This document shows positions 1 to 64,000 of a DNA stretch of 64,000 nucleotides, piece by piece (the first letter of the stretch is position 1; the number at the start of each line of letters is the position of its first letter). Location of the stretch: positions 6,742 through 70,741 of the forward strand of contig JAGTRI010000003.1 of NCBI GenBank assembly GCA_018397065.1, read 5' to 3'. Position numbers and translations under genes: made by a program. Origin of the DNA: Candidatus Bathyarchaeota archaeon (GTDB lineage: Archaea > Thermoproteota > Bathyarchaeia > Bathyarchaeales > DTEX01). The notes below the pieces were generated by a model. It saw only the letters and a program-made list of their open reading frames with translations. It did not search any database and was not told where the DNA came from.

Positions 1-2
1 GT

Positions 3-401
3 ACCTACGTCATTGTTGGCGATGGAGAAAGCACGGAAGGAATGATCTGGGAAGCCGCCATTTTCGCATCTCATTACAAACTTGACAACTTAACCGGCAT
101 AACTGATCAGAACAGGCTTATGGCTTCTGGCAGTACTATTGTTGGTTCTTTATCTCCAAAATGGCGTGCCTTTGGCTGGGAAACAAAAGAGATTGACGGA
201 CATAACATGAACGAAATTTTAGACGCGTTAGATTGGGCCTTAACAGTCAAAAATCGGCCAGTAATGCTGGTGTGTAACACAATTAAGGGTCGAGGAATTT
301 CGTTCGTCGAAAACAACGTGGACTTCCACCATTGTGCATTAACCAATGAGCAGTACGAAAAAGCGTTAAGAGAACTTAATGAGAAAGGAGGCAAAAAATA
401 A
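3..401 (+). CDS. Transketolase N-terminal (thiamine-diphosphate-binding) subunit, 5' end cut by window edge
   Basis: Frame open from nt 3 (TYVIVGDGESTEGMIWEA...) with the GDG-x3-EG ThDP/metal motif. Collinear with the matching part of the fused transketolase at 48095-49921. TAA stop overlaps the ATG of the next gene (TAATG). Confidence 0.85.
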   Translation, partial: TYVIVGDGESTEGMIWEAAIFASHYKLDNLTGITDQNRLMASGSTIVGSLSPKWRAFGWETKEIDGHNMNEILDALDWALTVKNRPVMLVCNTIKGRGISFVENNVDFHHCALTNEQYEKALRELNEKGGKK

Positions 402-1345
402 TGCAAAAGATGGAAGACATGAGAGACGCCTATGGAGAGGCACTTGCTCAGGTTGGCGAAGATCCACGTGTAGTAGTTCTAGATGCGGACTTGTCGCATT
501 CCAACAAAACAGACATTTTCAAGAAGAAGCATCCAGAAAGGTTTTTTGATGTTGGAATAGCTGAAGCTAACATGGTTGGAGTTGCAGCTGGACTTTCACT
601 TACTGGACTCATCCCGTTTATCCACACTTTTTCAGTTTTTGCCGTTGGACGGGTTTACGATCAGATTCGAATCTCAGTGTGCTATCAGAAAGCTAATGTT
701 AAGATTGTTGGAACAAGCGCAGGACTATCCGATGCCCATGACGGTGCTACACACCAATCAGTAGACGATGTGACAATAGCAAGAGTTTTACCAAACATGA
801 CAGTGATTGTGCCATGTGACGGAATAGAGGTAAGAAAGGCTGTAAGAGCCATTTACGAACATTTTGGCCCAGTCTATCTACGGATCGATCGTATGCCAGT
901 ACCATTTGTTTGGGAATCCATGGAGAATTGTCAATTTAAAATCGGCAAAGCCAGCATCCTAAGAGAAGGTTCTGATGTTACAATAATTGCGTCTGGATGT
1001 ACCGTTCACCTAGCTGTAAAGGCAGCTGACCAAATTTCCAAAATAGGCATAAAAGCTGAAGTTTTGGACATTCACACAATTAAGCCTATAGACGAAGAAG
1101 CCATAGTAAAGGCAGCTAAAAAAACAGGAGCTATCATAACAGCTGAGGAACACAGTGTGATTGGAGCTTTAGGAGGCGCCGTTGCGGAGGTTCTAGGCGA
1201 AAGGTATCCAGCACCATTAGAACGGATAGGCATAAAAGACAAGTTTGGCGAGTCAGCATTAGATTGGGATGACCTCTTAAAGGCTCATAATATTACTGCC
1301 GAAGCAATTGTTGATGCTGCAAAAAGGGTTCTTAAGAGAAAGTAA
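401..1345 (+). CDS. Transketolase C-terminal subunit (pyrimidine-binding plus C-terminal domain)
   Basis: 314 aa. DVGIAEANMVGVAAGL and DGATHQSVDD motifs of the transketolase/DXS Pyr domain. GGAGG about 10 nt upstream. Translationally coupled to the N-terminal subunit. Confidence 0.9.
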   Translation: MQKMEDMRDAYGEALAQVGEDPRVVVLDADLSHSNKTDIFKKKHPERFFDVGIAEANMVGVAAGLSLTGLIPFIHTFSVFAVGRVYDQIRISVCYQKANVKIVGTSAGLSDAHDGATHQSVDDVTIARVLPNMTVIVPCDGIEVRKAVRAIYEHFGPVYLRIDRMPVPFVWESMENCQFKIGKASILREGSDVTIIASGCTVHLAVKAADQISKIGIKAEVLDIHTIKPIDEEAIVKAAKKTGAIITAEEHSVIGALGGAVAEVLGERYPAPLERIGIKDKFGESALDWDDLLKAHNITAEAIVDAAKRVLKRK

Positions 1346-1357
1346 TTCTTTGGTATC

Positions 1358-2179
1358 CTAGAAGAGAATGTATCCGCCACAAACAGAGATGCACTGTCCA
1401 GTAACATAGTCTGAAAGGTCAGTAACAAGAAACTCAACAACTTTCGCTACATCTTCAGGCGTGCCTAGACGCCCTAATGGAATCTGCATTTCAAGACGTT
1501 TCGCAACTTCTCCCTTCCTTCCCTCTGCAACAGCTCTTGATGTAGCGATCCATCCCGGCGCTATACAGTTTACACTGATGTTATAAGGCCCAAGTTCAGC
1601 AGCAAGATAACGCGTGTAATGTATTATTGCTGCCTTTGCAACACTGTACGACATCGCATTAACCATCTCAGGAGCTACGTGCAGTCCAGCTTGAGAAGCC
1701 ACATTCACGATTTTCCCGTACCTTTGTTTTTTCATCGGAACACTCGCAGCTTGACAACAAAGTATTGTGCCAGTGAGATTAACGTCCATTATGAACTGGT
1801 GATCATCCATTGAAGCGGATGATGGATAAGTTACTGGCGTTCCAGCTTTAGCGCCAAGACGGTTAAGATTGCCTCCAGCATTATTGACAAGGATGTCGAG
1901 ACGCCCAAACTCGTCAAGTACTTGTTTAAACATACCATCAACCTGATCTTTTTTAGTGACATCCGCCTGAATTCCTATTGATTTCCTTCCCATGTTTTTT
2001 ATTTCGTCCATTACTGTGGAGGCTGAAAGTTTTTCGTTATAATCTTTTGCTGAGTCTAAGTTAATGTCGTTTACAACTACGTCTGCCCCGATTTGTGCTA
2101 GACGTAGGGCATAAGCTCTACCTAAGCCTCTTCCAGCTCCAGTTACTAAAGCTACTTTTCCTTGAAGTTTTAAAGACAT
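1358..2179 (-). CDS. Short-chain dehydrogenase/reductase (SDR) family oxidoreductase
   Basis: TGAGRGLG cofactor motif, NNAG, catalytic YSVAK (YxxxK). 273 aa. TAG stop. Confidence 0.85.
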   Translation of the reverse strand: MSLKLQGKVALVTGAGRGLGRAYALRLAQIGADVVVNDINLDSAKDYNEKLSASTVMDEIKNMGRKSIGIQADVTKKDQVDGMFKQVLDEFGRLDILVNNAGGNLNRLGAKAGTPVTYPSSASMDDHQFIMDVNLTGTILCCQAASVPMKKQRYGKIVNVASQAGLHVAPEMVNAMSYSVAKAAIIHYTRYLAAELGPYNISVNCIAPGWIATSRAVAEGRKGEVAKRLEMQIPLGRLGTPEDVAKVVEFLVTDLSDYVTGQCISVCGGYILF

Positions 2180-2246
2180 GATTAACCCCTTTCATTTTAA
2201 ATATTTTTTGACAATTTAAAGCTTCAAAAAGGTCGTAGATTGAAGT

Positions 2247-2864
2247 TTACCTTCTCTTTGCTAACAATAATGAAATTGTCTCAAATGCGACCTTCTTTTC
2301 ATTAACTACAATAGTCTTAAAACGTCGCTTCATAAATTGCTCTTTTGTTTTTTCGATGCTTGAAAGCGTGGATTGAACTAATAGTATTCGCCCATTAGGT
2401 TTTAGGTGCTTCGGCGCATCTCTAATGAAGCGACTAATTATTCTTCTTCCCGTTGCACCACCTGACCACGCATAATCAATCCAGCTGTTATGCCCTTCAT
2501 TTTTAATAGGCAAATATGGCGCGTTAAAAAGAACAAGATCGAACAACGCTTCCTTCCGTAGTGGTCCAAAAAGGTCTCCTTGTATCACGTCAATTTTGTC
2601 GAAGACTCCATTAGCAACAGCGTTGTACTTAACACATTTTACAGCACTTGGACTCACGTCAATCGCTACAACGTTTTTTGCTTTCTTTGCAGAGATAATA
2701 GATAAGATTCCGCATCCCGCGCCGATGTCAATAACATCCTCGTTTGGATTAACTTCCAGATTTTCCGCTATTAAAAACGAGTCTTCTGCTGGTTCATAGA
2801 CATCGTTGAAGACTATAAAGGTAAAATCATCATAAAAAACCTTTTTTTCATAGGATCCTTCCAT
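2247..2864 (-). CDS. HemK-related class I SAM methyltransferase (Mtq2/PrmC-like family)
   Basis: VIDIGAGCGILS SAM-binding motif I and LFNAPYLP (NPPY-type substrate motif, here NAPY). 205 aa. Confidence 0.7.
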   Translation of the reverse strand: MEGSYEKKVFYDDFTFIVFNDVYEPAEDSFLIAENLEVNPNEDVIDIGAGCGILSIISAKKAKNVVAIDVSPSAVKCVKYNAVANGVFDKIDVIQGDLFGPLRKEALFDLVLFNAPYLPIKNEGHNSWIDYAWSGGATGRRIISRFIRDAPKHLKPNGRILLVQSTLSSIEKTKEQFMKRRFKTIVVNEKKVAFETISLLLAKRR

Positions 2865-3056
2865 AGAAAATGCCCCAAAACATTAACTATGGCAATCATA
2901 CCGCGGAAATCTCGTAATTGCATGCATATTCATTATGAATAGAGATGACACAATCAAATAAATCTTGACATACACATGATACATTAGGATATTATCATTC
3001 TTTAAAGCCCAATAATAATATGAATGCTTCACAAAATAAAGTGAGGAGAAAAGGTG

Positions 3057-3746
3057 TCACCAAACTCCATCAACCTTCAAGTGAGTTAAATACCCCAGCG
3101 AACCAAACAATGACAATGAAAGAATCTTCGGTAAATTACCAATAGATAACGGAAAATTTCCAAATATAACAAAGCCCAAACCGATGAGAAATAATGAATA
3201 AACAGTCAACGATCTAAAGTTATGAAAAGTTTCCGTCGTTCTCCATCTTAAAAACACGCCAGAAAAAAGGAGCCAAATAAAAACTGGCGCAAAAAGAAGC
3301 AACGCATATTTTTTATGCCACTTTATTGGTTCAATTTCACCTTTATTTTTCCTGTTAATATATGCTGAAGGTAAGTCTGGAAGAAAATTACTGTAAAGAA
3401 AAATTAGAACGTTCCAGACTAATGAGTTAATTGGATTCTCCCCAAAATAATAGAAAAGGGCAAAGCCGTAGAGTATGACCATGGGTAAAATAATAAATTT
3501 GAAAACTTTCGAAAGCATGCGAAGATGCTCAACTGTTTCCTTCTTCATATACCAAACTCTTAGCCTCGAGTTTACAGTTCGATTCAAAGATCTGAAAAAT
3601 CCTAACACAGCATTGTGAAGGACAATATCCAAAACTACGAACATGTTATGAATGGTCTTGAATAGTTTCTTGATTTTGGAAATTGCCAGATAAGTCACCC
3701 TTTGATAGATGCATGGTTTGAGACTTATTTTTCTTTTGTAACTCAC
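3057..3746 (-). CDS. Hypothetical polytopic membrane protein
   Basis: Several hydrophobic helices (ILPMVILYGFALFYYF, LLLFAPVFIWLLFSGVF, VYSLFLIGLGFVIFG). No family recognised. The true start is probably an internal Met. Confidence 0.4.
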   Translation of the reverse strand: MSYKRKISLKPCIYQRVTYLAISKIKKLFKTIHNMFVVLDIVLHNAVLGFFRSLNRTVNSRLRVWYMKKETVEHLRMLSKVFKFIILPMVILYGFALFYYFGENPINSLVWNVLIFLYSNFLPDLPSAYINRKNKGEIEPIKWHKKYALLLFAPVFIWLLFSGVFLRWRTTETFHNFRSLTVYSLFLIGLGFVIFGNFPLSIGNLPKILSLSLFGSLGYLTHLKVDGVW

Positions 3747-3939
3747 ATCAAATGAAATGTTAAGAACGCTTAAATTTCCTGAAAAAGGAAATTGAAAAGA
3801 TTATCGAAACAAACTACAAATTTACCACAAATTTTTGGTTGAACAACAAATCTCTAAAAAAGCCTTAAAACAATAAGGGGTAATAAGCCTTAAATTAGAA
3901 GAACATGAAAGCATACTGCAAAAGACTAAGTGACATTTC

Positions 3940-5109
3940 ATGAGGAAGTTCCCGATACAGTTCTTGTGGCCTGTTTGCAGAAATCCAAGTCTCCTGAAGA
4001 GTTTCGCCAGAGGCGCTTACAGAAGATACGTTCAAGCAAAACTGGACTATCGACGGGAAGATGGAGTAAGCCGTTCGCTTTGGATGATAAGTCCAAGAAT
4101 CACACATCGCTGCAATCACCGATGTGCTATCTGTGCACAATGGGGAGAAAGCGGCTATAATGCGAGAGATGATACGCCTAAAGTTACGGGTGAGGTGCCT
4201 CTCGACGTTTACAAGAGGGTTGTAGACGAGGTTGCGCCCTTAAAGGTTCATTTCTACATAACTGGCGGGGAGCCTTTTCTTTACCAGCCGCTGGTTCCGC
4301 TTGTAAACTACATTAAACAGAAAGGTCTCACTGTGCAGATAGTGACAAACGGCGTTGGACTGGAAAAAAATGCTGAGACAATAGTTGAAAATGGCTGGGA
4401 CATGATCTGCGTGTCTCTTGACGGGCCAAGAGAAGTTCACGACCGATGTCGGGGAGTGCAAGGGGCCTACGATACGGCTGTCAAGGGAATAATGAAGATT
4501 CAAGAAATAAAGAAAGAAAAGAAGAAGGTGAAACCGCAGTTTTTCATGATTGCCACAATCTCCAAGACTAACGAGTCGATGCTTGTTGAGACCGTCAGAG
4601 AAGCCGAGAAACTAAGCCCAGACGGCATGGTAATCTACTATTCTTGGTTTACGAGAGAGTGGATCGGAGAAAACCACACTAAAATATTTCAGGAGAAACT
4701 AGGTGTTACACCGTTTGCTTGGAAGGGCTATGTCCGTGACACAACCAATATGGATGTTGACAGAATCGCTGAGCAAGTAAAAGTAATAAAGTCTGGAAAG
4801 TTCAAGATGCCCATCCTTTTTGTGCCGGACTTGAAGACGGATGAAATCAAAAAATACTATCATGAGCCGGAAAACTTTTTTGGTTACAAGAACTGTGTTA
4901 CGCCATGGTTTGAGTTAGACATAATGCCTAACGGCGATATTGTTACATGCAGAGATTTCCCAGACTACATCACAGGAAACATCAAGGAACAGAGTATTCT
5001 AGATATTTTCAACGGAGAGAGACATCGAAAATTCAGACAAGCCTTGAGAAGCTGCCAGAACGGCGTTTTCCCAATATGCTCTCGATGTTGCGGTTTGATG
5101 GGGTTTTAG
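3940..5109 (+). CDS. Radical SAM protein with C-terminal SPASM-like Cys-rich domain
   Basis: CNHRCAICAQW = CxxxCxxC radical-SAM cluster motif. GGEPFL. C-terminal Cys cluster (CVTPW...CRDFP...CQNGVFPICSRCCG). Confidence 0.8.
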   Translation: MRKFPIQFLWPVCRNPSLLKSFARGAYRRYVQAKLDYRREDGVSRSLWMISPRITHRCNHRCAICAQWGESGYNARDDTPKVTGEVPLDVYKRVVDEVAPLKVHFYITGGEPFLYQPLVPLVNYIKQKGLTVQIVTNGVGLEKNAETIVENGWDMICVSLDGPREVHDRCRGVQGAYDTAVKGIMKIQEIKKEKKKVKPQFFMIATISKTNESMLVETVREAEKLSPDGMVIYYSWFTREWIGENHTKIFQEKLGVTPFAWKGYVRDTTNMDVDRIAEQVKVIKSGKFKMPILFVPDLKTDEIKKYYHEPENFFGYKNCVTPWFELDIMPNGDIVTCRDFPDYITGNIKEQSILDIFNGERHRKFRQALRSCQNGVFPICSRCCGLMGF

Positions 5110-5461
5110 AGAACCATTATTCTTGTATATAAATAACTGCGTAATTTTTAATGACCATTTCAAATATATTCTCTTAAAGTATTATTTTTTAATAGGAATG
5201 CTTTTAATTGTTTATTGATAGATTTGTATGTAATTTTCAATAAGTTCTTTCGTAAGTCTATAAGATTAGGGGTTAAACTTTTTTGTATATCAGAAAAGAA
5301 ATATTTATAAATAAATGCATATACTTATTGCTAGAATTAAAACGATCTAGTACATTGAATTGAAATTGAGAACTTAAAAAAAGGACCTATTTCACCAATC
5401 AAGTTCAACAGTTATTGACGAAAACTAATATCAGAAGTTAAATGGCTCCTGAGAAATAGTA

Positions 5462-8194
5462 TTGGAGGGAAATAAAAGTTTGAGCAAAGAAAATGTTTGG
5501 CACGCCTACAAAGTTGAAAAAGTATTTGAAATATTAGAGACAAGTGAGAGAGGGTTAACAACCAGTGAAGCAGAGGAGAGGATCAGCAAATATGGATCAA
5601 ACGAGTTAGAAGAAGAAAAGAAATTATCTAAGCTAAATATGCTTGTAGACCAGTTGAAGAGTCCTCTCGTTGGCGTGCTTATCGCTGCAGCATTCATTTC
5701 GTCGCTAGCTGGTAAATTGATTGACACACTAGTTGTAGCGGTCGTCATAATCTTCAACACATCTATAGGATTCTTCCAAGAATTTAGGGCAGAATCTGCC
5801 CTACAGGCCTTAAAGTCTATGGCGGCACCTGAAGCTGAAGTCGTAAGAGACGGTATTGAAGTAAGAATAAAAGCGAAAGAAATTGTACCAGGAGATATTA
5901 TACTTCTGGATTCGGGAGACAAGGTTCCAGCTGATGCTCGTATTTTCGAAGCAGCGAACCTTGAGATAGATGAGTCCATGTTAACTGGCGAATCAATTCC
6001 TGTTAGAAAGAGTATTGACGAACTTAATGAAGAACTTGTTGTAGCAGATAGAATAAACATGGCTTTCTCCGGCACAATAGTAACTCAAGGAAGAGGCAAG
6101 GCGGTCGTTGTTGCAACCGGCATGAAAACTGAGATCGGAAAAATTGCAACACTAATAAAAGAGACTGAGAAAGTCGAGACTCCTATTCAGATGAGAACAA
6201 AGGATCTGACTAAGAAACTTGGACTGTTCGCTCTGTTAGCAAGCAGCTTAGTGTTGGCACTCAGCATCATTCGTGGCTTCGAATTTTATGAAACGTTTCT
6301 GTTTGCTTTAGCCACAGCAGTCTCGGCGATTCCTGAGGGCCTACCAGCTGTGATGACAATAACTTTGTCAGTTGGAGTTAACAGAATGGCTAGACGCAAT
6401 GCAATAATCCGTAAGCTTCAAGCTGTAGACACATTAGGCTCAGCCACAGCGATTTGCACTGACAAAACGGGGACTTTGACCACCAACCAGATGACTGTTA
6501 GAAAGATATTTGTGGATAACCGAATGATCGATGTCTCTGGCATCGGCTTTGTCCCTGAAGGGGAATTTGAAGTTAAAGGAAAGATGATAGACACCAAAAA
6601 AGATGAATCTCTTAGCCTTGCACTCCAAATTGGTGTCTTGTGCAATGATTCTCGGCTCAGGCTTCACGAAACGAGCAGTGGACCCAGATGGGAAATTTTT
6701 GGCGATCCGACTGAAGGCGCCTTGGTTGTCGCTGCAACAAAAGCCGGTTACCAAAAGGAGAAGTTGGAAGAGAAGTTCCCTCGAATCGACGAGATTCCAT
6801 TCAACCCAAGGGAAAGGTACATGGCTACATTCCATAGAACCTCGGAAAAAGAAATAAGGGTATGCATTAAAGGCGCACCCGAAACCATCTTGGAAAGATG
6901 TTCAGAAATTCTGGAGAAAGGCTTGATAAAGAAGTTATCCCAGAGAAAAAAGAAAGATATTCTCAAAGCCAGTACTGAAATGGCTAGCGAAGCATTAAGG
7001 GTCCTTGCCTTAGCCTATCAAACCATAGAAGTGGAAGATCTTGACGTTTTCAAGGAGAATATGCAGCACGGACGCGCTAAGCTAATCTTCGTTGGGCTCG
7101 CAGGAATGATTGATCCGCCTAGACCCGAAGCGAAGATCGCAGTGCAGCTATGTAAAAGAGCAGGAATTAAAGTTGTCATGGCAACTGGAGACCATAAACT
7201 AACTGGGGAAGCTATTGCAAAAGAGATAGGTATCCTTGAAGGCAACTCTAAAGTTTTCACTGGCGCCGAACTTGACGCTATGAGCGACGATGAACTAGAC
7301 GCGGTCATAGAAGAAACCTCTGTGTTTGCTAGAGTTTCACCAACACATAAATACCGCATCGTTGAATCTCTAAGGCGTAAAGGACACATTGTAGCTATGA
7401 CAGGCGACGGTGTCAACGATGCACCAGCCTTGAAGGCGGCCGAAATCGGCGTCGCAATGGGTATAACTGGAACCGATGTCACTAAAGAAACCGCTGATAT
7501 GGTCTTAGCTGATGATAACTTTGCAAGTATTGTTAACGCTGTTGAAGAAGGACGTGTGATATTTGAAAACATTAGAAAAGTCGTAAAATACTTGATCGCG
7601 ACAAACACTGGGGAAATAATCACAATATTAACTGCGCTGTCTCTTTTGTCTGGTGTGCCTCTCATCTTCACTCCTGTTCAGGTGTTGTGGGTAAATCTTG
7701 TCACAGATGGGTTACTCGACGTAACGTTGGCAATGGAACCGAAAGAGGAGGACGTCATGGATCAGCCTCCAAGAAAACCCGACGAGAAGATAATAAATAG
7801 GGATATCATGCTGAACACCCTTTATGTAGGTATTTTTATGGCAATAGGGACACTATGGGTCTTCACTAAGGAGTGGAACAATGGAGACCTTATTCGAGCA
7901 CAAACTTTAGGGTTCACCACCATGGCCATGTTCCAAGTGTTCAACGCACTTAACTGCCGATCAAGAACCAAATCAGTCTTCAAGATAGGGTTCTTCACCA
8001 ACAAATACTTGTTTGCAGCTATTATCGCTTCAGTTTCTCTGCAGATAATGGCGACGATTCTACCCTTCTTCCAAGTAGCACTGCGGACTGTGCCACTTTC
8101 AAGTTGGGATTGGCTAACTATAACTCTTGTTTCAAGCTCAGTTTTTATTGCAGATGAAGTTAGGAAATTTGTTAGAAGTAAGGTGAAAGGGTGA
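5462..8194 (+). CDS. P-type (type II, SERCA/PMCA-like) cation-transporting ATPase
   Basis: TGES actuator motif, CTDKTGTLT phosphorylation site, PEGLP in TM4, TGDGVNDAPALK hinge. 910 aa. Track start is TTG; an alternative TTG at 5480 lies 10 nt after GGAGGG. Confidence 0.9.
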   Translation: MEGNKSLSKENVWHAYKVEKVFEILETSERGLTTSEAEERISKYGSNELEEEKKLSKLNMLVDQLKSPLVGVLIAAAFISSLAGKLIDTLVVAVVIIFNTSIGFFQEFRAESALQALKSMAAPEAEVVRDGIEVRIKAKEIVPGDIILLDSGDKVPADARIFEAANLEIDESMLTGESIPVRKSIDELNEELVVADRINMAFSGTIVTQGRGKAVVVATGMKTEIGKIATLIKETEKVETPIQMRTKDLTKKLGLFALLASSLVLALSIIRGFEFYETFLFALATAVSAIPEGLPAVMTITLSVGVNRMARRNAIIRKLQAVDTLGSATAICTDKTGTLTTNQMTVRKIFVDNRMIDVSGIGFVPEGEFEVKGKMIDTKKDESLSLALQIGVLCNDSRLRLHETSSGPRWEIFGDPTEGALVVAATKAGYQKEKLEEKFPRIDEIPFNPRERYMATFHRTSEKEIRVCIKGAPETILERCSEILEKGLIKKLSQRKKKDILKASTEMASEALRVLALAYQTIEVEDLDVFKENMQHGRAKLIFVGLAGMIDPPRPEAKIAVQLCKRAGIKVVMATGDHKLTGEAIAKEIGILEGNSKVFTGAELDAMSDDELDAVIEETSVFARVSPTHKYRIVESLRRKGHIVAMTGDGVNDAPALKAAEIGVAMGITGTDVTKETADMVLADDNFASIVNAVEEGRVIFENIRKVVKYLIATNTGEIITILTALSLLSGVPLIFTPVQVLWVNLVTDGLLDVTLAMEPKEEDVMDQPPRKPDEKIINRDIMLNTLYVGIFMAIGTLWVFTKEWNNGDLIRAQTLGFTTMAMFQVFNALNCRSRTKSVFKIGFFTNKYLFAAIIASVSLQIMATILPFFQVALRTVPLSSWDWLTITLVSSSVFIADEVRKFVRSKVKG

Positions 8195-8200
8195 ATACTG

Positions 8201-9148
8201 ATGCCATCGAGATATCTGGTTGAACTCATATCCATTGAAGAGAAGAACACGTTGATGGAAGAATACAGCGAACGTCTTCTCTACGAAGAAAGAGCCGACA
8301 TATACGGCTGCTGCATCAAACTCTTAACAGACGTAAAGTATGTGAAGGAAAGATGGGAAGAAAGCTTCTATCCTATGTCCGCTCATGTACGTTCTCACGG
8401 AAGAATGGTGGTGACAGAAGAAAAAGATGGGGAGCAGCGTGTGCTATATAATCCGCTCTCAAAAACTGCCTTTCTGATAAATGTAGACTACTATGGTTGG
8501 GTTAAATCCATAGCTTTAAGCATTGCAAGCGACATTCTCGAGGATAGCCATGGCATTAACTCGGTTCATGGTGCTTGCGTGGACATCGATGGACAAGGAG
8601 TCTGCCTAATAGCACCCTCAGGAACAGGCAAGACAACACATACTTACGGTCTCCTTAGACTTAAAGGCGTCCGCGTCATATCCGACGACTGGTTCTTTGT
8701 TCGCTCGATGGCTGAACAGAATGTGGCGTTCGGGTCTGAGAAGAACTTCTACATTCAAGCGGACATAGCTGAAACATGGGGCGAATATAGGCGGCTCATT
8801 GAGAAGGCTGAATTTGACGCTAGGGGTAGGGCAGTTGTAAATGTCAGATGGATTGTTGGAAAAGGAAAAATACTTCCCCTCACCACATTGAGAACAGCTA
8901 TTTTGCTGAAACGCAATCCCGAAGAGGAGACGATCGTCAAAAAACTAACTTCTGACGAAGCTGCCCAATACATACAATCGGTAGACTTCTGCAATCCTCA
9001 TCTTTTAATTAGAGACCAACGCAAACATAATCTACGTGAACAGTTCTTCCGAAAGTTCTTTGGAGGCATTGAAACCTACATTGTCAATACTACACCACCA
9101 CCAGTTGAAACTCATAAAATAATAAAAGAAGAGGTTCTGAAGATATAG
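8201..9148 (+). CDS. Uncharacterised P-loop protein with HprK/PEPCK kinase-like signature
   Basis: HGACVDIDGQGVCLIAPSGTGKTTHTYGLL...VISDDWFF resembles the Walker-A region plus downstream DD of HPr kinase / ATP-PEPCK type enzymes. Starts 7 nt after the ATPase stop, with GGTGA upstream. Confidence 0.5.
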   Translation: MPSRYLVELISIEEKNTLMEEYSERLLYEERADIYGCCIKLLTDVKYVKERWEESFYPMSAHVRSHGRMVVTEEKDGEQRVLYNPLSKTAFLINVDYYGWVKSIALSIASDILEDSHGINSVHGACVDIDGQGVCLIAPSGTGKTTHTYGLLRLKGVRVISDDWFFVRSMAEQNVAFGSEKNFYIQADIAETWGEYRRLIEKAEFDARGRAVVNVRWIVGKGKILPLTTLRTAILLKRNPEEETIVKKLTSDEAAQYIQSVDFCNPHLLIRDQRKHNLREQFFRKFFGGIETYIVNTTPPPVETHKIIKEEVLKI

Positions 9149-9488
9149 TGACAAAAGAGAGGTACCCGTGAAATACGTAAAATTGGCATTGCAACCGTTA
9201 GTGGAAATGCTCTAAGAATGAACATTACAATCCGTTCATTGGCTTACATAACAATATATCACGAATTACTGATTATAAAAATCGAAAATATACCAAAAAT
9301 ATTTTGATGGATAAATTTTGCTTTTAGTGCCCGTTTGGTAAGGGAAGTAATCAATCTTATTGGTCCTTCTAATTTTTAATAAAGTTCAATTCTCAACCTG
9401 TTATTTGTTATAATCAATAAATATAGTGAAAAAGTTATAAGTATAAATAGTTATATTATATATATCACTCACATAAGAAGGTACACTC

Positions 9489-9788
9489 ATGTCAGAAGAA
9501 ATGGTAGTAACTGGCAATGAGGCAATAACGGTAGTTGATGCATTAACTTCGACGAGTTTAAGGATACTACAATTGCTTTCAAAGGAGCGGCTAGATGTTT
9601 CAATGATTGGTGAAAGATTAGGTTTAAGTGAAGCCTACATAAGTGAGCAGGTACGCCGATTGGAAGAACTTAAGTTAATCAGAGTAGACTATGAACGAGG
9701 TACAAGAGGAATCAGAAAGATGTGCCAAACGACAGTAAACAAGATAACAATAATAATCAAATCAGAAACAACACGAACAAACGGTTAA
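9489..9788 (+). CDS. ArsR/winged-helix family transcriptional regulator (small)
   Basis: LTSTSLRILQLLSKERLDVSMIGERLGLSEAYISEQVRRLEELKLI is a typical ArsR-like HTH. 99 aa. Confidence 0.6.
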   Translation: MSEEMVVTGNEAITVVDALTSTSLRILQLLSKERLDVSMIGERLGLSEAYISEQVRRLEELKLIRVDYERGTRGIRKMCQTTVNKITIIIKSETTRTNG

Positions 9789-9840
9789 GAGGCTTACAAG
9801 AACTGGCGTAGAAAGGAAAAATGTAGATAAATGTGAAAAA

Positions 9841-10065
9841 GTGACCGAAATGGTTCCAATTTATGAACATACAATCCACCGGTTTCTTTTTAAGAACGGT
9901 GGCTCAGCATTAAAAATGGAGATCTATAAAGCTCTTAGTGAAGATGATTCATCGAGAAAAACAATTGATGAAAAGTTGAGGATGATGGAACGTTTCGGAC
10001 TTGTCATTATCGATGGAGAGAAAGTAAAGGTAAAGAAAAACATACAGCAAAAATCCGGGTTCTAG
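9841..10065 (+). CDS. Small putative winged-helix protein
   Basis: 74 aa, GTG start. SALKMEIYKAL...LRMMERFGLVIIDGEKVKV resembles a wHTH wing. Weak evidence. Confidence 0.35.
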   Translation: MTEMVPIYEHTIHRFLFKNGGSALKMEIYKALSEDDSSRKTIDEKLRMMERFGLVIIDGEKVKVKKNIQQKSGF

Positions 10066-10290
10066 ATGGTCTAGAAAATGCGTAAGAAGAATTGTTAACC
10101 ATGCATCTTTAATATATCAAATCCAGTTATTGCTGGACAAAGTCTAATTGACGGGATGAAAACGTACATGGAAAAAGTCTGGGATGAAAATAATTCGGAT
10201 TCAGCATACAAAATACAATTGGTAACTAGCGTTTTTAGCATTCACCCTAATATATCAACCAAGAATACATGAAATATGGAGTCTTAAATA

Positions 10291-11265
10291 ATGAGTATAT
10301 GGATTTTTACTCACGGAGACGGCGATGGGTTATGCGCTGGCGCTTTAGCTCTTGCCGCGAACCCTGGCGCCCAAGTTTTCTTCACTCACCCTTATGGTCT
10401 TCTAGGTGATCTTGAACAAGTGAAAGCCCAAGATAAAGTGATAATATGTGACATCGCGTTGTCCGAAAGCCATCTGCCAAAAATTCTCGACAAATTCAGG
10501 GAGATTGTTCAATCTGGAGAGCTGCTGTATATTGATCATCACCCGTTACCAGAATTATTGTCGAAGTATGAGTTGCCCGGAAGAATTTATCATTCATTAG
10601 GTTCTTCAACGTCTGAGTTGGTTTATTTAGTCTTTCAGGGATGCTTAGATCCTTTGTTAAGCCGTGTTGCCATCTACGGAGCAGTATCGGATTATTTAGA
10701 CAACACGCCCCTTATAGGTCAACTATTAAAGAAATGGGACAAACGCACAGTATACCTTGAAACAGGCATCCTTGTACAAGGCTTACAGGAAATGAAAAGA
10801 GAACACAATTTTAAGAGGATCATAATTTCAAACCTGGCAAATAACGTCCCCCCAAGTTTCCACAGCATGCTTGTTGACCTTGCTATACAAAGCACTCATA
10901 GAGAGGAAGTTGTTTTTCGAGAACTTAAAGAACATATCCAAACACACGGAGAAATAGCAGATGCTCTTAACGTTCCCTTCTCGTTGGGGAAAACCGCCAT
11001 ATATACCATGGCTTTGGCTGGAGCCATCATTGGAATAGCTGGCGAGAAACGTGGAAACTTTATAGACATGAGCATAAGAACCAGCGAAAAGAATTTGGAT
11101 TTAAACAGGCTGCTGAGACATGTAGCACCAAAATACGGCGGAAGCGGAGGTGGACATCCGGCAGCTGCAGGCGCCAGAATCCCAGAAGGGTCATTCTCCG
11201 ATTTCATCAAAAATCTGGATGAAGCAGTAAGGAATCTACGGAAAATAGAAAAAGATGCTGAGTAA
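10291..11265 (+). CDS. DHH/DHHA1 family phosphoesterase (NrnA-like size)
   Basis: HGDGDGLCAG (motif I), DHHP (motif III), GGGHPAAAG (DHHA1 motif). 324 aa. Confidence 0.8.
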   Translation: MSIWIFTHGDGDGLCAGALALAANPGAQVFFTHPYGLLGDLEQVKAQDKVIICDIALSESHLPKILDKFREIVQSGELLYIDHHPLPELLSKYELPGRIYHSLGSSTSELVYLVFQGCLDPLLSRVAIYGAVSDYLDNTPLIGQLLKKWDKRTVYLETGILVQGLQEMKREHNFKRIIISNLANNVPPSFHSMLVDLAIQSTHREEVVFRELKEHIQTHGEIADALNVPFSLGKTAIYTMALAGAIIGIAGEKRGNFIDMSIRTSEKNLDLNRLLRHVAPKYGGSGGGHPAAAGARIPEGSFSDFIKNLDEAVRNLRKIEKDAE

Positions 11266-11279
11266 AACGGCATAGTAAA

Positions 11280-11948
11280 ATGATGGAGTCGCGTAAGATG
11301 AGGAACGGAAAACTGGAAGATAAGGAAAACTTCACTGTTGCTATATTTGGTTCAGCAAGAATACATAAGGGTAGCACCATCTATCAAGAAATCTATAACT
11401 TGGCAAAGATGATCTCTGAAGCTGGAATGGATGTTGTTACAGGAGGTGGCCCTGGACTCATGAACGCTGCCAGCGAGGGACACCGTGCTGGACGCGGAGA
11501 GAAGATGGTCAAATCTATAGGTTTAAGAATCTATCTTCCTTTCGAAGAGAAGGAGGCAAGTCACTTAGACATCAAAAAGGAGTTCAGCCGCTTCTCATCT
11601 CGTCTTGATAGCTTTATGAGCTACGCCAATGTTGTTGTAGTGGCTCCTGGAGGTATAGGGACGCTACTTGAATTTGCCTATACCTGGCAGCTTCTTCAGG
11701 TGAAACACATATCCGATGTTCCAGTGATTATGTTAGGAGAAATGTGGTTCGATTTCGTTAAGTGGATCAAGAAGTGGCCTTTGAAACATGGAATGTTGGA
11801 CACAAAGGATGTTGAGCTTTTGTTCTTTGCCAAAGATATTCACGAAGCGTTCTCAATGATTAAAAGAGCTCATGAATTATATGTGAAAGAGAACGTAATA
11901 AGTATGCCTAAATTACATGAAATGCAAGGCAATGAACAATCTTCATAG
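11280..11948 (+). CDS. LOG/TIGR00730-family Rossmann-fold nucleotide-binding protein
   Basis: GGGPGLMNAASEG and PGGIGTLLEF motifs characteristic of the LOG / lysine-decarboxylase-like family. 222 aa. Confidence 0.8.
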   Translation: MMESRKMRNGKLEDKENFTVAIFGSARIHKGSTIYQEIYNLAKMISEAGMDVVTGGGPGLMNAASEGHRAGRGEKMVKSIGLRIYLPFEEKEASHLDIKKEFSRFSSRLDSFMSYANVVVVAPGGIGTLLEFAYTWQLLQVKHISDVPVIMLGEMWFDFVKWIKKWPLKHGMLDTKDVELLFFAKDIHEAFSMIKRAHELYVKENVISMPKLHEMQGNEQSS

Positions 11949-12226
11949 TTTAAAGGCGCTAAGGTCTTTCTGAGATTTGAATTTAGACGTATAGGATTAT
12001 TCTTAACCTATTAGCTTAAGGCTTATGACCGTTAAGACTGAAAACAGGAAAACTTTGTTTGGAAAACTTTTGGGTAAACCACTATTACAGGAATTTATCG
12101 TTTAAAGGATACAACATTATTTTTTTAGGCATCATTTTTAGGATAAGCATATATATTTTGTGCGAGTCAAGGTGGTTTAATCATATTTGACCTAAAGATG
12201 CCCTTTAATTTGTTGGAGATCTGCTG

Positions 12227-12964
12227 TTGATGAAGCCTATAGACGTGGTGATACTTACTAAAAACAGCGAGCGTATATTAAGGGAATGCATTGACGCTGT
12301 CTACAAATATGTGCCTGTTAACCGCCTTATCGTCGTCGATGGCTATTCAACGGACAAAACCTTAGAGATAGTGAACGAGTTTCAGGAAAAATACGGAAAC
12401 GTCGTTTTTACGCAAGACCGAGGAACACGAGCAGAAGCGAGGCAAAAGGCCATAGAGATGATAGAAACTGACTGGTTCATGTTTGTCGACAGCGACATTA
12501 TTTTGTCCAAAGACTGGTTTGCCAAGGCTGAAAAACTCATAAAAGACGACGTGGGCGCAGTTTGGGGTATTGAAATTTGGTCTGTTCTGCTGAAAACGAG
12601 GATTCTTGACCTTTTTCTTAGATTAACATTGAAAATATTTCATAGGAGAGGTGGAACCCACGATCTGCTTGTCAGACGTAAAGCCGTCGAGGGTATAAAG
12701 ATACCCTATTACTTGCATACGTATGAGGACGCATACATAAGGTCTTGGATAATCAAACAAGGCTATAAGGTGTTAGGGGTTTATGACCCTTACTGCATCC
12801 ATTACAGACCAAAAGTTGTGTGGACCTTAAGCAAAAGCGTCGAATTCATGGTAAGCGACATTAAATACGCCATTCGCAATCCCCCACTCATCCTTTCATA
12901 CGGAGCCTACGCTATCATTGTTGGTCACCAAATTCTTGTCCACAAATTCAAAACGGAAAATTGA
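12227..12964 (+). CDS. Family 2 glycosyltransferase
   Basis: VVILTKNSERIL...VVDGYSTDKT...FVDSDIIL (DxD) pattern of GT-A/GT2 enzymes. ATG at 12230 is a likely start. Confidence 0.8.
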   Translation: MMKPIDVVILTKNSERILRECIDAVYKYVPVNRLIVVDGYSTDKTLEIVNEFQEKYGNVVFTQDRGTRAEARQKAIEMIETDWFMFVDSDIILSKDWFAKAEKLIKDDVGAVWGIEIWSVLLKTRILDLFLRLTLKIFHRRGGTHDLLVRRKAVEGIKIPYYLHTYEDAYIRSWIIKQGYKVLGVYDPYCIHYRPKVVWTLSKSVEFMVSDIKYAIRNPPLILSYGAYAIIVGHQILVHKFKTEN

Positions 12965-12977
12965 CTGAATAACTAAG

Positions 12978-13538
12978 TCAATGAGACGTGTTTCTCGATT
13001 TTAGAACAAAGAAGCCTGTCGTCGCTTGGCATCCTGAACAAATAAAGAATAGAGGTTCAAACCCGAGTGTGCTAACTATAGCAACGGACAGTAACGCGGC
13101 AACAGCTCCCGCAATATCGTAAGCAGACTCAAAAATGCCAAAAAATAAGCCTCTTTTGCCTTTTTCGCTTATGTCAACCATCAAAAGTAGACGGGCTGGA
13201 CTTTGAAGACCATAGGCTACTCCAAAGAAGAACTCAATTATGTACAGCTGCATTAAATCAAAGGCGAAGACATATGAAAGCGAACATACGGCACCAGCCA
13301 TGACGCCTGCGAAGAAAATCTTCTCTTTCCCATAAAGGTCAACAAGTCTCCCAGCAGGCGTCTTGAAAATTGCTGCAGTCAAACTGAAAACCGCAGCAAG
13401 TAAACCAACGTCTACAATGGATGCCGAGAAACGATTAACAACAAATATGGGGTAAACAGGACCTAGCAAGCCGACTCCTAAAGAGCTGAGAGTACCCAAC
13501 GTAATTATAAGCGGAATCTCTGCTCTTTGCATACACAC
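12978..13538 (-). CDS. MFS-type transporter, N-terminal six-helix half only (possible truncated gene)
   Basis: Hydrophobic repeats plus GRLVDLYGKEKIF (MFS loop 2-3 motif-like). Only 186 aa, and it ends 14 nt from the convergent GT2 stop. GGAGG 8 nt before the ATG at 13532. Confidence 0.55.
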   Translation of the reverse strand: MCMQRAEIPLIITLGTLSSLGVGLLGPVYPIFVVNRFSASIVDVGLLAAVFSLTAAIFKTPAGRLVDLYGKEKIFFAGVMAGAVCSLSYVFAFDLMQLYIIEFFFGVAYGLQSPARLLLMVDISEKGKRGLFFGIFESAYDIAGAVAALLSVAIVSTLGFEPLFFICSGCQATTGFFVLKSRNTSH

Positions 13539-13847
13539 CGCCTCCGATCAGTAGGGACGAAGTGCGTATGCCCCTCAAGTCACACAGTGACGACATTCTG
13601 AAGTCGGCTCACTTCCACAGTCAAAAAATACATTATAAACTAGGCAAAAGATAAAGTTTCCGAGAACGCTTAACCTCTTTCTGTATAATTGACCCCTTAC
13701 CATTTCTGGAATATTAAAGCAATAAGATATATTTCTCATGATTCTGGAGTAGCCTTCTATCGTAGAATCTCTGAATCATTTACCTCTCAAAAAATAAAAA
13801 ATAACATTCTCTGGCAAATTCCGATACTGCAATGAACGTTCTTTAAG

Positions 13848-13930
13848 TGCGGGGGACGGGGTTCGAACCCGCGCAGGCCTTCGCCAGCAGGTCCTAAGCC
13901 TGCCTCCTTTGACCACTCGGACACCCCCGC
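13848..13930 (-). tRNA. tRNA-Leu(UAG), class II, no encoded CCA
   Basis: Reverse complement GCGGGGGTGTCCGAGTGGTCAAAGGAGGCAGGCTTAGGACCTGC...GCGGGTTCGAACCCCGTCCCCCGC. 7-bp acceptor stem, anticodon loop CTTAGGA, long variable arm, T-loop TTCGAAC. Confidence 0.9.
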
Positions 13931-14001
13931 TTGGGCGTTGTCTTATCTGAATACCCTGGTTCTCCTTTTTATTTTTTCTGATATCTTGAGGATTTAGGTG
14001 T

Positions 14002-15381
14002 TCAGCCTTCATTATGTCTTTTGTAGATTAGAGTGGCTGAGCATGCTACTAGCAATGTCATGATAATTAATAATATCAATCTGGTGTAGTCTTTTCGCCA
14101 TACTGCCCTTATTTGTCTTGGTCCGTCAACATAGATTCGGACTGTCTTCTCGTCTATTATAATGTCTGCTGGTCCTAGTCCTTCAAAATGGTCGAAGACA
14201 TCTCGAATTATGAGCCCAAATGCTGTGCTGTTCACTCCTACTACTGTGTATGTTCCTTCGTCATACCATCCTGACCCGTAAGTTTCGTCGAGTTCAGAAT
14301 TAACTAAAATATAATGCTTCATGACCTGAGGGACTAAGGCGTTTAAAAGATCTGTTCTCCACGCCTCGTTTCTCGGGTCGTAGGCTCCAAATCCGGCGCA
14401 AAACTCCCAGTAGCACCAGCTGATACCTCTTTTTTCTGCCTCTCTTGCGACGAAGTAGGTCCACGTGACTCTTGAGTTCATGTCTGCTTTGCTGTATGCC
14501 CCGAATTCCCCTAGGAACAGGGTTATGTTGCCGTGCTGCCTAGCCCATTGAACAGCGATGTCTAGCTCGTTTGTGATTTGTTTCTGTTCAGATTCGTCTC
14601 CAACCCATTTTTTGCCTACGGGTGGCGATGGACTCACCCATTCTGCTCCTTGGTGTGTAAAATCGAAGGGAGTGTAAAAATGAAATGTCACTATAATATT
14701 TTTGTCTTCAGCTGGTATTGTTAACCCGTCAAGGTTGTAGACACTGTTCCAGCCAGTTGGTCCAACAATTATCTTTCTCGTGGGATTAGTTTCTCTTATG
14801 ATTTTCACGGCTTCTTCAATTAAATCATTCCACAAATCGTCCGACAAATTGCCATGAGGCTCATTAAGCAGCTCGAAAAATAAAAGTTCAGGATAATCTT
14901 TAAAATATTCAGAAATTTGATGCTAAATTTCCAAGAACCGATCTTTGTGTTCATTGGGATTCTGCATTATTTCCTCGTAGTGGTGGATGTTGATTATAGT
15001 TACAAGATTTTGCTCTAAAGACTTCTTCACGACCCACCTAACTCTTTGTAGAAAAATTTCATCAATCCTGTAAGTAGACGAGGCTTCAGCATGGCTTGAC
15101 CATCTTATGGGAATTCTTACGGTGTCAAAACCTGCATCTTTGATAATTCTGAAATACTCGTCTTTAATGTAGACCCCCCATTCACCTTCGTTAGGAGCTT
15201 CCAAAGCGTTTCCGATGTTAATTCCTCTTCGCATCAACGGTTCCGAACTTTCTTCACCGAGACTAATGTGAAAAGACAATCCTTGGATTTCACAACCGGC
15301 AAATACTGACCCCACGAAACAAACAAGTAACAAAACCAAATTCAACGAAATAATAAACAAAGAAAAACTTCTTCTGATCAT
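14002..15381 (-). pseudogene. Glycoside hydrolase family 5 (cellulase-like) gene interrupted by one in-frame TAG
   Basis: The two track ORFs (14923-15381, 14002-14847) are in the same frame. Read-through gives ...KDRFLEI*HQISEYFKDYPELLFFELLNEPHGNL... with the GH5 NEP acid/base motif and later GEFG nucleophile motif. N-terminal signal peptide and C-terminal TM helix. Confidence 0.8.
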
Positions 15382-15495
15382 AATAGTAAGTTTCTCTCTA
15401 ATTGACTTAAAAATTTCGTCATCGATTTTCTAAACTCTTATGGACACATCGCCTTTCAAAGAAACAAACATAAGACTTTACAAAAAGAAGATGCT

Positions 15496-15741
15496 GTGAC
15501 TTACATTAACAGTTTCCTTTTTGTTGGAAAAACTTGGCTTTTTTGTCCATTTTTGGAAAAATCTTCCTTTTCCGTTAGATTAGGCTTATATACCATTTTT
15601 GAGGAACTGTGTTCTCGAACAAAAATTCAGAGGATGATTAAGATGGCAAAAAGAGTTGATGAAGTAGAATTCAACGAACAAATGTTTGCATCTTTAATAA
15701 AGAAACTCATTACAGAAAAAAGAAAGGTCAGACAATATTAA
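15496..15741 (+). CDS. Hypothetical small protein (likely shorter, start near 15643)
   Basis: Only the C-terminal part (MAKRVDEVEFNEQMFASLIKKLITEKRKVRQY) is preceded by GAGG. No family recognised. Confidence 0.25.
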   Translation: MTYINSFLFVGKTWLFCPFLEKSSFSVRLGLYTIFEELCSRTKIQRMIKMAKRVDEVEFNEQMFASLIKKLITEKRKVRQY

Positions 15742-15748
15742 TGAATCT

Positions 15749-16012
15749 TTGGAGGCGTCCGAAGTGGAAAGAAGAGACCATTTAATGATTATAGCTGAGA
15801 TACTTCGAATAGCTAGGAAAGGGGTAAAAAAGACCCATCTAGTCTATAAGGCTAACTTGAACCACGCTCTTCTTGAAAAATACCTCGTAAAATTAGAAAA
15901 ACAAGGACTGATCTCAAGAAGCAATGAATCTGAACGGAAAATTCAAACAACAGAACGCGGCAAACAGTTCATTGAAAAATATCTTAATCTTCAGACGGTT
16001 TTACCTTTTTGA
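15749..16012 (+). CDS. Small winged-helix DNA-binding protein
   Basis: RRDHLMIIAEILRIARKGVKKTHLVYKANLNHALLEKYLVKLEKQGLI matches the pattern of small archaeal wHTH regulators. The start could be the GTG at 15764. Confidence 0.6.
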   Translation: MEASEVERRDHLMIIAEILRIARKGVKKTHLVYKANLNHALLEKYLVKLEKQGLISRSNESERKIQTTERGKQFIEKYLNLQTVLPF

Positions 16013-16112
16013 CCTTACACTTATAATATAAAAATTTTTACAGAATATTATTAGGCTCACCTCTCCGCAGATTAAAAAATACGAGAGAGATTAGTTGTTA
16101 AAATTTTTGTTT

Positions 16113-16376
16113 TTATAGTCGACTGTGTAATTCAAGCGCTCTTCTCGCAATTTTTTGCATAAGAATTGAAGGATGGCTAGCATATTTTTCGTGAATCCAA
16201 GCTAAGGCTTCCTTGCATTTTTTCTTGTATAAATCGTCCAGTAACAGGCGTGCCTTCGACTGATTGTAGGGAAGCGGATTTTTAAGAGCTGAGATAACAG
16301 AGTCCAAAACATGGGCGCAATCCTCACTCATTTTTGGGAGAACTTCCTCTTCATTAGGCATGATTATCCACCCCAT
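16113..16376 (-). CDS. Hypothetical protein
   Basis: 87-aa ORF, helical, no recognisable motif. Confidence 0.35.
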   Translation of the reverse strand: MGWIIMPNEEEVLPKMSEDCAHVLDSVISALKNPLPYNQSKARLLLDDLYKKKCKEALAWIHEKYASHPSILMQKIARRALELHSRL

Positions 16377-16525
16377 TAACCTAATTTTATTATGTTGGGC
16401 TTTAAAGATTTCGATGAAAATTAAATTGCAGATTGTTAACTAGGTTTATGTCTTTTAACGTATCTAAAAATGGTAAATCATTTAAGCAGATTTGTCTTAT
16501 AAACAGAAAACAGAGGGTTGATGTT

Positions 16526-16786
16526 ATGTCTGAGAGATCGTTAAAAGAGGTGGGCAAGGTTACTCACTACTTCACGAACATTAGCGTGGCTGTAATAGAA
16601 CTAATCGGACCACTCGCAGTTGGTGACAGAATCCTGTTTCAGGGAGCAACAACCAATTTCGAGCAGCCAGTGTCTTCGATGCAGATTGAACACAAAAACA
16701 TAACAGAAGCAAAGGCTGGTCAAAGCATAGGTTTAAAAGTGGTAAACAGAGTTAGAGAAGGCGATACAGTATACAAGGTAACATAA
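16526..16786 (+). CDS. Small beta-barrel protein resembling translation-factor domain 2
   Basis: GKVTHYFTNISVAVIELIGPLAVGDRILFQG...EAKAGQSIGLKVVNRVREGDTVYKV resembles EF-Tu domain-2-like barrels. ATG at 16526 lies 8 nt after GAGGG (the track ORF starts earlier, at 16433). Confidence 0.5.
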   Translation: MSERSLKEVGKVTHYFTNISVAVIELIGPLAVGDRILFQGATTNFEQPVSSMQIEHKNITEAKAGQSIGLKVVNRVREGDTVYKVT

Positions 16787-16966
16787 ATCTACATTTATTG
16801 GTGCACGCCATTCGAAAACGTCAACGAATTGAATCATTGAAAATTGATGCTTACCCCTAAATAACTCGCATAGTTTGAGTTATCACGCTTCAAACCATTG
16901 AAAGAACTCAAAAACTATCTTTTCAATAATGTAAAATTTGCTTACACATCTTAGGGTGACTGGTTA

Positions 16967-17305
16967 ATGAGTGAAAACGGAATCTGCAAGATTACTGTGA
17001 AGACGAGGTATTTTGGGAAACTACGTGAATTATTAGGCGTAAAAAATGAAACGTACGTGATTGAAAAAGGAGCCGCTGTCGCGGATTTGCTTCAAATCTA
17101 TATACCTAACAAGCACTTAAACGTCTCGAAAATTTGGAGAGAAACCCTTTTTAGAACATTAAAGGGCGAATACCTTCAAGAAAAAAACGGAACGCCTGTT
17201 TTGAAAAACTATTTAGTAATAGTCAACGGTAAATCGGCACAATTGAAAGACTGTTTAAGAGAAGGCGATGAAATAGCCATCATGCCTCCATTTGGCGGCG
17301 GATAA
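16967..17305 (+). CDS. MoaD/ThiS-type ubiquitin-like beta-grasp protein (SAMP-like), C-terminal GG
   Basis: 112 aa ending ...GDEIAIMPPFGGG. Immediately upstream of the MoaE and E1-like genes. Confidence 0.75.
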   Translation: MSENGICKITVKTRYFGKLRELLGVKNETYVIEKGAAVADLLQIYIPNKHLNVSKIWRETLFRTLKGEYLQEKNGTPVLKNYLVIVNGKSAQLKDCLREGDEIAIMPPFGGG

Positions 17306-17337
17306 CCAAAAAGATTAGCTAAACATTGGTGAAGAAA

Positions 17338-17754
17338 ATGAAAATCGGCATTAAACAAAAACTCGACCATCTAGGTTCCCTTATTGAAGAATTGAGAAAA
17401 TCATCTACTGAAATAGGCGCCATTACAATATTCGTAGGCGTCGTTCGTGGAACACGGGGAAATGAAAAAGTTGTTAGACTCGAATACGAAGCGCACGAAT
17501 CTTTGGCATCCGAGACAATAGAAAAAATCATTAACGAACAAAAAACCAAATATGGCATAATAGACGCCGTTGTGGAACACAGAACGGGCTCAGTTACGGT
17601 CGGCGAAGACATAATGTACGTTCTTGTTGCCTCTAAGCATCGAAGGGAGGGACACCTTGCACTTTCAGAAATTGTTGAACGAATCAAATTCGAGGTTCCA
17701 ATCTGGAAAAAGGAAATAACGGAAAAAGACGGTTATTGGGTGGAAAACGTTTAG
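17338..17754 (+). CDS. moaE: Molybdopterin synthase catalytic subunit MoaE
   Basis: GAITIFVGVVRG...LEYEAH...VPIWKKE pattern of MoaE. ATG at 17338 lies 5 nt after GGTGA (the track ORF starts at TTG 17326). Confidence 0.8.
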   Translation: MKIGIKQKLDHLGSLIEELRKSSTEIGAITIFVGVVRGTRGNEKVVRLEYEAHESLASETIEKIINEQKTKYGIIDAVVEHRTGSVTVGEDIMYVLVASKHRREGHLALSEIVERIKFEVPIWKKEITEKDGYWVENV

Positions 17755-17864
17755 CTTCACCGTCAACAGTTACCTAATAACGGCTATCCTTGCAGAGATT
17801 AATAATCCTAGAAAATGATAATTCCGTTTAAAGCTGAACTTATTAATGGAGGAACAACCCGTAA

Positions 17865-18602
17865 ATGAGTCTGTCTCAACAGGAGCTTGAACGTTACAGC
17901 CGCCAAATAATTATGAACGGCTGGGGAACAGAAGGCCAAAGAAAACTGAAAAATTCCGCAGCTGCTGTTGTTGGAGTTGGCGGACTAGGATCTATCTCGT
18001 CAACTTTGTTAGCTGCTGCAGGTGTTGGAAAACTTGTTTTAATAGATCAAGATAAATTATGCCTCAGCGACTTGAACCGCCAAATCCTGTATTCGACCAA
18101 GGACATTGGGCAATTCAAAGTTGAAATCGCCAAAGAAAGGCTTACGGCTCTAAATCCAGAGGTTGAAATATTGGCTGTAAATAAAGAAATTACGGTTGAC
18201 AACGTGTCAAGGGTCATTGGTAAAGTAAACATAGTCGTTGACGGGCTTGACAACTGGAAAACAAGATTCACAGTTAACGATTACTGCGTAAAAAGCCGTA
18301 TTCCGTTCGTCCACGCAGGAGTCTCCCAGTTCTACGGCCAAATAACCACGGTGATGCCTAGCAAGGGACCGTGCCTAAGATGCGTTTTTCCAAAAGAACC
18401 AACCGAAACAAAAGTTAACCCAATCTTCAGTGGAACACCCTCAGCCCTAGCTTCTCTTCAAGTCATGGAAGCCATCAAATGTTTAACAGGAATCGGAAAA
18501 CCGCTGATCGGAAGAATGCTGTTCATAGACGGAGAAGAAATGACAATAGAAACAGCAGAAATCACCAAAAACCAAAATTGCCCAACATGCAGCAAAATTT
18601 AA
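17865..18602 (+). CDS. E1-like ThiF/MoeB/UbaA family adenylyltransferase
   Basis: RYSRQI...GVGGLGS nucleotide-binding motif, DxD...NRQ, and two CxxC pairs (CLRC, CPTC). 245 aa. Confidence 0.85.
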   Translation: MSLSQQELERYSRQIIMNGWGTEGQRKLKNSAAAVVGVGGLGSISSTLLAAAGVGKLVLIDQDKLCLSDLNRQILYSTKDIGQFKVEIAKERLTALNPEVEILAVNKEITVDNVSRVIGKVNIVVDGLDNWKTRFTVNDYCVKSRIPFVHAGVSQFYGQITTVMPSKGPCLRCVFPKEPTETKVNPIFSGTPSALASLQVMEAIKCLTGIGKPLIGRMLFIDGEEMTIETAEITKNQNCPTCSKI

Positions 18603-18622
18603 GATTGCTTGATAATAAATTC

Positions 18623-18714
18623 TGGTGCTCCGGCCGGGATTTGAACCCGGGTTTCCGGCTTTCTTTCTTGTTGTCGAAAGGCCGGAATACTTGACCGGAC
18701 TATACTACCGGAGC
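18623..18714 (-). tRNA. tRNA-Glu(UUC) with 14-nt canonical intron and encoded CCA
   Basis: Reverse complement GCTCCGGTAGTATAGTCCGGTCAAGTATTCCGGCCTTTCG[ACAACAAGAAAGAA]AGCCGGAAACCCGGGTTCAAATCCCGGCCGGAGCACCA. Anticodon loop CTTTCGA after splicing. Confidence 0.85.
18661..18674 (-). other. tRNA-Glu intron (position 37/38, 14 nt)
   Basis: CTTT (positions 32-35) pairs with intron AAAG. 3-nt bulges CG|A and AA|A flank this 4-bp helix (minimal bulge-helix-loop). Confidence 0.7.
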
Positions 18715-18811
18715 TCTGTGTCTTTTTCTTTAACTGCAATAGGGCGTGTTCCTTTTTTAAGGTTTTACTTTTTCTGAAGTCGTTTGTGAAGGCTAGTTAT
18801 TAGTTATTGTT

Positions 18812-19024
18812 TTATGTTTGTCCTGAGAGAAATTGCATTTGCGCGAGTCTGTCCATGACTTCGACTATTTCTCTTTCGATTTCCCGTCTTTTTTCTTTGT
18901 AGGCGTCTTCGTTTAGTTCTCCTTTTTTTCGTCGTTCGTCGAGTTTTTTCAGTTCCTCAACAAGCTTGTCCGCTTGTTTTTGCAGTTCCTTCTTTTTGGC
19001 ATTAACGCCATCAACATCGAACAT
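18812..19024 (-). CDS. Hypothetical small coiled-coil protein
   Basis: 70 aa, highly charged heptad-like sequence (KKKELQKQADKLVEELKKLDERRKKGE...). Confidence 0.35.
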   Translation of the reverse strand: MFDVDGVNAKKKELQKQADKLVEELKKLDERRKKGELNEDAYKEKRREIEREIVEVMDRLAQMQFLSGQT

Positions 19025-19118
19025 TTCTGGTCACGCTTGAATTAACAGAACCATTTATTAAGATTTCCCGAATATTTACTATTTTGAGGCAAGGTCTACG
19101 GCTGAAAGCATCTCCAGA

Positions 19119-19472
19119 ATACCCGTCCTCTTCAAAATTGAAGGATTAGGCGAAGCGAAAGCTGAACTTGTAAGGTTCCTGTCCCCGAGAACCGTAGACT
19201 TAATAGTCAGAAAACTGCCTCTAGAAGGAAGGGCAAGCCTACATCAAAACGAGGTTTTCTTTGAAGTTGTATTATCAATCGGCGAGGAAAAAGCCAAAAA
19301 CATCTCTGACAAGGGGATGATTGCCTACTGGCCGATGGGAGGGGCGCTATGCGTCTTTCTTGACAAAGTTAGGCCCTACAGCGCTATTAATCCCGTTGGG
19401 AGAATAACTGAGAACTTGTCAGTTTTTAGCCAAGTGAAAAGCGGGACAAAAATTAGGGTTGAAAGAGTATGA
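19119..19472 (+). CDS. Cyclophilin-like-fold protein (paralogue of 24426-24809), no canonical start codon
   Basis: Frame open from 19062 to TGA 19470-19472, absent from the ORF track. PVLFKIEGLGEAKAELVRFLSPRTVDLIVRKLPLEGRASLHQNEVFFEV...GMIAYWPMGGALCVFLD...GTKIRVERV aligns along its length with the 24426 protein. The homology-predicted N-terminus coincides with ATA 19119. Confidence 0.55.
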   Translation: MPVLFKIEGLGEAKAELVRFLSPRTVDLIVRKLPLEGRASLHQNEVFFEVVLSIGEEKAKNISDKGMIAYWPMGGALCVFLDKVRPYSAINPVGRITENLSVFSQVKSGTKIRVERV

Positions 19473-19496
19473 ATTCGATTTTTATCACGTTATGAT

Positions 19497-20069
19497 TCAC
19501 ATTGTCCTCTGAAGTTGGCCAATTTTTTGTAGGTGAAGTTTTTGAGCTTCTTGCCGCCACTTGTTTTGCCAGCTTTTCCATCCTGTTTTCACGAGTCGTT
19601 CCCTTAATTCGATTTTGTCAGCAACCCAGTCTAGAATTGGATAGAATCGTCTGTTGCTTTCAAGTTTATCTCTTGGCACTCCGACCTCGATGCACCATTC
19701 AATGAAGCTTTTTTCAACTCGCTCCTGCAGTTCACCTGTAATGACGGTTTTTTCCACGTGGAATCCTTGTTCTTCCAAAAAGCCGCGGATGCCTGAAAGA
19801 ATATATCCAGAACATACCTTGAAGCAAGTTTGTTTGTCGGGCTGCATGGCTTCCACGATTTCTTTTCCGATTCTTCGAGCATCATCAAGGTAGGCTTTAT
19901 TCTCGAAATTTGGAGATTGAAAAGACGTGACAGGTATCCTGCGCTCCATGTATCTGCGGTCTGGAAGCTTTAAAGCTCCGATTACGACGCCTAGAATTAG
20001 GTCTCCCCAACCAGCATCATCTATAAGAATTGTTTTAGTATAAATGAACTGGTCAAGGGACATGAACAA
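19497..20069 (-). CDS. Hypothetical protein (IDDAGWGD motif)
   Basis: 190 aa. N-terminal ILIDDAGWGDLILGVV is reminiscent of the RNase HII DEAGRG metal-binding motif, but the rest is not recognised. Confidence 0.45.
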   Translation of the reverse strand: MFMSLDQFIYTKTILIDDAGWGDLILGVVIGALKLPDRRYMERRIPVTSFQSPNFENKAYLDDARRIGKEIVEAMQPDKQTCFKVCSGYILSGIRGFLEEQGFHVEKTVITGELQERVEKSFIEWCIEVGVPRDKLESNRRFYPILDWVADKIELRERLVKTGWKSWQNKWRQEAQKLHLQKIGQLQRTM

Positions 20070-20220
20070 GAACTCCTTTAGAAGAGAACATCGCTATTTG
20101 AGAGCCACCGCTTCTGAATATAACATAATCAAGCCTAATTTAAAACTTTAATGCTTCCACTAAATAAAAAAGTATAGACCCATAAAAATGTTAGAAGGCT
20201 TTTTGAAAACTGAAATCTTG

Positions 20221-20565
20221 TTAAGAACTTGCTGCAAGTTTGTAAATTTTGGTTCCTTTTCCACTTGAAACAAAGGTAACGAGTCCTTGACGCTGGAGTT
20301 CTTCAAGAAAATCTCGTGCAACGCTTAGCCTAAGGTTTAAACGAGAGGCTAAAGAGTAAGGAGTGAGAACCTTCATTCCTTGAAGCTCCTTTTCTATCTT
20401 CTTGTCCCTTGGATTAGGCACTGTTATACCTGTAATCCTTTTCTCAGCGGTTGAAGAGGTGCTGCTTGGTCCACTGCTTTTTCCCCTAGGTTGAGTCTTT
20501 CGTTCCTCAATTTCTTGGGATTTCGCCATTTGGGTGATGCTTTTCTTCTTTTTCCCTCCACCCAT
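20221..20565 (-). CDS. rps25e: Ribosomal protein eS25 (S25e)
   Basis: Lys-rich N-terminus MGGGKKKK... and C-terminal wHTH ...KVLTPYSLASRLNLRLSVARDFLEELQRQGLV, typical of archaeal S25e. Confidence 0.8.
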   Translation of the reverse strand: MGGGKKKKSITQMAKSQEIEERKTQPRGKSSGPSSTSSTAEKRITGITVPNPRDKKIEKELQGMKVLTPYSLASRLNLRLSVARDFLEELQRQGLVTFVSSGKGTKIYKLAASS

Positions 20566-20613
20566 ATTTTTCGCCTAACTCTCTTCAAGCACTGCTTAGA
20601 TTTATAGGTTTCT

Positions 20614-22104
20614 CTAGGCAACCGCATCTATGTCTTTTTTGTAGGCCTGCTTCCACTCTTCAATTGGGATTCCAAGGTTCTTCTCGATTTTTGACCTATG
20701 AATTGAGTTCATCGTACAAAACGGAATGATTCGTCCGTCAGGCACAGCATAGTGTATGCAGCACCTTTGAACTCTTTCAAGGTCAAAGTTATAGGGATCC
20801 ATGAAATGCATCGAAGAAACCATGAGCATTTTTCGGTGAATGTCGCCCAACGCGTTGTAGCTACCAGTTTTTAGCAGTGGCCAAATGTATTTCCTCAACA
20901 TTCCAAAGTTAATATGGCGCATTGAGCTGATAAGCTTCATTTTTAGTCTTGTTTCATGCCCCTTGTCTGATTCCTCATAGACTCCTTTCATCGAGTTTAT
21001 GAAGCCATCAACGTTTCCGTAATGCGTTATTGGAATCATTTTTCCGTCTTCAACAAAGACATATGTTGCCATTCCACAGTGAGGATGAGCCGTAAATTCC
21101 ACGTAACGTTTCTTTTTCAGGGCACCCACAGCCTTAGACACTGGTACGACGGTTGGAACAGGGTAAAAGTCAGAAACCTTAATTTGTCCATCTGTTTGAT
21201 TTTCAACTTGCTTCATGAATTCTGGAATAGTTATCCGCATTTCCTTTCGTTGTTTTTCTGGAACTCGTCCACAGATTGAGACAGGTTGAAAGTTCACACA
21301 TCGTACGATGTCGAAATTGTCCACTGCAAACTTCAGTATGTCGCCAATCTGATGATCATTTACTCCCTTAACTAAAGTGCAAACTAACACTATGCTGTGT
21401 AGTCCTGCTTCTCTGCAGTTTTCGATAGCTTTAAACTTAATTTGGGTTAAGTCAACTCCCCTCGTAAATTTATAAACGTCAGATGTAACACCGTCAAACT
21501 GCAGATAAACTGTGCTTACTCCAGCCTCTTTTAAGCTTCGGCAGTAATCAACGCTTGACGCAAGCCTTACGCCGTTCGTGTTAACTTCAACATGCTTGAT
21601 GCCCTTTGTTTTAGCCATCCTTACCAAATCAGGCAAGTCCTCTCGAATCGTTGGTTCTCCACCTGAAAACTGCAAAGCGTCCGTGTGCACAGGTCTATTG
21701 CTGCGTAAGTTATCAAGCATTGCCTCAATTTGTTCCTTAGTAGGCTCATAAACGTATCCAGTTGTCCCAGCTGTAGCAAAACAAACTGGGCATCTGAGGT
21801 TACAGCGGTTTGTAATATCAATTATAGCGAGAACGGTGTGAGATTTATGTTGAGGGCATAGGCCGCAGTCAAATGGGCAATTAAGCTTCGTCTCAGTTCT
21901 CGGATTCTCAACTCCGTCTCCAATGTATTCGTAGGCTTTAACTCGCTCGTATTGCTCGTAGTCTGACCAGTAAACTTCTTGATATGAACCGTGTTCTGAG
22001 CATCCCTTTTTTATGTATACAACATTGTCATCCTCGAAAATTGTTGCATCCAAAACTTTCAGGCATTCCGGGCAAAGAGACTTAGTCTGTTTGATGACCT
22101 TCAT
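20614..22104 (-). CDS. Radical SAM protein of the MJ0619 / tetraether-lipid-synthase (Tes, GDGT-MAS)-like type
   Basis: N-terminal CPEC...CSEHG zinc-ribbon-like region, CPFDCGLCPQH auxiliary Cys motif, NRCNLRCPVC radical-SAM motif. About 500 aa, as in that family. The family assignment is from memory. Confidence 0.6.
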   Translation of the reverse strand: MKVIKQTKSLCPECLKVLDATIFEDDNVVYIKKGCSEHGSYQEVYWSDYEQYERVKAYEYIGDGVENPRTETKLNCPFDCGLCPQHKSHTVLAIIDITNRCNLRCPVCFATAGTTGYVYEPTKEQIEAMLDNLRSNRPVHTDALQFSGGEPTIREDLPDLVRMAKTKGIKHVEVNTNGVRLASSVDYCRSLKEAGVSTVYLQFDGVTSDVYKFTRGVDLTQIKFKAIENCREAGLHSIVLVCTLVKGVNDHQIGDILKFAVDNFDIVRCVNFQPVSICGRVPEKQRKEMRITIPEFMKQVENQTDGQIKVSDFYPVPTVVPVSKAVGALKKKRYVEFTAHPHCGMATYVFVEDGKMIPITHYGNVDGFINSMKGVYEESDKGHETRLKMKLISSMRHINFGMLRKYIWPLLKTGSYNALGDIHRKMLMVSSMHFMDPYNFDLERVQRCCIHYAVPDGRIIPFCTMNSIHRSKIEKNLGIPIEEWKQAYKKDIDAVA

Positions 22105-22196
22105 TTTTCACCACTTTGAGTTGTAACATTTATTACATGGTTGAACATTCTTCGTATAATAAGGTTTCCAAACCTCTCCTAAGGTGAAAAGTTGGA

Positions 22197-22949
22197 TTGC
22201 TAGAAAACATCAGTGAAGAAGCAAAAAACGCTTTAAGAGAAGCTGGATTAACCGAGTACGAAACTCGTGCTTACCTATACCTTTTACAGGAAGGAGTGTC
22301 AACAGCGAGGCAAATCAGCAACGAAGCGAATGTTCCGTACTCAAAAATCTATGAGGTTCTAAACGCGTTGGAAAGAAAAGGCTGGGTTAAGACCCAGATG
22401 GATAGACCTCGTCAGTACTATCCGAAATCCCCTAGCGAAGCTCTAGATGCAACACGTTTGAGGCTTGAAAACATGATGAAGTCTTGGCGTAACACTGTCA
22501 TTAAGGAGCTTCAACCATTGTATGAAAAAAGAGAAATTAGGGAAAAACCTGACATCTGGATTCTCCGCGGCGAATTCGATGCAATAGCAAAGCTAAAAGA
22601 CCTCGTCAACAATGCCAAGATAGAGTTGATGTTTGCAGTACCGCCTTTAACAGAACCACTTCTTTACGCAATCATACCATTTTTTAACGAGCTCATAAGA
22701 AGGGACATCAAGGTTCAGATTATGGTTACGAAGGACTTCAATCTTGAAACTGAAGTTTTTTCTCGAAACTGCGAAGTCAGAAGAAGAGACAGCATGTTTG
22801 GCGGAGGCGTAATAGCTGATGGAGTTGAAGCTCTACTTATACTTGGAGAGAAAAAGCCTTCATTAATCATATGGTCAGACCACAGCGGACTTGTAAAATT
22901 CGCAAAAGATTATTTCCAGTATTTGTGGAACACAGCTAAGCCCATATAA
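22197..22949 (+). CDS. TrmB family transcriptional regulator
   Basis: LTEYETRAYLYLLQEGVSTARQISNEANVPYSKIYEVLNALERKGWV is the TrmB N-terminal wHTH. 250 aa. AGGTGA 9 nt before the TTG. Confidence 0.8.
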   Translation: MLENISEEAKNALREAGLTEYETRAYLYLLQEGVSTARQISNEANVPYSKIYEVLNALERKGWVKTQMDRPRQYYPKSPSEALDATRLRLENMMKSWRNTVIKELQPLYEKREIREKPDIWILRGEFDAIAKLKDLVNNAKIELMFAVPPLTEPLLYAIIPFFNELIRRDIKVQIMVTKDFNLETEVFSRNCEVRRRDSMFGGGVIADGVEALLILGEKKPSLIIWSDHSGLVKFAKDYFQYLWNTAKPI

Positions 22950-22956
22950 CAATCGT

Positions 22957-23871
22957 TTATGAGCTATAAATACTCGTAATCGTCTCTTTCAGCTGACAGG
23001 CTCCTTTGAGAAACAACGTTTTTTCGTCGTCGTCCAGTTTCCATTCAACAATTTTTTCAATTCCGTTTCGACCAAGAATAACTGGAACACCTATACTAAC
23101 ATCTTGAAGGCCATATTCACCATTCAAAACACAAGAGCAAACAGCAAGTCTCCTATCATCCTTTATTATTGCTTCAACCATGTTAGCTGTATTACAAGCA
23201 GGAGCATAAATCGTTGCGCCCTTCTTGGAAATAACTTGCAATGCAGAATCTCTCAAATTGTTCAAAACTTCAACACGTTCTGCTTTTATAATGGTTTTCT
23301 TTTGGTTTCTTATCTTCACTTGGCTGAACACTGGAACTTGGTTTTCTCCATGTTCTCCCACAACGTATGCGTCCACATCGAAACTCGAAACTCCATATTT
23401 GGCAGCAAGAACCGTTCTAAATCTTGCTGAATCAAGCATGCCGCCGCTACCGATAATTTTTTCTCTGCCCATGACGGTTGCCTTCCACATTACGTAATTC
23501 ATTATATCCATAGGATTAGTGAGCGTAATTATAACAGGGGCTCCGCCAAGTTTTTTTAGTTCTAAAGCAACGGATTTTATGATTTTTATATTTGCCTCAA
23601 GAAGTTCCATCCTTGATTTCATATCTGGCGTCCGCGGCTTTCCAGCTGTAACAACAACCACGTTTGAATTCCTAGCGTCTTCGTAGCTTCCAGCAATAAC
23701 CTCTGTGTCATTTCGGAAGGCTATTGCCTGTGCAATGTCCAATGCGTTTCCCTCAGCTAGCTCATGGTAGACATCAACTAGAACAATCCTGTCAACAAAA
23801 TCGCGAGCCGCAATTTCGTAGGCAATGCATGAGCCGAGATTTCCTACGCCAATAATTGTTGCTTTAATCAT
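22957..23871 (-). CDS. mdh: Malate/L-lactate dehydrogenase (LDH-like MDH)
   Basis: IIGVGNLGS NAD motif, TLTNPMD, VVGEHGEN catalytic His region. 304 aa. Confidence 0.85.
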   Translation of the reverse strand: MIKATIIGVGNLGSCIAYEIAARDFVDRIVLVDVYHELAEGNALDIAQAIAFRNDTEVIAGSYEDARNSNVVVVTAGKPRTPDMKSRMELLEANIKIIKSVALELKKLGGAPVIITLTNPMDIMNYVMWKATVMGREKIIGSGGMLDSARFRTVLAAKYGVSSFDVDAYVVGEHGENQVPVFSQVKIRNQKKTIIKAERVEVLNNLRDSALQVISKKGATIYAPACNTANMVEAIIKDDRRLAVCSCVLNGEYGLQDVSIGVPVILGRNGIEKIVEWKLDDDEKTLFLKGACQLKETITSIYSS

Positions 23872-23994
23872 GACAGAATGTAAGGATCAATCATCGAATA
23901 ACTGTTTCTCTAGAAAAATCTTTAACAAGGCTTTGAGCTGGCATTTGCAAAGGCTTATTTAAACTTGACAATTAACACATCACGGTGACAGTAA

Positions 23995-24213
23995 TTGGGG
24001 TCTAAGAACATAAGAATGTATGAACAAGACTCTGTTTACCTCCTAATACATGCAGACGACATAGGAATGCGCCACTCAGTAAACAGAACAATGATGGAAG
24101 CCTATGAAAGAGGAATGTTTTCATCTGGCAGCCTAATGGTTCCATGCACATGGTTTTTAGAGGCAGCTGAATACTTTCGAAAACATCCTGAATATGACAT
24201 GGATATGACATAG
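23995..24213 (+). pseudogene. YdjC/ChbG-like carbohydrate deacetylase, N-terminal stub only
   Basis: [35 protein letters not shown] matches the N-terminus of YdjC-family proteins (about 250 aa), but the ORF stops after 72 codons and no continuation is seen in any frame. Confidence 0.5.
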
Positions 24214-24425
24214 AAATCCACGTTACTCAGACATGAAGACTTTTTTAAATGACAAAAAATAGACGTGTCATACAAACTCTTGGCCTAAAATTAATTGGAA
24301 GGCGTAACCTATAGTGTCCATAACTATACATTATAATATTCGTTTTTTCACGTAGATTTCTCCAAAAAAAGAATAAAGATGAAACCATAAGTAATTATAT
24401 GATGAGGTATAATAGAGGCTTTGAA

Positions 24426-24809
24426 ATGGTTAAGACAATCAAAATTATAAGCGAAAAAATCGGCATCGTCGAAGCCGAAATTGACGAACAAAAAAATCCG
24501 AACACTGCCAAAGCAATCTGGAACGCTCTACCCTTTGAAGCTAGGGCCAACACATGGGGAGACGAAATATACTTTGCCATCCCAGTAAAACTAAGCGCCG
24601 AAAACGCTCAGCCAACAGTCCAACCTGGAGACATAGGATACTGGCCGCCGGGACAGGGATTTTGCATATTCTTCGGACCAACACCCATAAGCCGCGGAAA
24701 CGAAATTAGACCAGCAAACCCAGTAAACGTGTTTGGAAAAATAAAAGGAGACCCAAAAATACTTAAAAAAGTCAGAGATGGAGACAAAATACGAATCGAG
24801 AAAGCATAA
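24426..24809 (+). CDS. Cyclophilin-like-fold protein (DUF-type, small)
   Basis: MVKTIKIISEKIGIVEAEIDEQKNPNTAKAIWNALPFEARANTWGDEIYFAIPV...GDIGYWPPGQGFCIFFG pattern. ATG at 24426 lies 8 nt after GAGG. Confidence 0.65.
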   Translation: MVKTIKIISEKIGIVEAEIDEQKNPNTAKAIWNALPFEARANTWGDEIYFAIPVKLSAENAQPTVQPGDIGYWPPGQGFCIFFGPTPISRGNEIRPANPVNVFGKIKGDPKILKKVRDGDKIRIEKA

Positions 24810-24870
24810 CATATACGCTCAACAAATTGCGCCTAAATTTCACATACTCTTTTTTTCTAAGCCAAACATG

Positions 24871-25028
24871 AAAACAAAATTTTACAATCCACGGTTCCAC
24901 AGTGTTTCCACAGAGCCTGTATAAAGAAAAAATTCTCAACATGCACGGAATAAGTACGAAACGTGGAAGAATAGCCAGGAAAACTAACCCGACTATATAT
25001 CCCTTTCCCTTCATCCCCTACAGACAAT
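24871..25028 (-). repeat. Intergenic repeat, copy A (inverted relative to copy B)
   Basis: Core 24884-25000 is the reverse complement of 40961-41077 with 8 mismatches in 117 nt (hand alignment). The flanks are more diverged. Confidence 0.85.
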
Positions 25029-25083
25029 TATTAATAAAACTAAGTGTAGCTACGCCAAAACAAAAAATAAAAATTGAGGAATT

Positions 25084-26295
25084 TTAGGATGGCAGTGTTA
25101 CCCATTTGCCTTTTTCCGACGATTCCTCAATTGCTGAAAGTATTTCTTGGCATTTCAACCCGTCGTAGAAGGTTGCTCCGTAAGGCGCCACAGGCTTGTC
25201 GTTTACGATGCAGTCGACTAAATGATGAATTTCATGTACAAAAGTGTGTTCCCACCCAATTATGTGCCCATGAGGCCACCAATGTTCGATGAATGGATGA
25301 ACACTTTCCGTCACCAAGATGTTGCGGAACCCCATTCTGTCATCTTTATCTTTTTTTGAGTAAACTTCCAGCTCATTTAACCGTTCAAGGTTAAAACTAA
25401 TTGAACCCTCTGTACCGTGAATTTCGATTCTCTGATAGTTCTTCCGCCCAGCGCAGAACCTTGAGGCTTCAAGACTGCCAATCGCGTTGTTCTTAAATCT
25501 TACCATAGCGATGAACACGTCGTCAACGTCAACTTTGCCTTTCTTTTTAGGATCATCAGGCAAAGATCGTTCTTTAATGAAAGTTTCAGTCATCCCACAA
25601 ATTGAGGCGAAATCTCCCACTAGAAATCTTGCCAAGTCAACGATGTGTGCTCCTAAGTCACCAAGAGCACCTGAACCTGCAACGCTCTTCCTCAACCTCC
25701 AAACCAATGGAAAACTTGGATCCATAATCCATTCCTGAAGGTAAACAGCTCTAAACTGTAAAATTTTGCCGATAAACCCTTCATCGATAAGGTTTTTCGC
25801 AAGCCTCAAAGCAGGAACAAACCGATAATTAAAAGCTGTCATATGCTTAACACCAGCCTTTTCAGCAGCTTCATACATTGCCCTTGCTTCCTTGAGGGTT
25901 CCAGCAAGAGGCTTTTCGCAAATCACGTGCTTCCCAGCTTCAACAGCACCAATGCAAGGCTCTGCGTGCAAGTTGTTTGGAAGACAGTTGTCTATCAACT
26001 GGATTCTTTTGTCCTTAACAAGGGTTTTCCAATCCGTGTAATAGGTTTCAAACCCAAACCTTTTCGCAGCTTCAGCTAAAGCTTCCTCCGTTCTTCCACA
26101 CAGCGCCACCAGTCTTGGTCTAGCAGGAGGCGGATAGAAGAACACAGGCATCTTCTTGTATCCGTTAGTGTGAGCTTTTCCCATGAAAGCGTAGCCGAGG
26201 ACGCCAACGCCGATGTCTTTAACTTCCTTAGGTTCTTTTGCAACTTTTCCCATCGTTACGAATCCAACTTCTTTCTTCGCCATTTTTACCACCAA
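25084..26295 (-). CDS. Gfo/Idh/MocA family NAD(P)-dependent oxidoreductase
   Basis: N-terminal Rossmann region (GVGVLGYAFMGKAH), EKPLA motif (ICEKPLAG) and typical C-terminal alpha/beta domain. 403 aa. Confidence 0.85.
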   Translation of the reverse strand: MVVKMAKKEVGFVTMGKVAKEPKEVKDIGVGVLGYAFMGKAHTNGYKKMPVFFYPPPARPRLVALCGRTEEALAEAAKRFGFETYYTDWKTLVKDKRIQLIDNCLPNNLHAEPCIGAVEAGKHVICEKPLAGTLKEARAMYEAAEKAGVKHMTAFNYRFVPALRLAKNLIDEGFIGKILQFRAVYLQEWIMDPSFPLVWRLRKSVAGSGALGDLGAHIVDLARFLVGDFASICGMTETFIKERSLPDDPKKKGKVDVDDVFIAMVRFKNNAIGSLEASRFCAGRKNYQRIEIHGTEGSISFNLERLNELEVYSKKDKDDRMGFRNILVTESVHPFIEHWWPHGHIIGWEHTFVHEIHHLVDCIVNDKPVAPYGATFYDGLKCQEILSAIEESSEKGKWVTLPS

Positions 26296-27248
26296 ACCTG
26301 TTTTAAAGGAGCTTTAATAATTAAAGGCTTCAGATGTGCAATGCATTTTTCGCATCCGTCTTCGCGGCTCATCACTGGATCTTCATGCTCATAACTTAGG
26401 ACGTAGTCATAACGAACCTCAAGCAAAGCAGTCATGATTCTTTTCCAGTCAACATCGCCCCAACCTACAACGCGGAACCTGAAACCTCTACCCTGCCTCA
26501 TCCAGCCTCCAGTCGGAATTACGCCTGAGGTCGCAACATGTTCCTTCACAAGCTCAGCGTCCTTTGCGTGCGCATGATAGATTCTTTCACCAAATTTCTT
26601 AATGAAAATCACTGGGTCAATCCCTTGCCAAACGAAATGGCTGGGGTCAAAGTTAAAGCCAAACTCTTTCCTGCTATTAACTGCCTTAACCGCTTGCTCT
26701 GCAGTTTCAATATTGTAAGCCTGTTCCTGTGGATGAACCTCGTGCGCAAACTTTATTCCGTGAGTAGCGAACACATCGAATATTGGATTCCAACGTTCAG
26801 CAAATGTCTCGAAGCCTTTTTCGTAAATTTTTTCGTAAGCAGGTGGAAAAATGTACCATGCACCCCAACATGGGGCTCCAATAAAGCCATTCACGACTGG
26901 GACATCAAGCGCTGCTGCAGCTTCAGCTGTCTTCTTCATCCGTTCAATGCCATATTTTGCTTTTTCTTCAGGCGTGCCTTTAAAGAAGTCATCAGTAGAG
27001 GAGTCATGCGGGCCCAAAACAAGTTGTCCCTCAAGGTGGTTACTGAGGCCAGAAATTGTAAGCCCATACTTTTCAACCGTTTTCTTAAGTTTGGTTGCAC
27101 CTCCACTTAGCACTTCGTCGATGTTTAAATGGTTGCTTCCTTTCCATGCTGCAAGTTCAACGCACTCGTAGCCAAGCTTCGAAACATACTCCAAGACCTT
27201 TTCCAGTTTTAGCTCATTAAACAAAACAGTGAAGATCCCTATCTTCAA
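26286..27248 (-). CDS. Sugar phosphate isomerase/epimerase (xylose-isomerase-like TIM barrel)
   Basis: MKIGIFTVLF...GYECVELA...HEVHPQE...FDPSH pattern of the AP-endonuclease-2/IolE-like TIM-barrel family. Overlaps the downstream oxidoreductase gene by 10 nt. Confidence 0.8.
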   Translation of the reverse strand: MKIGIFTVLFNELKLEKVLEYVSKLGYECVELAAWKGSNHLNIDEVLSGGATKLKKTVEKYGLTISGLSNHLEGQLVLGPHDSSTDDFFKGTPEEKAKYGIERMKKTAEAAAALDVPVVNGFIGAPCWGAWYIFPPAYEKIYEKGFETFAERWNPIFDVFATHGIKFAHEVHPQEQAYNIETAEQAVKAVNSRKEFGFNFDPSHFVWQGIDPVIFIKKFGERIYHAHAKDAELVKEHVATSGVIPTGGWMRQGRGFRFRVVGWGDVDWKRIMTALLEVRYDYVLSYEHEDPVMSREDGCEKCIAHLKPLIIKAPLKQVWW

Positions 27249-27381
27249 ACAAATTCCTCTCCTTCACCATTTTTTCACGAAAATAATTAATTGTATTAAC
27301 TTAAATAATTTAACCGTAATACCTATACGAAGAAAACGATGCGGGTAATGTCGATTTATAGTTTAAAAATAATAGGTAAAA

Positions 27382-27585
27382 TTATTCTTTCGCGGCAACA
27401 GAATATTTACGTGTTTTAGGGTCACAGTCAATTTCGCCGTTCTCAAAAAGCCTTCTTAAAGAACCGAAAACGGTTTTGGGTTTTTTATCAAGTTTTTCAG
27501 CGATCTCAACCAGAGTAAGAGGACCTGTTTCTTTTAGCATGCAAAGAATCTGTTCATCGAGCTTATTCAAATCGTGACACCTCAA
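27382..27585 (-). CDS. Small winged-helix DNA-binding protein
   Basis: 67 aa. ILCMLKETGPLTLVEIAEKLDKKPKTVFGSLRRLFENGEI. Confidence 0.5.
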   Translation of the reverse strand: MRCHDLNKLDEQILCMLKETGPLTLVEIAEKLDKKPKTVFGSLRRLFENGEIDCDPKTRKYSVAAKE

Positions 27586-27835
27586 CTTTTGTAATATTCA
27601 TTAAACATTAAAATATTTATTTTCTTTGTAAATTGGCACTGGATTAACTTCATCCAAAATAGTGTTCAAATTTTACAAAAACTTAATAGGTGGCAATACT
27701 GCAAGAGACTGATTCTTAATCGCTTTACGCTCAAAATATGTGTTAACCTAATTGCCTAAGTTGTTAACATTCTTTGGTTAATAATAAGATGCTCCTCATT
27801 TTAGAAAACCTTAATTACGCCACATCCACTTATTC

Positions 27836-28720
27836 TTGAGGAACATTAAAAAGCTGCCTATAATCCAGAAAAATATAAGCTGGGATAGAGAGACGAGAAT
27901 TGCTGCTGGTTTAATAGGTTGCGGCTCAATCGGCACTGTTATAGCTGAAGCAATCGATAACGGAAAAGCTGGAGACATTGAATTATTAGCTGTTTACGAC
28001 CTTATCAGAGAACACGCAGAGAAACTTGTTGAGGGATTAAGGAAAAAACCAAAAATAGCCAATCACGCAGATGAACTTATTGAAAACAACAAAATACAAA
28101 TAATTATAGAAGCAGCCTCACCCGAAGCAGTAAAACAATATTCCGCAAAAATACTTGATCGAAACAAGGATTTAATGGTCATGAGCGCAGCTGCTCTTAT
28201 AGAAGAAAATCTTTTTTCAGAAATATCCGAAATCGCCAAGAAAAACGGAAGAAAGGTGTACGTACCCTCTGGCGCAATTGTGGGGCTTGATAACATAAAG
28301 TCTGCAGCCATAGGTAACATTGAACAAGTAACACTTACAACAAGAAAACCGCCTCAGAGCTTCGAAGGCGCACCGCTTATTAAAAAGAAAAACATCAACC
28401 TCTCTTCGTTAGAGAAGCCCATTGTGCTTTATGAGGGATCAGCGAGAGAAGCTGTTAAGCTTTTTCCTCAAAACGTTAATGTCTCAGCAACATTAAGCCT
28501 CGCTGGAATAGGGCCTGACAGAACCAAAGTAAGAATTATAACTGACCCAGAAATAAAGACGATTTCACACGAAATACATGTAAAAGGTGAATTTGGAGAA
28601 CTACAGACAAAGACCGTTAATAGGCCTTTTCCAACAAATCCGAAGACAAGTTTCATTGCAGCTTTGTCTGCGATTGCGACCTTAAAGAAGTTAAGTGAAA
28701 ACATTATTATTGGAACATAA
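27836..28720 (+). CDS. nadX: L-aspartate dehydrogenase
   Basis: GLIGCGSIG Rossmann motif, conserved C-terminal ...ISHEIHVKGEFGEL...NPKTS region. Directly upstream of nadC. 5' boundary uncertain (TTG). Confidence 0.75.
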   Translation: MRNIKKLPIIQKNISWDRETRIAAGLIGCGSIGTVIAEAIDNGKAGDIELLAVYDLIREHAEKLVEGLRKKPKIANHADELIENNKIQIIIEAASPEAVKQYSAKILDRNKDLMVMSAAALIEENLFSEISEIAKKNGRKVYVPSGAIVGLDNIKSAAIGNIEQVTLTTRKPPQSFEGAPLIKKKNINLSSLEKPIVLYEGSAREAVKLFPQNVNVSATLSLAGIGPDRTKVRIITDPEIKTISHEIHVKGEFGELQTKTVNRPFPTNPKTSFIAALSAIATLKKLSENIIIGT

Positions 28721-28803
28721 AATAAAAAGTAGGGGACACTCTTTTACATATTTAAGAATTTATATTGGTTCTTTGCCAAGTATAAAATGGTAAGGTCGAT
28801 TTT

Positions 28804-29673
28804 ATGATAATGCCCAAAAGGACGCTTAGGAACGAGCTTAGAAGATTTCTAAGAGAAGATGTGGGGCAAGGTGACATAACCACAGAGGCTATTGTCCCGA
28901 AAGAAACAAATATACTGGCCCAAATTGTTTTAAAACAACCAGCAGTAATTTGTGGCCTCAATGAAGTCAAAGTTTTGTTTGAAATGTTGGGAGTTAAGTT
29001 CTTTGAAAAAGTAAAAGATGGTGACGAGGTATCTGCTGGAACCGTTATTGCTGAAGTAGAGGGCGATGGAAAAAAAATTCTCACTGCGGAAAGAACTGTG
29101 CTTAATCTTCTCATGCGAATGAGCGGTATTGCAACCGAAGCTAGGAAACTAGTGAAGGAAGTTCAGAAAATTGATCCAAAGATTCGGATTGCTGCCACTA
29201 GAAAAACAGCTCCTGGGCTTAGATATTTTGATAAAAGAGCTGTAATAGTTGGTGGAGGATACGCGCATAGAATGAGGCTTGATGAGGCTTTTCTAGTCAA
29301 AGACAATCACATCACGATCGCAGGAGAAATAAAAGAAGCACTGAAAAGAATACAGCTGTCTTCACATTCGTCCAAAAGAGTAGAAGTTGAAGCCAAAACC
29401 AAGGAACAAGCAGTTCAAGCAGCAGAACTCGGAGTTGACATCGTTATGCTTGATAATATGTCTCCAAAAGAAGCTGCAGAAACCATAAAAGAATTAAGCG
29501 CAAGAAACCTTAGACATAAGGTTCAAATCGAAATTTCCGGTGGCATAACACCAGAAAATTTTGTTTCTTACGCGGTGCTTAAGCCTGACATCATATCTTT
29601 AGGTTCATTGACTCATTCCGTTAGGGCAGTTGATATAAGTCTCGAAGTAATAAAAGCTAATTTGCCATCATAA
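28804..29673 (+). CDS. nadC: Nicotinate-nucleotide pyrophosphorylase (carboxylating)
   Basis: DITT..., AERTVLN, ATRKTAPGLR, MLDNM motifs of quinolinate phosphoribosyltransferase. 289 aa. Confidence 0.9.
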   Translation: MIMPKRTLRNELRRFLREDVGQGDITTEAIVPKETNILAQIVLKQPAVICGLNEVKVLFEMLGVKFFEKVKDGDEVSAGTVIAEVEGDGKKILTAERTVLNLLMRMSGIATEARKLVKEVQKIDPKIRIAATRKTAPGLRYFDKRAVIVGGGYAHRMRLDEAFLVKDNHITIAGEIKEALKRIQLSSHSSKRVEVEAKTKEQAVQAAELGVDIVMLDNMSPKEAAETIKELSARNLRHKVQIEISGGITPENFVSYAVLKPDIISLGSLTHSVRAVDISLEVIKANLPS

Positions 29674-29679
29674 TGCCAT

Positions 29680-30891
29680 TTAGTACAATGCCTTTCTAAC
29701 CGCTTCCATCACAATCTTAGCTGGTGCATCAGTTTTGAAACCACGATTATGAAAATGCGTAAACCATATTTTATAATTGTTCTTGCACATTTGAGAAATG
29801 ACTTTGGTAAGAGGAGGAATTGGAACACCCAGTTTATCGCAGATGCAGTCGACAACAAAATATGTTGGAGGTGCATCCGACTCGTCCTTAACTAGTCTAA
29901 CAATTTTTCTAGCTCTATTTTCATCTCCTATTCTTTTTTTGCACACCTCAATTTCAACAAGTTCACAAAAATCTTTATCAGCAATTTTGCCAAGCCATAG
30001 TGGACCGGCAGATCCTAAAGTTGATCCACATTCATCACAATCTGTAACAACAAGAAGACGCGTCAAAAGTGCTGCTTTTCTGTTGAGGCACTTAAAACAG
30101 TGGTAAATGAATCCTATGTTTTTTAGGCTTTGATTGGCTTTTTTTGCACCTTGGTTGATTTGAGCATAAAGTCTAATATAATGGTTGTTTTTGTGACTAA
30201 AAATGATATTGATGCCAAGGTCATGTTTTGCTGCGGCAAATGCAAGGCAACCTGCAAGTAGCCTTAAAGCAATCTCTTGAGAATACTCAGTTCTTAACGA
30301 AAAACCTCCATATTTTCTAAGAGCAGCAGTAGGATAAACTCCGCACAACGGCGCAAGGTCAGTTGCGGTTAAAGCCAAAACACCTTTATTTTTTAAGGCT
30401 CTTATTGCTGAATCCAGAAAATGAACAGGTGTTCCAAATGGATCTATATCAATGTAATCAAACCTTTTGTGTGGAGCGTCATGTTGGCTTAGAAACAGGT
30501 TTGCATCTTCGTTGGTCAAAAAAACCGCGTCTTCAACGTTGTTTAACTTGATGTTGCGCTTAATTAATTTGAATGCTTCAGGATTAATATCATTGAGATG
30601 AATTTCGCTGATTCCATTAACTTCTTTGGCGAACCTAATACCTCTCACTCCGCAGCCAGCTAGAGGCTCAGATACCACAAGATTTCTGTTAATTGTTCTT
30701 TGATAAGCCTGTAAAACTAGTATAGCTATGTCTCGGTTCAACTTCATGGATGGATTATAAAAAACTGGAACCTTTGAAGGCGCATAATTTTTCAAAGTCT
30801 TCATTTGACTGAAGTCGGGAATAAAAAATTCTGTCATTCCTTCGACAATTTTTTTAAGAGGAAAAAGGAATTCGCCAAAATTTTCTGACAT
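29680..30891 (-). CDS. trm1: tRNA (guanine26-N2)-dimethyltransferase Trm1
   Basis: FYNPSMKLNRDIAILVL, EPLAGCGVRGIRF, IDIDPFGTP motifs, and a Cys-rich insertion CFKC...CDEC. 403 aa. Confidence 0.85.
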   Translation of the reverse strand: MSENFGEFLFPLKKIVEGMTEFFIPDFSQMKTLKNYAPSKVPVFYNPSMKLNRDIAILVLQAYQRTINRNLVVSEPLAGCGVRGIRFAKEVNGISEIHLNDINPEAFKLIKRNIKLNNVEDAVFLTNEDANLFLSQHDAPHKRFDYIDIDPFGTPVHFLDSAIRALKNKGVLALTATDLAPLCGVYPTAALRKYGGFSLRTEYSQEIALRLLAGCLAFAAAKHDLGINIIFSHKNNHYIRLYAQINQGAKKANQSLKNIGFIYHCFKCLNRKAALLTRLLVVTDCDECGSTLGSAGPLWLGKIADKDFCELVEIEVCKKRIGDENRARKIVRLVKDESDAPPTYFVVDCICDKLGVPIPPLTKVISQMCKNNYKIWFTHFHNRGFKTDAPAKIVMEAVRKALY

Positions 30892-31034
30892 TTCAATCGT
30901 GTGGTATTGGGTTTTATTAAACTAAAAAGTTTTTTGACAACGCTAAAATGCTGTTCTATGTTTCATAACGGCAATCATTTTATTATTCCTTTTGTATTTT
31001 TATTTACATCAATTAACGGACAGGAGAAGTAAAA

Positions 31035-32015
31035 TTGAACTTCAGAGAGTTTGGATGGAACGGGTTAAACTTTGAGATACCCGAAGACGCCCGTTTTACA
31101 CGTTTCGCAGGCGACGCTAAGGGAGGTTCCTTCGTGTTTGAGTCTGACGAGTATCTTATTGAAGGAAAGTGGGAACCTATACCCAAAAAACGCCAATCTA
31201 TCTCGGTTATTGCGACAACTCTAATTGAGAAAATGAGTGAAAAATACAAAAAAAGAGGAAGGATAAGCGGGCAATCTATAAAAGTATTAGAAAGAAAAGA
31301 CGCCCGAGTCTTTACACATGACGCCCTTTTCATGATAGTGAAAGAGCAAGTTGATGAACGTTTCTATCTCTGGTATTGCGACGAAAGCAACAGAATTATG
31401 ATTATGCGATTCATTTTCAAAATATTTGATGAAACTTCAAAGAAAATAATTAGAAAAGTTATTGAAAGTTTAATTTGCCATAAAGAAGGCCCAAATGTTT
31501 GGTCTCTTCTAAACTTCCGTTTTGAAGCGCCAAAGGATTTTTACTTAACTGAAGCAAAAATTGCGGTTGGAAGAGCTCATTTTGTTCTAACAGCGAAAAA
31601 AGTATCATCGTTTTCAGAAATGATATCAACTTTAATTGTTGATTATTATTCCTTAGCGAACGTTGTTTTCAAAGATACGTACAACAATATTGGCGAATGG
31701 TTCAGGAAAAATTATGAGAGAGACCTTTTCAGACAATTGAAAAAACGCAAAATTAAGTTTATATCTGAAGAACCGAAAAAACTGTCAACTCACGACTTAT
31801 TAATCAAAAAGGGTATCAGCAGATCTGGATTTTCGTGGAGAAGCACAACTTTATACACAAATTTGTCTTGGTATTGCCAAGAATCAAATCGCATCTACAC
31901 GGTTACAATGACGTCAAGCCTTTCTAAGCCATTTTTCTTGAAACGCAAAACTTCAGAAATTGAGCACACCAGGCATCTAGAAAGTTTGTTGTCATCGTTC
32001 AAATGCCACTTATAA
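31035..32015 (+). CDS. Hypothetical protein built from two tandem homologous halves
   Basis: 326 aa, TTG start. Motifs recur about 150 aa apart: GWNGLNFEIPEDARF / VWSLLNFRFEAPKDFYL, FTHDALF / STHDLLI, LWYCDESNRI / LSWYCQESNRI. Confidence 0.5.
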   Translation: MNFREFGWNGLNFEIPEDARFTRFAGDAKGGSFVFESDEYLIEGKWEPIPKKRQSISVIATTLIEKMSEKYKKRGRISGQSIKVLERKDARVFTHDALFMIVKEQVDERFYLWYCDESNRIMIMRFIFKIFDETSKKIIRKVIESLICHKEGPNVWSLLNFRFEAPKDFYLTEAKIAVGRAHFVLTAKKVSSFSEMISTLIVDYYSLANVVFKDTYNNIGEWFRKNYERDLFRQLKKRKIKFISEEPKKLSTHDLLIKKGISRSGFSWRSTTLYTNLSWYCQESNRIYTVTMTSSLSKPFFLKRKTSEIEHTRHLESLLSSFKCHL

Positions 32016-32099
32016 GTGAGAACGAGATTTTTCAGTAAAAAAATTCGGTCAATGCTTTTACTAACATGTCGAATTGTGGTGCAGTTAATATAACCGTTT

Positions 32100-32606
32100 T
32101 TATTGCTTAGCTTCCTTCTCCATTTCTTCCTCAAGTTCTTTTCTGCCGAGTTTGGATGCTACTTCTTCAGGGATTAGGAAAGCTAGAAGCCCACGTTTGG
32201 CAAGCTCATTGAAGTACGAGTTTAGGGATATTTCAGCCTCACTGGGGAGCATCTTATATTTTAGACACAACTGATCAACAATTTCTTTTGTGGTTCTTTT
32301 TCCATCACAAAGTTCCCAGACAATTGAACCGACAGTGTCAAGGTGGATTTTTTTCTGCCGCATTTGAGGAGACGCTGAAGGAAATAGGCTTCTTCTGGGT
32401 CGTCGTTTCTCTGTTTTTTCCTGTTCTTTCTTTTCGTCCTTTTTCACTTCCCGTTCGATGATTAAAGTTATATTGTTGTTTTCATCTTTTTCTTGCTTCA
32501 ATGTTGGGTTAGGAACGGGAATAATTTTTAGGAAATCACTTCTCGAGATCGGTGGAGCCTTTTCCTTCTTTTTTCCCCTAAGCCTATCGAGAATCATGTT
32601 CATCAT
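32100..32606 (-). CDS. PqqD-family (RRE-like) protein with K/E-rich N-terminal extension
   Basis: C-terminal LDTVGSIVWELCDGKRTTKEIVDQLCLKYKMLPSEAEISLNSYFNELAKRGLL is the PqqD/RRE winged-helix pattern. 168 aa. Confidence 0.65.
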   Translation of the reverse strand: MMNMILDRLRGKKKEKAPPISRSDFLKIIPVPNPTLKQEKDENNNITLIIEREVKKDEKKEQEKTEKRRPRRSLFPSASPQMRQKKIHLDTVGSIVWELCDGKRTTKEIVDQLCLKYKMLPSEAEISLNSYFNELAKRGLLAFLIPEEVASKLGRKELEEEMEKEAKQ

Positions 32607-32821
32607 TCCAGCATAGAATTTTCCCGTCGTATCTTAAAAAACTAATCCATATAAAGAAAGGTGTTACTATTTTGCGATCATTATTGACACAAATACTTTT
32701 AATGAGACTAAACATATTTTTCGGAAGAACATATCACCGCATCTCCCAAAAGGTATATCAGAACAAGCCAATGAATTGCTAGGAGCTCTTACTGAAAGTT
32801 CAAAGGTGATAGAAAACGAAG

Positions 32822-34696
32822 TTAAAAATAATATTTCAACCTTACGGTAAAAGGATAGAGATACCCATAGGCTCTACGATTCTCGATACCGCAAGAATTA
32901 TCGGCATAAATCTTAGTTCTGTTTGTGGAGGAGAAGGACTTTGCGGAAAATGCAGAATCATTATACATTCAGGCAATGAGCATCTGTCAGAGCCTTCGCA
33001 GTCTGAAAAACGCATATTTTCCAAAGAGGAGCTATCCACAGGTTTTAGATTAGCATGCCAAGTAAAAGCTAGGAACAGCGGGACAGTGGTCGTTGAGGTC
33101 CCGTCTGAAAGTCTACTAGACCAGCAGAGATTATTATTTAAAGGCTTAGAAAAAAAAGTGAAATTGAAACCTGCAATAAGAAACGTTGTTGTTAGCCTTC
33201 AGCAGCCTTCATTAAAGGATTGCCAGTCTGATGTTGATCGGCTCCTAGACGCGTTGAAGCTAGAAACTGGTTGTCAACTCAATCTTGACTTCGAGGCTTT
33301 AAAAAAGATTCCACACGTTATCCGAGAAAAAGACTGGACTGTGACTGCCACAATTTGGAAAAATCAAGAAGTAATTGATATTCAGCCTGGAAAGGGTTCC
33401 GCTTGTTACGGGTTCGCTGTGGATGTTGGTACAACCAAGCTTGCAGGTTACCTTTTAGACTTAAATAATGGCGAAATTGTGGCTTCAGCCTCAACTATGA
33501 ATCCTCAAATTTCTTTTGGAGAGGACGTGATTTCAAGAATAAGGTTCGCCATGGAAAAGTCTGAAAATCTTTCAGAGCTGCAACGATCCGTAATTGATGG
33601 CGTCAATAAATTAATTGACGAAACGTGTAAAAAGGCAAACGTGTCGGCAGAAAATATTTATGATTTTTGTTTTGCGGGAAACACAGCAATGCATCATATT
33701 TTTCTCGGCATTACACCAAACTACGTAGCTTTAATGCCCTATCCAGCAGCTTTGCAGTCATCAATTGATGTTAAGGCAAGAGAATTGTCCCTAGGAATAG
33801 CAAAAGGGGCATATGTTCACGCTTTACCAACGATAGCAGGATTTGTTGGAGGAGACGCCGTGGCAGACATTCTTGCAACTGGAATATATACGGCTGAGGA
33901 GCTTTCAATGCTTGTTGATATTGGAACAAACACAGAAATAATTCTTGGTAATAAACATAGACTTATAGCGTGTTCTTGCGCTTCTGGTCCTGCTTTTGAA
34001 GGTGCACACATTAAACATGGCATGAGAGCATCGAATGGCGCCATTGAACAAATTTGGATAAATCCAGACAACTTCGAAGTCGGTTACAAAACAGTTAACG
34101 GAGATAAACCTCGAGGACTCTGCGGATCAGCCGTTGTTGACGTTGTAGCTGAGCTTCTAAAAAGCAGGTTAATCGACAAGAGTGGAAGGTTCAATAAAAA
34201 CATTAACACACCAAGGCTAAGAATCGGAGGAAAGGCTTCTGAGTTTGTGATTGTGTGGAGAAAGGATAGTTCAACTGAAACAGATATTACAGTGACACAG
34301 GAAGACATCAGAGTGATTCAACTGGCTAAAGCCGCAATTTACACTGGCGCCTACATTCTAATGAAACATCTAGGAGTTACGTTCCATGATATTGAGAAAA
34401 TGTATCTAGCTGGGGCATTTGGAACCTATGTAGATCCGTTGAACGCAAAAATTATTGGCATGTACCCAGATATACCTCTTGAAAGGGTTCAGTTCGTAGG
34501 CAACACATCTGGTTCAGGTGCAAGGATGGCGCTTCTCTCGATTGATGTTCGCGAAGAAGCTCACAAAATCGCGAGATCCGTCGAGTACATTGAGTTGGGC
34601 GCTGATCCAAACTTCCAAAACGAATTCTTGAAAGCAACATACTTACCGCATAAAGAATCAGATAGATTTCCAAGCATAACTAAAATAGTTAGTTGA
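32822..34696 (+). CDS. RACo-type corrinoid reductive activase (2Fe-2S ferredoxin domain + ASKHA ATPase domain); 5' end non-canonical
   Basis: Track ORF 33086-34696 has FAVDVGTTKLAGYL and VDIGTNTEI ASKHA motifs. The same frame is open back to 32810 and encodes IFQPYGKRIEIPIGSTILD...VCGGEGLCGKCR...LACQV (plant-type 2Fe-2S). No ATG/GTG/TTG there; TTA 32822 lies 14 nt after the G-run of AGGTGAT. Confidence 0.7.
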   Translation, partial: LKIIFQPYGKRIEIPIGSTILDTARIIGINLSSVCGGEGLCGKCRIIIHSGNEHLSEPSQSEKRIFSKEELSTGFRLACQVKARNSGTVVVEVPSESLLDQQRLLFKGLEKKVKLKPAIRNVVVSLQQPSLKDCQSDVDRLLDALKLETGCQLNLDFEALKKIPHVIREKDWTVTATIWKNQEVIDIQPGKGSACYGFAVDVGTTKLAGYLLDLNNGEIVASASTMNPQISFGEDVISRIRFAMEKSENLSELQRSVIDGVNKLIDETCKKANVSAENIYDFCFAGNTAMHHIFLGITPNYVALMPYPAALQSSIDVKARELSLGIAKGAYVHALPTIAGFVGGDAVADILATGIYTAEELSMLVDIGTNTEIILGNKHRLIACSCASGPAFEGAHIKHGMRASNGAIEQIWINPDNFEVGYKTVNGDKPRGLCGSAVVDVVAELLKSRLIDKSGRFNKNINTPRLRIGGKASEFVIVWRKDSSTETDITVTQEDIRVIQLAKAAIYTGAYILMKHLGVTFHDIEKMYLAGAFGTYVDPLNAKIIGMYPDIPLERVQFVGNTSGSGARMALLSIDVREEAHKIARSVEYIELGADPNFQNEFLKATYLPHKESDRFPSITKIVS

Positions 34697-34808
34697 ATTA
34701 CAAAAATAACCAGAAATGGATCAATTCTCCATTTTGATGTGAAATATATAAGAATGCGATCTTACTTTCAAGGTTGATTAGGCACTGATGTATAGCTGAG
34801 GAATTTAT

Positions 34809-35972
34809 ATGAAAGTTGCCAAGAGAATGCAGTTAATTGAGCCCTCTGGCACGATTGCTATGGCTGAGAAAGCGCGTGAATTGCAGAGAGCTGGTCGAAA
34901 GATCCTTAATTTGGATGTTGGAGAGCCAGATTTCGACACGCCTGAACACATTAAGCAAGCAGCTATTGGAGCTATTAAAAACGGATTTACCCATTATACT
35001 TCAAGTAAGGGAATCCTCGAACTTAGACAAACAATCGCAAAGGACCTTGCCTCCCGAAAAATTGAGGCAGATCCGGACAATGAAATTATCGTAACCCCCG
35101 GCGGAAAACACGCCTTGTACTGTGCTTGTATGGCTACGCTAGATCCTGAAGACGAAGTCATAATTCTTGCTCCAACATGGCCAACTCATTTCCAATGTGT
35201 TGAATGCGCTGATGCACACGCAGTCGAGGTTCCATGTGGTCCTTCTTATGTTTTAGACGAAGAAGCCTTAAAAAACAAGATAACCAGCAAATCAAAAATG
35301 ATTTTGGTTAGTTCTCCGAACAATCCAACTGGAGGCGTAATGAGCCCTGAGGAGATTAAGATTATTGTTGATCTTGCTGTTGACCATGATCTGCTTATTC
35401 TTTCAGACGAGATTTACGACCGTATAGTCTATGATGAGGTCGAGGTTCGCAGTCCCGCCTCATTCGATGATGGTCGAGAAAGATGTATTGTCATAAATGG
35501 TTTCAGCAAAGCTTATGCGATGACTGGTTGGAGACTGGGTTATGCTTTTGCGGATAAAGACGTGATTGATGCGATGGTAACAATCCAACAGTCAACAACA
35601 ACTTGCCCTGCTAGTTTTGTTCAAAAAGCGGGGATTGCAGCGCTTAAAGGACCTCAAGACATTATCTCTAAGATGGTTCAAGAATATGACAGAAGAAGAA
35701 AATTCATCGTAAATCAGCTTAATAATATACAAGGTTTAAGCTGCAGTATGCCTAGAGGTGCATTCTACGTTTTTCCCAAAATTAAAAAATTGGGGATTTC
35801 GAGCCTTGAGTTTTGTAGCAAGTTGCTTGAAAGGGAAGGTGTATCTACGACGCCTGGCAGCGTTTTTGGCGAAAGCGGTGAAGGCTATGTTCGTATGTCT
35901 TATGCTACAAGTCTTGAAACAATCCGAGAAGCCGTTAATAAGATTAAGGGATTCGTTGAAAACTATGTATAA
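34809..35972 (+). CDS. Class I/II pyridoxal-phosphate aminotransferase (aspartate aminotransferase-like)
   Basis: SPNNPTGG, FSKAYAMTGWRLGY (PLP-lysine motif), 387 aa. GAGG 8 nt upstream of the ATG. Confidence 0.85.
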   Translation: MKVAKRMQLIEPSGTIAMAEKARELQRAGRKILNLDVGEPDFDTPEHIKQAAIGAIKNGFTHYTSSKGILELRQTIAKDLASRKIEADPDNEIIVTPGGKHALYCACMATLDPEDEVIILAPTWPTHFQCVECADAHAVEVPCGPSYVLDEEALKNKITSKSKMILVSSPNNPTGGVMSPEEIKIIVDLAVDHDLLILSDEIYDRIVYDEVEVRSPASFDDGRERCIVINGFSKAYAMTGWRLGYAFADKDVIDAMVTIQQSTTTCPASFVQKAGIAALKGPQDIISKMVQEYDRRRKFIVNQLNNIQGLSCSMPRGAFYVFPKIKKLGISSLEFCSKLLEREGVSTTPGSVFGESGEGYVRMSYATSLETIREAVNKIKGFVENYV

Positions 35973-35978
35973 AATAAA

Positions 35979-37082
35979 ATGGTGAAAGGAATGTTTGACA
36001 ACAAATCGATAGAGTTTCTTAAAAACATGACCGAATCGTTTGGGCCATCGGGTTTTGAAAGGGAAACTGCTGGAATAATTAAACAATACATGAAGCCTTT
36101 TTCAGATGAGATTATTACGGATAAGCTTGGCTCAATCGTTTTTGTAGCCAAAGGTGAAAAGGAAAAACCGCGCGTTCTTCTCGCTGGACACATTGACGAA
36201 GTTGGATTTGTAGTTTCAGGCATTGACGAAAACACAGGATTTCTTACCTTCAACCCTGTTGGAGGATGGTGGGACCAAGTTTTACTTTCCCAGAAAGTTG
36301 TCGTAAGGACAGCGAAAGGCGACATATACGGCGTCATTTCTTCCAAACCTCCTCACCTTTTGACTGATGAGGAACGTACCAAAGTTTTCACGCAAGACAG
36401 GATGCTTATCGACATAGGCGCCACGTCTAGAAAAGAGGCAGAAGAAGCAGGCGTCAAAATCGGGGATCCAATAGTGCCCTTCTCGCCATTTAGCTTGATT
36501 CGCGACGGAAAGGTGGCTATGGGAAAAGCCTTCGATGATAGGCTTGGTGCTTTCGTAATTATGGAATCAATCAGACGCATTAAACAGGAAAAGATTTCTC
36601 ATCCAAACACTGTGTACGGTGCTGCGACAGTGCAGGAAGAAGTTGGCTTGAGAGGCGCACAAACCGTGGCTCACCTCGTAAACCCTGATGTTGGAATTGT
36701 TTTAGAAGTTGACATTGCTGGAGATGTTCCGGGTGTGAAGCCTCATGAGGCACCTACAAAAATGGGTAAAGGTCCAAGTCTGCTGACCTATGATCGAACA
36801 ATGATTCCTAATCAGCCGTTTAAGGAATTCGTCTGGAAAACAGCTCAGGACACTGGGATTCCACTTCAGCTCTCTCAAGTTGCTAGAGGAGGAACAGATG
36901 CTGGTAGAATTCACCTTGACAGATCTGGCTGTCCAAGCATCGTTATAAGTGTTCCGACAAGGCATATTCACAGCCATGTTGGACTGTTTAGCCTTGAGGA
37001 TGCTGAGAACGCTGTTAAACTCGTTATTGAGATAATAAAAAGGCTTGATATGGAAACTGTGGAAAACTTTACAAAAATCTAA
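35979..37082 (+). CDS. M42 family metallopeptidase (TET/FrvX-like aminopeptidase)
   Basis: LLAGHIDEVGF, AFDDRLG, VQEEVGLRGA motifs. The alternative ATG at 35991 lies 5 nt after GGTGA. Confidence 0.85.
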   Translation: MVKGMFDNKSIEFLKNMTESFGPSGFERETAGIIKQYMKPFSDEIITDKLGSIVFVAKGEKEKPRVLLAGHIDEVGFVVSGIDENTGFLTFNPVGGWWDQVLLSQKVVVRTAKGDIYGVISSKPPHLLTDEERTKVFTQDRMLIDIGATSRKEAEEAGVKIGDPIVPFSPFSLIRDGKVAMGKAFDDRLGAFVIMESIRRIKQEKISHPNTVYGAATVQEEVGLRGAQTVAHLVNPDVGIVLEVDIAGDVPGVKPHEAPTKMGKGPSLLTYDRTMIPNQPFKEFVWKTAQDTGIPLQLSQVARGGTDAGRIHLDRSGCPSIVISVPTRHIHSHVGLFSLEDAENAVKLVIEIIKRLDMETVENFTKI

Positions 37083-37109
37083 GATCAATCAGTAAATAAA
37101 GGTTCAAAG

Positions 37110-38579
37110 TTAATCCACATTTTTTCTTTCTTTAAAAAAATACCGGGTTTTTCCTAAAGTTTGTATGTTCAATGGTTTAATTTTAACTATGATGGGAAAG
37201 TCTTTTACGACTTTTCCAAGCACGAGGCAATGATGTGGTGGAAGGTCTCGGACAATTGATACTGCTGTTTCTGCATCTACTCTTGCAGCTCTTGAAACTA
37301 TTTCCAAATCGTGCTCATTGACAAAATTTAAGAGAAAAATATTGTCTGCTTGGCGATAAATGTTCTCGTTTATCGTGTTCGGCTGGTTTGTCACAAAGGT
37401 TGTAAATAAGCCGTAGTGTCTCATTCTTGTGACTGCATCGTCCCAGTATGTTTCCCTAAGATATAGGTGGGCTTCTTCAGCGAATAAGAATGCTGCCTTA
37501 ATCTTCCATTGAGAAAGGATCTCTTGTAGTTTCGCAAGGACAAATTCAACTACGATCTGTCTATCAGTTGGCGAAGTGTTACTTAGGTTTATAACTATTG
37601 CTCCTCCGCCGTTATTTTCGATTTTCTTTAGAAGCGCCTCAAGATCAACAGCTTCAGCCATATTGTCTGTGAAGAATCCGGAATGAACCATGGCGTAATA
37701 GCGGGAGTACATCGCGTCTCGAACGTGCTGGTTACATTTCGAGCGGTTGATGGCTCCGCCTAGTTCGTGCAATGTTACTGTTCCGCTTTCTTCAAGAGCT
37801 CGCCAAATGTGACGGAATTCTCGAGCGGAAGTTCCTGGCAAATTAAGTGCATAAGTAAGAATCCGCATTATGACGTAGAGGTTTGTTTGGTAAAGGGTAA
37901 CCTTAAAATTCTCGCCAGGTGACAGAACGTGAATTTTTTCAAAGTTTTCTGTTTTTGTACCATCCTCTGTTAGACCCAAATTTGTATATTCGCCATTGAT
38001 GTCAAGGATCACTACTGTTGCTCCATGCTGCACGAGACCTAAAACTAACAACTTTGAAAGATGAGACTTTCCTGTGCCTTTCTTTCCAGTGATTATGTTA
38101 AGCCGTCCATCCATCTCACAAGCGTCAATGCTTAAAGGCGCTTTATCATGTGTCACTCCTAGGTCAATCAGTAACCCTTTAGTAATGCCTGCTAAATTTA
38201 GCAGAGTTTCCGTTGGAAGCTTTTTTACGCTAGAATGTGTGCGAGATGGAAGCCAGTTGTTGTCTGGACAAATTTTTCCATCAACTAAGGTACCGTATAT
38301 TTTGCAAATAAGTAATCTTGCATCCTGAATGTAAAGTATGTGTGACATAATGTCAAGTGGGTCAGAATCTTCGCCCTGAGCGACTTCGTCCGTGTTAGGC
38401 GAACGGAGAAGTTCCTCCATCATTCCAGGCACGTTTGCAAATTGGATGTCTATAACTTGGGCAATCATGGATTTTCCCAGTTTCTTGTCTTCGACGATGA
38501 GGTAGCCTCCTTTTTCTACTTCTTCGCCTGGAAAACTCAATACATGCAAAGTGTTTCCAACTTTCTTAAAAATCCGCAT
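37110..38579 (-). CDS. HerA-like (DUF87-type) P-loop ATPase
   Basis: N-terminal barrel-like region (GGYLIVEDKKLGKSMIAQVIDIQF), Walker A ITGKKGTGKSHLSK, Walker B AAFLFAEEAHLY. 489 aa. Starts 2 nt after the upstream NurA-like gene. Confidence 0.7.
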   Translation of the reverse strand: MRIFKKVGNTLHVLSFPGEEVEKGGYLIVEDKKLGKSMIAQVIDIQFANVPGMMEELLRSPNTDEVAQGEDSDPLDIMSHILYIQDARLLICKIYGTLVDGKICPDNNWLPSRTHSSVKKLPTETLLNLAGITKGLLIDLGVTHDKAPLSIDACEMDGRLNIITGKKGTGKSHLSKLLVLGLVQHGATVVILDINGEYTNLGLTEDGTKTENFEKIHVLSPGENFKVTLYQTNLYVIMRILTYALNLPGTSAREFRHIWRALEESGTVTLHELGGAINRSKCNQHVRDAMYSRYYAMVHSGFFTDNMAEAVDLEALLKKIENNGGGAIVINLSNTSPTDRQIVVEFVLAKLQEILSQWKIKAAFLFAEEAHLYLRETYWDDAVTRMRHYGLFTTFVTNQPNTINENIYRQADNIFLLNFVNEHDLEIVSRAARVDAETAVSIVRDLPPHHCLVLGKVVKDFPIIVKIKPLNIQTLGKTRYFFKERKNVD

Positions 38580-38581
38580 TT

Positions 38582-39676
38582 TTAGTCATCTAATCCTGTT
38601 CCGTATGGTCCAAACAGCGTTTTTCTCATGTTGTTTCTGGGAACAATTCTTAACCCGTACTCGTGTGCCAGAAAGCTTTGGATGCCTATAACATCATTTG
38701 CTGTGAAAGTTGAATAGATATGAGCTAGTCGAAGGCATTCTGGATATCCTTGGAACAAAAGTTCATTGCCAAGAAGTCTTTGAACCGCCATTATGTTGTC
38801 TTCTTTTGAAAGACCTTTGTCGATATCTAAGCGGAAAGTCGAACCATGTGAAGCCAGATTAGCTACGTAGATTCTTCCAAGCAGATTCGTATTTTTTGTG
38901 ATTGATAATGGTAACTCGTCAACTTCAAAGAGACATGGCGGCTCATGATTCACAATAATATCCGTTATTTTCCAGCCGAGAAACCTTATTGTCGTAACCT
39001 TGGTGAATGCAAGAATAGCATTTCCATGCTTTCTCGCTGTTCTCAGAATGTACGAAATCTCATTAACTGTGTTTCCAGAAGTTCCCGCAGTCAAGGAACC
39101 GTCCCAAAGAATTATGCTTTCAGATGCAGAGTACGCGATGGCGGTTTGAATCCACCTTTCCACTTGATTGCATAGTTTTCCAATTGCTTCAAATAGTGGC
39201 GTATGATTAGTGTTTATTTCTTGTAATATATTGTTTTCAAAGTGGCTGAAGAGTTCTTGCTTGTTTTCTTCTGTGATGTGAAAAGGAAACGGACCAATTC
39301 TGAGATATTTATATTTTTGATTTTGGTTCCACACAATTGCGCCTCTTATTGCGCATAGAATTCCAGTCTCTGTTTCTCCCAGTCTTATGCCTGACACGTC
39401 TATTCCGATGATTGGTGTGTGGTCTTCGATGGCTTTTAAAGGTGTCAAAAAAGTTGATATTGTTTTTCCTTCAAGTTTCTGTTGTAAAACTTGTTGGTTG
39501 TTTTGTTCCAAGTTTTCTAAGAGACGTGTTTCAAATGGCTGGAATGTTTTCTCTCTTACGTTATGCATTGTGTTTAGACTTGCTTCTATTAGCTTTTTGT
39601 TAAGTTCTGTGTTTTGCATGATTTGTGGAAAATTATATCTTGATGTTATTGTATATTGTAATTGTTCAATCACCAA
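38582..39676 (-). CDS. NurA-like nuclease domain protein
   Basis: IIGIDVSG... and IILWDGSL acidic motifs resemble the NurA catalytic Asp motifs. 364 aa. Tightly coupled to the HerA-like ATPase. Confidence 0.55.
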   Translation of the reverse strand: MVIEQLQYTITSRYNFPQIMQNTELNKKLIEASLNTMHNVREKTFQPFETRLLENLEQNNQQVLQQKLEGKTISTFLTPLKAIEDHTPIIGIDVSGIRLGETETGILCAIRGAIVWNQNQKYKYLRIGPFPFHITEENKQELFSHFENNILQEINTNHTPLFEAIGKLCNQVERWIQTAIAYSASESIILWDGSLTAGTSGNTVNEISYILRTARKHGNAILAFTKVTTIRFLGWKITDIIVNHEPPCLFEVDELPLSITKNTNLLGRIYVANLASHGSTFRLDIDKGLSKEDNIMAVQRLLGNELLFQGYPECLRLAHIYSTFTANDVIGIQSFLAHEYGLRIVPRNNMRKTLFGPYGTGLDD

Positions 39677-39773
39677 TATTCACCAATTTACAATTAATGT
39701 ATAATGTTGATATATAAATGTTGCGCATGTTCAACTTGAACAATTCAATAATCAATAAAAATCAATAATAAAC

Positions 39774-40250
39774 ATGGCAAAGACGGTATGTGATAGTCAT
39801 ATGGCAAATGAAGCTGAAGGAAAACAGGATACAACAAAACCTCTTGTTCACATAAAAATGAAAGTGGGAAACATCGAATTTGAGCTTGACTGCCGAGAAG
39901 ACCAAGTACAAGAACTAGTACAGAAAGTTTTGGCAAGCGCAACTGAGTATGCTGGCAAGACCGTTAATGTTCCTGTGGAAAGACCATCTTCTCCAGTGAG
40001 AGCTGATACGTGTAGAGACATTGCGGAAAGACTTTGGAAGGAAGGCTTCTTTTCTGAGCCAAAATTGCTAGGCGACGTGCACGAGGAGATGACGAGAATA
40101 GGTTATCACTTTGACCGAACAGCGGTTTCTCATGTTCTACGAGACATGGTTAGAGATGGCATCATAACTAGAGAAGGAAAGCCCCGAGGCTATTTGTATG
40201 TACAAAAGCGTCCACCCACGGCAACTCAAGTTTCAAGCTCTAATAGCTAA
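39774..40250 (+). CDS. Uncharacterised two-domain protein (N-terminal beta-beta-alpha module + C-terminal wHTH), paralogue family member P1
   Basis: VHIKMKVGNIEFELDCREDQVQELVQKVL and ...VSHVLRDMVRDGIITREGKPRGYLYV parallel the proteins at 42802 and 43284. Confidence 0.5.
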   Translation: MAKTVCDSHMANEAEGKQDTTKPLVHIKMKVGNIEFELDCREDQVQELVQKVLASATEYAGKTVNVPVERPSSPVRADTCRDIAERLWKEGFFSEPKLLGDVHEEMTRIGYHFDRTAVSHVLRDMVRDGIITREGKPRGYLYVQKRPPTATQVSSSNS

Positions 40251-40287
40251 GAGTTTTTTGTCGGTATTTAAGAAATGGTATCGTGAT

Positions 40288-40863
40288 ATGACTGAAAAAA
40301 GTTCAGAAATTAACGAATCTCGAAATGCAGTTGTTCTGGTTGTAGCTCACTGCATCTTGAATCGAAGTACGAGGTGGTGGCAAAAGGGGCAGTCCGCTGA
40401 AAGAAACTTTGGTCCTGTTAACGAAATCACACGCTTCTTGTCCGATAATAAAATAGGAGCTTTTCAGTTGCCATGTCCAGAGTACACGTTTCTCGGAAAT
40501 CCCCGTCCTCCAGCGACAAAGGACGATTATGAAAATTTGCAGGGATTCAAAGAACACTGCGAACAATTAGCTGCCGAGTCGGTTAATCATCTTAGACTGC
40601 TGGTTGAAAAGGGATTGGAGCCGAAAATTGTTTTTCTAGCTGTTGTCGGTATAGAGAGATCTCCTTGTTGTGGGGTGAATTGCACTCCAAGAAGTATTGA
40701 TGGCGAAACAAGATATAAAAAAGAAAAAGGATTATTCCTTGAAGCCTTATTTGAAGAATTGAAAAAACTTGGCTACACAATCCCAGTGGTCGGATTAGAC
40801 TTGCATCAGCCAGAAGATGCTTGCAGAAAACTGACTGTTCTCCTAAAGAAATGTGCCAAATAA
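40288..40863 (+). CDS. DUF523/TudS-like Cys-rich protein
   Basis: VVAHCILN..., LPCPEYTFLGNPRPPA and ERSPCCG resemble the three conserved Cys motifs of DUF523 (CLLG, CPE..PR.P, SPSCG). Start taken at the internal ATG; the track ORF begins inside the upstream gene. Confidence 0.45.
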   Translation: MTEKSSEINESRNAVVLVVAHCILNRSTRWWQKGQSAERNFGPVNEITRFLSDNKIGAFQLPCPEYTFLGNPRPPATKDDYENLQGFKEHCEQLAAESVNHLRLLVEKGLEPKIVFLAVVGIERSPCCGVNCTPRSIDGETRYKKEKGLFLEALFEELKKLGYTIPVVGLDLHQPEDACRKLTVLLKKCAK

Positions 40864-40928
40864 TTTTTAATAAAAAAGTTTTTTGTTTTTACAGATTATT
40901 CTATCTGTTTCTAAACCTTTATCATAAA

Positions 40929-41092
40929 AATTTGTCTGTAAGAGAAAGAGGGAAGGGGGCATATATAGGCGGGTCAGTTTTCCTGGTCATTCTTCCACGT
41001 TTCGTGCTTATTCCGTGCATGTTGAGAATTTTTTCTTTATATAGGCTCTGTGGAAACACTGTGGAACTGTGGATTGTAAAAAATTTGTTTGT
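40929..41092 (+). repeat. Intergenic repeat, copy B (about 90 nt upstream of the MtrH-like gene)
   Basis: Core 40961-41077 equals the reverse complement of 24884-25000 (8/117 mismatches). Contains CTGTGG x3 (41048, 41059, 41067). Bounded by AAAAATTTGTCTGT (40926) and AAAAATTTGTTTGT (41079). Confidence 0.85.
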
Positions 41093-41181
41093 GGTCTACA
41101 TAACTCATTTAAAGGTTTAAGTAAAATTTATGTGCATACAAGTTAACAGATAAGGGTTTATGTTACCGAGGAGGACGAAAA

Positions 41182-42090
41182 GTGTTTCAATATAGTAGAA
41201 AACAAGTGACCTATGACATTGGTGGAATAAAGGTGGGTGGCGAAATTGGTGAAAACCCCACAGTTATGATCGGCAGCATCTTTTACAAGGGCGACAAACT
41301 GGTTAATGACGAAAAAACTGGATCTTTCGACAAGGAGAAGGCTCGAGAATTAATTTCAAAGGTTGAGGAGATGTCTGAAAGAACTGGACTTTCAGCCATG
41401 CTTGATGTAGTGTGCACTTACCCTGATACCGTCCATGGATATTTGGAATTCGCTGCGGATGCTACTCGTATGCCTTTGTTGATTGATGCAGTGTCTGAAG
41501 AGGCAGCACTAGCTGGTCTAGAATGTGCAAAAGAACTAGGTATAATTGACAGAACCATTCTGAATTCCATTAATCCTGAAACTCGTGAAAAGGTTTTTGA
41601 AAAAATTCGGGAAACTGGCTTGAAATCTGCGCTTCTTCTCACGTACAGTACTAAAGCCATAATTTCGTCGAAAGAGCGAATAGCCCTTCTGGAGGCGATG
41701 ATTCCGAAAGTGAAGGCTCTGGGCGTTGAAAAGATGCTTATCGACACAGTTGTGATTGACATAGCTACACTTGGATTAGCATGTAAAGCCATCCGCGAAG
41801 TCAAAGAAAAATTCGGATTGCCTGTTGGATGCGGAGCACACAACGCAATTTCATCTTGGAAATCTCTCAAAGAAAAAAAGGACAAGACACTAACTTTAAC
41901 ATGTTCATCTGTAGCGAGCAGTCTACCAATAGCAATAGGAGCAGATTTCGTTCTATACGGCCCAATAAGCGATGCACCCGTTATATTTCCAGCAGTCAGC
42001 CTAATTAACGCCGCCTTTGGACAGGCACTGATGGAAGACGGAAAACGGCTGCAGCCAACTCACCCCAGATTCCGCATAGCTCGTTTTTAA
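41182..42090 (+). CDS. mtrH: MtrH-family (tetrahydromethanopterin S-methyltransferase subunit H-like) methyltransferase
   Basis: MFQYSRKQVTYDIGGIKVGGEIGENPTVMIGSIFYKGDK... is the characteristic MtrH N-terminus. 302 aa. GGAGG 8 nt before the GTG. No other mtr subunit genes adjacent. Confidence 0.75.
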   Translation: MFQYSRKQVTYDIGGIKVGGEIGENPTVMIGSIFYKGDKLVNDEKTGSFDKEKARELISKVEEMSERTGLSAMLDVVCTYPDTVHGYLEFAADATRMPLLIDAVSEEAALAGLECAKELGIIDRTILNSINPETREKVFEKIRETGLKSALLLTYSTKAIISSKERIALLEAMIPKVKALGVEKMLIDTVVIDIATLGLACKAIREVKEKFGLPVGCGAHNAISSWKSLKEKKDKTLTLTCSSVASSLPIAIGADFVLYGPISDAPVIFPAVSLINAAFGQALMEDGKRLQPTHPRFRIARF

Positions 42091-42165
42091 CCAAAATTTT
42101 TTCCACAAAACTTAATAATTATTGAAGAAACGAATTTCTTACATCAAACAACAATAGTCACAATT

Positions 42166-42243
42166 GCGGCTGTTGTCTAGCCTGGCCTAGGACTCAAGCC
42201 TTCCAAGCTTGCAACCCGGGTTCAAATCCCGGCAGCCGCACCA
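42166..42243 (+). tRNA. tRNA-Gly(UCC) with encoded CCA
   Basis: GCGGCTG/CAGCCGC acceptor stem, D arm GTCT..GGAC, anticodon arm CAAGC-CTTCCAA-GCTTG, T arm CCGGG-TTCAAAT-CCCGG, ACCA 3' end. Confidence 0.9.
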
Positions 42244-42400
42244 GTACCATGCAGACTAGTACGAAGCCTTTATTGGCTAATCCTTTGACATCTTCAATAA
42301 GTGCTGGTTCACAAATGATCATATTGTTAAAATTAAAATAATCTGGAATTCTAAAACGAAGGTAGTTTCGAATTTTGATAATAAAAAGTTGCTTTAGACT

Positions 42401-42688
42401 TTACCTGCTTTTTTCTAACCATTCTACTATGTATTTAAGGTTTGTCACCGTTTTTGGGACATATCTCGAGTAAGCTAGGCTGAGCTGATAGACTTGTCTT
42501 GCCTTCTTCAACGCTTCCTCAATGTTTTCCCGGTTGAGGTTTCTAAGGATCATCTGAAGCTCCCTCAACTGTCTTATTCCATCTTCAGCCTCTATTGAGT
42601 AGTATCTGTACTCCTCAACCTCTGCGATGCATTCCATAATCTTTTCTTCTACTTCAGACATAGATATGACCACAAATTCAAGTTTCAT
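42401..42688 (-). CDS. Hypothetical helical protein
   Basis: 95-aa ORF, charged/helical, no motif recognised. Same strand as and downstream of the paralogue pair. Confidence 0.4.
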   Translation of the reverse strand: MKLEFVVISMSEVEEKIMECIAEVEEYRYYSIEAEDGIRQLRELQMILRNLNRENIEEALKKARQVYQLSLAYSRYVPKTVTNLKYIVEWLEKSR

Positions 42689-42801
42689 AATTTAAAAATT
42701 TAAGGCTTTGCCAGCTAAGGACCAATCCAAATAATTTGATAAGTATAGTAAAACTGCAACTGTTTGATGAATACGAATTGTAGAGCATGATCTCAAAAAT
42801 A

Positions 42802-43287
42802 TTAAAGGCAGGCCATTTTTTCTTCTGTTTTTCTTATACCGGAAATTGTCAGTTTGTATTCTCCTTCTGTTGTCCGTTCGATGATTCCTTCGTCGATAAG
42901 CTTGGGAACCTCGTTGGATATTGTTTTCCGCGCTTTTTCTGTGATTTTCGCTAACTCAGCTGAAGAGAGTGCATCTTTAGAAAATTTTCCAAGTTTGTTG
43001 CCAACATAAGCTCCTAGTAGAGCAATGCAGATTGCATCTCGAGCTGACAACTCGTCCCTTGAAACAAGGATTGGACCTTCAGAGGTTACTTCTACCTTTC
43101 CAACAAGTTTCGCTGCGAGGCTGGAAACGTCTGGGGTATAGACCAACTTATTAATAATTTCCAGATTAGGGTATATTTTTGTTAAGAAGCGAACTACAGC
43201 GTCGAAAACTTGGTTGACGTCGCCTTCAAAGTCAGCTTTTGCTTCGCCAAACTCAAGATGAACCTTCAATTTGTTTTGTTCGTTCAT
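42802..43287 (-). CDS. Uncharacterised two-domain protein (beta-beta-alpha module + wHTH), paralogue P2
   Basis: LKVHLEFGEAKADFEGDVNQVFDAVVRFL ... SSAELAKITEKARKTISNEVPKLIDEGIIERTTEGEYKLT. ATG overlaps the stop of the upstream paralogue (ATGA). AGAGGA 9 nt upstream. Confidence 0.55.
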   Translation of the reverse strand: MNEQNKLKVHLEFGEAKADFEGDVNQVFDAVVRFLTKIYPNLEIINKLVYTPDVSSLAAKLVGKVEVTSEGPILVSRDELSARDAICIALLGAYVGNKLGKFSKDALSSAELAKITEKARKTISNEVPKLIDEGIIERTTEGEYKLTISGIRKTEEKMACL

Positions 43288-43808
43288 GGTTTAGATTCCT
43301 CTTTTGGTACAAGCTTAGGCAGTACATCATCCAAGAAAGCTTTCACACCTAAAGTTGTAATTCGATACTCGCCTCGTCCAACACGTTCAACCCAACCTAG
43401 GCTTGTTAACTCGCTAAGCCTAGCTCCAACAGTGCCAGATTTTCCACCCGTAAAGGATTGAATTTCGTTCATTGTTAAAGAATCTTTTCCTATTTGCCCA
43501 GTTTTGAATCCAATGTATGATTTAACGAGGTGAGTGAGAATGACGTCTCTTTCGCCTCCCATTTTTTCTCTGGGAACCGTTATTACAATCCCTTCTGGAG
43601 TAAAAGCCATTAGATCCTTAACACTTTTCAAAAGGTTTTCCATATCAATGGTTAAGGTTAAACTTGAAATGAGTTCGAAGCCTGGTATAATCTTACTAAA
43701 GTACTTTAGAACCGATTGAATCACGTCTTCTGATTTTCCAACAAACCTGGTTTCAACGTCCTTAAATTTTACTATTACTTCAAGACTGCTTTTATTCTCG
43801 CCCAACAC
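43284..43808 (-). CDS. Uncharacterised two-domain protein (beta-beta-alpha module + wHTH), paralogue P3
   Basis: LEVIVKFKDVETRFVGKSEDVIQSVLKYF ... LTMNEIQSFTGGKSGTVGARLSELTSLGWVERVGRGEYRIT. 174 aa. Confidence 0.55.
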   Translation of the reverse strand: MLGENKSSLEVIVKFKDVETRFVGKSEDVIQSVLKYFSKIIPGFELISSLTLTIDMENLLKSVKDLMAFTPEGIVITVPREKMGGERDVILTHLVKSYIGFKTGQIGKDSLTMNEIQSFTGGKSGTVGARLSELTSLGWVERVGRGEYRITTLGVKAFLDDVLPKLVPKEESKP

Positions 43809-44013
43809 AGTACTCTCCGTTCAGTAAACGTAACATTTAATAATCTATCAAATTTAAACCGTTCACTTTTTCTTTATTGCCCATATAGTTTAAAAGATTT
43901 ACCGCAAAAATATAATGATGGAACTTCCTTTAAATCAATAGATAATTATAATATTTTATTCAAGAAATCTTTCTATATTAAATAAAGGACAATGAATTGG
44001 AGCGTACCAATCT

Positions 44014-44709
44014 TTGAGTGAAGCAAAAGTTTTTCCCCGTAGGCTGAGCTTCTCAAAAATTTGCGACATATTGATCGGCTATTTGAATGCGGGTGCAGAC
44101 AACCAATTTGTAGGTGTAAGCGAAGTTGTTGAAAAATCAAATGTTACCCTTCATAACATCAGTCGAAACAACAACTTTCTGAAAACCTGGAATTTCATTG
44201 AAGAAAAAGAAAACGAGCCTGGAAAATACAAACTGAACCGTGAAGCCGCTGAATTCGCGTATGCATACAGAATAGACCCAAATGGAGAACAAACAAGACT
44301 GTTGCTTAACAAGATTTTATCAAAATACCCAGTATTAACGGCCTTTGTGGAACGAATCCGCCGCGAAAACCTCAGCCGAGACACAGCCTTAATTGAGCTT
44401 CCAAGAGTTATAGGAGATCTCCGAGCTGACAAGGTTGGCCTAACGGCCTTTCTAGACATGACAGCCTACGCATTTGGACTTGAAGAACTTTCAACGCAAG
44501 CCAAAATCGCTAAACCGCTAAGAGAAATTCGAAGAACGCCAAGGGCACTTACAAAAACAGAGGCATCTGCTCAAACGATTACTGTAAAGTCTCCTACAGC
44601 AAATATTTCCGTAAACCTAACTATAAGCCCAGATGTTACACCTGAAAAACTAAAAGAATACATTAAGGTAATACTTGAAGCCTACGACGAACACCATAAA
44701 GAACAGTAA
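44014..44709 (+). CDS. Uncharacterised protein with N-terminal wHTH and C-terminal beta-alpha module (possible domain-swapped relative of P1-P3)
   Basis: ICDILIGYLNAG...VGVSEVVEKSNVTLHNISRNNNFLKTWNFIEEKENEPGKYKL (wHTH) and C-terminal ISVNLTISPDVTPEKLKEYIKVILEAY. Divergent from P3. TTG start 8 nt after GGAGCG. Confidence 0.45.
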   Translation: MSEAKVFPRRLSFSKICDILIGYLNAGADNQFVGVSEVVEKSNVTLHNISRNNNFLKTWNFIEEKENEPGKYKLNREAAEFAYAYRIDPNGEQTRLLLNKILSKYPVLTAFVERIRRENLSRDTALIELPRVIGDLRADKVGLTAFLDMTAYAFGLEELSTQAKIAKPLREIRRTPRALTKTEASAQTITVKSPTANISVNLTISPDVTPEKLKEYIKVILEAYDEHHKEQ

Positions 44710-44751
44710 ATTGAACATAGTTAAACTTAGATTCGTTAACTGAACGAGCCT

Positions 44752-46650
44752 TTATTTCAGTTTAGACAGTTTTTCCCTTAGAATCGCGTTTACTTTATCA
44801 GGCTTCACCTTGCCTCGATATTTTTTCATAACAACTCCCATGAGAAAACTAAGTGCGCCTTCACCTCTAGTTCTTACCTCGTTTTCATTTTGTTTGATTA
44901 TTTCGTCAACAGCGTCAGACAATTCTTGTTCAGAAATTATTGATAATCCTAAGGCCTTGATAGCCTCAGACGGTGTACCGTCTTCATTCTTCGAGAGCCA
45001 CCTGATAATTTCTGGAATAGCTTCTTTGGACGTTTTCTCTAAGCCTAAAAGCTCAAAAACTTCTATGAGTTGCTCATCAGTCACTTTGTCAACTTCGATT
45101 CCGTCACGTCTAAGAGCCTTAAAGGTTTCTGTAAGCGTAGCCGCAATGAAAGTCGGTGAAACCTTTGTTCTATCAACTAACTCGTCGAATATGGTGATGT
45201 ACTCGGAATCCTGGAGCTGCCTTGCCAGCTTTTCGTTCAACCCGTATTTTTTAATTAATCTTTCAACCGTTTTTTCCAGCGGTTCTGGAAGATGTGAACG
45301 CAGTTGAGAAACATAGTCTTTCGAAACTGTAATGGGTGGAACATCCGTTTCGGGATACATTCGAGCAGCACCAGGTCTCGGCCTCATGTACCGTGTTGTT
45401 CCGTCAGGATTTGCTCCCCTAGTCTCCTCAGGAACACCCTTCAAAGCTTCTTTGGCTCTTTCAGTAACTGCGCTTAACGCATCGAAGGCGTTTTCTTTTG
45501 TGTCAGCAACCAAAATAAAGGCGTCTTGTTGTTCAACTTTTAATATCTGCTTTAGTTGACGTATTTCGTCTTCTGTTAAACCGTAAGATGCAATCTCATC
45601 AGAATGAAGGATGCCGCCAACTCTGCCCCAAAACCTTGCCCTGTCAGCCATCTCTGTTCCCAACCTCAAATTAGGAATCAACTCTTTACCGAGAAGACCG
45701 GAAAATTTCGGCAATTTCACCGCAAAAACTTGTTTGCCTTGACTGATGGCCTTTTGGATGACTCTACATCCAGTTTTTGCCATATCAGACGTTACATCGA
45801 TAAAATTGTCCCTTATTTCGTCCTCAGCTAGTCCACGCTTTTTCAGTTCGTCTTTTATGCTGAGAAGGCTTAGCTGACGTTGAATCTCGAGTTCAACAAT
45901 CTGTGAGATCAGATCTAACTCTTGAACGCCTTTAATTTCAACCAAGGCGCCGTCTTTAATTGACACGTTAAGGTCCTGCCTGATCGTCCCAATTCCACGT
46001 TTAACTTTTCGAGTAGCTCGCAGAATCCGCCCAATTGCGTAGGCAACCTTCCTTGCTTCCTCTGGCGAATATATAACTGGTCCCGTTGTCACCTCAATGA
46101 GGGGAACGCATAGTCGGTCGATGCGGTAACGAACCGTTAGGCCGTCTGCTCCAGTCTTTCGCGCCGCGTCCTCTTCTAAGCTTATGTGCTGAATGGGAAT
46201 TGTTTTTCCATCAATAACGATTAAGCCGTTCATCCCAACAACACATGTTCGTTGAAAGCCCGTTGTGTTTGAACCGTCAATCACAACCTTCCGCATCACA
46301 TGAACCTCGTCAACGGGGGTTGCGTTCATCATCAAAGAAACTAGAAGGGCGGTTTCCAAAGCTTCGCGGTTCAGCTCGTGCGGAGGCTCCTCGTCCATCT
46401 CTACAAGACACGAAGTTTTGCTGTCTGCCTCGTACAGGATTTTAACTCCCTTCAGAAACTCAAAATATGCAGCTGGATCGGTTTGTCCAAGTTCGCTTTG
46501 AGTTGGCCTTAGCCTTCGCAGAAACGTTATCTCAGGTTCGCCTTTGAAAAGGTCAGGCTTACATGCGCAGAACAGCTTCTCTTTAGTGGCGAGCTGCTGG
46601 TGGCATTCTAAGCCTACTTTTAAGCCCACAGCGGAAAAATCAACCTTCAT
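44752..46650 (-). CDS. gatE: Glutamyl-tRNA(Gln) amidotransferase subunit E
   Basis: 632 aa. N-terminal GLKVGLECHQQL and overall GatB/E-like layout with the archaeal insertion. Directly downstream of gatD. Confidence 0.9.
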   Translation of the reverse strand: MKVDFSAVGLKVGLECHQQLATKEKLFCACKPDLFKGEPEITFLRRLRPTQSELGQTDPAAYFEFLKGVKILYEADSKTSCLVEMDEEPPHELNREALETALLVSLMMNATPVDEVHVMRKVVIDGSNTTGFQRTCVVGMNGLIVIDGKTIPIQHISLEEDAARKTGADGLTVRYRIDRLCVPLIEVTTGPVIYSPEEARKVAYAIGRILRATRKVKRGIGTIRQDLNVSIKDGALVEIKGVQELDLISQIVELEIQRQLSLLSIKDELKKRGLAEDEIRDNFIDVTSDMAKTGCRVIQKAISQGKQVFAVKLPKFSGLLGKELIPNLRLGTEMADRARFWGRVGGILHSDEIASYGLTEDEIRQLKQILKVEQQDAFILVADTKENAFDALSAVTERAKEALKGVPEETRGANPDGTTRYMRPRPGAARMYPETDVPPITVSKDYVSQLRSHLPEPLEKTVERLIKKYGLNEKLARQLQDSEYITIFDELVDRTKVSPTFIAATLTETFKALRRDGIEVDKVTDEQLIEVFELLGLEKTSKEAIPEIIRWLSKNEDGTPSEAIKALGLSIISEQELSDAVDEIIKQNENEVRTRGEGALSFLMGVVMKKYRGKVKPDKVNAILREKLSKLK

Positions 46651-46677
46651 ATTTTGTCGTTCTCCAAAAATTCACAT

Positions 46678-48000
46678 TCAGTTCACGTCAACCGTCCTTG
46701 AGGAGATTTCATAGGCCAAATTCGTTGCTAAAAGATCTTTGGCTTTTTCTTTATCCTGAGTTTGCCCTAAGATCCACATAAGCTTAACAAGAGCGGTCTC
46801 CGCAAGCATGTCTTGAAGCGGAACTACGCCCATCGCAACCAAGTCTCGACCCGTGGTGTAAACGTTCATGTTCACCCTTCCCCAAATGCACTGCGAAGCC
46901 ATAGCTACTATCACGCCTTTTTCAATAGCTTTTTTGATGCTGTGAAAAATGGCTTGGCGAACGTGACCAAGCCCAGTTCCTTCAAGAACGATGCCGTTGT
47001 AGCCAGCCTCGACGTGCCAGTCGATGATTTTCGAATCCATTCCTGGATAAAACTTTATCAGCGCGACTTTTTCTTCAAACTTAGGTTGCAAAATGATGTT
47101 CTTTTCCTTGCTCCGCCTCTGATAATCGTCTGTCAACATAACTATTTGATTGTCTAAAACCTTTGCAACAGGCTGAGCGTTAACCGTCTTGAAGGCGTCC
47201 CTTCGGCTTGTATGAAGTTTTCTCACCTTCGTTCCTCGATGCAGAACTACAGATTCATCTGATATTGTCTCATGCATGGCAACAACAACCTCGGCGAACG
47301 GCGCCTTAGCTGCTGCTGAAACAGCTCCAATAAGGTTTAAAGCTGCATCTGAGCTCGGTCTGTCTTCTGACCTTTGTGCCCCTACGAGGACAACCGGTAC
47401 AGGAAGATTTCGAAGCGCAAAACTTAGAGCCGCTGCGGTGTAGCCCATTGTGTCTGTGCCATGCGTCACAACAACCCCGTCTACGCCTCGGGAAATGTGC
47501 TCTGCAACCGTTACAGCAAGTTCTGACCAATGCTTAGGCGTTAAATCTTCGCTAAAGACACTGAAAAGTATCTGCGTATCTATCGCTGCAACGTCGGAAA
47601 GTTCAGGCACGATGCTGTAAAGGTCGCTTGCTGAAATTGCAGGTCTAACAGCGCCTGTTCTGTAGTCAACTCTGCTCGCGATTGTTCCTCCAGTGCTGAT
47701 AATCGAGACTTTGGGAAGACCGGGTTTCTGAGCGGGCGGTGCTGGCGGTGTGAAGGCGGGCGCTTTCTCAACGCCTATTTTTGTAACCTTGGTTTCTTCT
47801 GTTACTTCAATTCCGATGTTGTATCCTGATCTGATTTTTATTACGATGTGCTTGTCGTCTCCAAGTTCAGAACGTGGAATAAGTATGCCTTCATATGTGA
47901 TGTCGTCTTTGTTTATGCGGACGAGATCGCCCACTTGGACTTTTGATTTTACGAGGACGTCTAGAACCCTTCCTTTGTAACCCGAAATACTCTCATTCAT
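46678..48000 (-). CDS. gatD: Glutamyl-tRNA(Gln) amidotransferase subunit D
   Basis: Asparaginase-type motifs STGGTIAS and THGTDTM. 440 aa. Paired with gatE. Confidence 0.9.
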   Translation of the reverse strand: MNESISGYKGRVLDVLVKSKVQVGDLVRINKDDITYEGILIPRSELGDDKHIVIKIRSGYNIGIEVTEETKVTKIGVEKAPAFTPPAPPAQKPGLPKVSIISTGGTIASRVDYRTGAVRPAISASDLYSIVPELSDVAAIDTQILFSVFSEDLTPKHWSELAVTVAEHISRGVDGVVVTHGTDTMGYTAAALSFALRNLPVPVVLVGAQRSEDRPSSDAALNLIGAVSAAAKAPFAEVVVAMHETISDESVVLHRGTKVRKLHTSRRDAFKTVNAQPVAKVLDNQIVMLTDDYQRRSKEKNIILQPKFEEKVALIKFYPGMDSKIIDWHVEAGYNGIVLEGTGLGHVRQAIFHSIKKAIEKGVIVAMASQCIWGRVNMNVYTTGRDLVAMGVVPLQDMLAETALVKLMWILGQTQDKEKAKDLLATNLAYEISSRTVDVN

Positions 48001-48094
48001 TTCTCTATTCTTCCGCAGTATTACGGGATTAAGTATTCTGAATGTTGGATATGTTATTCCTAAGATGAATAAAAAGGTTCGAGTCTAAAAAGCC

Positions 48095-49921
48095 TCAACC
48101 TATCATGTTCTTAACCGTTTTGACTATGCCGTCTGCGTCTATTCCTTGCTCTGCAAGAAGCATCTCAGGCGGTCCAGAATGTGGCATTTTTCTAACAGCA
48201 AGGATAGTTGGACGTAACCCCAAAGCAGCGACGGCTTCTCCGATTCCTCCCTCTGGGTAATGGTCTTCAACAGTTACAACGTGTCCAGTTTCTTTAGCCG
48301 CCCTTGTCAGGGTAGCGACGTCTAAAGGTTTAACAGAGTAACAGTCTATGACCCTAACTGCAATATTGTCTCGTGCAAGAATTTCATGTGCCTTCAAGGC
48401 TTCGTGAAGTGTGATGCCGGCTGCAACAATTGTTGCTTTATCATTTTCTGTTTGCCTGAGAACCTTGGAGCCGCCGATGTGGAACTCCTCTGCGTTGTCA
48501 TAGATTACGGGAGTTGAGGGTCTCGTGGTCCTAAGGTACGAAATGCCCCTGTAGTTAGCCATCATGCACGTAAGTTTTTCGCTGCTTACGGCGTCGCATG
48601 GGTAGAGAACTACGCTGTTGATTATGGCTCGGAACATCGCCAAATCCTCAAGCCCCATCTGAGAAGGCCCGTCCTCGCCTATTGAAGTTCCTGCGTGAGA
48701 ACCTGTGACTTTCAGGTTTGCTCTTGAATACGAAGCCATCCTAAACTGGTCGTAGGCTCTGGCTAAGAAGCATGCGAAGCTTGAAAGGAACACATTAAAG
48801 CCATGAGTCTGCAGCCCAACTGCTATGCTGACCATGTTCTGTTCAGCTATGAAGCATTGGAGGCTTCGCTGGGGGAACTCCTCGAAGAAGTTGATGGTAA
48901 ATGTGGAATTTTGGACATCGCCGTCGAGAACAACAATGTTCTTATCCATTTTTCCCAGCTTTTGTAAAGCCTTGCCGTATGCTGCTCTGGTTGCCACTTT
49001 TTCGCCTAGTTTATAGTTTGTCTCGATCGAAAATTTTTGCGAAGAATTACATGGAGGTACAGATGCTTTAACAAAATTTGTCGGCTTATATTTGATTTCC
49101 TTAATTTTGGGTGTTAACTCGTTTTCAGCTTTTATCTGCTCTTCTTTTGTTAAGGGTCTTCCATGTCGTCCATCAGCATTCTCGAGGAAGCTGACGCCTT
49201 TACCCTTCACTGTCTTTGCAACAATGAAAGAAGGCCTATTCGATTCTTTGGCCTTGTTAAAGGCTTCTAAAAGGTCTCTAACATCGTGGCCGTTGCAGAC
49301 GAAAACATCCCAGTCAAAAGCCGCAATCCTCTTAGCATACGCGTCCACTTGCCACTCATACAACGTAGGTCCACTTTGCCCAAGCCTGTTCACGTCAACA
49401 ACAGCGGTTAAGTTAGAAAGCCCAATTCGACCTGCAAAGTTAATTGCCTCCCACACAGAGCCTTCTGCCATCTCCCCGTCGCCTAAAAGAACGTAGACTC
49501 TGCGATTTATGTTAAGCAATTTTTTTGCATATGCCATGCCTACGCCGATAGCTAGGCCCTGCCCGAGAGAGCCTGTGCCGACTCTGATGCCCTTTATTCT
49601 CGGAACTGGGTGTCCCTCAAGTTCAGAGGTGAACTCTCTTAAAGTCAACAATTTTTCCTTGGGAATTGCGCCGATTTCAGCTAGGGCTGCGTACAGAACA
49701 GGCGCAGCGTGACCTTTTGATAAGATGAACTCATCATTATCTATGCAGTCCAGGTTTTCTGGGTCGATACTCATTTCCTTAAAAAACAGTGTTGACACGA
49801 TCTCTGCTGCTGACATGCAGCTCGTAGGGTGCCCTGAGCCGGCTTTAGTTGTGGCCCTAATGCTATGTAGCCTCAAAACATTCGCCTTAGTTTCTAAAAA
49901 CTCAATGAGACTCATGTCCAT
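48095..49921 (-). CDS. tkt: Transketolase, full-length fused form
   Basis: 608 aa. GSGHPTSCMS, GDGEMAEGSVWEA ThDP motif, central Pyr domain (FIAEQNMV) and C-terminal domain in one polypeptide. Confidence 0.9.
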   Translation of the reverse strand: MDMSLIEFLETKANVLRLHSIRATTKAGSGHPTSCMSAAEIVSTLFFKEMSIDPENLDCIDNDEFILSKGHAAPVLYAALAEIGAIPKEKLLTLREFTSELEGHPVPRIKGIRVGTGSLGQGLAIGVGMAYAKKLLNINRRVYVLLGDGEMAEGSVWEAINFAGRIGLSNLTAVVDVNRLGQSGPTLYEWQVDAYAKRIAAFDWDVFVCNGHDVRDLLEAFNKAKESNRPSFIVAKTVKGKGVSFLENADGRHGRPLTKEEQIKAENELTPKIKEIKYKPTNFVKASVPPCNSSQKFSIETNYKLGEKVATRAAYGKALQKLGKMDKNIVVLDGDVQNSTFTINFFEEFPQRSLQCFIAEQNMVSIAVGLQTHGFNVFLSSFACFLARAYDQFRMASYSRANLKVTGSHAGTSIGEDGPSQMGLEDLAMFRAIINSVVLYPCDAVSSEKLTCMMANYRGISYLRTTRPSTPVIYDNAEEFHIGGSKVLRQTENDKATIVAAGITLHEALKAHEILARDNIAVRVIDCYSVKPLDVATLTRAAKETGHVVTVEDHYPEGGIGEAVAALGLRPTILAVRKMPHSGPPEMLLAEQGIDADGIVKTVKNMIG

Positions 49922-50017
49922 TGTTCTCCAAGATCTCCAAGTTTGGTTTGAATTTAATGCAAAAGCGTAGTTTTTAACTTTAACTGTTCAAAAAGATATA
50001 GGAAATAGTGAATAAGT

Positions 50018-50140
50018 GGGTTGCCAGCTTTCCTGGCTTCGCACAGCCGAAGACTGCACTACCACCAGGAACGGAGCGTGGTTTAACTTCCGAGTTCGGA
50101 ATGGGTTCGGGTGGGTCCCACGCCCTATGGCCGGCAACCC
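50018..50140 (-). rRNA. 5S ribosomal RNA (stand-alone)
   Basis: Reverse complement GGGTTGCCGGCCATAGGGCGTGGGACCCACCCGAACCCATTCCGAACTCGGAAGTTAAACCACGC...GCTGGCAACCC. Conserved CCGAAC..GGAAGTTAA core and terminal helix I GGGTTGCC/GGCAACCC. Confidence 0.85.
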
Positions 50141-50160
50141 GTGAATATTTTTGAATAGCG

Positions 50161-50170
50161 GTTTTTTAAC
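50161..50170 (-). promoter_or_regulatory. Putative TATA-like box for the 5S rRNA gene
   Basis: GTTAAAAAAC on the minus strand, about 21-30 nt upstream of the 5S 5' end. Position-based guess only. Confidence 0.3.
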
Positions 50171-50205
50171 CTTTCGTTTTGAATTGCCAATTTACGAACG
50201 TAACG

Positions 50206-50213
50206 CATATATG
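50206..50213 (+). promoter_or_regulatory. Putative TATA-like box for tRNA-Trp
   Basis: CATATATG centred about 32 nt upstream of the tRNA 5' end. Position-based guess only. Confidence 0.3.
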
Positions 50214-50269
50214 TTGATTCTCAAAAAAATGTTGGGTTGTGGGGCTGTAGTCTAGTACGGTATGACGAC

Positions 50270-50296
50270 AGTTAGAAAACAAGACCTAACCGTTAA
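50270..50296 (+). other. tRNA-Trp intron 1 (27 nt, between positions 28/29)
   Basis: 4-bp helix GACG/CGTT flanked by bulges AC|A and AA|G, plus 5-bp intron helix GTTAG/CTAAC. Confidence 0.65.
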
Positions 50297-50305
50297 GGGC
50301 TCCAG

Positions 50306-50364
50306 AAAGCAACACGGGTTTGCGGACCAGAACATGGGATGAAGAAGTTCTGGAGCACGGAGAA
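50306..50364 (+). other. tRNA-Trp intron 2 (59 nt, canonical 37/38)
   Basis: 4-bp helix CTCC (positions 32-35) / GGAG (50359-50362), with bulges AG|A and AA|A. The junction is ambiguous by one A. Confidence 0.65.
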
Positions 50365-50370
50365 ACCCGT

Positions 50371-50399
50371 AGGAGCAAGCAAAACTTGACTCCGGGGAA
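50371..50399 (+). other. tRNA-Trp intron 3 (29 nt, between positions 43/44)
   Basis: Helix (A)CCC/GGG(G) with bulges GT|A and AA|A, plus intron helix GGAG/CTCC. The junction is ambiguous within the repeated AGG. Confidence 0.6.
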
Positions 50400-50595
50400 A
50401 GGCCGCCGGTTCAAATCCGACCAGCCCCACCATATTCTTTATGCGTTCTTGTAATACTGGAATTTCCACAGAATAATTTCGTTTTTACATTTTTGTGGTT
50501 TGAAGGTTACATTCATCGTTTTATTACGTTGAAATCCTTTGCATTCCACGTAATGTTTTTTAGGTTGAACCTAAGTTTTTCTTTGGGCGAAAAAC

Positions 50596-51042
50596 TTGAT
50601 GGTTAAGCGTGAGCTAACAGCGGTTGAAGGTAAATATTTGACTTTGATTTATAGAAGATACTATGAAGAGTCAAGAGTTGTTGGAACTACTGATTTAGCC
50701 AGAAGTTTCAAGGTTCAACCGGCAACGGTGACCGAGACTGTTCAAAAGCTCGCTGAGAAAGGATTCCTCGAGTACAGTCCTTACCGTGAGATTAGATTAA
50801 CTGAAAAAGGGGTTTACGAGGCTCAGAGGCTTTTGAGAAACCATCGGCTTTTGGAAGTTTTATTTGTTAACGCCTTAAATTATGAGGCTTCCAAAGCTTG
50901 CGAAGAAGCAGCCAAGTTAGAGCATTATGTTTCAGAAACCCTTGTCAACAAGGTTTGCCAAGTTTTTAAGCATCCGTTGATTTGCCCATGCCAGAAAACC
51001 ACTTTCCATGCCGGAAGATGCGGAGAAAAACAGCATGTTTGA
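50596..51042 (+). CDS. DtxR/MntR family metal-dependent transcriptional repressor
   Basis: N-terminal wHTH (TTDLARSFKVQPATVTETVQKLAEKGFLEY) followed by the RLLRNHRLLEVLF dimerisation/metal-site helix. 148 aa. Confidence 0.8.
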   Translation: MMVKRELTAVEGKYLTLIYRRYYEESRVVGTTDLARSFKVQPATVTETVQKLAEKGFLEYSPYREIRLTEKGVYEAQRLLRNHRLLEVLFVNALNYEASKACEEAAKLEHYVSETLVNKVCQVFKHPLICPCQKTTFHAGRCGEKQHV

Positions 51043-51874
51043 CGATGTTCTTGACGTATTCTCGGAAACCATTCAGATAATCATTTTGGTTGCAGCAATG
51101 ATGGTCGTAGTTGAGTTTATTGAAATAAGGTTCAAAAACGTAATTAGAAGAAAGATAACGGAGAACCACGTGAATCAAATAGTGATAGCCTCGCTTTTAG
51201 GAGCGATTCCAGGCTGCACAGACGCGTTCTTCATAGTTTCGCTTTACACCCACGGACTAGTAGGTTTCGGAGCCCTAGTAGCTGTTATGCTTTCAACCGC
51301 TGGAGACGATGCTTTCGTAATGTTAGCCATGATCCCTGAGGCAGCTATGCTAATTTTTGGCGTATGCGTTCTTCTTAGCATAGTAGGCGGTTTTATTGCG
51401 GACAGAATAGCGAAGAGAATTAACCTTAAGACAATGCAGCCTTGCGAGATAGAAATCCACGACGAAGAAATAACCCTCAAACATTTCTTAAAAGAACATG
51501 CGTATGTCCACATCTTCAAAAAGCATATACCAAAACTTTTCCTTTGGATATTCTTCACAATATTTGTTCTTGATTTTTTGGTAAGAAATTTTGAGTTAGA
51601 ACCCATGATTTCTGGGTTGCCGAAACTTACGTTAATCGTCTTCGCAGCGTTAATCGGCATAATACCTGAGTCTGGCCCTCATCTCCTTTTTGTCGCCTTG
51701 TTCTCAAAGGGCTTAATTCCCTTCTCAGTTCTGCTAGTTAACACATTATCCCAAGATGGCCATGGATTATTGCCGTTGCTTTCGTACTCAGTTAAAGACA
51801 CCATAAATGTTCAAATATTCACAACATTGTTCGCTTTGATAGTTGGAATAATACTTTTCCTGCTAGGATTATAG
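51008..51874 (+). CDS. Polytopic membrane protein, putative metal transporter (10-TM heavy-metal exporter-like)
   Basis: Hydrophobic, with LLGAIPGCTDAFF and IIPESGPHLLF motifs repeated in the two halves. Overlaps the DtxR gene end (ATG 51008, or ATG 51035 within ATGTTTGA). Family name from memory. Confidence 0.5.
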   Translation: MPEDAEKNSMFDDVLDVFSETIQIIILVAAMMVVVEFIEIRFKNVIRRKITENHVNQIVIASLLGAIPGCTDAFFIVSLYTHGLVGFGALVAVMLSTAGDDAFVMLAMIPEAAMLIFGVCVLLSIVGGFIADRIAKRINLKTMQPCEIEIHDEEITLKHFLKEHAYVHIFKKHIPKLFLWIFFTIFVLDFLVRNFELEPMISGLPKLTLIVFAALIGIIPESGPHLLFVALFSKGLIPFSVLLVNTLSQDGHGLLPLLSYSVKDTINVQIFTTLFALIVGIILFLLGL

Positions 51875-51902
51875 TCTCGGTTCCCTTAAGAGCGCGAAAA
51901 GC

Positions 51903-52778
51903 TTACCTATACAACACGACATACGGCTCAAAAATGAAGTAAAAAACGAATAACAACAAAACGTAAAGAATTGTATATGCCAAAAATCGTATTTTCCTGT
52001 TTGACAGCATGTTCGAAACAAGTCTAGTGTTCACCTTCAAGCATGGTAACATAAATGGAACCTTGGTTTTGTACTCAACGTAATTTTGGCCAAATTTCTT
52101 TTCCAGCTCTGATTCCTCAAATTCTGCTAAAAGCGTGTATGAATAGCAGAGTGTAAGCCACATCAAATAATTAATTAGCCGCCAACCTATCATTGCAAAG
52201 CCCAAGGTCCACATGAAAATGCCAAGGTATTGAGGGTGCCTAGAAATGCTGTACAATCTGTTTGTCATTATTGTTCGTTCTTCCCTAGCGTGCGATAACA
52301 ATTGGAACAACCCTACGCTGTAAATAATAAGACCGAAAAAAATGAAAGTGTAGCCCAACCCATCCAGAAACGTATGGAAAGTTTCGCTTTGAAATCGTAT
52401 TACGCCATTAATGAGGCTGTTGGCTAAGGGCCAATCCGTGAATACAAGCCATGGAGTGTAGAATACTCCTATTATTGAGAAAAACAAAATAAACATTGGA
52501 ACTAAAGTGTTGAAAAGCACAGGAAAATAGAATATCCACCCTACGAAAGCAGCTGAGCTTGATAATTTAAATTCTAAAAAAAGAGAAACTAAAGCAAAGG
52601 CTGTTGCGATTAGACCTAGATAAACTAGGTACCAAGCGTTTTCTTTGAGAAGTGGTACGTACCCTTCAGATGACGGAATATTAGCTCCAAACTTAGATGT
52701 CCAAACGTACACCAAGAATAATATAGTGAGAATAATGACGATGTAACCGTATTTTCTGCTCAGCCTAGACACCAACAA
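51903..52778 (-). CDS. Membrane methyltransferase of the ICMT/PEMT-like family
   Basis: C-terminal SRHPQYLGIFMWTLGF...EE.ELEKKFG pattern of isoprenylcysteine carboxyl / phospholipid methyltransferase-like proteins. 291 aa. Confidence 0.6.
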   Translation of the reverse strand: MLVSRLSRKYGYIVIILTILFLVYVWTSKFGANIPSSEGYVPLLKENAWYLVYLGLIATAFALVSLFLEFKLSSSAAFVGWIFYFPVLFNTLVPMFILFFSIIGVFYTPWLVFTDWPLANSLINGVIRFQSETFHTFLDGLGYTFIFFGLIIYSVGLFQLLSHAREERTIMTNRLYSISRHPQYLGIFMWTLGFAMIGWRLINYLMWLTLCYSYTLLAEFEESELEKKFGQNYVEYKTKVPFMLPCLKVNTRLVSNMLSNRKIRFLAYTILYVLLLFVFYFIFEPYVVLYR

Positions 52779-52955
52779 AGAAATATGGCTAAGGGTGTAT
52801 AATTCTATTTTTTAGAACACAAAAATACAAGTAGAGAAATGAAAAGTTTATTGGCAAATTACAAAAGTTTATGGAATAAAAATAAATAGTGATTAATTGA
52901 ACTTATGTTACGGAATGATTTTACCTTAAAAAACATGATTGGGAGGTGAAAAAAG

Positions 52956-53237
52956 GTGCTGTCGAAAATACCCTTAAATCTTGACAAAATTGACAAAAAA
53001 GATTTGGACAAGGAAATTCTCAGAGTCGGCGTAATTGCTGAGTTAGATGCCATAAACCTATACGAACAAATGGCAGTTATGACTGAGAATGAGCTTATTA
53101 AGAAAATTCTTTTAGACATAGCGAAAGAAGAAAAGGCTCACGTTGGAGAGTTCCAAACCCTACTTTTGATGGAAGATAAGGAACAAGAAAAGGAACTTGA
53201 AGAAGGAAAAAAGGAAGTCGAAGAACTAATGGAATAA
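52956..53237 (+). CDS. Small ferritin-like di-iron protein (EncFtn/rubrerythrin-like)
   Basis: AELDAINLYEQMAVMTENELIKKILLDIAKEEKAHVGEFQTLL parallels the E..Y and EExxH helices of encapsulated-ferritin-type proteins. GGGAGGTGA 6 nt before the GTG. Confidence 0.6.
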   Translation: MLSKIPLNLDKIDKKDLDKEILRVGVIAELDAINLYEQMAVMTENELIKKILLDIAKEEKAHVGEFQTLLLMEDKEQEKELEEGKKEVEELME

Positions 53238-53475
53238 TAAGATCCACTAGTATTTCTTTGACGCATTTTCCATTTTTTGATCACTAAAAAATATAAGCTG
53301 AGAATAAAATAAAAAGAGCCAGCGACTTCTTGGCAACAACATTATCCCATTTTTGCCAAAAAATTAAGGTTAACCATTAAAATTCAACATTGTAAAAGCC
53401 AGTTGTCTGACCTTTTTTAAAAAAAATATTTAGGATTAAAAAATATGAATCTAAAAGAGCCAATTTACGTGTTAT

Positions 53476-53631
53476 TTAGTATCTTCGATATGACCTGTTT
53501 GGTCTTTGCGGTCTTCTTTTAGCATAACATTCTCTGCAGTAAACTGGTCTTGTGCCGTCGGGCTTAAAGGGAACTTCACATTCTTTACCGCACTCTGCAC
53601 AGACAGCCTTGTGCATTTCACGACTTTCCAT
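53476..53631 (-). CDS. Small CxxC-x17-CxxC zinc-ribbon protein with basic tail
   Basis: MESREMHKAVCAECGKECEVPFKPDGTRPVYCRECYAKRRPQRPNRSYRRY. AAGGAGTGA 8 nt upstream of this ATG. Confidence 0.6.
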   Translation of the reverse strand: MESREMHKAVCAECGKECEVPFKPDGTRPVYCRECYAKRRPQRPNRSYRRY

Positions 53632-53802
53632 GACTTTTTTCACTCCTTTTGTTTTGGTCTGCAAGAACAAAGTTTTGTTCAGAAGTTAAATTCCGAAAGC
53701 TTTGCTTCCTGCTTGACCTTTGAGGAATGACCGCGTGCCTATTAAACTTATCCGTAATAAGGCTTACTTTCAATTTTTGGGCAACAAACTTGCCTTTTAG
53801 TT

Positions 53803-54552
53803 TTATTCTGTTGTAGCTATGTTGAATACTTTCGCTGCTGTTTTGGCCAAACACCACTTTAGTTCTTCGTCAGTGAAGCCGACAGTCCTGTATTTAGCGA
53901 GCTCAGACGGTATGTTCTCCGGATGGTCTGAACCAAACATTATGCGGTTTACACCTATGTTTTTACCAAATGAAAGTAATGTTATGCTTGGAATCCAACT
54001 GGTTTCAAGATAAATGTTTGGACAAAGCTTCGCTGCTAAAGCCGCTTCATCTGAATACAATTGCCCACCACTGTGAGCCAGGATTATTTTTAGCTTTGGA
54101 AACTCCATGGCCACAGAAATTAAGGTTGAAGGAAGAGCCCAAGGCCCGCCAGTTCCAGTATGAACCATGACAGGAACACCAAGGTCAAGTGCAGATTCAA
54201 AAACCTTTTTTCCATTGACTCCCTTCGGATTAACAGCGTGAGCAAGTGGATGAAGCTTAACTCCCACAAATCTCAGGTCTTTTATGCACCTTCTAAGTTC
54301 TCTACAGTAAATTTCTGTTGGAAGGTGGGGATTGGGATTTGCCATTCCAAGTATTTTTCCAGACATTTTCTTAGAAAGCTTTGCTATTGCGTTGTGCTGT
54401 TTAATGACGCCTTTTAAGTCAAGAACGGTTCCAGGCTGAACTATGCTTATGTCAACTTTGTTTTGCTTTATTTTGGAAACAAGATTCTCAAGAATGAAGT
54501 CCTCTTCGAAGACATAATCGTAACCCAAGTGAGCGTGAGCGTCAATTATCAT
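53803..54552 (-). CDS. Amidohydrolase-family (TIM-barrel metal-dependent) hydrolase
   Basis: MIIDAHAHLG metal-binding start, later HTG and ILAHSGG, FGSDHP motifs. 249 aa. Confidence 0.75.
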   Translation of the reverse strand: MIIDAHAHLGYDYVFEEDFILENLVSKIKQNKVDISIVQPGTVLDLKGVIKQHNAIAKLSKKMSGKILGMANPNPHLPTEIYCRELRRCIKDLRFVGVKLHPLAHAVNPKGVNGKKVFESALDLGVPVMVHTGTGGPWALPSTLISVAMEFPKLKIILAHSGGQLYSDEAALAAKLCPNIYLETSWIPSITLLSFGKNIGVNRIMFGSDHPENIPSELAKYRTVGFTDEELKWCLAKTAAKVFNIATTE

Positions 54553-54778
54553 AGAACGTTCCTTCTTTAAGATGCTTTATGAACAAATAAGAGTATTTGA
54601 GTTCTTCTGTCATTCTGAACCACACATAAAAGAATCGAACCAAAAACTAAATGAAAAAGAGAAGGATCAGAGTTCCGAATTGGTATTTATTCATTCGCGT
54701 TCATAAATGGTAGCCATTACGATTGTTGCCCTCGCCATAGCACATTAAATACGCGTTCTGTTGCAACGAATATTTCAA

Positions 54779-55804
54779 TTATGGCTTGACTAGAACTTTT
54801 ATGGCACCTTCTAGTTTTTTCTCTGCAACTTCAAAAGCTCTTTGTATCTCTTCGAGTTTATAGATGTGGCTTATAAGAGGCTTCAATTTCACTGTGCCAG
54901 AAGAAGCAATTTTCACAGCCCTTTGAAACGTGAAGGGGCTGCGATAAGAAGTTGTAACTGTCAGCTCCTTGTCATATAAATCGAAAGGCTTTACATTCCA
55001 AACTCCCTCTTGAGGTGCAACTCCGAAAATGTTTAATCTTCCACCTTTACGTGTAACTTTCATAGCCTGAGTTATCGCGTTTATGCTTCCTACTGCCTCT
55101 ATTGCCACGTCGACTCCGTAGCCATCTGTTAGACTCTTTATGGCTTCGACTGGGTCTTCCTTAGCCACGCATACGGTATAGTCCGCTCCAAGGTCTTTAG
55201 CCAATTTAAGCCTTGTTTCTTCAATGTCTGTTTGAATTACTACTAAGGCTCCAGAATGCTTTGCAAGTTGTAGAAGGAGTAACCCAATAGGACCAGCACC
55301 AATTATTGCGACAGTATCTCCAGCTCTAATTCCAGCTTGGTCTATACCCCTTACACAACAGGCCAATGGTTCAATTAGAGCTGCCTCGTCTAGACCGACT
55401 CTTTTAGGTAATTTATACACATTTTCTGCTTTAACATTCACATACTCTGCAAAGGCACCGTTAATTGTTACCCCTACTGCCTTCAGATTCTCGCAGAAAT
55501 AGTTCCGTTCTGACATACGACAAAAATGGCATGCTCCGCAAAGTATGTTCGGCTCAACAACAACAGGATCTCCAACTTTTAAGATGTCTTTAACGCTGCT
55601 TCCAACCTCAACGATTACACCTGAAAACTCGTGCCCCAAAATTATTGGAGTATTAGTCTTCCATTCGCCCCTGTAAATGTGGATGTCTGTACCGCAAATT
55701 CCCGTTGCATGGACTTTTATCAGAACCTCATCAGCAGAATACTCCGGCGACTGTACATTGCCTAGGTTAAGATTCCTAATTCCGTGAAGGATTGCCGCAC
55801 GCAT
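54779..55804 (-). CDS. Zinc-dependent medium-chain alcohol/polyol dehydrogenase
   Basis: GICGTDIH, GHEFSGVIVEVG, structural-zinc Cys cluster (CGACHFCR...C), GAGPIGLL NAD motif. 341 aa. Confidence 0.85.
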   Translation of the reverse strand: MRAAILHGIRNLNLGNVQSPEYSADEVLIKVHATGICGTDIHIYRGEWKTNTPIILGHEFSGVIVEVGSSVKDILKVGDPVVVEPNILCGACHFCRMSERNYFCENLKAVGVTINGAFAEYVNVKAENVYKLPKRVGLDEAALIEPLACCVRGIDQAGIRAGDTVAIIGAGPIGLLLLQLAKHSGALVVIQTDIEETRLKLAKDLGADYTVCVAKEDPVEAIKSLTDGYGVDVAIEAVGSINAITQAMKVTRKGGRLNIFGVAPQEGVWNVKPFDLYDKELTVTTSYRSPFTFQRAVKIASSGTVKLKPLISHIYKLEEIQRAFEVAEKKLEGAIKVLVKP

Positions 55805-56009
55805 GTTACCACTTCCTTCTACTGCCTTTTATTACGCAAGAATCTAAATATTATATTTTAGTTAACTTAGTAATATTATATTTTTAGATAACTTAGGCGA
55901 AGCGGAATTTTTGTGCAATAGTATCACATAAGTGGGTGGTCTAAGACTTTTTACTGTTATGCCGTCTACTTGTCATGATAAGCTTAATAAGGATGTGTAA
56001 TAAATTACA

Positions 56010-57203
56010 TTGGATTCCAAAATGTTACACTTCGTTCATCTAACTACTCGAAAAACAGCTATGGTCGCATTACTGTCAGCATTGTATTACGTTATGTCCT
56101 TCTTGCCAGGCATCAAAGTAGCTCAGGGAGCTGCTTCCCCCGTGACAATCCAGATAGAAGCACTTATGGCCACAATTTTCGGCTTAATAATGGGACCGTA
56201 CCTAGGCGCTTTTACAGCTCTTATGGGGGCTTTCATAGCTTGGATGTTGCCGCCAGGTTCACCTAGTCTTACGAGCTTGATTTTCTTACCTTCGCCTGTT
56301 ATAAATGCATTTACAGTAGGACTAATATATAGAGGAAAATGGAAAATTGCAGCTTCTACATTGGCAGCAGTGATACTGGCTTTCTGGTTTCTTCCTGCAA
56401 CTCAGCCTTGGGACCAGAACTTTTATGTTGGACTTTTCGCCATGTGGGACAAGATTGGCGCATTAATCCTCATTTTGCCTTCTGTTTATCTCCTAAAAAA
56501 GAGAGAGAATGGGATTTCGAGTGGAGAAAATGTTAGTGATAAAAAAGAGAAAAAGAGGTTTCTCGATGCAACCTTTATTCTTTTAGCTGTTGCCGCGGTC
56601 TTGATGCTTGTGAACGCTTGGGCTATAGTGACAATCGGAAATCCAAAATACCAATTTGACTTTTTAGGGTCAACCTTTAAGCTGAACCTTGTTTCGAAAG
56701 AAATGTTGCCTTTTGTGTCATCAATCGGGTACGGCTGGTTTTCGTTAGGCATAGGCATGTTAGCTTGTATAGTCCTCATTTGCATTATGCCAGAAAAAAG
56801 GAGACTTTGGAGTGTCATAACTTTTGCATTGTCATGTGTAAGCGCAATTATTGGCGGAGGCTACATTGTCGGATTGTTCTTAGGCGTCTTAGGAAGCCTT
56901 TTCGAGTTTCTCACGAAAAAAATTTCAGAGGCAAGACATCCTCTTTATAATGATATCATAATGTTTTTCGTTTTGGCGTTTGTTGGCAATGAGGCGGATA
57001 ATGCCTTGGGTAACCTCATCTTTGGGCTTCCGCAAGTTTACGAAGGGCTTTTCCTTATGAGCATTGAGGCTTTAAGGCTTTCTTTCCTCACTTTGCCTTT
57101 CTTCTATTTTGGAGTAAGACTTTTACAGGCTATTATTACAACCATGATTGCAACACCCTTGATGAGAAACCTTAAGCTAGCTGGTTTCCTTGAATCAATT
57201 TAA
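56010..57203 (+). CDS. Hypothetical polytopic membrane protein
   Basis: 397 aa, many TM helices with a central charged loop (KKRENGISSGENVSDKKEKKR). TTG start. No family recognised. Confidence 0.45.
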   Translation: MDSKMLHFVHLTTRKTAMVALLSALYYVMSFLPGIKVAQGAASPVTIQIEALMATIFGLIMGPYLGAFTALMGAFIAWMLPPGSPSLTSLIFLPSPVINAFTVGLIYRGKWKIAASTLAAVILAFWFLPATQPWDQNFYVGLFAMWDKIGALILILPSVYLLKKRENGISSGENVSDKKEKKRFLDATFILLAVAAVLMLVNAWAIVTIGNPKYQFDFLGSTFKLNLVSKEMLPFVSSIGYGWFSLGIGMLACIVLICIMPEKRRLWSVITFALSCVSAIIGGGYIVGLFLGVLGSLFEFLTKKISEARHPLYNDIIMFFVLAFVGNEADNALGNLIFGLPQVYEGLFLMSIEALRLSFLTLPFFYFGVRLLQAIITTMIATPLMRNLKLAGFLESI

Positions 57204-57272
57204 AACGCAATACGCAGAATATAGCCCAGTTTTCCAAAGACATCGATAGCTTCCGATTTTATTCGCTTCTCT

Positions 57273-57710
57273 TTATAATCCTTTTTTATAGGACGCGGCG
57301 CAGTGGCTGCAACAAAACGCAACTTTTTTTCCATCGATAACCTCATAATGGCCACCTTCGAGGATTTTGCATCCACAATTTGTACAGACAAGAAGATTCG
57401 GTTCGAGGGCGGCTGAAATTATGGTTGCGAAGCGCTTGAAGATTCTTTTGCAAAATTGGTTGCCTCTTTCTGTGAGCTCGTAAATCTTTCTTTTTTTCTT
57501 TCCCACAGGCTTTTCTATGTGTCTTATGAGTCCACGTCGTTCGAGATCTCGTAGGAACGGGTATACTAAGCTGGGGGTTATGTCTTTTCCAAGTCTTGTT
57601 CTGAATTTTTCGATTATGGCATATCCGTGGGATGGAGACTCGTAGAGAATTATGAGTATATAGAATCTTGAAAAGTCTGAGATTGTATCCTCGAATTTTT
57701 CAGCAGACAT
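57273..57710 (-). CDS. PadR-type wHTH regulator fused to a C-terminal TRASH-like Cys domain
   Basis: FYILIILYESPSHGYAIIEKF...VYPFLRDLERRGLI (PadR) plus CTNCGCKILEGGHYEVIDGKKVAFCCSHC (Cys-x-Cys...Cys-x3-Cys metal module). Divergent from the copper ATPase. Confidence 0.7.
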   Translation of the reverse strand: MSAEKFEDTISDFSRFYILIILYESPSHGYAIIEKFRTRLGKDITPSLVYPFLRDLERRGLIRHIEKPVGKKKRKIYELTERGNQFCKRIFKRFATIISAALEPNLLVCTNCGCKILEGGHYEVIDGKKVAFCCSHCAASYKKGL

Positions 57711-57885
57711 TATTACATCTATAGATATATCTTAATAAGATACATTTATATATTTCTATAACGCCATTATAGTCTGAGGAGACCTAAAAAATAATGAAAA
57801 CAGTTATTCCAAGAAGTCGCTATTCTCTCAATCTTACTTTTAGCAACAGGTCTCATAAGTATCCAAAAATGTAGGGGGAACTGGA

Positions 57886-60069
57886 ATGAGCCATCAACAT
57901 GACATGAGTAGCTGTGGACCTCATGGAGCTCATTCGTCTTCCCATGCAGGGCACGTTCACCACATAGAGGAATTTAAGAAAAAATTTTGGTTTTCACTCA
58001 TACTTACAGTTCCAATCCTGCTTCTTTCTGAGATGATTCAACATTGGTTCAATTTTTCTTTAATACTTCCACTTCAGAAAGAGATGTTGTTCCTGCTTTC
58101 ATTAACAGTCTACCTTTACGGTGGACTCCCATTCATAAAAGGACTGTACCAAGAAGTCCAGAACCGTCAGCCGGGCATGATGACCCTCATAGGCACAGCT
58201 ATTTCAATAGCCTTCTTTTACTCTGCTGGCACAATCCTTTTTCCAACGGTCATAACTGGCAAAGACCTCTTTTGGGAGCTCGCGACGCTCATTGACGTTA
58301 TGCTTCTTGGTCATTGGATAGAGGCAAAAAGCATACTTGGCGCTTCTAAGGCTTTGGAAGAGCTAGCCCGGGTTATGCCTACAACCGCACATGTGTTAGA
58401 TAATGGAGAAATCGTAGATGTTCCTGTTTCTCAGCTTAAAACAGGTGATGTTGCACTTGTTCGCCCAGGAGAAAAAATTCCTTCAGATGGCGAAGTGGTC
58501 GAAGGAGAATCCTCTGTAAATGAGGCTTTCTTAACTGGCGAGTCAAACCCAGTTCATAAAAAAGTGGGCTCAAAGGTTATCGGAGGCTCAATTAATGGCG
58601 AAGGAGCAGTCAAGATAAGAATTTTGAAGACCGGAAAAGAAACTTACATTGCCCAAGTTTTAAGGCTTGTGCAGCAAGCTCAAGAGAGCAGGTCAAGAAC
58701 ACAGGATTTGGCTAACCGTGCAGCTGCATTATTATTTTATGTGGCACTCTTCTCGAGTATATTGACATACATTGTATGGTTTAGCTTAGGAAAAACAGAT
58801 TTTGCATTTGAGGCTGCTGTTTCTGTACTTGTCATTGCCTGTCCGCATGCGCTTGGTTTGGCAATCCCTCTTGTGGTTTCATTATCAACTTCAATAACGG
58901 CAAAAAACGGAATCTTAATTCGTGATAGAAAAGCCTTCGAGATGGTTAAAGACTTGGATGCCATCGTTTTTGACAAAACTGGCACATTGACTCTTGGCAA
59001 GTTCGGAGTAACAGACGTTATTTCATATATTCCAGAAGAAGAGTTTTTGGAGCTGTCAGCAGCCGTAGAGCTTAACTCGGAACATACAATAGCCTCGGCA
59101 ATCGTTGACTATGTCAGAAAAAAAGAGTTGAGAATACGAAAAGTTCATGAGTACAAAACCTTGCCTGGACTTGGAGCATATGGAAAAGTTGATGGCAAGG
59201 ATGTCTATGTTGGAGGCGTAAACCTTCTTAGAGAACTTGGAGTCGAAGTAAACAAATTAGAAGTTACGCTTTTGCAGAAACAGGGAAAAACGGTTGTGGT
59301 CACAGTAGTTGACAATTCTATTGCTGGAGTTTTCGGTCTATCCGACTTGATAAGGCCAGAATCGTATGACGCGATTAGGGAACTTAAAAGAAATAAAGTT
59401 AAAGTTTTCATGCTTACCGGCGACAGTGAAGAGACTGCAAAGAATGTTGCAAAGGAACTTGGAATCGATGAGTACTTCGCCCAAGTTTTGCCAGATAAAA
59501 AGGCAGAAAAAATAAAGCATTTACAAGAAAAGGGGCTTAAAGTTGCCATGGTTGGAGATGGAATAAACGATGCTCCTGCTCTTGTAACTGCTGACTTAGG
59601 AATTGCTGTTGGAGCTGGAACAGACGTAGCCATTGAAAGCGCAGACATAATTCTGGTAAAAAACGACCCAAGGGACATAGTGAAGGTCACTGATCTAGCG
59701 CGTAAGATATATTCTAAGATGGTTCAAAATCTTTGGTGGGCAGCTGGATACAATATTTTAGCGATTCCTCTTGCCTCTGGCCTTTTTTCAGGATTAGGCA
59801 TAATCATAAGTCCTGCTGTTGGTGCAGTGTTGATGTCGCTAAGCACCGTCATAGTGGCGCTTAACAGTCAAACATTAAAGAAATATGAACCGAGAGGGTT
59901 GGAGGAACATTTGATGATGCAACCAACGTTAAAGGATCCTGTTTGTGGAATGATAGTTGATGCTTCAACCACGTATAAGACAAGTTATAATGGGAAAACG
60001 TACTATTTTTGCTCACTGAGGTGTAAAAAGGTCTTTGAATCTAACCCTCGTAAGTACATAACAAAATAA
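57886..60069 (+). CDS. copB: Copper-translocating P1B-type ATPase (CopB-like: His-rich N-terminus, CPH motif) with C-terminal TRASH/YHS-like domain
   Basis: MSHQHDMSSCGPHGAHSSSHAGHVHH, TGES, ACPHALGLA (CPH), DKTGTLT, GDGINDAPAL. C-terminal DPVCGMIVD...YYFCSLRCKKVF. Confidence 0.9.
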   Translation: MSHQHDMSSCGPHGAHSSSHAGHVHHIEEFKKKFWFSLILTVPILLLSEMIQHWFNFSLILPLQKEMLFLLSLTVYLYGGLPFIKGLYQEVQNRQPGMMTLIGTAISIAFFYSAGTILFPTVITGKDLFWELATLIDVMLLGHWIEAKSILGASKALEELARVMPTTAHVLDNGEIVDVPVSQLKTGDVALVRPGEKIPSDGEVVEGESSVNEAFLTGESNPVHKKVGSKVIGGSINGEGAVKIRILKTGKETYIAQVLRLVQQAQESRSRTQDLANRAAALLFYVALFSSILTYIVWFSLGKTDFAFEAAVSVLVIACPHALGLAIPLVVSLSTSITAKNGILIRDRKAFEMVKDLDAIVFDKTGTLTLGKFGVTDVISYIPEEEFLELSAAVELNSEHTIASAIVDYVRKKELRIRKVHEYKTLPGLGAYGKVDGKDVYVGGVNLLRELGVEVNKLEVTLLQKQGKTVVVTVVDNSIAGVFGLSDLIRPESYDAIRELKRNKVKVFMLTGDSEETAKNVAKELGIDEYFAQVLPDKKAEKIKHLQEKGLKVAMVGDGINDAPALVTADLGIAVGAGTDVAIESADIILVKNDPRDIVKVTDLARKIYSKMVQNLWWAAGYNILAIPLASGLFSGLGIIISPAVGAVLMSLSTVIVALNSQTLKKYEPRGLEEHLMMQPTLKDPVCGMIVDASTTYKTSYNGKTYYFCSLRCKKVFESNPRKYITK

Positions 60070-60207
60070 CTAAGAATAGGTAAACATGTAATTCTCATTG
60101 TTCCAGCACCCCAATAATGAGAATGTGACAAACAAATCATTGCGGATAAAATTTTCATTCGTCTTCAAGTAACACTGGTTCAAATTTTTGTTCCAAAAAA
60201 CAAGTGT

Positions 60208-60510
60208 TTATCCCCCGTGAATTATGGGAATAAAAACGATTTCGTCTTTGTCTTTTAATTTGGTTTCCAGACCATTCAGCAAGTGGGCTTCTATGCCATT
60301 GATGAGTATAATGGCGTTTGGTGAGGGCGTGCCAAGTTCAGGATCTACAAGCACCTTTTTTAGATTTGGGGAGACTTTTGTTAGCCTTTCAATTATACCT
60401 CTAAGCTTTTCGTTATCTTTAACCCTTAAGGATAATTGGTCATTTCCGTAGGCTTTTTTGAACACGCCTAGAAATCTTAAAGTCACTTCGTTGCGAAGAA
60501 TGGGGGTCAT
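60208..60510 (-). CDS. MoaD/ThiS-type ubiquitin-like beta-grasp protein, C-terminal GG (orphan)
   Basis: 100 aa ending ...DKDEIVFIPIIHGG. Layout as in small archaeal modifier proteins. Confidence 0.65.
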   Translation of the reverse strand: MTPILRNEVTLRFLGVFKKAYGNDQLSLRVKDNEKLRGIIERLTKVSPNLKKVLVDPELGTPSPNAIILINGIEAHLLNGLETKLKDKDEIVFIPIIHGG

Positions 60511-60619
60511 CTTTAGGATTCCTCAATTTCTCTTTATTGATGGACTACTTTAAGATTTATTTCTTTATTTCGACATTATTGTTACCCGTTACAGTAAGGA
60601 TCCCAGCAGAGCAATACCT

Positions 60620-61147
60620 ATGAAAACAATGTGTGTCGGGATAAAATCCGTTAAAAGCGTGCTGTCTGCCCTCGAAATGATTTCAGACATTAAAGGGTAC
60701 TATGTTTTGTTGATCTATATGAAAGCGAATAAGCAAATTTCTGTTGGAAAATTAGGTGTCAAAAATTTCGAAAAGGGATATTACGTTTATACTGGTTCCG
60801 CTTTGGGTAAGGGAGCTCTAAGTCTTGGTGGACGAATTCGAAGGCATATTAGAAAGCAAAAAACCAAAAAATGGCACGTAGACTATCTTTTATCTGACGA
60901 GAATGCGAGTGTAAAAGCTGTTGTGGCAGGCACTGCTGAGCAAAAAATGGAATGTAAAATCAATAAATGTCTAAAAGAAGTTTTTTACGCTAAAATTTCG
61001 ATTATGGGATTCGGATCTTCGGATTGTACGGAGAACTGTTGCAGCCACCTTCTTTTCCTTGGGCGTACATATAAAGTTGTGGATAGAATCATTAGTTCGT
61101 TGTTACGTGAAGTTAACGGTGACATCTACGTGTTAAGATTTCGTTGA
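60620..61147 (+). CDS. DUF123-type GIY-YIG-like nuclease superfamily protein
   Basis: GYYVLLIY...GYYVYTGSALG...LGGRIRRHIRKQKTKKWHVDYLL matches the DUF123 signature (GxYxYxGSA...RxxRH...WHIDYL). Confidence 0.65.
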   Translation: MKTMCVGIKSVKSVLSALEMISDIKGYYVLLIYMKANKQISVGKLGVKNFEKGYYVYTGSALGKGALSLGGRIRRHIRKQKTKKWHVDYLLSDENASVKAVVAGTAEQKMECKINKCLKEVFYAKISIMGFGSSDCTENCCSHLLFLGRTYKVVDRIISSLLREVNGDIYVLRFR

Positions 61148-61197
61148 CCTCATTTTTATTCATTTAACTTAAAATATAGTGACTTTAATGTATTCTT

Positions 61198-61668
61198 TTG
61201 GGACTCTGTTTGAAGTTTATAATCCGCAAAGCAACCGTTGAAGACTTGGACACGCTTGTTGAGATTGAGGAGGAATGCTTTACAAGTGAGGCTTTTACAA
61301 AGAAACAGCTGGAATATTGTCTGAAGTCTTCTGACTTTGTTTCTCTCGTTGCGTTGGTTGATGAAAAAATCGTCGGCTTTATCATCGGCGCCGTAGAAAT
61401 TTTAGGCTGTGAAACGGCTGGGCATGTTTACACTTTAGACATTAAGAAGGAATATAGGAAAAAGGGGTCTGGTGGCAAGCTTCTGGATGCATTTGAATCT
61501 ATCTTGTCTGAAAAGGGTATTAGAACGGTATATCTTGAGGTGCGATTAGACAACATTCCAGCACGTAGATTGTATTCCAAGCACGGTTACAAATTCATCA
61601 AGGTTCTCAGGAACTATTACGAACCACGTGTTGATGCTGTTATGCTTAGAAAGATTTTGAGGACATAA
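61198..61668 (+). CDS. GNAT family N-acetyltransferase (RimI-like)
   Basis: IRKATVEDLDTLVEIEEECF..., acetyl-CoA motif YRKKGSGGKLL, ...ARRLYSKHGY. A TTG start at 61198 or 61210 is possible. Confidence 0.8.
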   Translation: MGLCLKFIIRKATVEDLDTLVEIEEECFTSEAFTKKQLEYCLKSSDFVSLVALVDEKIVGFIIGAVEILGCETAGHVYTLDIKKEYRKKGSGGKLLDAFESILSEKGIRTVYLEVRLDNIPARRLYSKHGYKFIKVLRNYYEPRVDAVMLRKILRT

Positions 61669-61738
61669 AAGATTTTTTGGTATGTATTTATATTGAGCCT
61701 TTTATAAAATTTTTCAATGTGCTTAAAGAGGTTGTCAT

Positions 61739-62059
61739 ATGTTTTGTAAAAGTTGTGGAAAAGAAGTTTCTGAAACAATGAACTTTTGTCCAAACTGTGG
61801 CGCTTCAACCAAAAAAACATCTAGAGAAGTTTATTCGGTATCTTCTGACGACCTTGTCAGGAAAGTTAAAGAGCTGATTCACGAAGGCAACATTACAAAG
61901 ATAATTGTAAAAAACGAAAAAGATGAAACTCTGCTTGAAATCCCCGTGACAGTCGGTCTTATTGGCGCAATATTGGCTCCTTGGATGGCGGCGCTAGGTG
62001 TGATCGCTGCAATGGTTACTAGATGTAAAATAATAGTTGAAAAACAAGAAGAAAACTAA
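61739..62059 (+). CDS. Zinc-ribbon protein with DUF4342-like C-terminal domain
   Basis: MFCKSCGKEVSETMNFCPNCG zinc ribbon. C-terminal KIIVKNEKDETLLEIPVTVGLIGAILAPWMAALGVIAAMVTRCKIIVEK. Confidence 0.55.
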   Translation: MFCKSCGKEVSETMNFCPNCGASTKKTSREVYSVSSDDLVRKVKELIHEGNITKIIVKNEKDETLLEIPVTVGLIGAILAPWMAALGVIAAMVTRCKIIVEKQEEN

Positions 62060-62211
62060 TATTTTTCGGCTGAACTAAGCGGACGCTGAATCTAAAGTTA
62101 CGTCTTTCAAGTGGTGTATCTTCAGTAGTTGCCAAGAAATGTTACGCGCCAAAAAAGTTCTACTTCGTTGGAATTTGGGTAATGATTCAATAAATTGGCG
62201 GTAGGTAAAAA

Positions 62212-63738
62212 ATGAAGGCTGTAGTTGATCACTTTAGGCGCATTTACTCTGAAAGATATCAGTTAAAGGTTTTCGAAAAATCCGTGGTTAAGAAGAAAGG
62301 ATCTATATTTTTCATGATTCATACTGGCTTATGGAAAAAGCTTGTTATAATCTCGCCTGTGTCAAGACAGAATCTCGGCATGGAAATTGACGTTGCCGAA
62401 AGCAATGAATTCAACCTAAAAGGTAAATCATACAGGTACATTGTTTGCCCTTGTAACCACAAGAATGCTTGTGTATTAAGAAAAATGTTTCCCTTTACAC
62501 GTCCGAGAACCGCTGGATTAAAAGCAGCAGTGGGGTTGGGAGACCGAATAGGGTTGGTCACTCCTGGTCACATAAGGGCTGTAAAAGCAGGTGTTTTCCC
62601 AGTTTTTGCTCAGCAGTCTGTTCGAGAGTTAAGTCGTACAGGAAGAACGTTCAATGATGTTTTGGATGATGTAACTTGGGCTGTTTTTCAGGAGGGTTAT
62701 CGTGAGGGCTTTGGTGCTGATGCTGATCATCTAAAGTCAATTGAGGATGTGGACAAAGCTATTAGCGCCGGCTATACGATGTTTACAGTTGATCCCTCAG
62801 AGTACGTTGACAACAATGTCGAGAGGTATAGTCTAAAAGAGCTCGAAGAAAAATTTGCAGCTTTACCTTGGTGTGACCTTGGATGTGACATTGAAGGCTT
62901 TCAAAAAATTTACGATGGAAAAAAGGTAACTATCGGAGACGATTTTTTTGTTATTACTCGGCAATCGCTGTTCAAGATGGCTGTTAAGTACTCAGCAGCT
63001 ATAGCCTTTGCAGCTAAGGTTTTTCGGCATATCAAGAAGGTTCTTGGTCAGGAAGTTTTTGACTTCGAAATGTCTGTTGACGAGACTGATGTTCCCACAT
63101 CTCCTTTAGAACATGCTTTTATTGCCTTGGAACTGAAAAGGCTTAATGTTAAAGCCACAAGCTTGGCACTAAGGTTTGTCGGAAAGTTTGAAAAGGCCAT
63201 AGATTACATGGGAGATTTAGAAGAATTCGAGGGCTCCTTCAAGAAACATGTTTCCATTGCAAAGTCTCTTGGCCCTTACAAGATTAGCATCCACTCAGGT
63301 AGCGACAAGTTCTCCGTCTTCCCCATCTTGGGAAGACTTGCTTCAGACATGATTCATTTGAAGACCGCTGGGACAAGTTATTTGGAATCTTTGAGGATTG
63401 TTGCGAGGTATGATCCTTCGCTGTTTCGTGAACTTGTGTCGTTTGCGCTTCAAAGATTCGCAGAGGACAGAAAAGCCTACGACGTTACAACGGATCTTTC
63501 GCATATACCTCCTCCGAACAATGTTTTAGACTGCGACTTGGAAAAGACCTATCTAGATGAGCGCAACGGGCGGCAACTACTTCACATCACCTACGGCTCA
63601 GTTCTCACAATAAAAAAAGCCAGTGGCGAATGGGTTTACCGCGATCGGATTCTTAGGTGCTTAATGGAACATGAGTATGAACTTTACGAAACCGTTGCTA
63701 AACATCTAAGACGTCACGTCGAAGCTATTTGGTCATGA
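62212..63738 (+). CDS. Tagaturonate/fructuronate epimerase (UxaE)-like protein
   Basis: GLGDRIGLVTPGHIRA...FAQQSVRELSRTGRT...GFGADADHLK...HSGSDKFS resembles the UxaE family. Assignment from memory, not searched. Confidence 0.5.
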   Translation: MKAVVDHFRRIYSERYQLKVFEKSVVKKKGSIFFMIHTGLWKKLVIISPVSRQNLGMEIDVAESNEFNLKGKSYRYIVCPCNHKNACVLRKMFPFTRPRTAGLKAAVGLGDRIGLVTPGHIRAVKAGVFPVFAQQSVRELSRTGRTFNDVLDDVTWAVFQEGYREGFGADADHLKSIEDVDKAISAGYTMFTVDPSEYVDNNVERYSLKELEEKFAALPWCDLGCDIEGFQKIYDGKKVTIGDDFFVITRQSLFKMAVKYSAAIAFAAKVFRHIKKVLGQEVFDFEMSVDETDVPTSPLEHAFIALELKRLNVKATSLALRFVGKFEKAIDYMGDLEEFEGSFKKHVSIAKSLGPYKISIHSGSDKFSVFPILGRLASDMIHLKTAGTSYLESLRIVARYDPSLFRELVSFALQRFAEDRKAYDVTTDLSHIPPPNNVLDCDLEKTYLDERNGRQLLHITYGSVLTIKKASGEWVYRDRILRCLMEHEYELYETVAKHLRRHVEAIWS

Positions 63739-63900
63739 AAAATTCGGTAAATACTTCAATCAGGTGCGTATTTCCAACTTTTCTCTATTCCTTTTCATAT
63801 TATTTTTTTATGTGAGAGTAGAGAGCATACAGAACAGAATAGCAAAAGAAGAAAGAGAACAAATTTTGGTCTAAAGTACTTGAATTAAAGACTAAAATAG

Positions 63901-63999
63901 TTAATATTTGCTGGTGTTTTCACTGGGGTTCTTAATAAGTAGAACTTGCGGACCGTTTGTCCACCCTACTACATGATCAGCATCATCAACAACGTAAGT
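63901..63999 (-). CDS. 3' end of an unidentified gene running off the window edge
   Basis: Open frame ...TYVVDDADHVVGWTNGPQVLLIKNPSENTSKY ending at TAA (63901-63903). Too short to classify. Confidence 0.25.
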   Translation of the reverse strand, partial: TYVVDDADHVVGWTNGPQVLLIKNPSENTSKY

Positions 64000-64000
64000 C

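Follow-up and report, generated by a model that had tools for sequence, protein, structure and literature searches.

The tRNA-Trp locus and its spliced product

The window, i.e., the whole stretch of 64,000 nucleotides analysed in this work, belongs to an uncultured archaeon of the Bathyarchaeia from a hot spring. It harbors a locus of 192 nt whose two ends carry an acceptor stem, a D arm, a T arm, and an encoded CCA, and from which a product of 77 nt is obtained once three segments, introns 1, 2, and 3, are dropped (Table 1). ARAGORN calls this spliced sequence tRNA-Trp(cca) and draws a cloverleaf for it, with acceptor stem GGGGCTG/CAGCCCC, anticodon stem ACGGG/CCCGT, loop CTCCAGA, and variable loop AGGCC. 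The universal tRNA bases are all present in the 77-mer (U8, A14, G18 G19, A21, U33, R37, Y48, G53 T54 T55 C56, A58, and C61), the first five of them within exon 1. The 77-mer also harbors A73 and G1-C72, which are the archaeal/eukaryotic Trp identity elements for TrpRS recognition. Two stem pairs are non-standard, i.e., a C50.A64 mismatch in the T stem (GCCGG/CCGAC) and U13.U22 in the D stem.

The initial annotation had placed the three introns at coordinates, and given them lengths and sequences, that all match the DNA, and the 77-nt tRNA-Trp(CCA) that it proposed is the product accepted by ARAGORN. Its acceptor stem, anticodon stem, loops, and CCA are also as described, whereas the C50.A64 mismatch of the T stem and the U13.U22 of the D stem had gone unremarked.

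The TATA element of the putative promoter lies 29-34 nt upstream of the mature 5' end, and a block of the form (A)ACG(T/C)A..(C/T)ATATAT is found upstream of most orthologues, roughly at -29 to -55. Moreover, the divergent 5S rRNA neighbour is conserved among the orthologues.

Table 1. Features of the tRNA-Trp locus in the window. A slash within a bulge marks the splice junction.
Feature	Position	Strand	Description
Putative promoter	50197-50212	+	BRE-like AACGTAACGC, then TATA element ATATAT (50207-50212); read from the sequence
tRNA-Trp(CCA) locus	50241-50432	+	192 nt, four exons and three introns
Exon 1	50241-50269	+	29 nt; positions 1-28: acceptor 5' strand, D arm, G26, A27, C28
Intron 1 (28/29)	50270-50296	+	27 nt; central helix GACG(23-26):CGTT, bulges AC/A and AA/G, inner helix GTTAG:CTAAC, no outer helix
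Exon 2	50297-50305	+	9 nt; positions 29-37, GGGCTCCAG
Anticodon CCA	50302-50304	+	C34 C35 A36
Intron 2 (canonical 37/38)	50306-50364	+	59 nt; central helix CTCC(32-35):GGAG, bulges AG/A and AA/A, outer helix = anticodon stem, no inner helix
Antisense element 1	50314-50322	+	ACGGGTTTG; pairs with the last two intron bases and A38-U43; fifth base upstream of D' faces C39
D' box	50323-50326	+	CGGA; CTGA, CCGA, or CAGA in relatives; C..GA invariant in 39 distinct sequences
D'-C' hairpin	50327-50337	+	CCA-GAACA-TGG; would be the canonical stem of a kink-turn
C' box	50339-50345	+	ATGAAGA; ATGACGA or ATGATGA in relatives; ATGA.GA invariant
C'-D spacer with antisense element 2	50346-50357	+	12 nt, AGTTCTGGAGCA; pairs with G31-G37 and two intron bases; fifth base upstream of D faces C34
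D box candidate	50358-50361	+	CGGA; overlaps the GGAG strand of the intron 2 central helix
Exon 3	50365-50370	+	6 nt; positions 38-43, ACCCGT
Intron 3 (43/44)	50371-50399	+	29 nt; central helix (A)CCC(38-41):GGG(G), bulges GT/A and AA/A, inner helix GGAG:CTCC extended by CAAG:CTTG, no outer helix
Exon 4	50400-50432	+	33 nt; positions 44-76: variable loop AGGCC, T arm, acceptor 3' strand, A73, CCA

Orthologues and the distribution of introns

Orthologues were gathered by scanning genome contigs for an exact match to 22 nt of the 3' exon. The search returned 41 sequences, all from Bathyarchaeia/Bathyarchaeota records, giving 42 loci with that of the window; the in-silico products of all 42 are 77-78 nt long, are called tRNA-Trp, and have the anticodon CCA. 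The comparison with orthologous tRNA-Trp loci suggested in the initial annotation supports the gene as well as its junctions. The mean pairwise identity is 93.5% for the mature tRNA, a value somewhat inflated by the exact-match collection, 76% for intron 2, and 64-66% for the other introns; over the first 50 mature nt, which lie outside the matched stretch, the orthologues are 92% identical. Five strain-level copies (the window and L001-L004), too similar to inform the comparison, differ by a single SNP, at 50284 in the loop of intron 1.

The introns are present or absent in several combinations. The most frequent set is 37/38 plus 43/44 (25 of the 42 loci), followed by four introns (five loci), D loop plus 28/29 plus 37/38 (four), the window's own set of 28/29, 37/38, and 43/44 (three), and D loop plus 37/38 plus 43/44 (two); 37/38 only, D loop plus 37/38, and 28/29 plus 37/38 occur in one locus each. 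Intron 1 is missing precisely at the 28/29 junction in 29 loci out of 42 and intron 3 precisely at the 43/44 junction in seven. In particular, 25 orthologues have GACGAC running without interruption into GGGCTCCAG, which is the predicted exon join of intron 1, and L086 has ACCCGT running into AGGCCGCCGG, the predicted join of intron 3. Intron 2 is present in all 42 genome loci; among the metagenome matches, none lacks it, versus at least 120 that bear it. Two introns have the flank CCGTAG, read up to the junction, in common.

The four-intron relatives have predicted introns of the bulge-helix-bulge (BHB) type at 17/17a, 28/29, 37/38, and 43/44, and an unclassified metagenomic clade has five predicted introns, at 10/11, 28/29, 37/38, 45/46, and 59/60. 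For the latter clade, a sixth intron, placed in the acceptor stem, was tried in all registers and was not convincing.

A box C/D-like module in intron 2

The initial annotation was right in treating the segment at 37/38 as an intron, but overlooked the box C/D-like module that it contains. The hairpin between the D' and C' boxes is 2-4 bp long across the relatives and covaries: 81% of its cells are paired, versus 23-55% in slid controls, and its covariation score is 0.281 versus 0.138 in shuffles, the observed value being reached by 1 of 500 shuffles. The two internal boxes lie on either side of this stem and are predicted to be capable of a kink-turn or a kink-loop. Antisense element 1 is at least 90% conserved, with an 8-bp duplex that is 98% paired over 39 distinct sequences; it is degraded in L062 and L086. 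In antisense element 2, TTCTGGAGC, no position is less than 90% conserved and six of the nine columns are invariant. Its 9-bp duplex is 99% paired, and 98.8% of the cells of both guide duplexes together are paired. C39 lies at D'+5 and C34 at D+5, with a C'-D spacer of exactly 12 nt. The splicing-competent fold (-21.6 kcal/mol) and the two guide duplexes (-22.1 and -21.6 kcal/mol) are nearly equal in energy. When paired simultaneously, the two duplexes cross.

Other parts of a C/D RNA are missing or poorly defined. No C box (RUGAUGA) is present near the 5' end of intron 2, within its first 8-20 nt, in any of the 39 sequences, nor is one conserved across the 5' splice site, and the module has no terminal stem. 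The candidate D box of the window, CGGA versus a consensus of CUGA, stands at the proper distance but is poorly conserved, with GTGA, TTGA, TGGA, or ACGA in relatives and GTCT, GTCA, or GTAA, which are not of the GA type, in the large two-intron clade. None of the Rfam C/D families reaches its threshold on intron 2 (8-14 bits versus gathering scores of 37-50, best E of 0.3-9); these sub-threshold matches are nevertheless concentrated on intron 2 and on the strand of the tRNA, C/D families making up 2 of 8, 6 of 9, and 6 of 10 weak matches.

We compared the module with the C/D guide in the haloarchaeal tRNA-Trp intron, which resides in the same host gene and at the same intron site. As far as the latter is represented in Additional file 4 of PMC2584109, the order of elements is the same (antisense-39, D', hairpin, C', 12-nt antisense-34, D), and so is the fifth-base register on 39 (the Um39 guide) and on 34, the latter reading CCCUCUGGAGUU-CCGA. 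In both, two bases separate the core UCUGGAG from a D box of the NCGA/NGGA type downstream, and the guide duplexes compete with the splicing motif. According to the same representation, the two differ in length (59 nt here versus about 103 nt) and in the C box, which is GGACGA or UGACGA in the haloarchaeal intron, whereas intron 2 has neither this box nor the terminal stem. Moreover, unlike that of the haloarchaeal guide, the D box of intron 2 shares bases with the central helix of the splicing motif; in addition, position 39 is C rather than U, two further introns flank the target region, and the guiding is a prediction from sequence. The tRNA-Trp intron of Sulfolobus solfataricus (65 nt, a stable circle; PMC3326292) is short as well, belongs to a TACK archaeon, and has two stretches complementary to positions 34 and 39; no consensus C and D boxes are reported for it, whereas C' and D' are clear here and invariant in 39 sequences.

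According to the proposed model, L7Ae, Nop5, and fibrillarin would act on intron 2 and bring about the 2'-O-methylation of C39 and C34, either in cis, within the precursor, or in trans, after excision. Since intron 2 has no C box, guiding is a function that we infer; we regard it as reasonably likely that the module guides both methylations. A less likely, though still serious, possibility is that intron 2 is only an intron, whose conserved stretches pair with its own splice junctions and shape or time the folding and splicing of the precursor, with no guiding. The missing C box and terminal stem, the degenerate D box overlapping the central helix, and the low Rfam scores all fit this possibility, as do the complementarity of the Sulfolobus intron, which has no consensus boxes and for which no function is shown (PMC3326292), and the finding that the Haloferax intron is dispensable for growth (PMC7714728, PMC11408192). 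However, a role in folding does not account for the invariant boxes (ATGA.GA and C..GA) that enclose a covarying hairpin, for the spacer of exactly 12 nt, or for a fifth-base register that falls exactly on positions 34 and 39, both of which are methylated in haloarchaeal tRNA-Trp.

Junction geometry and proposed splicing of the precursor

At all three junctions, either strand carries one 3-nt bulge, located 3' of the helix strand, and the splice junction follows the second bulge base; this geometry was compared with the Haloferax drawings. The central helix of intron 1 has 4 bp, one of them G.U; that of intron 3 has 3 bp plus A.G in the window and reaches 4 bp (GGGT) in roughly half of the orthologues when distinct sequences are counted (10/21; 14/25). 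The strict hBHBh' form, which requires 2 bp or more in each of the two flanking helices, is found at none of the three introns: in introns 1 and 3 only the inner helix is formed, the outer one being of 0-1 bp, and in intron 2 only the outer one. Such relaxed forms of the bulge-helix-bulge motif are known for non-canonical introns (PMC4033280, PMC3239211). The helices and bulges drawn in the initial annotation are correct, and so is the substrate geometry of the splicing endonuclease that it recognised, with 3-nt bulges flanking each central helix; it had made no mention of the missing outer helix of introns 1 and 3 or of the shorter central helix of intron 3.

The helices of introns 1 and 3 are maintained among the orthologues, with 95.6% of paired cells in the former (92% in the inner helix, over 10 distinct sequences) and 87.8% in the latter (89% in the inner helix), versus 2.5-61% in slid controls. 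In each of the two introns, four out of five inner-helix pairs change on both sides, and the covariation score is reached by none of 500 shuffles. Together with the orthologues without intron 1 or 3, whose exons join exactly at the predicted junctions, this covariation supports the reading of three introns at 28/29, 37/38, and 43/44. The minimum-energy folds of the isolated junction segments also coincide with the predicted shapes, but single junctions do not differ significantly from shuffles (z = -1.2 to -1.7). Since the z-scores are weak overall (-1.2 to -2.5 for single junctions and the whole precursor), they were not used as evidence; on the aligned sequences, chance is excluded by the orthologue comparison and the helix covariation, not by folding.

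The registers 37/38 and 43/44 were chosen because only the helix-bulge geometry separates registers of equal product: as the bases A and AGG are repeated at the ends of introns 2 and 3, respectively, an identical mature tRNA results with intron 2 at 37/38 or 38/39 and with intron 3 anywhere from 43/44 to 46/47, an ambiguity that the initial annotation had passed over. It is nevertheless improbable that one or two of the cuts fall in another register (38/39, or 44/45 to 46/47). Only with 37/38 and 43/44 does each cut follow the second base of a 3-nt bulge, the two bulges flanking a 4-bp helix, and the central helix and 5' bulge at 37/38 match the Haloferax drawing. In the latter, as given in Additional file 3 of PMC2584109, the pre-tRNA-Trp of Haloferax volcanii has the same central helix (C32:g, U33:a, C34:g, C35:g) and 5' bulge (A36 G37 a), and a 3' bulge a u A38 versus a a A38 here, i.e., with one different intron base.

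With the cuts at 28/29, 37/38, and 43/44, the anatomy of the locus and the comparison of orthologues make the following pathway the most likely one. Transcription from the BRE/TATA promoter, about 30 nt upstream, would yield a precursor about 200 nt in length, from which the archaeal tRNA splicing endonuclease would remove the three introns, cutting after the second bulge base, and ligation of the exons would give the 77-nt tRNA with its encoded CCA. The precursor must refold between cuts, because C39-C41 are shared, in the sequence itself, by the intron 3 motif and the anticodon stem needed by intron 2. Since introns 1 and 3 have no outer helix, the host should possess a splicing endonuclease of broad specificity, by analogy with other lineages harboring non-canonical introns. 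A tblastn search of the window with an approximate EndA sequence gave no match and is uninformative. The nuclear tRNA genes of Cyanidioschyzon merolae (PMC3728597) have up to three BHB-bounded introns per gene, several occurring in one gene as they do here, and in its tRNA-Ile(UAU) the non-canonical introns are removed before the one at 37/38; by analogy, this order is a possible model for the order of cuts in the window. Unlike the window, this is a eukaryotic nucleus, with other intron sites and no guide module (PMC3728597).

Gene-finder results and the nature of the locus

Scans of the window with ARAGORN and with Rfam at gathering scores found other tRNAs and the 5S rRNA and missed the unspliced locus, on which the Rfam tRNA model (RF00005; gathering score of 29 bits) gave no match, even in a permissive scan. 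The gene is thus as easy to miss as had been claimed. The same model scores one- and two-intron orthologues at 54.5 (L062), 42 (L035), and 37 bits (L057). When the window was screened in a simple way for other multi-intron tRNAs that might be hidden in it, only two AT-rich chance matches came up.

The missing call by standard tools and the two non-standard stem pairs might be taken as signs of a decaying tRNA pseudogene with insertions, the real tRNA-Trp being encoded elsewhere. This is very improbable, since the introns diverge but the exons retain 92-94% identity over 41 species, compensatory changes are seen in the intron helices, the promoter is conserved, C50.A64 is common to the window and six other species (seven in all), and the sole difference among the five strain-level copies falls in an intron loop. 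That the locus encodes some other tRNA-like RNA can practically be dismissed: the tmRNA model aligned to it in the permissive Rfam scan (E = 2.8e-5) scores 17.6 bits versus a gathering score of 47 and covers only the tRNA-like ends (acceptor stem, T arm, and CCA), and the tRNA-Pro(agg) with one 93-nt intron proposed by ARAGORN in single-intron mode pairs poorly in its anticodon stem, has an extra arm of 22 nt, and is contradicted by the orthologues without intron 1 or 3.

We consider it highly probable that 50241-50432 is a functional tRNA-Trp(CCA) gene, with three introns spliced as proposed above, in this hot-spring member of the Bathyarchaeia.

Comparison with other multi-intron tRNA genes

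Our literature search on the tRNA introns of Bathyarchaeia found no paper. Multi-intron tRNA genes are described in Thermoproteales (Pyrobaculum, Thermofilum, Caldivirga) and in Thaumarchaeota (Sugahara et al. 2007, 2008, reviewed in PMC4033280 and PMC8450103). As far as these accounts describe them, such genes share with the window's several short introns at canonical and non-canonical sites, with BHB or relaxed motifs, as well as close introns whose motifs are mutually exclusive, and they are missed by default gene finders. The initial annotation had pointed to the multi-intron tRNAs of some Thermoproteota, and the gene is indeed of this known kind, but its host, a member of the Bathyarchaeia, is outside the lineages where they were described. 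Two further differences from the genes in those accounts are that here the same four sites recur over dozens of species, with clean presence or absence, and that the canonical intron bears a conserved module with a predicted function.

According to the reviews, three introns are the maximum for an archaeal tRNA gene. The gene of the window is a further case of the known multi-intron type, and its four- and five-intron relatives exceed the intron counts reported for archaeal tRNA genes in the literature consulted. The chances seem evenly balanced that the gene of the window is one step in a lineage-wide series in which one tRNA-Trp gene has accumulated introns at seven or more sites, the never-lost one being a minimal C/D-like guide that has no C box and targets positions 34 and 39 in the register of the euryarchaeal tRNA-Trp intron. 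This, in turn, would imply that the guide intron in this register is older than the split between Euryarchaeota and TACK archaea.

Implications

As neither ARAGORN nor the Rfam tRNA model sees the locus, and the intron mode of ARAGORN miscalls it as tRNA-Pro, the MAGs of this lineage may seem to be devoid of tRNA-Trp, and such an apparent absence distorts the inferences on completeness and codon usage drawn for Bathyarchaeia MAGs. Furthermore, the relaxed motifs at 28/29 and 43/44 predict that the splicing endonuclease of Bathyarchaeia is of broad specificity. The orthologue series, with clean gain or loss at fixed sites, offers material for testing how tRNA introns spread, and it stretches the known limit of fragmentation for one tRNA gene. 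Finally, if the guide function of intron 2 holds true, tRNA-Trp introns that direct methylation at positions 34 and 39 would not be peculiar to euryarchaea, and intron 2 would show what the smallest working guide of the C/D type may look like.

Structure of the tRNA-Trp locus

The initial annotation described the 192-nt locus at 50241-50432 (+) as a tRNA-Trp(CCA) gene interrupted by three introns, and direct reading of the sequence agrees. Joining the four exons yields the 77-mer GGGGCTGTAGTCTAGTACGGTATGACGACGGGCTCCAGACCCGTAGGCCGCCGGTTCAAATCCGACCAGCCCCACCA, for which the tRNA finder ARAGORN returned the proposed tRNA-Trp(cca) fold. This product harbors the universal tRNA bases, A73, G1-C72 and an encoded CCA, together with two non-standard pairs previously overlooked, U13.U22 and C50.A64. 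The latter, a T-stem mismatch (50406/50420), is common to seven species, i.e., those of the window and of L022, L048, L053, L086, L104 and L105 (L-numbers designate loci collected for comparison), and sits among the states C-G, U.G and U-A of the other relatives. A BRE/TATA-like block precedes the gene, and a similar one occurs upstream of most orthologues. The divergent pairing with a 5S rRNA gene is also present in L062, L080 and L104.

Features of the window (a slash marks a splice junction)
Feature	Positions	Strand	Remarks
5S rRNA gene	50019-50138	-	Rfam 78.8 bits; divergent, 102 bp from the tRNA-Trp gene
BRE/TATA block AACGTAACGC ATATAT	50197-50212		29-34 nt upstream of the mature 5' end
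tRNA-Trp exons	50241-50269, 50297-50305, 50365-50370, 50400-50432	+	joined = 77-mer
Intron 1 (28/29)	50270-50296	+	27 nt; central helix GACG:CGTT; bulges AC/A, AA/G; inner helix GTTAG:CTAAC
Intron 2 (37/38)	50306-50364	+	59 nt; central helix CTCC:GGAG; bulges AG/A, AA/A; outer helix = anticodon stem
Antisense element 1 (intron 2)	50314-50322		
Intron 3 (43/44)	50371-50399	+	29 nt; central helix (A)CCC:GGG(G); bulges GT/A, AA/A; inner helix GGAG:CTCC + CAAG:CTTG
tRNA-Glu(TTC) gene	18626-18714	-	14-nt canonical intron; central helix CTTT:AAAG; Rfam 54.5 bits

Splicing motifs

The reference geometry was taken from the Haloferax drawings (PMC2584109, Additional file 3), where four exon bases pair with four intron bases just before the last two intron bases, and a 3-nt bulge lies 3' of each helix strand, with the junction after the second bulge base. 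The helices and bulges drawn initially as an endonuclease-type geometry were found again at all three junctions. Since the outer helix is missing in introns 1 and 3 and the inner helix in intron 2, all three motifs are relaxed forms. When each junction was folded, the predicted shapes were the minimum-energy structures of the isolated segments; the z-scores were weak.

In junction-anchored alignments, 95.6% of the cells are paired for intron 1 and 87.8% for intron 3 (slid controls, 2.5-49% and 9.5-61%, respectively). Two-sided changes affect four of the five inner-helix pairs of intron 1 (e.g., UA to CG), and four of five are compensatory in intron 3; the covariation score of either intron was reached by none of 500 shuffles. 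Sequence and comparison together establish the motif geometry and the covarying helices as predicted structures.

Intron presence and absence among relatives

Strain-level copies (L001-L004) were recognized by an identical adjoining GatE protein on GCA_038852565.1 (JAWCKB010000003.1), GCA_038846965.1 and two Logan assemblies. Over the aligned tRNA region a single base differs, 50284 in the intron 1 loop, which is A in the window and L002 and G in L001, L003 and L004.

The orthologue set was gathered through exact sequence patterns: scanning one genome per species with the 3'-exon pattern GGTTCAAATCCGNCCAGCCCCA retrieved 119 stretches, 41 of which are tRNA-Trp genes, every one from a Bathyarchaeia or Bathyarchaeota record, which assigns the window to a Bathyarchaeia genome. 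No literature report on tRNA introns in Bathyarchaeia was found. With the window included, there are 42 loci, whose introns occupy one to four of the sites 17/17a (D loop), 28/29, 37/38 and 43/44. The commonest set is 37/38 + 43/44 (25 loci), followed by all four sites (five), D loop + 28/29 + 37/38 (four), the set of the window, shared with L104 and L105 (three), and D loop + 37/38 + 43/44 (two); 37/38 alone, D loop + 37/38, and 28/29 + 37/38 occur once each.

Loci without intron 1 read GACGAC/GGGCTCCAG across the exon join, and those without intron 3 read ACCCGT/AGG(C/T)CG; L086, one of the latter, has the same join as the window, ACCCGT/AGGCCGCCGG. These intron-less joins agree with the predicted junctions, and the orthologue series fixes their positions. 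All 42 products spliced in silico are 77-78 nt long and called tRNA-Trp(cca). The Rfam tRNA model (gathering score, 29 bits) matched the fewer-intron orthologues L062 (54.5 bits), L035 (42) and L057 (37); in L057 the model treated the 43/44 intron as an insertion whose exact flanks are CCCGUA and GGUC. These scores lend indirect covariance-model support to the product of the window. On average, pairs of mature tRNAs are 93.5% identical (92% beyond the search-pattern stretch), pairs of intron 2 sequences 76%, and those of the remaining introns 64-66%. The exon set and junctions are established by the sequence together with this comparison.

The same scan retrieved other Bathyarchaeia tRNA genes (GGGGCTGTCGGCTAG..., Pro-type anticodons) of 115-170 nt with apparently one to three inserts each (L006, L012, L016, L017, L028, L037, L047, L078, L100, L106, L115, L117 and others); in L047 and L016 the number appears to be three. 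This suggests that tRNAs with several introns are common in Bathyarchaeia.

Relatives with four or five predicted introns

Reviews put the upper limit for an archaeal tRNA gene at three introns (PMC4033280, PMC8450103), and an incomplete literature search found no report of more. Genes of 223-235 nt with four predicted BHB-type introns (17/17a, 28/29, 37/38, 43/44) occur in five species genomes (L048, L052, L053, L085, L087) and in no fewer than five metagenome loci (L129, L141, L178, L190, L215). Five introns, at 10/11, 28/29, 37/38, 45/46 and 59/60 (T loop), are predicted in the 220-234-nt genes of another clade, which is richer in GC and comprises 14 metagenome loci (L132, L145, L162, L170, L179, L189, L197, L211, L220, L224, L230, L231, L233, L238). 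Each of these introns has a central helix of 3-4 bp with 3-nt bulges, and all have an inner helix except 37/38, as in the window; ARAGORN called all 14 spliced products 77-nt tRNA-Trp(cca).

Two introns of this clade, 10/11 and 45/46, have in common both the exon flank CCGTAG/ and an intron strand, GCGG, that forms a CCGT:GCGG helix (L179 is an example), suggesting that one of them was copied from the other into a similar target. In the same loci, a copy of the gene's own 5' acceptor strand, GGGGCCG, precedes the tRNA 5' end by 24-27 nt, within a conserved CTGGGGCCGCCCTGTC block, with a TATA-like element about 30 nt further upstream; in L145 the copy is GGGGTCG, as in its own acceptor, and five other loci have one mismatch. 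This copy might represent a leader structure or an additional intron; testing for a sixth BHB gave no convincing candidate. In the metagenome loci L127 and L156, spliced alignment suggests an extra intron site roughly after position 3-4 of the 5' acceptor strand.

Intron 2 as a candidate methylation guide

Among 39 distinct aligned intron 2 sequences, the box C/D-like elements D' (C.GA) and C' (ATGA.GA) do not vary and every position of ACGGGTTTG and TTCTGGAGC is at least 90% conserved, whereas the 5' part and the region ahead of the 3' end vary freely. The D'-C' hairpin has 81% of its cells paired (slid controls, 23-55%) and a covariation score of 0.281 versus 0.138 in shuffles, reached by one of 500. 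The antisense stretch ACGGGTTT is complementary to A38-U43 plus the final two intron bases, and TTCTGGAGC to G31-G37 plus the initial two; together, the duplexes have 98.8% of cells paired. C39 lies opposite the fifth base upstream of D', and C34 opposite the fifth base upstream of a D candidate, CGGA, exactly 12 nt past C'. The conserved boxes and antisense registers are established by the alignment, as candidate elements.

Element order and register match those of the haloarchaeal tRNA-Trp intron: C box, antisense-39, CUGA, hairpin, UGACGA, CCCUCUGGAGUU, CCGA and terminal stem, with positions 39 and 34 at the fifth pair (PMC2584109, Additional file 4). In Haloferax that intron guides ribose methylation at these two positions, and reviews describe such guidance in Euryarchaeota only (PMC7994747, PMC11408192, PMC3326292); for the Sulfolobus tRNA-Trp intron, complementarities were reported and consensus boxes were not (PMC3326292). 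Intron 2 is retained in all 42 genome loci, and the intron-less join SRYKAVGGGCTCCAGACCCGTAG had no metagenome match versus at least 120 for an intron-bearing control pattern, which agrees with a function.

Several features speak against membership of the box C/D family: intron 2 lacks both a C box and a terminal stem, its D box coincides in part with the central helix and departs from the GA type in the large two-intron clade, and L062 and L086 have a degraded antisense element 1. Therefore, we do not classify it among the box C/D RNAs. Matches to Rfam C/D families all fell far under threshold, clustered on intron 2 and the tRNA strand. On balance we lean towards intron 2 working like a euryarchaeal guide intron, of which it would be a reduced variant.

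Proposed processing of the precursor

The TATA block would drive transcription of the precursor, and the introns would be cut by a broad-specificity endonuclease, since relaxed motifs require one in other lineages (PMC4033280, PMC3239211); exon ligation would follow. Because C39-C41 serve both the intron 3 motif and the anticodon stem used by intron 2, a refolding step between these structures would be needed. In a three-intron tRNA of the red alga C. merolae, the non-canonical introns go first (PMC3728597). At 37 C, the splicing-competent fold has an energy of -21.6 kcal/mol and the two guide duplexes -22.1 and -21.6; given these near-equal values, the precursor could switch between them. C34 and C39 may be methylated.

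Gene finding and significance

Multi-intron tRNAs, noted initially as known in some Thermoproteota, are well documented from the Thermoproteales and from Thaumarchaeota; the window gene joins them from a new lineage. The expectation that such genes are easily missed was borne out: default ARAGORN did not call the unspliced locus, and the Rfam tRNA model gave no match at gathering score. The tRNA-Glu(TTC) gene was likewise missed by default ARAGORN. In a permissive Rfam scan, tmRNA was the sole model aligned to exactly the whole locus (17.6 bits, E = 2.8e-5), a match resting on the acceptor stem, T arm and CCA only. In single-intron mode, ARAGORN wrongly proposed a tRNA-Pro(agg) gene containing one 93-nt intron, an error that the annotation of MAGs from this lineage is at risk of repeating.
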